This document shows, piece after piece, positions 1 to 20,000 of a stretch of DNA of 20,000 nucleotides (position 1 is its first letter; the number at the start of each line of letters is the position of its first letter). The notes below the pieces were generated by a model. It was not told the DNA's origin and searched no databases. It saw nothing but the letters and a program-made list of their open reading frames with translations. The stretch lies in the sequence record SRR31156797_2530. One strand, written 5' to 3'. Made by a program: the position numbers and the translations under genes.

Positions 1-1
1 G

Positions 2-1246
2 ACAGTGGCGATCGTCGAAGCTGATTTATGGGGTGGCACGTGCCCCAATCGCGGGTGCGATCCGAAAAAACTACTGATGCGAGGCGTAGAAGTCAAAACA
101 GAGGCGAAACGTATGCAAGGCAATGGCGTTCAAGGGCAGGTAGCCATTGATTGGCCGGCACTGATGGCGTTTAAGCGCTCGTATACTGATCGTGTGCCGG
201 AGTCAACCAAACAAGGGTTACTAGCAGAAGGAATCACTACTTACTACGGACAAGCCGCTTTTCGTGATGCCCATACGGTCGTCGTGGACGCCGAAGAGAT
301 TCAAGCAGAAAAAATAATCATTGCGACAGGACAGCGTCCAGCCGTACTACCAATCGTCGGCAAGGAGCATTTACAAAACAGTACTGATTTTCTTTCCTTT
401 GAAAAGATGCCAGCAACGATTGCTTTCATAGGTGCTGGATATATTACCTTCGAATTGGCGATGATCGCTCAAGCAGCAGGTGCTGAAGTTCATGTGATTC
501 ATCATAATGACCAGCCACTAAAAGGATTTGATGCTGAATTGACCGCAGAAATGGTTCGTTCAATGCAGGACCAAGGTGTTTCGTTTCACTTTAACCAGAA
601 CACACAGCGAATCATGAAAGAACAAAACCACTATACAATTCAGACACAAGCGTTGTCTCTCACCGTAGAAGCAGTGATTGGTGCCACGGGACGCAGACCC
701 AATAGCGATCAGCTGCAACTGGAAAAGGCAGGGGTAGAAACGTCAAAACAAGGGATCGTTGTAAATGAGTTTTTGCAGACTAGTCAAACACACATCTACG
801 CAATCGGAGATGTGCTAGCGAAAAAGCAGCCAAAACTGACGCCTGTTGCTAGCTTTGAAGCCGCCTATCTTGTCGAGCATATAGATGACCAGAAAACGCC
901 CATCCGCTATCCACTGATCCCTACACTAGTTTTTGGTGCGGAAAAACTGGCAAGAGTCGGGATCAGTGAGCAAGAGATTGCCGATAATGCCTCAGAATAT
1001 CATAGTGAGGTGATAGATCTTTCTTCTTGGTATACCTATCGACGAATCAATGATCAAGAGGCAAAAATCAAATTGGTTTATGACACATTTGATACAATCG
1101 TTGCTGTCACGATTTTTTCTGCACTGGCGGATGAGTTGATCAACCACTTCGTTTTTGTGTTGGAAAATCAGCTATCGAAAGAAGCACTGGCACAAATGAT
1201 TTTTGCCTACCCCACACCTGCTAGCGATTTGTCCTATTTTCTATAA
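2..1246 (+). CDS. NAD(P)/FAD-dependent pyridine nucleotide-disulfide oxidoreductase, glutathione reductase-like (5' end outside the window)
   Basis: Redox motif GGTCPNRGCDPKK, IIIATG, NAD(P)-binding GAGYITFE, IYAIGD and C-terminal YPT. The N-terminal FAD-binding GxGxxG is absent and the frame is open from the window edge. Confidence 0.9.
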   Translation, partial: TVAIVEADLWGGTCPNRGCDPKKLLMRGVEVKTEAKRMQGNGVQGQVAIDWPALMAFKRSYTDRVPESTKQGLLAEGITTYYGQAAFRDAHTVVVDAEEIQAEKIIIATGQRPAVLPIVGKEHLQNSTDFLSFEKMPATIAFIGAGYITFELAMIAQAAGAEVHVIHHNDQPLKGFDAELTAEMVRSMQDQGVSFHFNQNTQRIMKEQNHYTIQTQALSLTVEAVIGATGRRPNSDQLQLEKAGVETSKQGIVVNEFLQTSQTHIYAIGDVLAKKQPKLTPVASFEAAYLVEHIDDQKTPIRYPLIPTLVFGAEKLARVGISEQEIADNASEYHSEVIDLSSWYTYRRINDQEAKIKLVYDTFDTIVAVTIFSALADELINHFVFVLENQLSKEALAQMIFAYPTPASDLSYFL

Positions 1247-1247
1247 A

Positions 1248-1287
1248 TAAACAAACAAGCCTGCGCTAGTTTCCGCTAGCACAGGCT
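1248..1287 (-). terminator. Intrinsic terminator on the minus strand (may also serve the convergent + gene)
   Basis: Minus strand reads AGCCTGTGCTAG-CGGAAA-CTAGCGCAGGCT (12-bp stem, one G-U) followed by TGTTTGTTTATTT. Confidence 0.8.
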
Positions 1288-1304
1288 CTAAATTATTATG
1301 TCCG
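1248..1304 (-). ncRNA. Candidate ~55-nt small RNA between the CiaR-box-like promoter and the terminator
   Basis: Promoter and terminator lie about 55 nt apart with no RBS or credible ORF between them. Confidence 0.4.
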
Positions 1305-1309
1305 TATTG

Positions 1310-1342
1310 ACTATAGTCTGCCAACCTTAAATGAACCTTAAA
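1310..1342 (-). promoter_or_regulatory. OmpR-family (CiaR-box-like) direct repeat plus -10 element
   Basis: Minus strand TTTAAG-GTTCA-TTTAAG (1342-1326), exactly 10 nt, then TATAGT (1315-1310). Confidence 0.6.
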
Positions 1343-1394
1343 GTTAGGCTGGGTTTCATTTAAGCAATGTCTTTGTTTTCTAGTAACCCTAGGT

Positions 1395-1649
1395 TTAGGC
1401 TTTTTTTGAAAGCCGACGGACAGCAACAATCAGTAAGATCGATGACAAGAAGAGTCCGACCAAATAGATGATGAAAATAGAATCTGGCTCATAGTGCCGA
1501 TAATTGAATATTTTTACCATAAAAAAGAGAAACGGGATCGCTGCAATAAGGGTTGAAACGAAACGTTTCCGCCATTGTATGAAAAACGATCCAATCACTA
1601 GAAAAAGACAAAACGGGATCCAAAAGACCAAATGTCCGATAAGTTCGAT
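1395..1649 (-). CDS. Small membrane protein (about 3 TM, 78-84 aa)
   Basis: Three hydrophobic segments and a basic tail. A strong SD (AGGAGG) lies 8 nt before an in-frame ATC at 1649; the ORF track uses TTG at 1631. Confidence 0.7.
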   Translation of the reverse strand: MELIGHLVFWIPFCLFLVIGSFFIQWRKRFVSTLIAAIPFLFFMVKIFNYRHYEPDSIFIIYLVGLFLSSILLIVAVRRLSKKA

Positions 1650-1837
1650 TTTTCACACCTCCTAGCAAGTAAAATCATCATAACGTTTCTTCCTAAAAAG
1701 CAAGCGTGAATGAAAAAATAATCTCATTAGGCATGTATGAAATTATGAGTGGAGTCTTCTGAAAAGTTCACAAGAAATCTGAGAATTTCAAAAGGAAATG
1801 AAAAAACGGGCGGTTAGGAATGTCCCAATAGTCCGAG

Positions 1838-1892
1838 ACAAGAAAGCACCTCTTGCAGCATTCGTTTTCACTTGAATCCTGCAAGAGGTGCT
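1838..1892 (-). terminator. Long inverted repeat, probable terminator of the ECF operon (possibly a REP-like repeat)
   Basis: AGCACCTCTTGCAG (1845-1858) and CTGCAAGAGGTGCT (1879-1892) are perfect 14-bp arms, followed on the minus strand by TTCTTGT. Confidence 0.65.
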
Positions 1893-1964
1893 CTTCCGTA
1901 GAAAATCTGGTGCTTTATTCAATTGATATCAAAGAAATGATTAGGAAGGAACGGCAGTCTTTTT

Positions 1965-2759
1965 TTATGGCAAGATATTCTTACTATACAAAAGGGAAAT
2001 GATCATACCTATATCCAATAGATCCTTATAATAAAATCCTTTCAGTGGACCAAAGTGTAAGAAAAATCCGAGAATCAGTAATACAAACAGCAGCAGGAAG
2101 AGCAGGTTGAAAATGGTCATCAAGCGAAAACTGAAATGCCAATTACTCAAGAAATACTGATATTTGGCTGCTCTGTAAATTTTGTTTTGAATTGGAATTT
2201 TCTTGAGTGCAGGGATCGATTCATGATAGGACGTAAATAATTCGTAGTCTTTTTTCGTCAGCACTTCTGAGAAAATGTGCGTCCCCGCTTGAAAGTCGAA
2301 ATAGCCCCAATGGAATTGTTCTTTATCCTCTGGTGATTCGTGCTTCATCAGCTTTCTTGGCTTGATGGTGAAGGCTTTGATGTTCTCATAGGGGTAACTG
2401 AAATAGGTGTTACTTTCTAAATAGTCGATGATGACCAGAAAAAGCATTCGGGTTTCTGTGAAAACCAACAAACGATTGCCGCGGGTATCATGAAAGATGT
2501 CACGGTATGCTTTTGCTTTCTCAGTTGTTGCATACGCATAGGCGCCAAGCCCTTGGTTGGCGAAGGCGAGGTTTCCATCTGGCGTCAAAGGCAGATAGCC
2601 AAGAATCGTTTCGTCTTTTGCTAAAAGCGTCCGAAGCTCCTCTAATAGATCTTGCAAGAAAACATATTGTTTGGACAGCTCGAAGGTTGTTGCTTTTTCT
2701 TGTTCAGTTACTTTTATCAGTGATTTATTTTCATTTAAGACTAACTGTTTAAAATCCAT
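1965..2759 (-). CDS. Membrane-anchored hypothetical protein coupled to the ECF sigma gene (possible PH-like cytoplasmic domain, C-terminal TM)
   Basis: 264 aa; its start overlaps the 3' end of the sigma gene by 11 nt. RLLVFTETRMLFL...FSYPYENIKAFTI resembles a bacterial PH-like pattern, with a hydrophobic helix near the C-terminus. Confidence 0.75.
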   Translation of the reverse strand: MDFKQLVLNENKSLIKVTEQEKATTFELSKQYVFLQDLLEELRTLLAKDETILGYLPLTPDGNLAFANQGLGAYAYATTEKAKAYRDIFHDTRGNRLLVFTETRMLFLVIIDYLESNTYFSYPYENIKAFTIKPRKLMKHESPEDKEQFHWGYFDFQAGTHIFSEVLTKKDYELFTSYHESIPALKKIPIQNKIYRAAKYQYFLSNWHFSFRLMTIFNLLFLLLFVLLILGFFLHFGPLKGFYYKDLLDIGMIISLLYSKNILP

Positions 2760-3288
2760 CGATAGTCATCCTTTCTTTTAAGCGTTTGCGGCCACGGGAA
2801 AGACGATTGTAGATTGCTGAGACATTTAAGTCCGTCTGCTCTGCGATGGTTTCGGGTGATTCCTGATAAAAATAGTAGAGCAGAAAGATCCTTTGATCAA
2901 GGGCTTCAAGGTCTTCAATAAAGCCCAAAAAGTTTTCCTTTGTTAAAGGTGATTCTTCAATAGCTAGTTCCTGCTCATCAACAGGTTTTTCTTCCAATGA
3001 GCGCTTGTTCAACTTTCGCTTGTGGTCAATCGCACGACTACGACTGATCAAAAGCAGCCAAGTAATCAAGCGGCTTCTGTCAGGTTGATACGCAGCAATC
3101 TTTTGCCAAACCTCGTAAAAAACTTCGTTCGCTACATCTTGGCGCTCGCTCACTTCATGCGGTTGGGAGAGGACACTATGAATCGTCCTCAGCATGCTAT
3201 CACCATAAACAGCTAACAGTTCTTCTAAGCCGGCATAGTCTTTCTTTTTGATTCGTTCAATGATTTCTTCATCCTGCACCTTTTTCAC
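2749..3288 (-). CDS. ECF-type sigma-70 family RNA polymerase sigma factor
   Basis: Region 2 (DVANEVFYEVWQK...LITWLLLISRSRAIDHKRK) and region 4 (IFLLYYFYQESPETIAEQTDLNVSAIYNRLSRGRKRLK); 179 aa. Confidence 0.95.
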   Translation of the reverse strand: MKKVQDEEIIERIKKKDYAGLEELLAVYGDSMLRTIHSVLSQPHEVSERQDVANEVFYEVWQKIAAYQPDRSRLITWLLLISRSRAIDHKRKLNKRSLEEKPVDEQELAIEESPLTKENFLGFIEDLEALDQRIFLLYYFYQESPETIAEQTDLNVSAIYNRLSRGRKRLKERMTIDGF

Positions 3289-3349
3289 CCCTTCACACTA
3301 TATACGAAGAATGTTTGCCTTTTCTATCAGAAAAAGAAAAAAACCTCTG

Positions 3350-3742
3350 TTAACGAGGTTCATGTTCTTTGGCCAGAAGATCTGTTGCCAAGCGCTGGGC
3401 CAAATATTCCCAAAGAATGCCGCCAAAAAAAGCGCCTATCATATAAAGAATGACTGCTTGCAGCTCCAATGGATTATTTGCTAGCCAGAAAGAAAATAGC
3501 GAGCCGATGATGAATAGGTAGCTGCCAAAAAGCACTTGCCGCCACGAGCGTTTTTTAACAAACTTGCTAATGAGAAAGGTTGAAAGGATCATCAAGAGAA
3601 TTTGGATGAATGCCAGCGAAGGCAAAAGTGCAAAGTCAGAAACAACCATTTCCCAAAATTGTTGAATCAAGAAAAAGAAAGCAAAGAGAATGAGCCCGCG
3701 TGAGAATATACTAAGCCGCAAGGAAGATATTTTTTTTCGCAT
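3350..3742 (-). CDS. Hypothetical membrane protein (about 4 TM)
   Basis: 130 aa with four hydrophobic segments; AAGGAG SD upstream of the ATG. Confidence 0.8.
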   Translation of the reverse strand: MRKKISSLRLSIFSRGLILFAFFFLIQQFWEMVVSDFALLPSLAFIQILLMILSTFLISKFVKKRSWRQVLFGSYLFIIGSLFSFWLANNPLELQAVILYMIGAFFGGILWEYLAQRLATDLLAKEHEPR

Positions 3743-3903
3743 TGGTTTACTCCTTGAAAGGTTTTCTTTATTATAGCAAATTTTTAGTTAAACAATGTAA
3801 AAAGATGAACGAGAAGGTCTGCAAAAAACTTCTCCTAAGTATGCGCTCTTTTAGTATACTTGAAAGAAACGAGTGGATGGACTCGATACATGAGGAGGAT
3901 TGC

Positions 3904-5148
3904 ATGCCAATGATTCTTTTTGCACCTGCGGTATTCAACTTGGCTGAAACGACACGGATGATCGAAGTCGCTAAACAAATGCAAGGAAATCACCACTGTG
4001 AGTTCTTTGGTTTTTCAAAGACCTTTGCTTCACTTATCATTGAAAGTGGTTTTACGTACCATTTATTGACGCCGACTCTTACAGAAAAACAAGAGGAACA
4101 GATCATAAAATTAGATCAACTGCGCTCATTCAAAAATCCCTTCACCAAAGAGATGGTTGCTGCGCGTATTCTGAGCGAAAAAAAACTGGTCGACAAGCTT
4201 GCTCCTCAGGTGATTGTAACTGGATCGAATGTCACGATCTTTCTATCTGCTCGCAGCAAACAGATTCCCTTAGTCTACGTAAAACCCTATGCGATGAGTG
4301 ATCCCTTTTTTCGATCAGATAGCGCGTTTATCCCTTCTAGTTTGCGTTTCTTCGGACCGTTAAGGAAACCACTTTGGTATTGGACAAGAAAACAATTGGT
4401 AAAATCCCGCTGGATGCCCCGAGCATTCAAACACGCTGCCCAAACAGAAAAACTTTCTATGCCTGAAACGAGCTTACGAATGATGGACGCTGATTTAAAT
4501 CTCATCACCACTCCTGAACGCTTTATAACAAAAGAGCTGCTGCCAGATAATTATCGAATCGTGGGGCCGATTTTTGCCAAGATGGGGGCGTCCTTGCCAG
4601 AAGAAGTGTTGACTTTTATTGAACAAAAGCGGCGGGAAAGAAAACGAATCGTTTATTTTGCAATGGGCAGTTCGGGGAATCCGCGCATGGTGCGAAAAAT
4701 CTTAGCTTTCTTACAAAACCGTCCGGAACTAGCGATCATTGCTCCGGTTACGCATCTACTCAAGGGGAAACACAACGTCTCAGAGAATTTGTTCCTGACC
4801 GAATATCTGCCAAGTCATCTATTGCATGAGCATATCGATTTTTCTTTTATCCATGGTGGGGAAGGGACTGTTCAAACAGCTTGTGCCTCTGGGAAGCCGT
4901 TTATCGGAATCGGGATGCACTATGAGCAAAGCTGCAATATTCAGTACTGCGTGGCGTATGGCAATGCAATTGCACTGACAAAACCAGTAACTGAGAAAAA
5001 TCTGGAAACTGCTCTGACAGAGGTTGGAGATCTGAAGATTTGCCAACAAGCCTGCCAGCTAAAGAATCATTTCCCGACAAATGGTCCTCAGAAGGCGATG
5101 CAGGAGATTGAGCACTTTTTAGAAATAAACAATAGTGATTATCATTGA
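3904..5148 (+). CDS. GT-B fold family-1 (UDP-glucuronosyl/MGT-like) glycosyltransferase
   Basis: VYFAMGSSG, EYLP and FIHGGEGTVQTACASGKPFIGIGMHYEQ UDP-sugar signature. SD GAGGAGG supports the ATG at 3904 (414 aa) over 3742. Confidence 0.88.
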   Translation: MPMILFAPAVFNLAETTRMIEVAKQMQGNHHCEFFGFSKTFASLIIESGFTYHLLTPTLTEKQEEQIIKLDQLRSFKNPFTKEMVAARILSEKKLVDKLAPQVIVTGSNVTIFLSARSKQIPLVYVKPYAMSDPFFRSDSAFIPSSLRFFGPLRKPLWYWTRKQLVKSRWMPRAFKHAAQTEKLSMPETSLRMMDADLNLITTPERFITKELLPDNYRIVGPIFAKMGASLPEEVLTFIEQKRRERKRIVYFAMGSSGNPRMVRKILAFLQNRPELAIIAPVTHLLKGKHNVSENLFLTEYLPSHLLHEHIDFSFIHGGEGTVQTACASGKPFIGIGMHYEQSCNIQYCVAYGNAIALTKPVTEKNLETALTEVGDLKICQQACQLKNHFPTNGPQKAMQEIEHFLEINNSDYH

Positions 5149-5166
5149 GATAATCACTATTGTTTA
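5126..5166. terminator. Bidirectional terminator-like hairpin overlapping the stop codons of both convergent genes
   Basis: Perfect 18-bp inverted repeat TAAACAATAGTGATTATC-ATTGA-GATAATCACTATTGTTTA. Confidence 0.75.
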
Positions 5167-5649
5167 ATAGAGATCTAATAGCATCAGCAAACCTGGGACC
5201 CACGTAGTGAAGATACCGCAAGCGATCGCAAAATAATGAATCTTACGACCAAAGTTTACCTTCACGATCGTATCCAAAAAGCCGCAAAACCATAATGCTC
5301 CCCATGTTAACCAAATCAGTGCAAAAAGGGGATCTTGCTCCCATTGCCAAGAGACCCAGGCAAAAGGCAAGGTATTGATGGCTACGAATAGCGCAAAAAT
5401 TCCATAAATCCGTAGATCCAAACCAAAGAGATAAATAATTCCTACTAGTAAATACGTGAAGGCAAAGAGAAAGCCTGTGCCTGCTTCATAATAAGCACCT
5501 TGGAGCATATAGATTAGATTGATAATGAAAGATAACGAACCTGTAAAAAGATTAATTAAAGCAAGTGAACGATAGTCAATGTGAAGTAAACTTCCCCAGC
5601 CGTTGATTATCAAAGTAATTCCTACAAAAAATAAGCCGATCCCTAACAT
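5164..5649 (-). CDS. AmiS/UreI family urea/short-amide channel
   Basis: N-terminus MLGIGLFFVGITLIINGW, FLFAFTYL, YGIFALFVAINT, WLTWGALWF and TTWVPG; about 6 TM; AAGGAGG SD. Confidence 0.9.
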   Translation of the reverse strand: MLGIGLFFVGITLIINGWGSLLHIDYRSLALINLFTGSLSFIINLIYMLQGAYYEAGTGFLFAFTYLLVGIIYLFGLDLRIYGIFALFVAINTLPFAWVSWQWEQDPLFALIWLTWGALWFCGFLDTIVKVNFGRKIHYFAIACGIFTTWVPGLLMLLDLY

Positions 5650-5990
5650 AAAATCCTCCTTTACTTAAATTTAGAATAACAAATTCCAAGAAAAAACAAT
5701 ACCTTTATTTATTTTTATGTCAATAAAAAGGAAAATAATTTTCAAATTTAATATTTTTTGCTGTTAAATTTGATAAAATCAATAACAAAGAGCGCTGCTT
5801 GCCGATGTTTTTCTCGTTAAGGGGAAAATTCCAGCGTTTAAAAGGAACTTTAACTCGTTGGAAGAATGGGAAAAGAGAGAGGAACAATAGATTTTCAGTG
5901 TATTAATTGGACAAAAAGCTGACGAGGCAGTAGCTTATCGGTTTTTACGAATTTGCAGCAGTGAAGACTGTTTTGCGGAAAGGAGGAATT

Positions 5991-6245
5991 ATGCCGAGAA
6001 AAGATCGAATCTTACTTTTTATTGACGAATATATGCAAGCTCAAGGTTGCGCACCTACCATACGAGAAATCTGTGCCAATGAAGAGATAAAAACAACTTC
6101 TTTGGTTTATCGTCATTTATTGCGTCTTGAAAAAAGAGGCCTGATTTACCGAGCTTATCGCTTTAAGTCACGTTCGGTTCGTTTTACAGACGAAGGGAAG
6201 GCCTATGTCAAAGTGTTGCGACAAGCACAAGCCAACGAAGAATAA
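5991..6245 (+). CDS. LexA-type winged-helix DNA-binding-domain-only protein (84 aa)
   Basis: ILLFIDEYMQAQGCAPTIREIC...TTSLVYRHLLRLEKRGLIYR...SRSV matches the LexA N-domain; no S24 peptidase domain. AAGGAGG SD before the ATG at 5991. Confidence 0.85.
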   Translation: MPRKDRILLFIDEYMQAQGCAPTIREICANEEIKTTSLVYRHLLRLEKRGLIYRAYRFKSRSVRFTDEGKAYVKVLRQAQANEE

Positions 6246-6250
6246 ATAAA

Positions 6251-6287
6251 ACCAAAATAAAAAAGCCTAAGGCTTTTTTATTTTGGT
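6251..6287. terminator. Bidirectional intrinsic terminator
   Basis: Perfect 17-bp inverted repeat ACCAAAATAAAAAAGCC-TAA-GGCTTTTTTATTTTGGT between convergent genes. Confidence 0.85.
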
Positions 6288-7264
6288 GCACGGTAGCCGG
6301 CAGCTTCCGCTTCAGCGATGGTTTTGAACCATTCTTTCGGGTTGGTAGTATCCTCGTAGTATTTAGATCCGGGCAAATGATAGATGCCACTTCTTGATCC
6401 TTTGATCAAACCGTTTCCTTGTTGATCGACATATTCTTTCTGTTTTTCCTCTGTTTCACTGCTTTGAGAAGTGGCTGTTGTCGTGTTGTTTTCACTACTT
6501 GTAGCATTCTCCGGCTGCGTCATATCTTCGTTGGAAATCTCGCTGCTACCATCCGCATAGTTGATTGTGACACCATCTTGGATGTTGAAGATATAATAGT
6601 TGAATTGGATCGTATCGTCGCCAATAGATTTGGCTTGCATCTGTACCCCACGGGCAACCAGCTCGTCATCGCGATAGATCGGGGTGACGGAATATCGGAC
6701 ATAATGATTTTTATCTTGCTTGAGATAATAGTTGATATCCATTTCTAAGCGCAACATCTCGGGATTGTTCAACTGACTTGTCCCTGTGATCAGATTCTTC
6801 CAGTTTGCATTTTCGCCAGCTAAAGCAAAGCCAATCAAGTGGGTTCGATTATATAAATATTTCCCATTGGGGAGCTGTTTATTACGCCAACCTGTCGGTT
6901 TCACACTGGAAATATCGCCACGCTTTTCCGTGGGCATCAAGGATTGATTCAACATTGCTTCAGCAGAGGTCGCACGATTGAGGTGATCGAGGTCGCCGTA
7001 TGCTTCCCAGGCGCCATTTTCAAGGGAAAGATCATCTTCTGAAAACTCAGGAATGTTCTGATTGACTTCAATCGTTTGGGTGCCTTGGTAAGTTAACTGT
7101 GCCAGCTCATCTGCACGAATATCCTTAGCAGAAGTGACTGCCACTTCTGATGATGGTGTTTTGTGATTTGGGAATAGATCATTACTGTGTAGGAAACTAA
7201 ATCCGACTGCTGCGAGTGCGAGAAGCGCAGTGACCGATCCGATAAATGTTTTTTTCTTTGCCAT
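6278..7264 (-). CDS. Secreted/membrane-anchored DNA/RNA non-specific endonuclease (EndA-like beta-beta-alpha-Me) with a small C-terminal domain
   Basis: N-terminal signal/anchor, [41 protein letters not shown]-rich linker; C-terminal [17 protein letters not shown]...[12 protein letters not shown] module. Confidence 0.92.
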
Positions 7265-7489
7265 CTTTTTTTGCCTCTCTTTTCATTGATGTATAGTTAG
7301 CATAAACGGGGAGTAAAAAAACTGCAACCCATTCATCATACCATTTGCATGGAGCGTTTTACAGAACTTTCAGGTTTCTTTTGCTTTTTGATCTCAAATG
7401 TTCTTAACCCACTTTCTTTACCAAGGGAACATGCCTGAATGGTTTTTTTTATTTGCAAGTCAAATTTTTCATGTTTTAAAAAAACTATG

Positions 7490-7673
7490 TGATATAATGA
7501 ATAAAGTTGTTGCTATTTCCCTTTGATGCTTGTTTTAATAACAGGCATCTCCAGCTGCGGAACGAAATTTCAGCTGTATAGCACGCAACCTTCAAACGAA
7601 AGAAATCTGGACAATTTTCTGAACGATTTCCTTTCTTTCTTTGAGCAAAATTACAGGAGAAGGAGTGTATCCC
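7490..7673 (+). promoter_or_regulatory. Extended -10 promoter and ~170-nt structured 5' leader of mgtE
   Basis: TGATATAAT at 7490-7498, followed by nested stems at 7506-7589 and a hairpin at 7598-7635. Confidence 0.6.
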
Positions 7674-9038
7674 ATGAACCAGCAAGAAACCATCTTACAT
7701 TATTTAAATCAGAAAGACTCTGAAAAATTAAAAGAACTCGTATCAGGAATGGAAGAGCTGCCGCTGTTACAATTGTTCAGCAATTTATCCGCGGATGAAA
7801 AAGTGATCGTTTTCCGACTATTACCGAAAGATAAAGCACTTATCCTGTTTGAAGATTTGACACCAGCTACACAACAACACTTATTACGCTCTTTCACCGA
7901 TGAACGGGCAACCGAGTTTGTGAACGAAATGGCACCAGATGTCCGGGTAAGACTCTTGGATGAGTTGCCAGCGACCGTAACACAAAAACTTTTACAATCA
8001 ATGGCACCGGATGAACGTGCTGCAACAAACCTCTTATTAGGGTATGAGGCTGAGACTGCTGGACGTTTGATGACACCGGAATTCATCACATTGAAAAAAG
8101 ATATGACGGTCAATCAAGCGTTAGAAAAAGTGCGAATGCAAGCCAAAGAAAAAGAAACGATTTATACGCTTTATGTTACTGATCAAACGAAAACATTAGA
8201 AGGTGTTTTGTCACTGAAAGATCTCTTAATGGCGCAAGGGGATCAACTCATCAGTGAAATCATGTCCCAAAAAGTTATTTATGTTACCACGGACACGGAC
8301 CAGGAAGAAGCGGCACGTTTGCTAAATGAACTAGATATCATTGCGCTACCAGTCGTAGACAAGGAATCGCGAATCGTTGGGATCATCACTGTCGATGACG
8401 CCATCGATGTCATCGAGCAAGAAACGACAGAAGACATGTTTAATGCCGCTGGTTTAGTCGATGTTGCTTCTAATGAAGCAGACCGTAGTAACGTTCTGAT
8501 CAACGGCACCCTTTGGCAAATTTGGAAAGTCCGATTGCCGTTCCTAGTGATCACTTTGGTTGCCGGTCTTTTAGCTGGGGTAGTCATTGATGAATTTGAA
8601 CAAACATTGGAATCGGTGGCAGCCGTTGCGATTTTTATCCCTTTGATCATGGATATGGGTGGAAACGTTGGTACACAGTCCTCAACTGTTTTTGTTCGCG
8701 GGATGTCATTAGGGCATATTGATCTTTCGACCTTCACTCGCCATTTCTTTAAAGAAGTTTGGATCGGCTTAAGTCTAGGTTTGATCGTAGGGGTCATCTC
8801 TGGGGCTGCTGCATCACTTTGGCAAGGAATCCCGATGTTAGGTGTGGCTGTTGGTATTTCGTTAGTTTTTGCCATGACCTTAGCCGCAGCACTTGGCTTC
8901 TTAGTCCCGTTTGTACTGATTAAACTAAACATCGACCAAGCAGCCGGTTCGGCACCGATCATCACATCGATCAAAGATATCGCCGGCTTGTTTATCTACT
9001 TCGTTTCAGTAAATGTTCTTTTGGGTCATTTGCTTTAG
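7674..9038 (+). CDS. mgtE: Magnesium transporter MgtE
   Basis: MgtE N-domain, YEAETAGRLMT, tandem CBS domains (LPVVD...GIITVDD), TM domain with FIPLIMDMGGNVGTQS and PIITSIKD. AAGGAG SD before the ATG at 7674. Confidence 0.96.
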   Translation: MNQQETILHYLNQKDSEKLKELVSGMEELPLLQLFSNLSADEKVIVFRLLPKDKALILFEDLTPATQQHLLRSFTDERATEFVNEMAPDVRVRLLDELPATVTQKLLQSMAPDERAATNLLLGYEAETAGRLMTPEFITLKKDMTVNQALEKVRMQAKEKETIYTLYVTDQTKTLEGVLSLKDLLMAQGDQLISEIMSQKVIYVTTDTDQEEAARLLNELDIIALPVVDKESRIVGIITVDDAIDVIEQETTEDMFNAAGLVDVASNEADRSNVLINGTLWQIWKVRLPFLVITLVAGLLAGVVIDEFEQTLESVAAVAIFIPLIMDMGGNVGTQSSTVFVRGMSLGHIDLSTFTRHFFKEVWIGLSLGLIVGVISGAAASLWQGIPMLGVAVGISLVFAMTLAAALGFLVPFVLIKLNIDQAAGSAPIITSIKDIAGLFIYFVSVNVLLGHLL

Positions 9039-9055
9039 CATACTGTCCGTTCCGG

Positions 9056-9064
9056 TGGTATAAT
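9056..9064 (+). promoter_or_regulatory. Extended -10 promoter for the rsgA leader
   Basis: TGGTATAAT, about 130 nt upstream of rsgA. Confidence 0.65.
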
Positions 9065-9111
9065 AAAGCGACATCACATGATGAGCACAACATAGAAAGG
9101 GGAAATGTCTT

Positions 9112-9159
9112 ATGACAAATCAAATGAAGCAACATCAACTCGGAGGTTTCTCTTTTTAA
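9112..9159 (+). CDS. Putative leader peptide MTNQMKQHQLGGFSF
   Basis: SD GAAAGGGG upstream of the ATG; 15 codons; overlaps a GGAGG that is complementary to the anti-SD of rsgA. Confidence 0.55.
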   Translation: MTNQMKQHQLGGFSF

Positions 9160-9190
9160 GTGCGGCCTCCTAACTAACTGGAGGGAAATC

Positions 9191-10132
9191 ATGGAAAAAC
9201 AAGGAATTGTGGTCTTTCAGGCCAAAGATATTGCAAAAGTCCGCTTGACCACAGGAGAAGAATGTTTAGCAACGGTTTCAGGAAAATTTCGCCAACAGGC
9301 ACTAGCGCCAAAGGATTATCCGATCGTTGGTGATTTTGTACAAGGACAGGTGTACGATCAAGATCATTTCTTGATTGATGCTTTGCTGCCACGAAAAAGT
9401 TTTTTACAACGAAAAGTAGCTGGAAATCGCACGGACGAGCAAGGCATTGCGGCGAACATCGACACAGTTTTTATTGCAACTAGTGCCAATGAAGAATTCA
9501 ATTTGGCTCGGTTAGAGCGCTTTGTAACGATCGCTTGGGACAGTGGGGCTAATCCGGTGATTCTCTTGACCAAAGCCGATCAAGTTACTGCTGATAAAAA
9601 AGCAGAGCTGCTGCAAGCATTAAACGATGCATTTGGTGTGAAAACATTTGCTACGTCCATTTTTGAACCAAACGAATTGCTGATGGAAACGTATTTTTCT
9701 GACGGACAGATCAGCGCATTTATCGGTTCATCTGGGGTCGGAAAGTCCAGCTTATTAAATCAGCTTATGGCGCAAGACGTTCAAAAAACCAATGACATAC
9801 GAGAGGATAGTCGAGGACGACACACGACGACGAGTCGCCAGTTGTTCACTCTGTCCTCTGGCGCAATGATCATTGATACTCCTGGCATGCGGGAAGTTGG
9901 CATCAGTACCGTCCGGTCAGCTTCGATCGACCAATCCTTTGAAGCGATCAGCCAGTATGCTGAAGGTTGTTTTTTCAGAGACTGTCGTCATGAAACAGAA
10001 CCGAAATGCGCGGTCAAAGCGGCCATTGCTGCCGGTGAACTTTCAGAAGAAGCTTTCGCCCGCTATCGTAAAATGGAAAAAGAACTGGCGTATTTGAAGC
10101 GAAAAGAACAGATCAAAGAATTGAAAAAGTAA
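9191..10132 (+). CDS. rsgA: Ribosome small subunit-dependent GTPase A (RsgA/YjeQ family), probably a second paralogue
   Basis: Circularly permuted GTPase: TKAD (G4), GSSGVGKS (G1), RGRHTT (G2), DTPG (G3); zinc finger CFFRDCRHETEPKC; N-terminal OB segment PIVGDFV. Confidence 0.95.
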   Translation: MEKQGIVVFQAKDIAKVRLTTGEECLATVSGKFRQQALAPKDYPIVGDFVQGQVYDQDHFLIDALLPRKSFLQRKVAGNRTDEQGIAANIDTVFIATSANEEFNLARLERFVTIAWDSGANPVILLTKADQVTADKKAELLQALNDAFGVKTFATSIFEPNELLMETYFSDGQISAFIGSSGVGKSSLLNQLMAQDVQKTNDIREDSRGRHTTTSRQLFTLSSGAMIIDTPGMREVGISTVRSASIDQSFEAISQYAEGCFFRDCRHETEPKCAVKAAIAAGELSEEAFARYRKMEKELAYLKRKEQIKELKK

Positions 10133-10137
10133 AAGTT

Positions 10138-10169
10138 AGCACTCCTTTCTTTAAGAGGAGTGCTTTTTT
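10138..10169 (+). terminator. Intrinsic terminator of rsgA
   Basis: AGCACTCCT-N9-AGGAGTGCT followed by TTTTT. Confidence 0.85.
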
Positions 10170-10332
10170 GTACGTGTTAAGAGAGTCTTGTTGAGTAAAG
10201 AAGAGGGACGTAGACAATGTCCTTGTGTTTTCACGAAAAGTCGGCCAATTCCACTGGGCACTACATGCTAAATGGTTGAACTAAGCTAAGAACGCCTGTC
10301 TGGTTGAAAGCTACCGTCAAGAAAGTCAGTAT

Positions 10333-10368
10333 AAAAAAACACAGTGGGGTGTTTTCCCACTGTGTTTT
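10333..10368 (-). terminator. Intrinsic terminator downstream of the DUF2200 gene
   Basis: AAAACACAGTGGG-N7-CCCACTGTGTTTT, with a T7 run on the minus strand. Confidence 0.8.
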
Positions 10369-10445
10369 GAGCAATGATTTGCCCCTGCCAAGGTATTTCA
10401 AGTATAAAGCGTTGATTCTTAAATAGCAACTCGAAAAAAATCGCC

Positions 10446-10799
10446 TCATTCAGCAGAGCGCAGAATTTTCGTCATGGCTTTTCCTTTCGCCAGTTCATCG
10501 ATCAGTTTATCTAGATAACGAATTTCTTGGACCATTGGCTCTTCGATCTCTTCTACCCGAATGCCGCAAATGACACCAGTGATCTGCTTTCGTGCGGGAT
10601 TGAGCTGAGGGGCTTGACTAAAAAAACGTTCAAAAGAAAGCTCTTCATTCATCTGTTGCAGCGTTTCTTGGTCATAACCGGTCAGCCAGGTAATAATCTG
10701 ATCCACTTCTTCTTTTGTTCGATTTTTCCGCTCTGCTTTGGCAATATATAGGGGATAGACTTTCGCGAAACTCATTTGGGTGATCTTTTGATTTTTCAT
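10446..10799 (-). CDS. DUF2200 family protein
   Basis: [34 protein letters not shown]...[14 protein letters not shown]...[23 protein letters not shown]. Confidence 0.9.
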
Positions 10800-10895
10800 G
10801 ATATACTCCTTTAGTCTTTACACAAAGTATACTTTATTTTCTTCGTTTTGCCGAGATTTTCGACACTTGTTGTGTGCCAAAAATAGGCGAGGGGA

Positions 10896-11183
10896 CTAAA
10901 GAATGATCTTTTCTTCTTGTTCACGAAACCCTAGAACTTTTTGACGTGACTCGCCATCCCAATAGAGTAAGTCCAAATTCTTATGCAGCATTAGCTGTGT
11001 ATATAATTCTTTCAGCGTCAGAGCGGGTTTTTTTGGTTCAAAAAATAAAATCAATTGGTTATGGCTATCTTGGGCGATCGTCGTAAAAGGAATCAGGTTT
11101 TCTTTGTAAGTTAAATAAATTCCTTGGTAATCTGCTGCACTCGACGACGTTGTCAGTGCTGTCAAGAGGTCTCTTGCTCTCAT
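10896..11183 (-). CDS. Hypothetical protein, third gene of the YolD-like operon
   Basis: 95 aa; ATGA overlap with the upstream gene. Confidence 0.75.
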   Translation of the reverse strand: MRARDLLTALTTSSSAADYQGIYLTYKENLIPFTTIAQDSHNQLILFFEPKKPALTLKELYTQLMLHKNLDLLYWDGESRQKVLGFREQEEKIIL

Positions 11184-11458
11184 AATGAACCCGCCTTTAC
11201 TGTTTTTTGTCGATAGGCATCGATATCCAACATGATTTTCGTTTTGCCGTACACCGTATACTTTTGCACCACGAATTGACGGCGCTTATTCCAATAGCCG
11301 CCCACGGTTAGAAACATACCGTCATCAACATCCCCTAAAAAATTCAAACTGTGTTTCGCAATCAAACAGTTGGTGGTACCTAGTGTAAAGCGGACCAAAG
11401 GGGAGGGGGCAAAGGAGACGATTCTTATTTTTGAGACAGATCCTTTTTGTGTTTCCAT
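11180..11458 (-). CDS. Small beta-rich (OB-fold-like) protein of the type found in Firmicute umuC/yolD cassettes
   Basis: KGSVSKIR...PLVRFTL...NCLIAKHSLNFL...VGGYWNKRRQFVVQKY; AAGGAGG SD. Confidence 0.75.
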   Translation of the reverse strand: METQKGSVSKIRIVSFAPSPLVRFTLGTTNCLIAKHSLNFLGDVDDGMFLTVGGYWNKRRQFVVQKYTVYGKTKIMLDIDAYRQKTVKAGSL

Positions 11459-11494
11459 CAGGTATTCCTCCTTTAGTAAGTAGTAAAAAGCGGA

Positions 11495-11863
11495 TCATTC
11501 GTTGAGATCAAACCATTTTTTCTCTTCATAAAAAGCAACGTGACGAATCTCATCATAATGGATTTTTTCCGTTGTTTCTCCCGTCAAATAAATACCTAAT
11601 GGGTCATAACCGCTGATTTTCCCGATAATATCTGGAGGATAGCCGCCTTCTTCATTAACTTCTTCTCGTTGGATCGCCACAGTTAGGTTCTTTTTCATGG
11701 CTTCAAATAAACACTGATTGATTTCTTCCGTTGTGAGTGACGGCTTAGGTGGACAATCAAACTTACGTGTCGGTTCCTCTTCAATTTCAGTTGTATGCTC
11801 AGATAAAAAGAATCCTTGCCACTTTAGCTTTTTTCGATCTTCATATGGTTGTAGCATACCCAT
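11495..11863 (-). CDS. YolD-like protein
   Basis: YEDRKKLKWQGFFLSEHT N-terminal motif and an SH3/WYL-like C-terminus (IIGKISGYD...IHYDEIRHV). GAGGTG SD 6 nt before the ATG at 11863; SOS box upstream. Confidence 0.8.
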   Translation of the reverse strand: MGMLQPYEDRKKLKWQGFFLSEHTTEIEEEPTRKFDCPPKPSLTTEEINQCLFEAMKKNLTVAIQREEVNEEGGYPPDIIGKISGYDPLGIYLTGETTEKIHYDEIRHVAFYEEKKWFDLNE

Positions 11864-11883
11864 AGCAATCACCTCTTATCTAT

Positions 11884-11913
11884 ATAATACAAACATACGT
11901 TCTCTTTTGTAAA
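11884..11913 (-). promoter_or_regulatory. Sigma-A promoter with a LexA (SOS/Cheo) box in the spacer
   Basis: TTTACA-18 nt-TATTAT, with GAAC-GTAT-GTTT at 11902-11891. Confidence 0.85.
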
Positions 11914-12076
11914 GCGAACAGATTTTTAAATTTCTGATTCTTCTATGAAACATCTAAAAAGGGCATCAAACAAGGGGCTAGTGGTGGGTATCGTTTTTTT
12001 GCACTATATCTGTTATAATTTATCCTGAAGCGACGATGAACGATTTGGAAAATAGCTGGCGAAAAAGGAGAATAGT

Positions 12077-12463
12077 ATGTCTGGATTAATCGTGGTCCTG
12101 CTTACGATCTACTTTGCAAGTAGGAAAGATAAAGAACAGTGGCTTTTTGATCGCAAACGATTGACTATTCTGGCGCTTATGTTTGTGATCGTCGGCATAA
12201 GTTGGGGCTTAAATGACAAAATAATGAAGGATCCTCTGAACCAAAATATTAGAAGTAATTTACTGTTTAATTATTCGTTTCCCTTATTGATATGTATGCT
12301 AGGTTTATTTATCAAAGAAATACCACGTTGGGGACGGATCGTGACTTTGTCATTTGGCTTTATGATTTTCGGGTATTTAGCTTTGCACTATTTGATAGGT
12401 TTTCACAACCCGTATTGGGAAAATCTACAGCTAAGTCCATTGTATTGGCTGCCAAGTGACTAG
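12077..12463 (+). CDS. Hypothetical membrane protein
   Basis: 128 aa with about 4 hydrophobic segments; AAAGGAG SD; TGTTATAAT at 12011-12019. Confidence 0.8.
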   Translation: MSGLIVVLLTIYFASRKDKEQWLFDRKRLTILALMFVIVGISWGLNDKIMKDPLNQNIRSNLLFNYSFPLLICMLGLFIKEIPRWGRIVTLSFGFMIFGYLALHYLIGFHNPYWENLQLSPLYWLPSD

Positions 12464-12489
12464 CCATACGAAAGTATCGCCAATGGAAA

Positions 12490-12527
12490 CGCAAAAAAGC
12501 ACTCCCTTTATTGAGTGCTTTTTTGCG
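12490..12527. terminator. Bidirectional intrinsic terminator
   Basis: CGCAAAAAAGCACTC-N8-GAGTGCTTTTTTGCG, perfect 15-bp arms. Confidence 0.88.
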
Positions 12528-12623
12528 GCTAAATAACTGCAGCAAGGTGTTTCTTTTCCCAAAAAAATAGGTTAGACCTAAGTAACGAGGGGATCATATA
12601 AGGAGAAGTCATGACTGTTTAAA

Positions 12624-13034
12624 TCAAAACGATTGATTCTTGACTAAACCGTGTCTTTTGATCATTGCCAAAGTAAAATATGCGATGAGCGTTCCTGCAA
12701 TACCAAAAAGTAAATCGATTCGATCAGGGGTGTTCATAAAGCCAAAGACAGTCTCGCTCAATAGATTGGCAATGAGTAAGAGCAGGGTCAATAGCGTGAC
12801 GGCTTTAAATGGCGCACCTACGAGAAGCCAAAAGTACCCCAGTAAGCCAATAATCAAACTAATCGAAAAATTGGAGATATGAAGATAAAAGTCAGCATAC
12901 CTCGAAGTAAAGAAAGAAATGTCCAAGTACTTTGATAAATAGAGGAAAAGGGCTGTGAACACGAAAAGTAAGTAGAGGAGTGACGCCCATAGCTTTGGTA
13001 AAAAGGCTAGCTTTAATTGATTATTCGTTTTCAT
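12624..13034 (-). CDS. Hypothetical 4-TM membrane protein (weak VanZ-like H...E...DxxD pattern)
   Basis: 136 aa; HISNF, LLSET and TPDRID motifs; AAAAGGAG SD. Confidence 0.8.
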   Translation of the reverse strand: MKTNNQLKLAFLPKLWASLLYLLFVFTALFLYLSKYLDISFFTSRYADFYLHISNFSISLIIGLLGYFWLLVGAPFKAVTLLTLLLLIANLLSETVFGFMNTPDRIDLLFGIAGTLIAYFTLAMIKRHGLVKNQSF

Positions 13035-13168
13035 TTTTATTCTCCTTTTTAGGAATTGTCAGCCATACTTATGAAATTGCTTTTATCGGGTATTAATTAC
13101 ACAAATGGAAAAACAAGCTGCAGACTAGGCAAATCAGTAGTCTGCCTAAAATGAGTTGAGGTGATAAA

Positions 13169-13400
13169 ATGACAATAATAAACAATGAGCGATTATGGTT
13201 AGGCTTAGGGGTAGAAATTATTTTGCTCATATCATTCAGCATGATTATGTATTTCATCCTGACTAGTGGCAATTTGAAGCAAAGTCCGTTCACCAGTCAA
13301 CGAAATGGAAAAATAAGCTTCTGGATAGCTGCTGGTTTGATTTTACTTGCCAACGAAATATCCTAAGTTATCTACCTGATTTTAGGGTTCTTTTTTATAG
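13169..13400 (+). pseudogene. Probable degraded membrane-protein gene
   Basis: GAGGTG SD, then a 65-aa hydrophobic ORF ending at TAA 13364-13366. Hydrophobic coding (VIYLILGFFL) continues in frame to another stop. Confidence 0.45.
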
Positions 13401-13829
13401 AATCATGTAACGGGTATTTGTTAGCATTTGCAACATCTAAGCACTAGTGTTAGAACTTTGAAACGGATTGGCTATATATGAATAAAGTTCGAGAAAAAAG
13501 CTCAAAGATTTTCAAAATGATTATAGCATACAATCAAACCGATTGGTTCGTAAATCAAGGCTAAGGCTGATAGCTTGAATCTGTATTTGCTGAGATAAAG
13601 AAAGTAGGACGACGAATCCGCAAGTACTTGCTACCAGACAGTTATCAATCTGTTAATCAGCAAATCAAAAAAAGAATCTGAAGAACATGTAAAACAAGAA
13701 ATTCTTAGTTTTAATTGAATTTTAGGTGCATTAGCGACAATCTACTGATAAAAGTCATTCGGAGGGAGGTAAAATGATACAAAATTGTTTTGAACTATTT
13801 AGAATGGCACGAACCCTTTTTTGAATGTA

Positions 13830-13867
<38 letters not shown>

Positions 13868-14209
13868 ATTTTTTAAACACCGTATTTAGCTAGTAATTGT
13901 GCGACTCTCCTCTCTCTTATTCATGATTATTTCCTTCAAATTAACCTAAATAGCAGCATAATCCAAAAAAACGGTTATTTAAGCGATAGTTTAAGATTTT
14001 TGTTTATTTTACGACTGACAAGAAAATCAATTGACAAATTATATCTGTACCTTTGTCTGTATTTGATCTTGTTGATCCTTTAATCTTTGAATTCAAACAT
14101 TGCTTGCAACTGCTAGCCAATCTCAATGAATCACTCAGCGCTTAATGAATCGCTGTTCACGATTTTATCAGTAGTGATTCGTACATAACCCAGCCAAATT
14201 TGTGCTAAC

Positions 14210-14654
14210 TAAATAGCCTAATGGGAATCTTGATCACAGGCAAACCAGCAACGATAAACAAGAAAAGTTGAGTTGCGTTCAGTTTTCACCTAAACGGATC
14301 CAATTCCCATAGCGAGTCCTAATCAAGGGATCACAGTCATCTAAGTACAATTTTCTTTTTGTTGCTGCTAATAAAGCAATGACAGCTACGGAAAGTTTCA
14401 AACTATGTAATACAGGATCGCCGAAAAGACAATGATCAAAACGACCAAAACAATGATTAGTTGATTTAAACGTCGAATAAGCAGGTTTTTCTTATTTTTT
14501 TCAAATTCTTTTCCTTCATTTCGATAATATTCTCTATCTTTTGTTCCCACGAGCGCCAACTCCTTTTCCCTGATTTTATCACTATCCTGAAAACAATGGG
14601 TGCAATCAAGGTGTTTTGTACAATAAATGGCAGTATTTTGTTAGAGCTTACCAT
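14210..14654 (-). pseudogene. Possible decayed membrane-protein gene fragments
   Basis: Hydrophobic peptide fragments (IIVLVVLIIVFSAILYYIV, SVAVIALLAA, FLFIVAGLPVI) broken by stops and frameshifts. Confidence 0.3.
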
Positions 14655-14670
14655 CGTATACGTATAGAGA

Positions 14671-15519
14671 CTAAATAAGACGACTGACGAGTTCTAAGTG
14701 ATTCATAACCGCAGCTTTCCGAATAACGCCCATACCTGGAAACGACCTTTGCTGATAGGCAGCAACTAATAGCTGCAGCCCAGCTGTTTGTGTAGGATAC
14801 TCTTCTTCATGCTGTAACAAAGCTTCCATGACTTCGAAAAACTTTTCTTTCTGATTTGGTAATTCTTCCTCAGAAAATAAGTGAACGATTCGCAAATCTT
14901 GCTCAGTTGTCGGATAGATCCAATGCAAAACCAACCGCTTTGAGGGATAACTGTGCTCATAATAAATTTTGCTATCGACAGAAAAATCACTAAACCCAGC
15001 ATAACCCAATTTTTGATAAAGATGATGGGTTTTTGAAAACCCTTCGTCCGGACATTCTGTATAAAAACTATTTTTAGGTAAACGGGTAAACGGATCTTCC
15101 ATCAGTAGTTTCGGGCCGTTGATTTTATTTAACAAACGAAACTCTTTGCCTACCAGCACCGGCAGTGTATTTTCCCGCCAATCACTAGCGAGTGCTGGGT
15201 CCGCTTGATGAACGATCCAAAGATCAGGCGTTTCTTCCACTGTTTCAATGGGTCGATCTACGATCATTGCTTTAGGGGCAGCAACATTTTGCAACTCTGC
15301 TAACCCCTCTGCAGTCAGAAAAGCCCCAGCCTGTGGATTGCGAACAAGATAAAAAGGATGCTGCTTCCTTTGAAACAGGTCAATGGTCGTCCAAAACGTT
15401 TTTGATTGCTTGACCGGTTCAATGATCGGCTGGATCGCTTCTGACAAGCGATCTTGTTCCAACAGTGCTTTCAACGCCAATAAATCAAATTGTTTTCCAC
15501 GAATATACGGGAAGTACAT
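14671..15519 (-). CDS. sce7725 family protein (related to the T4 beta-protein family)
   Basis: MYFPYIRGKQFDLLAL...IQPIIEPVK, EDPF...KNSFY, GYAGFSDFS, FPGMGVIRKAAVMNHLEL; GAAGGAG SD. Confidence 0.85.
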   Translation of the reverse strand: MYFPYIRGKQFDLLALKALLEQDRLSEAIQPIIEPVKQSKTFWTTIDLFQRKQHPFYLVRNPQAGAFLTAEGLAELQNVAAPKAMIVDRPIETVEETPDLWIVHQADPALASDWRENTLPVLVGKEFRLLNKINGPKLLMEDPFTRLPKNSFYTECPDEGFSKTHHLYQKLGYAGFSDFSVDSKIYYEHSYPSKRLVLHWIYPTTEQDLRIVHLFSEEELPNQKEKFFEVMEALLQHEEEYPTQTAGLQLLVAAYQQRSFPGMGVIRKAAVMNHLELVSRLI

Positions 15520-15534
15520 CTTCTTCTCTCCTTC

Positions 15535-16203
15535 TTACTTGCCTGATAAAAAACGTTTTTCCAGCGCTTCATAGGCTGCTCTCGTAGCGGCCAATTCTTC
15601 TTTCAAGGCTTCGATCGCTTGCAGCTGAGTATCTTCAATAAATCGATCATAGTAATTGACTCCACCACCGAACAAGTCATACTCAGGCTGGCGTTTCTTC
15701 AGTTCTTGGTACAAACGTTCTGTTGAAAATACCCGCAATCCTCGAGCAGTCTGTTTTGCTTTGCCGACTTCTCTCGCTTGTGCCGAAATCAACCGAAACA
15801 ATAAGCCATTTTCTGGAACCTGCAGCTCTTGCCGTTGGGGTTTCTTTTCGACACTGAAATACCCTTTGCTGCCCGTTTCTTTTTCAAGAAATGCATGATA
15901 GACCAAAACACCAATTGTAGGTGCAATCTGATCTTTGACTTTTTCATACAATGACTTGGGTAAGACAAAATAATTATAATTCCCAATAAAGGATAGTTTT
16001 GCTTTTGAGCGAAAATCTGCCAAACTAACTTTGAGTTCGTAGCAACGCCATTCAAATGTATTTTCAGTCGTCAAGCGACAACTCAAAGTATCCACGATGC
16101 CGTGATCATCTGGCATGACTACCTCTTCTACCACAATATCACTGTTTTCACGACAATAATAATAAAGTGCCTCTTCCATTTCTAAAGTTAAGGATGTCTT
16201 CAC
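15535..16203 (-). CDS. PD-(D/E)XK nuclease-fold protein (MmcB-like, phage-type) with a C-terminal coiled coil
   Basis: EEV...GIVD...CYELKVSLADFRS...GNYNYFVLP...IGVLV. GTG at 16203 (222 aa) is preferred because GTG at 16230 lies only 2 nt downstream of the -10 element. Confidence 0.8.
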   Translation of the reverse strand: MKTSLTLEMEEALYYYCRENSDIVVEEVVMPDDHGIVDTLSCRLTTENTFEWRCYELKVSLADFRSKAKLSFIGNYNYFVLPKSLYEKVKDQIAPTIGVLVYHAFLEKETGSKGYFSVEKKPQRQELQVPENGLLFRLISAQAREVGKAKQTARGLRVFSTERLYQELKKRQPEYDLFGGGVNYYDRFIEDTQLQAIEALKEELAATRAAYEALEKRFLSGK

Positions 16204-16232
16204 AAATTCACGACCTTTATCTTGTTTCACCT

Positions 16233-16251
16233 ATTATAAAACATATGTTCG
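16233..16251 (-). promoter_or_regulatory. LexA (SOS) box abutting a TATAAT -10 element
   Basis: Minus strand CGAAC-ATAT-GTTT-TATAAT. Confidence 0.85.
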
Positions 16252-16290
16252 CATTTTAAAAGAGGGAAATAAAAGCAACCTATCATCCCC

Positions 16291-16929
16291 TCACTCATTC
16301 GGGCATCCGTTACCGAGAATCTCTTCAACCGTCCTCTTTGTACCGCGGAATCGTAACAAAAAAAGCAGCAAGAGCACACCAAGTTGCGTGATTAATAGAC
16401 CTTTAAAGGGAAATTCAAAAGTAAAGCCTGCGGGAAGATGAAAGAAATGAAAAAAATCCTGCAGTGCTTTTTGACTAAGCCACAAACCGCTGACAAGCCC
16501 TATCAAACCAATAACAATGCTTTGAATGCCTACAAAGAAAAGCTCTTCTAAGGTGACCACCAACGGAGACTGTCCTAACAACAACCGAATACTCAGGGAT
16601 TGCTGCTCCTCCCCCATCAAATGAAAACGATACATGTGATTGCAGTGCCATAAAAAGGCGGCGATCAATCCTATAGCTAGAATGCTAAGTACGAAGCGCA
16701 GCAAATGCAAAAAGAAAAGCCAACTGGCATATGTGAGATCCATCTGATTCTCACCACTATTTGTTTCGTAGTGCAGCCATTGATGAAAAAAAACTAGCCA
16801 ATTCTCTGCAAAGATGGCAATGATCAGTAGAAGAATCGCCAATACACCACTCATCAGCAAACTGCGCCTACGAAGTGCTGCGTGCCAGCCGAATTGGCAA
16901 GGATAGTAGAAGTACCGCCATTTGTTCAT
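16291..16929 (-). CDS. FtsX-like permease-domain membrane protein (4 TM, very short extracellular loop)
   Basis: SIRLLLGQSPLVVTLEELFFVGIQSIVIGLIG resembles the FtsX/MacB C-domain. AAAAGGAGG SD before the ATG at 16929; promoter TTGTCT-17-TAAAAT at 16980-16952. Confidence 0.65.
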   Translation of the reverse strand: MNKWRYFYYPCQFGWHAALRRRSLLMSGVLAILLLIIAIFAENWLVFFHQWLHYETNSGENQMDLTYASWLFFLHLLRFVLSILAIGLIAAFLWHCNHMYRFHLMGEEQQSLSIRLLLGQSPLVVTLEELFFVGIQSIVIGLIGLVSGLWLSQKALQDFFHFFHLPAGFTFEFPFKGLLITQLGVLLLLFLLRFRGTKRTVEEILGNGCPNE

Positions 16930-16989
16930 GATAGCCCTCCTTTTGGCGTCTATTTTACAGAACTTTTCAAATTTAGACAAACATCTTCT

Positions 16990-17016
16990 TGTTTACATAA
17001 TATAATTATGAACAAA
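16990..17016 (-). other. dif-like site with a near-perfect XerD arm (candidate XerD-only binding site)
   Basis: Minus strand TTTGTTCATAA-TTATA-TTATGTAAACA; 14 contiguous nt (TATATTATGTAAAC) are identical to dif. Confidence 0.55.
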
Positions 17017-17047
17017 AAAGAGTGCGGCACGTAGCCCACACTCTTTT
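17012..17047 (-). terminator. Intrinsic terminator of the DUF6530/AAA-vWA operon
   Basis: Minus strand AAAAGAGTGTGGGC-TACGT-GCCGCACTCTTTTTTGTT. Confidence 0.8.
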
Positions 17048-17065
17048 CCCTTTAGCTATCGACGT

Positions 17066-19333
17066 CTACAAATACCTTGTCAGCAGCTGCAACAAGCGCT
17101 GCGGAAATTCTGTTAGATTGGAAAGATCAATAAAGCGTTCTTCCCCATAAATCGCTTTGATCACCTCTTTGTCTTGGCCAATGGCAGCTGCCAGAAACAG
17201 CACCCCTTGTCGTTCATAGTCAGCGATCACTTGCTGAATATCTTCTTTGGCTTTTACCCCTGTATAATCAGGAAGAGCTTTTGGCTGGCCATCACTGATA
17301 TTCAAGAGTAATTTAGTGGTTGCCGGCTGATGAGCGAGCTTTTCAGCTAGCACGCGCAAGACAGCCCCATCACGGTTATTTTGCCGAGGCTTCATTGTCA
17401 TGAGTTTCTCTGGCACAAATTCAAAGCCTTCATTAAATTCTTTGTAAGCAAAAAGCGAGGTTTTTTCACGAGCGGTCACGTCCGCTGTATCGCCATAGAT
17501 CATCAATGGCAAAGATAAACGTTCGGCAAAAGCATTCACCGCTAAGACCGCCTGTTGCGCATACAATATCCGATCTTCTCGAATCATCGAACCCGATTCA
17601 TCGATGCGCAAAGCAAGAGCTAAGGAAGGCTGTTCATGAGGTGGATTCTTCTTGTCAAAGGTCCGGAAATCTTGATACGCAACCTTGCTGGCATCAAAGC
17701 GTGTGCCGCTGTACTTACCTTTACTGTATGCCGAAGCTTGTTCATTTTCCAATACTTCTTGGGTTTGCTTGATCAATGACTCTACGATCGGCAGCAACGG
17801 CTGCAAACGCTGTTGGGCTTCAGTCGCTTTTTCTAAATCGACGGGTGGTCGATGAACGATCAGCCCTTCTTTGGCATGGATTGATTCTTTCAATGCTTGT
17901 CGTGCTGCCTTTGATGCCGTAGTTTTCTTTTCTTTCTCCTGGGCTTCATACGCTTCGATCGACAAAGAATGAGCAGCAGGAGCTGCCTCTTGTGCCTCAC
18001 TCCCAGCTTTTGCTTGGCCATCATGACTATTGCGTTCTAGTTCTTCTGAAAACGTCGCCTCAGTTGCTGCGCTTTTCGCTTCTTGTTTGTCAGAATCACT
18101 GGTTTCCATCGTTTCCGCCTCAGTTTCTTGATTGGCGGTCTCAAGGACTTGCTCATTTTTTAGGACGGGCGTGCCTTCTTCCACTACATTGCGCTGGTCC
18201 GCCTCTTCGCTGCTGATTCGGCGTCCTTTGATTTGTTCTTTAAAGGCATTTAGCGGTTGTCCAGAAAACAAAAGCCGCAATTGCGCCAATAACCCTGAAG
18301 CTTCTAGCGCCTGTTGTAAAAGAGAAAGCTCATTCGGATCGGTGGTGATTTTGTATAGCACTTTGCTATCAATTGCTGTAAAGGGATCTTGTCCTTGCTT
18401 GACTGCATTTAGCCAATAAAAATAGGAACGCATGCCCGCCACTCCTTTGATGGCGTTGGCTTTGGCGGTCACGTCTAGCAAGCGTATGATCTCAGCCATT
18501 TTCTCCGCAGTCGTTTTGTCCGGATAATTGGTTTTGGCAATGCCTCGCTGCACCATGACTGCTAGCTCAGGTAAATCCATTTTTTCAGCATGCTGCATCC
18601 GATCTCGCAAGGATTCGTTCAATGGTCGGTTGCCTTGGTAATTCCGATTCGTTGTGATGATCACCACACAGTCAGGGTGTCGTCGGACGAAGCCAGTCGG
18701 GATATTCAGCATTCCATTTTGTTCAAGGGCCGAGTTTAGTGCCACTAGTACCGAAGCATCACGAATGACCGTTGGCTCTTGAATCTCAAGCAAGTAGCCT
18801 TTTTCCAGCGCCCGTACGATTTCGGAGGGATAAAATTTGTATTGAATCGTAGGTTGTTGATCACTGGTTTCGATTCGTTCGATCAGTTCTGCAAATTTCG
18901 CCCGTGCCCGCTCACGAGTCAGGGAAAAATGCCGCTGGATCAACCCCAAAACATCTTCAAAACAATCACTTTGATAAATCGCATCCAGCAAGTCCTTGTC
19001 CTCTTCTTGGTCGGTGTTGATCACTGGTAATAAAGCACCAAACACATCTGACTTATCCATATCCGCAAAGCAGGTGATTTTGGTGTAGGGCAGTTGCAGG
19101 TCGGCAGAAAGTGCCTTTGCCAACTGGGTCTTGCCGGAACCAGCATCGCCTTCCAGCAACACATTGAAGATCTTCATCTCTGGATCCGCCCAATTCAACG
19201 CGATCTCTGAAGCAATTCGTAGTTCTTCAGCACTGGTCTGATGACTTTGTGGTTTTTTCCAAATCATGGTTTGTTCTAATTTGCTAAAAGCGCGTCCTTT
19301 CGTTACAACAAAAGACGGTTGATTTTGTGTCAT
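17066..19333 (-). CDS. MoxR/CbbQ-NorQ-type AAA+ ATPase fused through an acidic linker to a CobT/NorD-type vWA domain
   Basis: Walker A GDAGSGKT, Walker B variant LLEIQE, TTN sensor-1, SLRDR arginine finger; E/S/A-rich linker; MIDAS DESGSM, NNRD and ISDGQP; AAAGGAG SD. Confidence 0.92.
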   Translation of the reverse strand: MTQNQPSFVVTKGRAFSKLEQTMIWKKPQSHQTSAEELRIASEIALNWADPEMKIFNVLLEGDAGSGKTQLAKALSADLQLPYTKITCFADMDKSDVFGALLPVINTDQEEDKDLLDAIYQSDCFEDVLGLIQRHFSLTRERARAKFAELIERIETSDQQPTIQYKFYPSEIVRALEKGYLLEIQEPTVIRDASVLVALNSALEQNGMLNIPTGFVRRHPDCVVIITTNRNYQGNRPLNESLRDRMQHAEKMDLPELAVMVQRGIAKTNYPDKTTAEKMAEIIRLLDVTAKANAIKGVAGMRSYFYWLNAVKQGQDPFTAIDSKVLYKITTDPNELSLLQQALEASGLLAQLRLLFSGQPLNAFKEQIKGRRISSEEADQRNVVEEGTPVLKNEQVLETANQETEAETMETSDSDKQEAKSAATEATFSEELERNSHDGQAKAGSEAQEAAPAAHSLSIEAYEAQEKEKKTTASKAARQALKESIHAKEGLIVHRPPVDLEKATEAQQRLQPLLPIVESLIKQTQEVLENEQASAYSKGKYSGTRFDASKVAYQDFRTFDKKNPPHEQPSLALALRIDESGSMIREDRILYAQQAVLAVNAFAERLSLPLMIYGDTADVTAREKTSLFAYKEFNEGFEFVPEKLMTMKPRQNNRDGAVLRVLAEKLAHQPATTKLLLNISDGQPKALPDYTGVKAKEDIQQVIADYERQGVLFLAAAIGQDKEVIKAIYGEERFIDLSNLTEFPQRLLQLLTRYL

Positions 19334-19351
19334 GGCAATCTGCTCCTTTTC

Positions 19352-19831
19352 TTAATAACCTAGCTCATCTAAAAGCCGCTTTAGGATTTTGAAGCGTTCG
19401 CCGTATAGCTCGCCATCTTTTTGCAAGGAATCATAAAAAAGTAGAATGTCTTCATCGATCTTAGGATTTTCGGTGTCTACTTCAACGGTCATACGATTTC
19501 CTTGTAAGCCAATGATCTCGATCAACGGATTTTCAGGATCGTAAAACTTTTCATGGCGATAAGCCTCTTGAAAATACAAACTGGATTGCGCCACTAAGAT
19601 TGCTAGATCTAAGATTCTAGTGAGCGGTAGTTCTTCTGACTGACGAGACCATTTTTCACCTGTGTGGCGCCAAACCTTGCCTGAGATATCGACTTTTCCC
19701 CGGTCGTTCCATTGTGCCAATCCGAGGGAAAGGCCTTTTGCATCCGTATGTAACGCATTTTTTCCGTCAACAGTATCATAGTCTTCCACTTTAATGACGG
19801 GCTTATGTTTCAAGTTTTCTGGTATTTTCAT
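19352..19831 (-). CDS. DUF6530 family protein
   Basis: MKIPENLKHKPVI...DAKGLSLGLAQWNDRGKVDISGKVWRHTGEKWSRQSEELPL; AAGGAG SD before the ATG at 19831 (159 aa). Confidence 0.8.
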   Translation of the reverse strand: MKIPENLKHKPVIKVEDYDTVDGKNALHTDAKGLSLGLAQWNDRGKVDISGKVWRHTGEKWSRQSEELPLTRILDLAILVAQSSLYFQEAYRHEKFYDPENPLIEIIGLQGNRMTVEVDTENPKIDEDILLFYDSLQKDGELYGERFKILKRLLDELGY

Positions 19832-19848
19832 TGTTCTCACTCCTTGTT

Positions 19849-19907
19849 TAGTAAATTACTAATTTACTAGATAGAGTAAGTATAATGAGGAAGCTGGTTT
19901 GGAACAA
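19849..19907 (-). promoter_or_regulatory. Promoter with a downstream palindromic operator
   Basis: TTGTTC-17-TATACT (19907-19879), then the inverted repeat TAGTAAATT-N3-AATTTACTA (19849-19869) between the predicted +1 and the SD. Confidence 0.65.
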
Positions 19908-20000
19908 GCAAAAGGTCTTTTCTAGTAGCTAGGGACAGATGTCTAGTTGATTTTCAGTGGCAAACGATTCTGTCCATGACTGCGGCGATTTCAGGAACCA

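Follow-up and report, generated by a model that had tools for sequence, protein, structure and literature searches.

To our knowledge, sce7725 and sce7726 are widespread protein families whose sole characterised relative is the gop-beta-cII anti-phage locus of P4. The accessible part of Rousset et al. 2022 (PMC9122126), in which Ghisotti 1990 is cited for gop-beta-cII, presents this locus as an anti-phage system against lambda and P1. A preprint of October 2026 (bioRxiv 10.64898/2026.10.19.760177), in the portion accessible, describes dyads of Beta_protein ('TIM-B') and a restriction-type nuclease, and proposes that 'TIM-B' is a negative regulator of linked effectors, among them a restriction-type nuclease that had not been characterised before and carries helical extensions. 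Published sce7725/sce7726 pairs were located on islands and on an integrative mobilisable element, sce7725 appears in the accessible literature in annotation mentions only and PF14350 was found in a preprint. A further reference point is MmcB, an SOS-linked PD-(D/E)XK nuclease which shields Caulobacter from mitomycin C and whose relatives are almost exclusive to Alphaproteobacteria (PMC13705206, accessible part).

The module reported here is a pair of adjacent genes, g1 and g2, in a window of 20,000 nt (the whole stretch of DNA analysed). By sequence comparison it is best classed as a form of the sce7726/sce7725 (P4 cII/beta-type) dyad that is chromosomal, lacks gop and is predicted to be under LexA control. 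The initial annotation had called the module a candidate undescribed system, a label to be qualified, with gop-beta-cII and the 'TIM-B' dyads already described; the accessible text of neither PMC9122126 nor bioRxiv 10.64898/2026.10.19.760177 mentions LexA or Enterococcus.

Locus layout and predicted LexA operator

All elements of the module were read from the sequence on the minus strand, where the initial annotation had placed them. The promoter consisted of a -35-like hexamer TTTAAA (16255..16260), found by consensus scan, and a -10 hexamer TATAAT (16233..16238), found both by reading the sequence and by the scan, separated by a 16-nt spacer and scoring 10/12 matches. The Cheo-type LexA operator consensus of Bacillota is CGAACN4GTTCG. 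The predicted operator, CGAACATATGTTTT (16238..16251), is a 14-mer between the -35 and the -10 that departs from CGAACNNNNGTTCG at its final two bases only, giving 2 mismatches (GTTT where the consensus has GTTC). It occupies the promoter spacer and shares its final T with the start of TATAAT, so that the SOS box claimed to adjoin the TATAAT was present with a 1-base overlap with the -10. A Cheo-type box within the promoter is the arrangement expected for a member of the LexA (SOS) regulon.

Boxes with ≤2 mismatches were not enriched in the 20,000-nt window (5 found against 6.75 expected) and neither were promoter-like sites (6 found against 4.3 expected). As the box occurs at chance frequency in the window, its weight derives solely from where it lies and how it is conserved. 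In the literature on Enterococcus LexA and SOS boxes, as far as accessible, neither a study of an Enterococcus regulon nor data on expression or binding turned up, and the accessible literature on the Cheo box showed nothing related to the present operator. A second promoter in the window, 4.3 kb away, had the same layout, with AGAACGTATGTTTG (11890-11903) adjoining TATTAT. The gene after it was YolD-like at a sub-threshold score, and that box was kept in 5 loci.

The nuclease-like protein and its sce7725 partner

The mechanically called ORF of g1 encoded 231 aa from a GTG at 16230. This start was rejected; it lies 2 nt past the -10 and is used by no homologue. The start was set at the second GTG (16203; MKT..., 222 aa) because all 27 aligned homologues begin there, which gives g1 the coordinates 15535..16203 with a TAA stop at 15537-15535. 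Residues E26, E27, D38, E56 and K58 were invariant in 28/28 aligned sequences. The AlphaFold2 model (pLDDT 79.3) showed a canonical fold, with an alpha-beta-beta-beta-alpha-beta core and, towards the C terminus, long helices (131-158, 161-171 and 184-219) which form a coiled-coil-like tail. The 222-aa protein with a nuclease motif and such a tail was hence recovered from homologue starts, invariant residues and model helices. No match was found for g1 in the Pfam, NCBIfam and PADLOC models, and the g1 and g2 profiles gave chance-level matches alone (E 0.46 or worse) against solved-structure sequences. Overall, conservation and the model indicate that g1 has a nuclease fold and that its catalytic motif is intact, and nuclease activity is predicted.

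We take DUF1052/PF06319 to be the MmcB-like family. The top solved-structure match of g1 by Foldseek was 3dnx (E 2.3e-5, probability 1.00; TM 0.47 on query and 0.67 on target), which Steczkiewicz et al. 2012 (PMC3424549) place under DUF1052/PF06319. This similarity is of the MmcB-like kind, but 0/28 g1 family members matched PF06319 when E values up to 10 were allowed and the link to MmcB is therefore at fold level only. Nuclease domains like g1 were common in Bacillus phages, and solo g1-like nucleases were present in phages and plasmids. One g1 homologue in a Bacillus phage is annotated as 'MmcB-like DNA repair protein'.

The sce7726 model NF033832 (curated cut-off 70 bits) gave no match with g1 at E up to 0.1, nor with the L. 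brevis orthologue at E up to 10; P4 cII, as positive control, scored 151.4 bits. The initial view that g1 is not an ordinary sce7726 therefore held. Among g1-profile relatives, 16/43 and 37/104 of those scanned matched sce7726 below threshold with 15-45 bits (best 44.9 bits, E 1.2e-11), and 0/147 scanned reached the 70-bit cut-off. Of the 117 relatives obtained in a search from P0174, none carried the name sce7726 or scored at the cut-off. In addition, g1 has the PD-(D/E)XK fold and D...ExK motif beside an sce7725 gene that characterise sce7726. Judged by these sequence comparisons, g1 is a remote relative of sce7726 and not an unrelated nuclease. The proposal of a different, phage/MmcB-like nuclease thus survived in its fold (3dnx) and its phage affinity (the Bacillus phage domains), and failed on PF06319 and on the sub-threshold sce7726 scores.

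The 282-aa g2 (14671..15519) follows g1 after a 15-nt spacer (15520..15534) containing its ribosome-binding site AAGGAG (15528-15533), 8 nt ahead of the ATG at 15519. It matched NF033831 (sce7725_fam, curated cut-off 60 bits) with 264.2 bits and E 2e-78 over profile positions 1-311 of 312 and is a member of the family, in agreement with the sce7725-like gene with its own SD noted initially. The g2 model (pLDDT 92.5, pTM 0.90) had a TIM-barrel-like alpha/beta fold; the top PDB matches were TIM barrels (FabK, TrpA, TIM and aldolase) at low TM of 0.36-0.43, and 22 columns were invariant among 40 sequences. The Beta_protein ('TIM-B') fold is a TIM barrel akin to deazaguanine transglycosylases. The BFVD fold search ranked a Gordonia phage protein, itself uncharacterised, first (E 1e-7), a phage queuine tRNA-ribosyltransferase appeared at E 0.04 only, and P4 beta was absent from the matches listed. 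The g2 profile search had only close sce7725 proteins among the matches listed, with no bridge to PF14350. A complex prediction of g1 with g2 scored 0.00; it was run without supplied alignments or controls and has no bearing either way.

Beta_protein PF14350 matched P4 beta with 191 bits and did not match g2 at E up to 10; 2/40 g2 relatives had sub-threshold matches (best E 0.0029). Comparisons by hhalign gave E 0.27 for g1 with P4 cII and E 0.02 for g2 with P4 beta, and a comparison of cII with an HMM of 28 + 240 g1-superfamily sequences yielded p 0.0056 and 2.5 bits. The ExK and GV motifs aligned in these profile comparisons, which are weak, so that homology with the P4 proteins is not claimable from them alone. 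In PADLOC, g1 had no match with the models for gop, beta and cll, while the P4 proteins as positive controls scored 231.7, 621.5 and 375.9 bits. The only PADLOC match of g2 was its N-terminal part with PD-Lambda-2_C (12.8 bits), which P4 beta also matches. No Gop-like gene was found in the module.

These comparisons bear on a possible, though doubtful, reading of the module as an SOS-switched conflict system (defence or toxin-antitoxin-like), in which g1 would be a toxic nuclease effector restrained by g2 as by P4 beta or 'TIM-B', and damage signalling set off by phage infection, prophage induction or a plasmid would fire the pair and cause growth arrest or invader degradation. P4 cII scores as sce7726, P4 beta is the founding Beta_protein, and g2 has weak ties to beta by sub-threshold PF14350, hhalign and PD-Lambda-2_C. 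The protection by gop-beta-cII against lambda and P1 (PMC9122126, accessible part), the regulatory role proposed for 'TIM-B' (bioRxiv 10.64898/2026.10.19.760177, accessible part), the pairs reported from islands and from an integrative mobilisable element and the solo g1-like nucleases of phages and plasmids also suit such a system. It is disfavoured by the lack of a Gop-like gene in the module and by the failure of g1 and g2 to match PADLOC gop/beta/cll models that the P4 controls match at 232-622 bits.

Conservation of the gene pair and the box

The comparative set consisted of the best 80 of 216 matching loci, in which g2 was directly downstream of g1 in 80/80, and the expected co-occurrence of the two genes in other genomes was thereby found. 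A 544-aa metagenomic protein (P0123) was a g1-g2 fusion, with residues 3-222 matching the g1 profile and residues 244-535 matching sce7725 (266 bits). Among these best 80 of 216, a box with ≤2 mismatches preceded the operon in 35/41 Enterococcus loci, in two promoter layouts, a conservation across Enterococcus that the initial annotation had proposed to check, and in 26/29 Levilactobacillus loci, each with one mismatch; Tetragenococcus had a box in 1/9 loci. The background box rate was 0.042 per 150-nt window.

In most Enterococcus loci the box adjoined the -10, followed in related loci by TATAAT, TATAGT or TATACT (layout a). In the thailandicus/mundtii/pallens clade and one E. faecium record, CGAAAATAYGTTCS was located 3' of the -10, 26-30 nt ahead of the ATG (layout b). 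In Levilactobacillus, CGAACACGCGTTCA was located close to where the -35 would be expected, upstream of a -10 element of the TATGGTATGAT type (layout c), and this box heads a DinG/Cas4-like helicase gene that overlaps g1 at its stop (26/29 Levilactobacillus loci). The three layouts coincided with the three main clades of a quick tree of g1, on which the genus labels required 4 changes against 32 after shuffling. As the loci are kin to one another, the counts are not independent, and only the three layouts are. The retention of the predicted operator through all three is consistent with the placement of the pair in the SOS regulon made by the initial annotation. The genes were kept without a box in 8/9 Tetragenococcus and 3/29 Levilactobacillus loci, hence their function cannot be strictly LexA-dependent.

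The box-free loci suit an alternative which we consider improbable, namely that the pair is real and its LexA box non-working, with expression constitutive or under another regulator and the palindrome kept by descent as a promoter spacer. In the window, boxes with ≤2 mismatches are no commoner than chance predicts, the right half-site of the present box departs from the consensus, 8/9 Tetragenococcus loci have the genes without the box and sharing among close loci is partly by descent. It is opposed by the three non-homologous promoter layouts which each carry the box within differing flanks, by the single mismatch in 26/29 Levilactobacillus loci and by the repeated box-abuts-minus-10 layout before the YolD-like gene 4.3 kb away.

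Identity between clades was about 30% for g2 and about 55% for g1, and g1 identity across the three genera was 52-99%. Records of g2 in phage and plasmid collections were nearly absent (3 and 6, respectively). Overall, the sequences point to a mostly chromosomal, genus-congruent and vertical pattern. The faster divergence of g2 than of g1 fits a sensor or regulator of a conflict system and thus lends something to the conflict reading, while the genus-congruent, mostly chromosomal pattern, the tie to a conserved DinG-family helicase in a predicted SOS operon and the flanking ORFs scanned, which contained no integrase, transposase or other mobile hallmark, speak against it.

The window contains a dif-like 28-mer (13829-13856), which lies 815 nt from the stop of g2. 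The link to dif drawn initially was correct for this locus; a dif-like site within 6 kb of the pair occurred in 14/80 loci only (best 80 of 216), so dif is not part of the module and its linkage was ruled out. The upstream neighbours (a membrane protein, an AAA_5-VWA protein and DUF6530) were likewise rejected as module members, being common to 5-8/80 loci only (best 80 of 216). It is very unlikely that the module is cargo of an Xer-dependent integrated or remnant mobile element at dif with no host function. The dif-like site near g2 and flanking genes common only to the casseliflavus/gallinarum group could be read in that way, but the window holds one dif-like copy and thus no flanking dif repeats, dif is near the pair in the minority of loci given above, no recombinase or replication gene lies nearby and the pair is intact across three genera.

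Proposed function and comparison with known systems

The reading we prefer, with a probability of roughly 45%, is that g1 and g2 form a LexA-repressed bicistronic operon, descended from a mobile dyad and now processing damaged DNA. In the undamaged cell, LexA on the spacer-filling operator touching the -10 would block RNA polymerase. Following DNA damage, RecA-stimulated self-cleavage of LexA would free the promoter and both proteins would be made from a single transcript. The catalytic part would be g1, a metal-dependent endonuclease of the PD-(D/E)XK type that ends in a helical tail. Its obligate physical partner would be g2, whose TIM-barrel-like sce7725 structure includes a conserved polar pocket and which may either control the nuclease or act on the DNA lesion or base itself. 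The pair would be a vertically inherited chromosomal descendant of the mobile sce7726/sce7725 (P4 cII/beta-type) dyad, and in Levilactobacillus it may work together with the DinG/Cas4-like helicase-nuclease predicted to be co-transcribed with it. In favour of this reading are the strict g1-g2 pairing and the fused P0123, the box kept in three layouts and repeated before the YolD-like gene, the invariant residues and nuclease fold of g1, the precedent of MmcB and the vertical pattern. Against it stand the two mismatches of a box that is at chance frequency in the window, the kinship of the loci, the box-free loci, the faster divergence of g2 and the fold-level link to MmcB, and the nearest characterised relatives are conflict systems and not repair enzymes.

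A more specific and rather unlikely extension is that g2 is a TIM-barrel enzyme of the DNA-directed transglycosylase/glycosylase kind which, with g1 and in Levilactobacillus the helicase, would form a LexA-induced pathway excising bulky or cross-linking lesions in Gram-positives, recruited from the mobile P4 cII/beta-type conflict dyad.

The sequence evidence makes the g1-g2 pair a good candidate for a new role in the DNA-damage response or in defence against phages. A chromosomal, genus-clustered lineage that keeps a predicted LexA operator through three promoter rearrangements offers DNA damage as a testable setting, and the lactic acid bacteria carrying the pair are tractable hosts. The DinG/Cas4-like helicase operon in Levilactobacillus suggests a third component. 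The outcome would show either a conflict module domesticated into SOS or SOS as the trigger for a nuclease-based defence, and would extend the poorly charted Enterococcus LexA regulon.

Compared with MmcB, g1 is likewise a small PD-(D/E)XK nuclease-like protein with SOS-linked expression (predicted for g1), whereas MmcB-like proteins have no sce7725 partner and no helical tail. The 'TIM-B' systems combine a Beta_protein-like TIM barrel with an effector nuclease bearing helical extensions, and g1 is similarly long-tailed; the accessible main text of the preprint contains neither LexA, Enterococcus nor sce7725, and g2 is weakly linked to PF14350. The P4 gop-beta-cII locus shares an sce7726-kind nuclease (cII) adjoining a TIM-barrel-type protein (beta, PF14350). 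However, cII is convergent to gop-beta while g1 precedes g2 on one strand, and the P4 locus has the Gop toxin and no reported LexA control while the g1-g2 module is without Gop. Finally, as in the sce7726/sce7725 pairs, g2 is a full sce7725 member beside a co-directional PD-(D/E)XK gene; unlike the published pairs, g1-g2 is chromosomal, genus-clustered and located behind a predicted LexA box.

Operon, promoter and neighbourhood in the window

The window came from the chromosome of a member of the Enterococcus casseliflavus group, and the product of g1, the predicted PD-(D/E)XK nuclease gene, shared 99% identity with the E. entomosocium protein and 98% with those of E. casseliflavus and E. innesii. 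On the minus strand, a -35-like hexamer TTTAAA (16260-16255) and the -10 TATAAT (16238-16233) were separated by a 16-nt spacer containing the candidate LexA box CGAACATATGTTTT at 16251-16238. g1 ran from GTG 16203 to TAA 15535 and was followed, after a 15-nt spacer carrying AAGGAG, by the sce7725 family gene g2 from ATG 15519 to 14671, both on the minus strand. A mechanical ORF list started g1 at GTG 16230 (231 aa); this start was rejected because the codon sits two bases past the -10 and the later MKT is the start of 27/27 aligned homologues, so that the initially annotated length of 222 aa was right. Downstream of g2, the window showed no terminator-like site. From this anatomy and established SOS biology, we infer LexA repression of g1-g2 and its release by damage: LexA would sit on the spacer and the -10 and block initiation, and damage-activated RecA would remove it, yielding one mRNA from which both proteins would be translated.

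Among the genomes scanned, one per species, 216 loci contained a relative of g1, of which the best 80 were analysed. A dif-like 28-mer, AACTTTGTATAATATATATTATGTAAAC, was located at 13829-13856 and is taken to be dif by the Bacillota dif consensus; 9 loci representing several Enterococcus species had exactly this sequence, and 5 others had it with 1-5 mismatches. The proximity to dif pointed out in the initial annotation was real in the window but not general, with just 14/80 loci (best 80 of 216) having a dif-like site at most 6 kb from the pair. The interval of approximately 600 nt between g2 and dif contained two overlapping small minus-strand ORFs at 14398-14654, one of 62 aa and one of 53 aa ending in a hydrophobic tail, and was missing in relatives whose dif sits about 180 nt after g2. 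Upstream of the pair (16291-19840, minus strand), genes for a multi-pass membrane protein (229 aa), a protein combining AAA_5 with a VWA-like part (755 aa) and a member of DUF6530 (265 bits) were common to 5-8 of the 80 loci (best 80 of 216) and stayed together only in the casseliflavus/gallinarum group. No integrase or transposase was found among the larger ORFs of the window. At 5961-7264, a gene for a 94-aa protein consisting of a LexA-type DNA-binding domain alone (E 8e-11), without the peptidase part, was convergent with a 328-aa Endonuclease_NS_2 gene 33 nt away.

Conservation of the LexA box and its three layouts

In the window, CGAACNNNNGTTCG was matched with ≤2 mismatches at 5 sites against 6.75 expected, and promoter-like sites numbered 6 against 4.3 expected. 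The window alone does not place the predicted box beyond chance; the evidence is comparative. A g2 homologue followed g1 on the same strand in 80/80 loci (best 80 of 216), 3-74 nt past the end of the g1 match. In the 150 nt upstream of the operon's first gene (L052 was left out as its upstream DNA was missing), the box occurred with ≤2 mismatches in 35/41 Enterococcus/Enterococcaceae loci, with three mismatches in 3 further ones, and in 26/29 Levilactobacillus loci, always with one mismatch, all among the best 80 of 216 loci. The background rate elsewhere in the same loci was 0.042 per 150-nt window (300 hits over 948,223 positions). The counts are not independent events because the loci are related; the architecture is independent.

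Three promoter layouts were found, which corresponded to the three main clades of g1 in a quick maximum-likelihood tree; genus labels on this tree required 4 changes compared to 32 after shuffling. Most Enterococcus loci had the box directly adjoining the -10 (CGAACRTAYGTTTTATART), while the thailandicus/mundtii/pallens/florum group and one E. faecium record had a CGAAAATAYGTTCS box past the -10, at a distance of 26-30 nt upstream of the ATG. In Levilactobacillus, g1 was preceded by coding DNA, a 788-aa gene ending in an ATGA overlap with g1, which was present in 30/30 Levilactobacillus-type loci and 0 others (best 80 of 216). Here the box, CGAACACGCGTTCA, lay upstream of the TATGGTATGAT-type -10 element of the 788-aa gene, near the expected -35. 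The product was a DinG-family helicase with Helicase_C_2, DEAD_2 and N-terminal PDDEXK_1 domains (PADLOC models: DinG 367 bits, Cas4 weakly), 77-86% identical among Levilactobacillus species; in L068 (3569-6004) and 29 further Levilactobacillus-type loci the gene followed a LexA box with one mismatch, and the g1 start was overlapped by its stop. In Levilactobacillus tongjiangensis (L051, 6693-7157), the g2 frame stopped after 155 codons with g1 intact, and this g2 may be a pseudogene.

A second SOS-type promoter with three small ORFs (125, 92 and 95 aa) was identified at 10896-11903 on the minus strand, where TTTACA was followed by AGAACGTATGTTTG at 11890-11903 abutting a TATTAT, 18 nt before the 125-aa ORF. 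This ORF covered nearly the whole YolD-like profile below threshold (E 0.004, 17.7 bits, cut-off 27.5), and the -35, box and -10 were kept in the five related loci having this gene. In Bacillus, YolD-like genes go with SOS-controlled translesion polymerases. A GAAC-N4-GTTT box adjoining the -10 therefore looks like a genuine local operator type.

Among Tetragenococcus loci, the box was found in 1/9 (≤2 mismatches, 150 nt upstream, best 80 of 216). No recognisable LexA box was present within 150 nt in L023, L025, L029, L030, L033, L034 and L037, which kept g1 and g2; T. halophilus had a different conserved sequence upstream of the pair. Retention of the genes without the box favours the main rival reading, in which g1-g2 would be an SOS-triggered conflict module, as does the faster divergence of g2 than of g1. 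We consider this reading rather unlikely.

The predicted nuclease and its partner

No match to g1 was found in Pfam, NCBIfam or PADLOC. Residues E10, E26, E27, D38, E56 and K58 were invariant in 28 sequences. The AlphaFold2 model (pLDDT 79.3) showed a helix (4-19), strands (23-29, 36-44, 50-57), a further helix and more strands, and C-terminal helices at 131-158, 161-171 and 184-219. The second strand carried D38 and the third carried E56 at its end, with K58 just past it, which in the model is the PD-(D/E)XK arrangement. The sole Foldseek match in the PDB below E 0.001 was 3dnx (E 2.3e-5), whose family, DUF1052/PF06319, is presumably the one now named MmcB-like. Weaker matches were PaqCI, XisH and MspJI. 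3dnx was placed under DUF1052/PF06319 in the available text of Steczkiewicz et al.

Searched with the g1 profile, a set of 1.84 billion representatives produced 671 proteins at E ≤ 0.001. In an NCBIfam scan of 147 proteins (121 representatives among the matches listed and 26 relatives of P0174), the sole recurrent family was sce7726 (16/43 at E ≤ 0.01, 37/104 at E ≤ 0.001), always under the 70-bit cut-off and best in P0174 itself (44.9 bits, E 1.2e-11). By these profiles g1 is a remote sister of sce7726, neither member nor stranger, because its relatives recurrently match that family below the cut-off; the initial description of a different nuclease was correct as to membership but overlooked this kinship.

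g1-like nuclease domains (34-43% identity) occurred in 61 plasmid and 60 phage records, the latter including 48 from Bacillus phages; two phage/plasmid records inspected had no annotated sce7725 neighbour. One E. faecium record, submitted as a plasmid, had the full pair. OR848224, an unannotated 10.5-kb record labelled Listeria phage, had adjacent copies of g1 and g2 (52% and 32% identity, respectively) and resembled the E. faecium copy. In the 544-aa metagenomic protein P0123, a g1-like nuclease (3-222) was fused to an sce7725 domain (244-535; 266 bits).

g2 encoded a full-length sce7725 protein. Its model (pLDDT 92.5, pTM 0.90) alternated strands and helices, and the top PDB matches were TIM barrels at low TM-scores. 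The invariant polar residues R7, Q10, D12, N61, R128, D178 and H199 and the nearly invariant E34 and D142 were at or just past strand ends in the model, as an active-site pocket would look.

Proposed role and relation to known systems

Processing of damaged DNA is the most likely purpose of g1-g2, with a probability of about 45%. It is favoured because the predicted LexA control persisted or arose anew across three promoter layouts, the genes cluster by genus, in one genus a DinG-family helicase-nuclease is joined to the pair behind a shared operator, and the nearest fold relative belongs to the family of MmcB, an SOS-linked repair nuclease according to the available text of PMC13705206.

The pair was compared with the anti-phage locus P4 gop-beta-cII. 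P4 cII was a true sce7726 protein (151.4 bits), and direct comparisons of g1 with it were too weak to stand alone. P4 beta matched PF14350 with 191 bits, compared to 2/40 g2 relatives (best E 0.0029). Alignment of g2 with P4 beta by hhalign (E 0.02, 100 columns, GMG motif included), an atlas score of 0.75, and matches to PD-Lambda-2_C of 12.8 bits for the g2 N-terminus and 49.5 bits for P4 beta are consistent with a link, a weak one. The available text of an October 2026 preprint groups PF14350 together with deazaguanine transglycosylase-type TIM barrels, proposed to restrain linked effectors such as a restriction-type nuclease with helical extensions; that text contained no mention of LexA, Enterococcus or sce7725.

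Literature on sce7725, PF14350 and Enterococcus LexA, SOS box or Cheo box yielded no chromosomal lineage under LexA control that lacks gop and has both a divergent nuclease and a helicase-linked form. The initial term 'undescribed' needs narrowing: g1-g2 is not a new kind, because its families are already named and one relative system is published: P4 gop-beta-cII, the sole characterised relatives, which in the available text of PMC9122126 defend against lambda and P1 and so lend weight to the conflict module.
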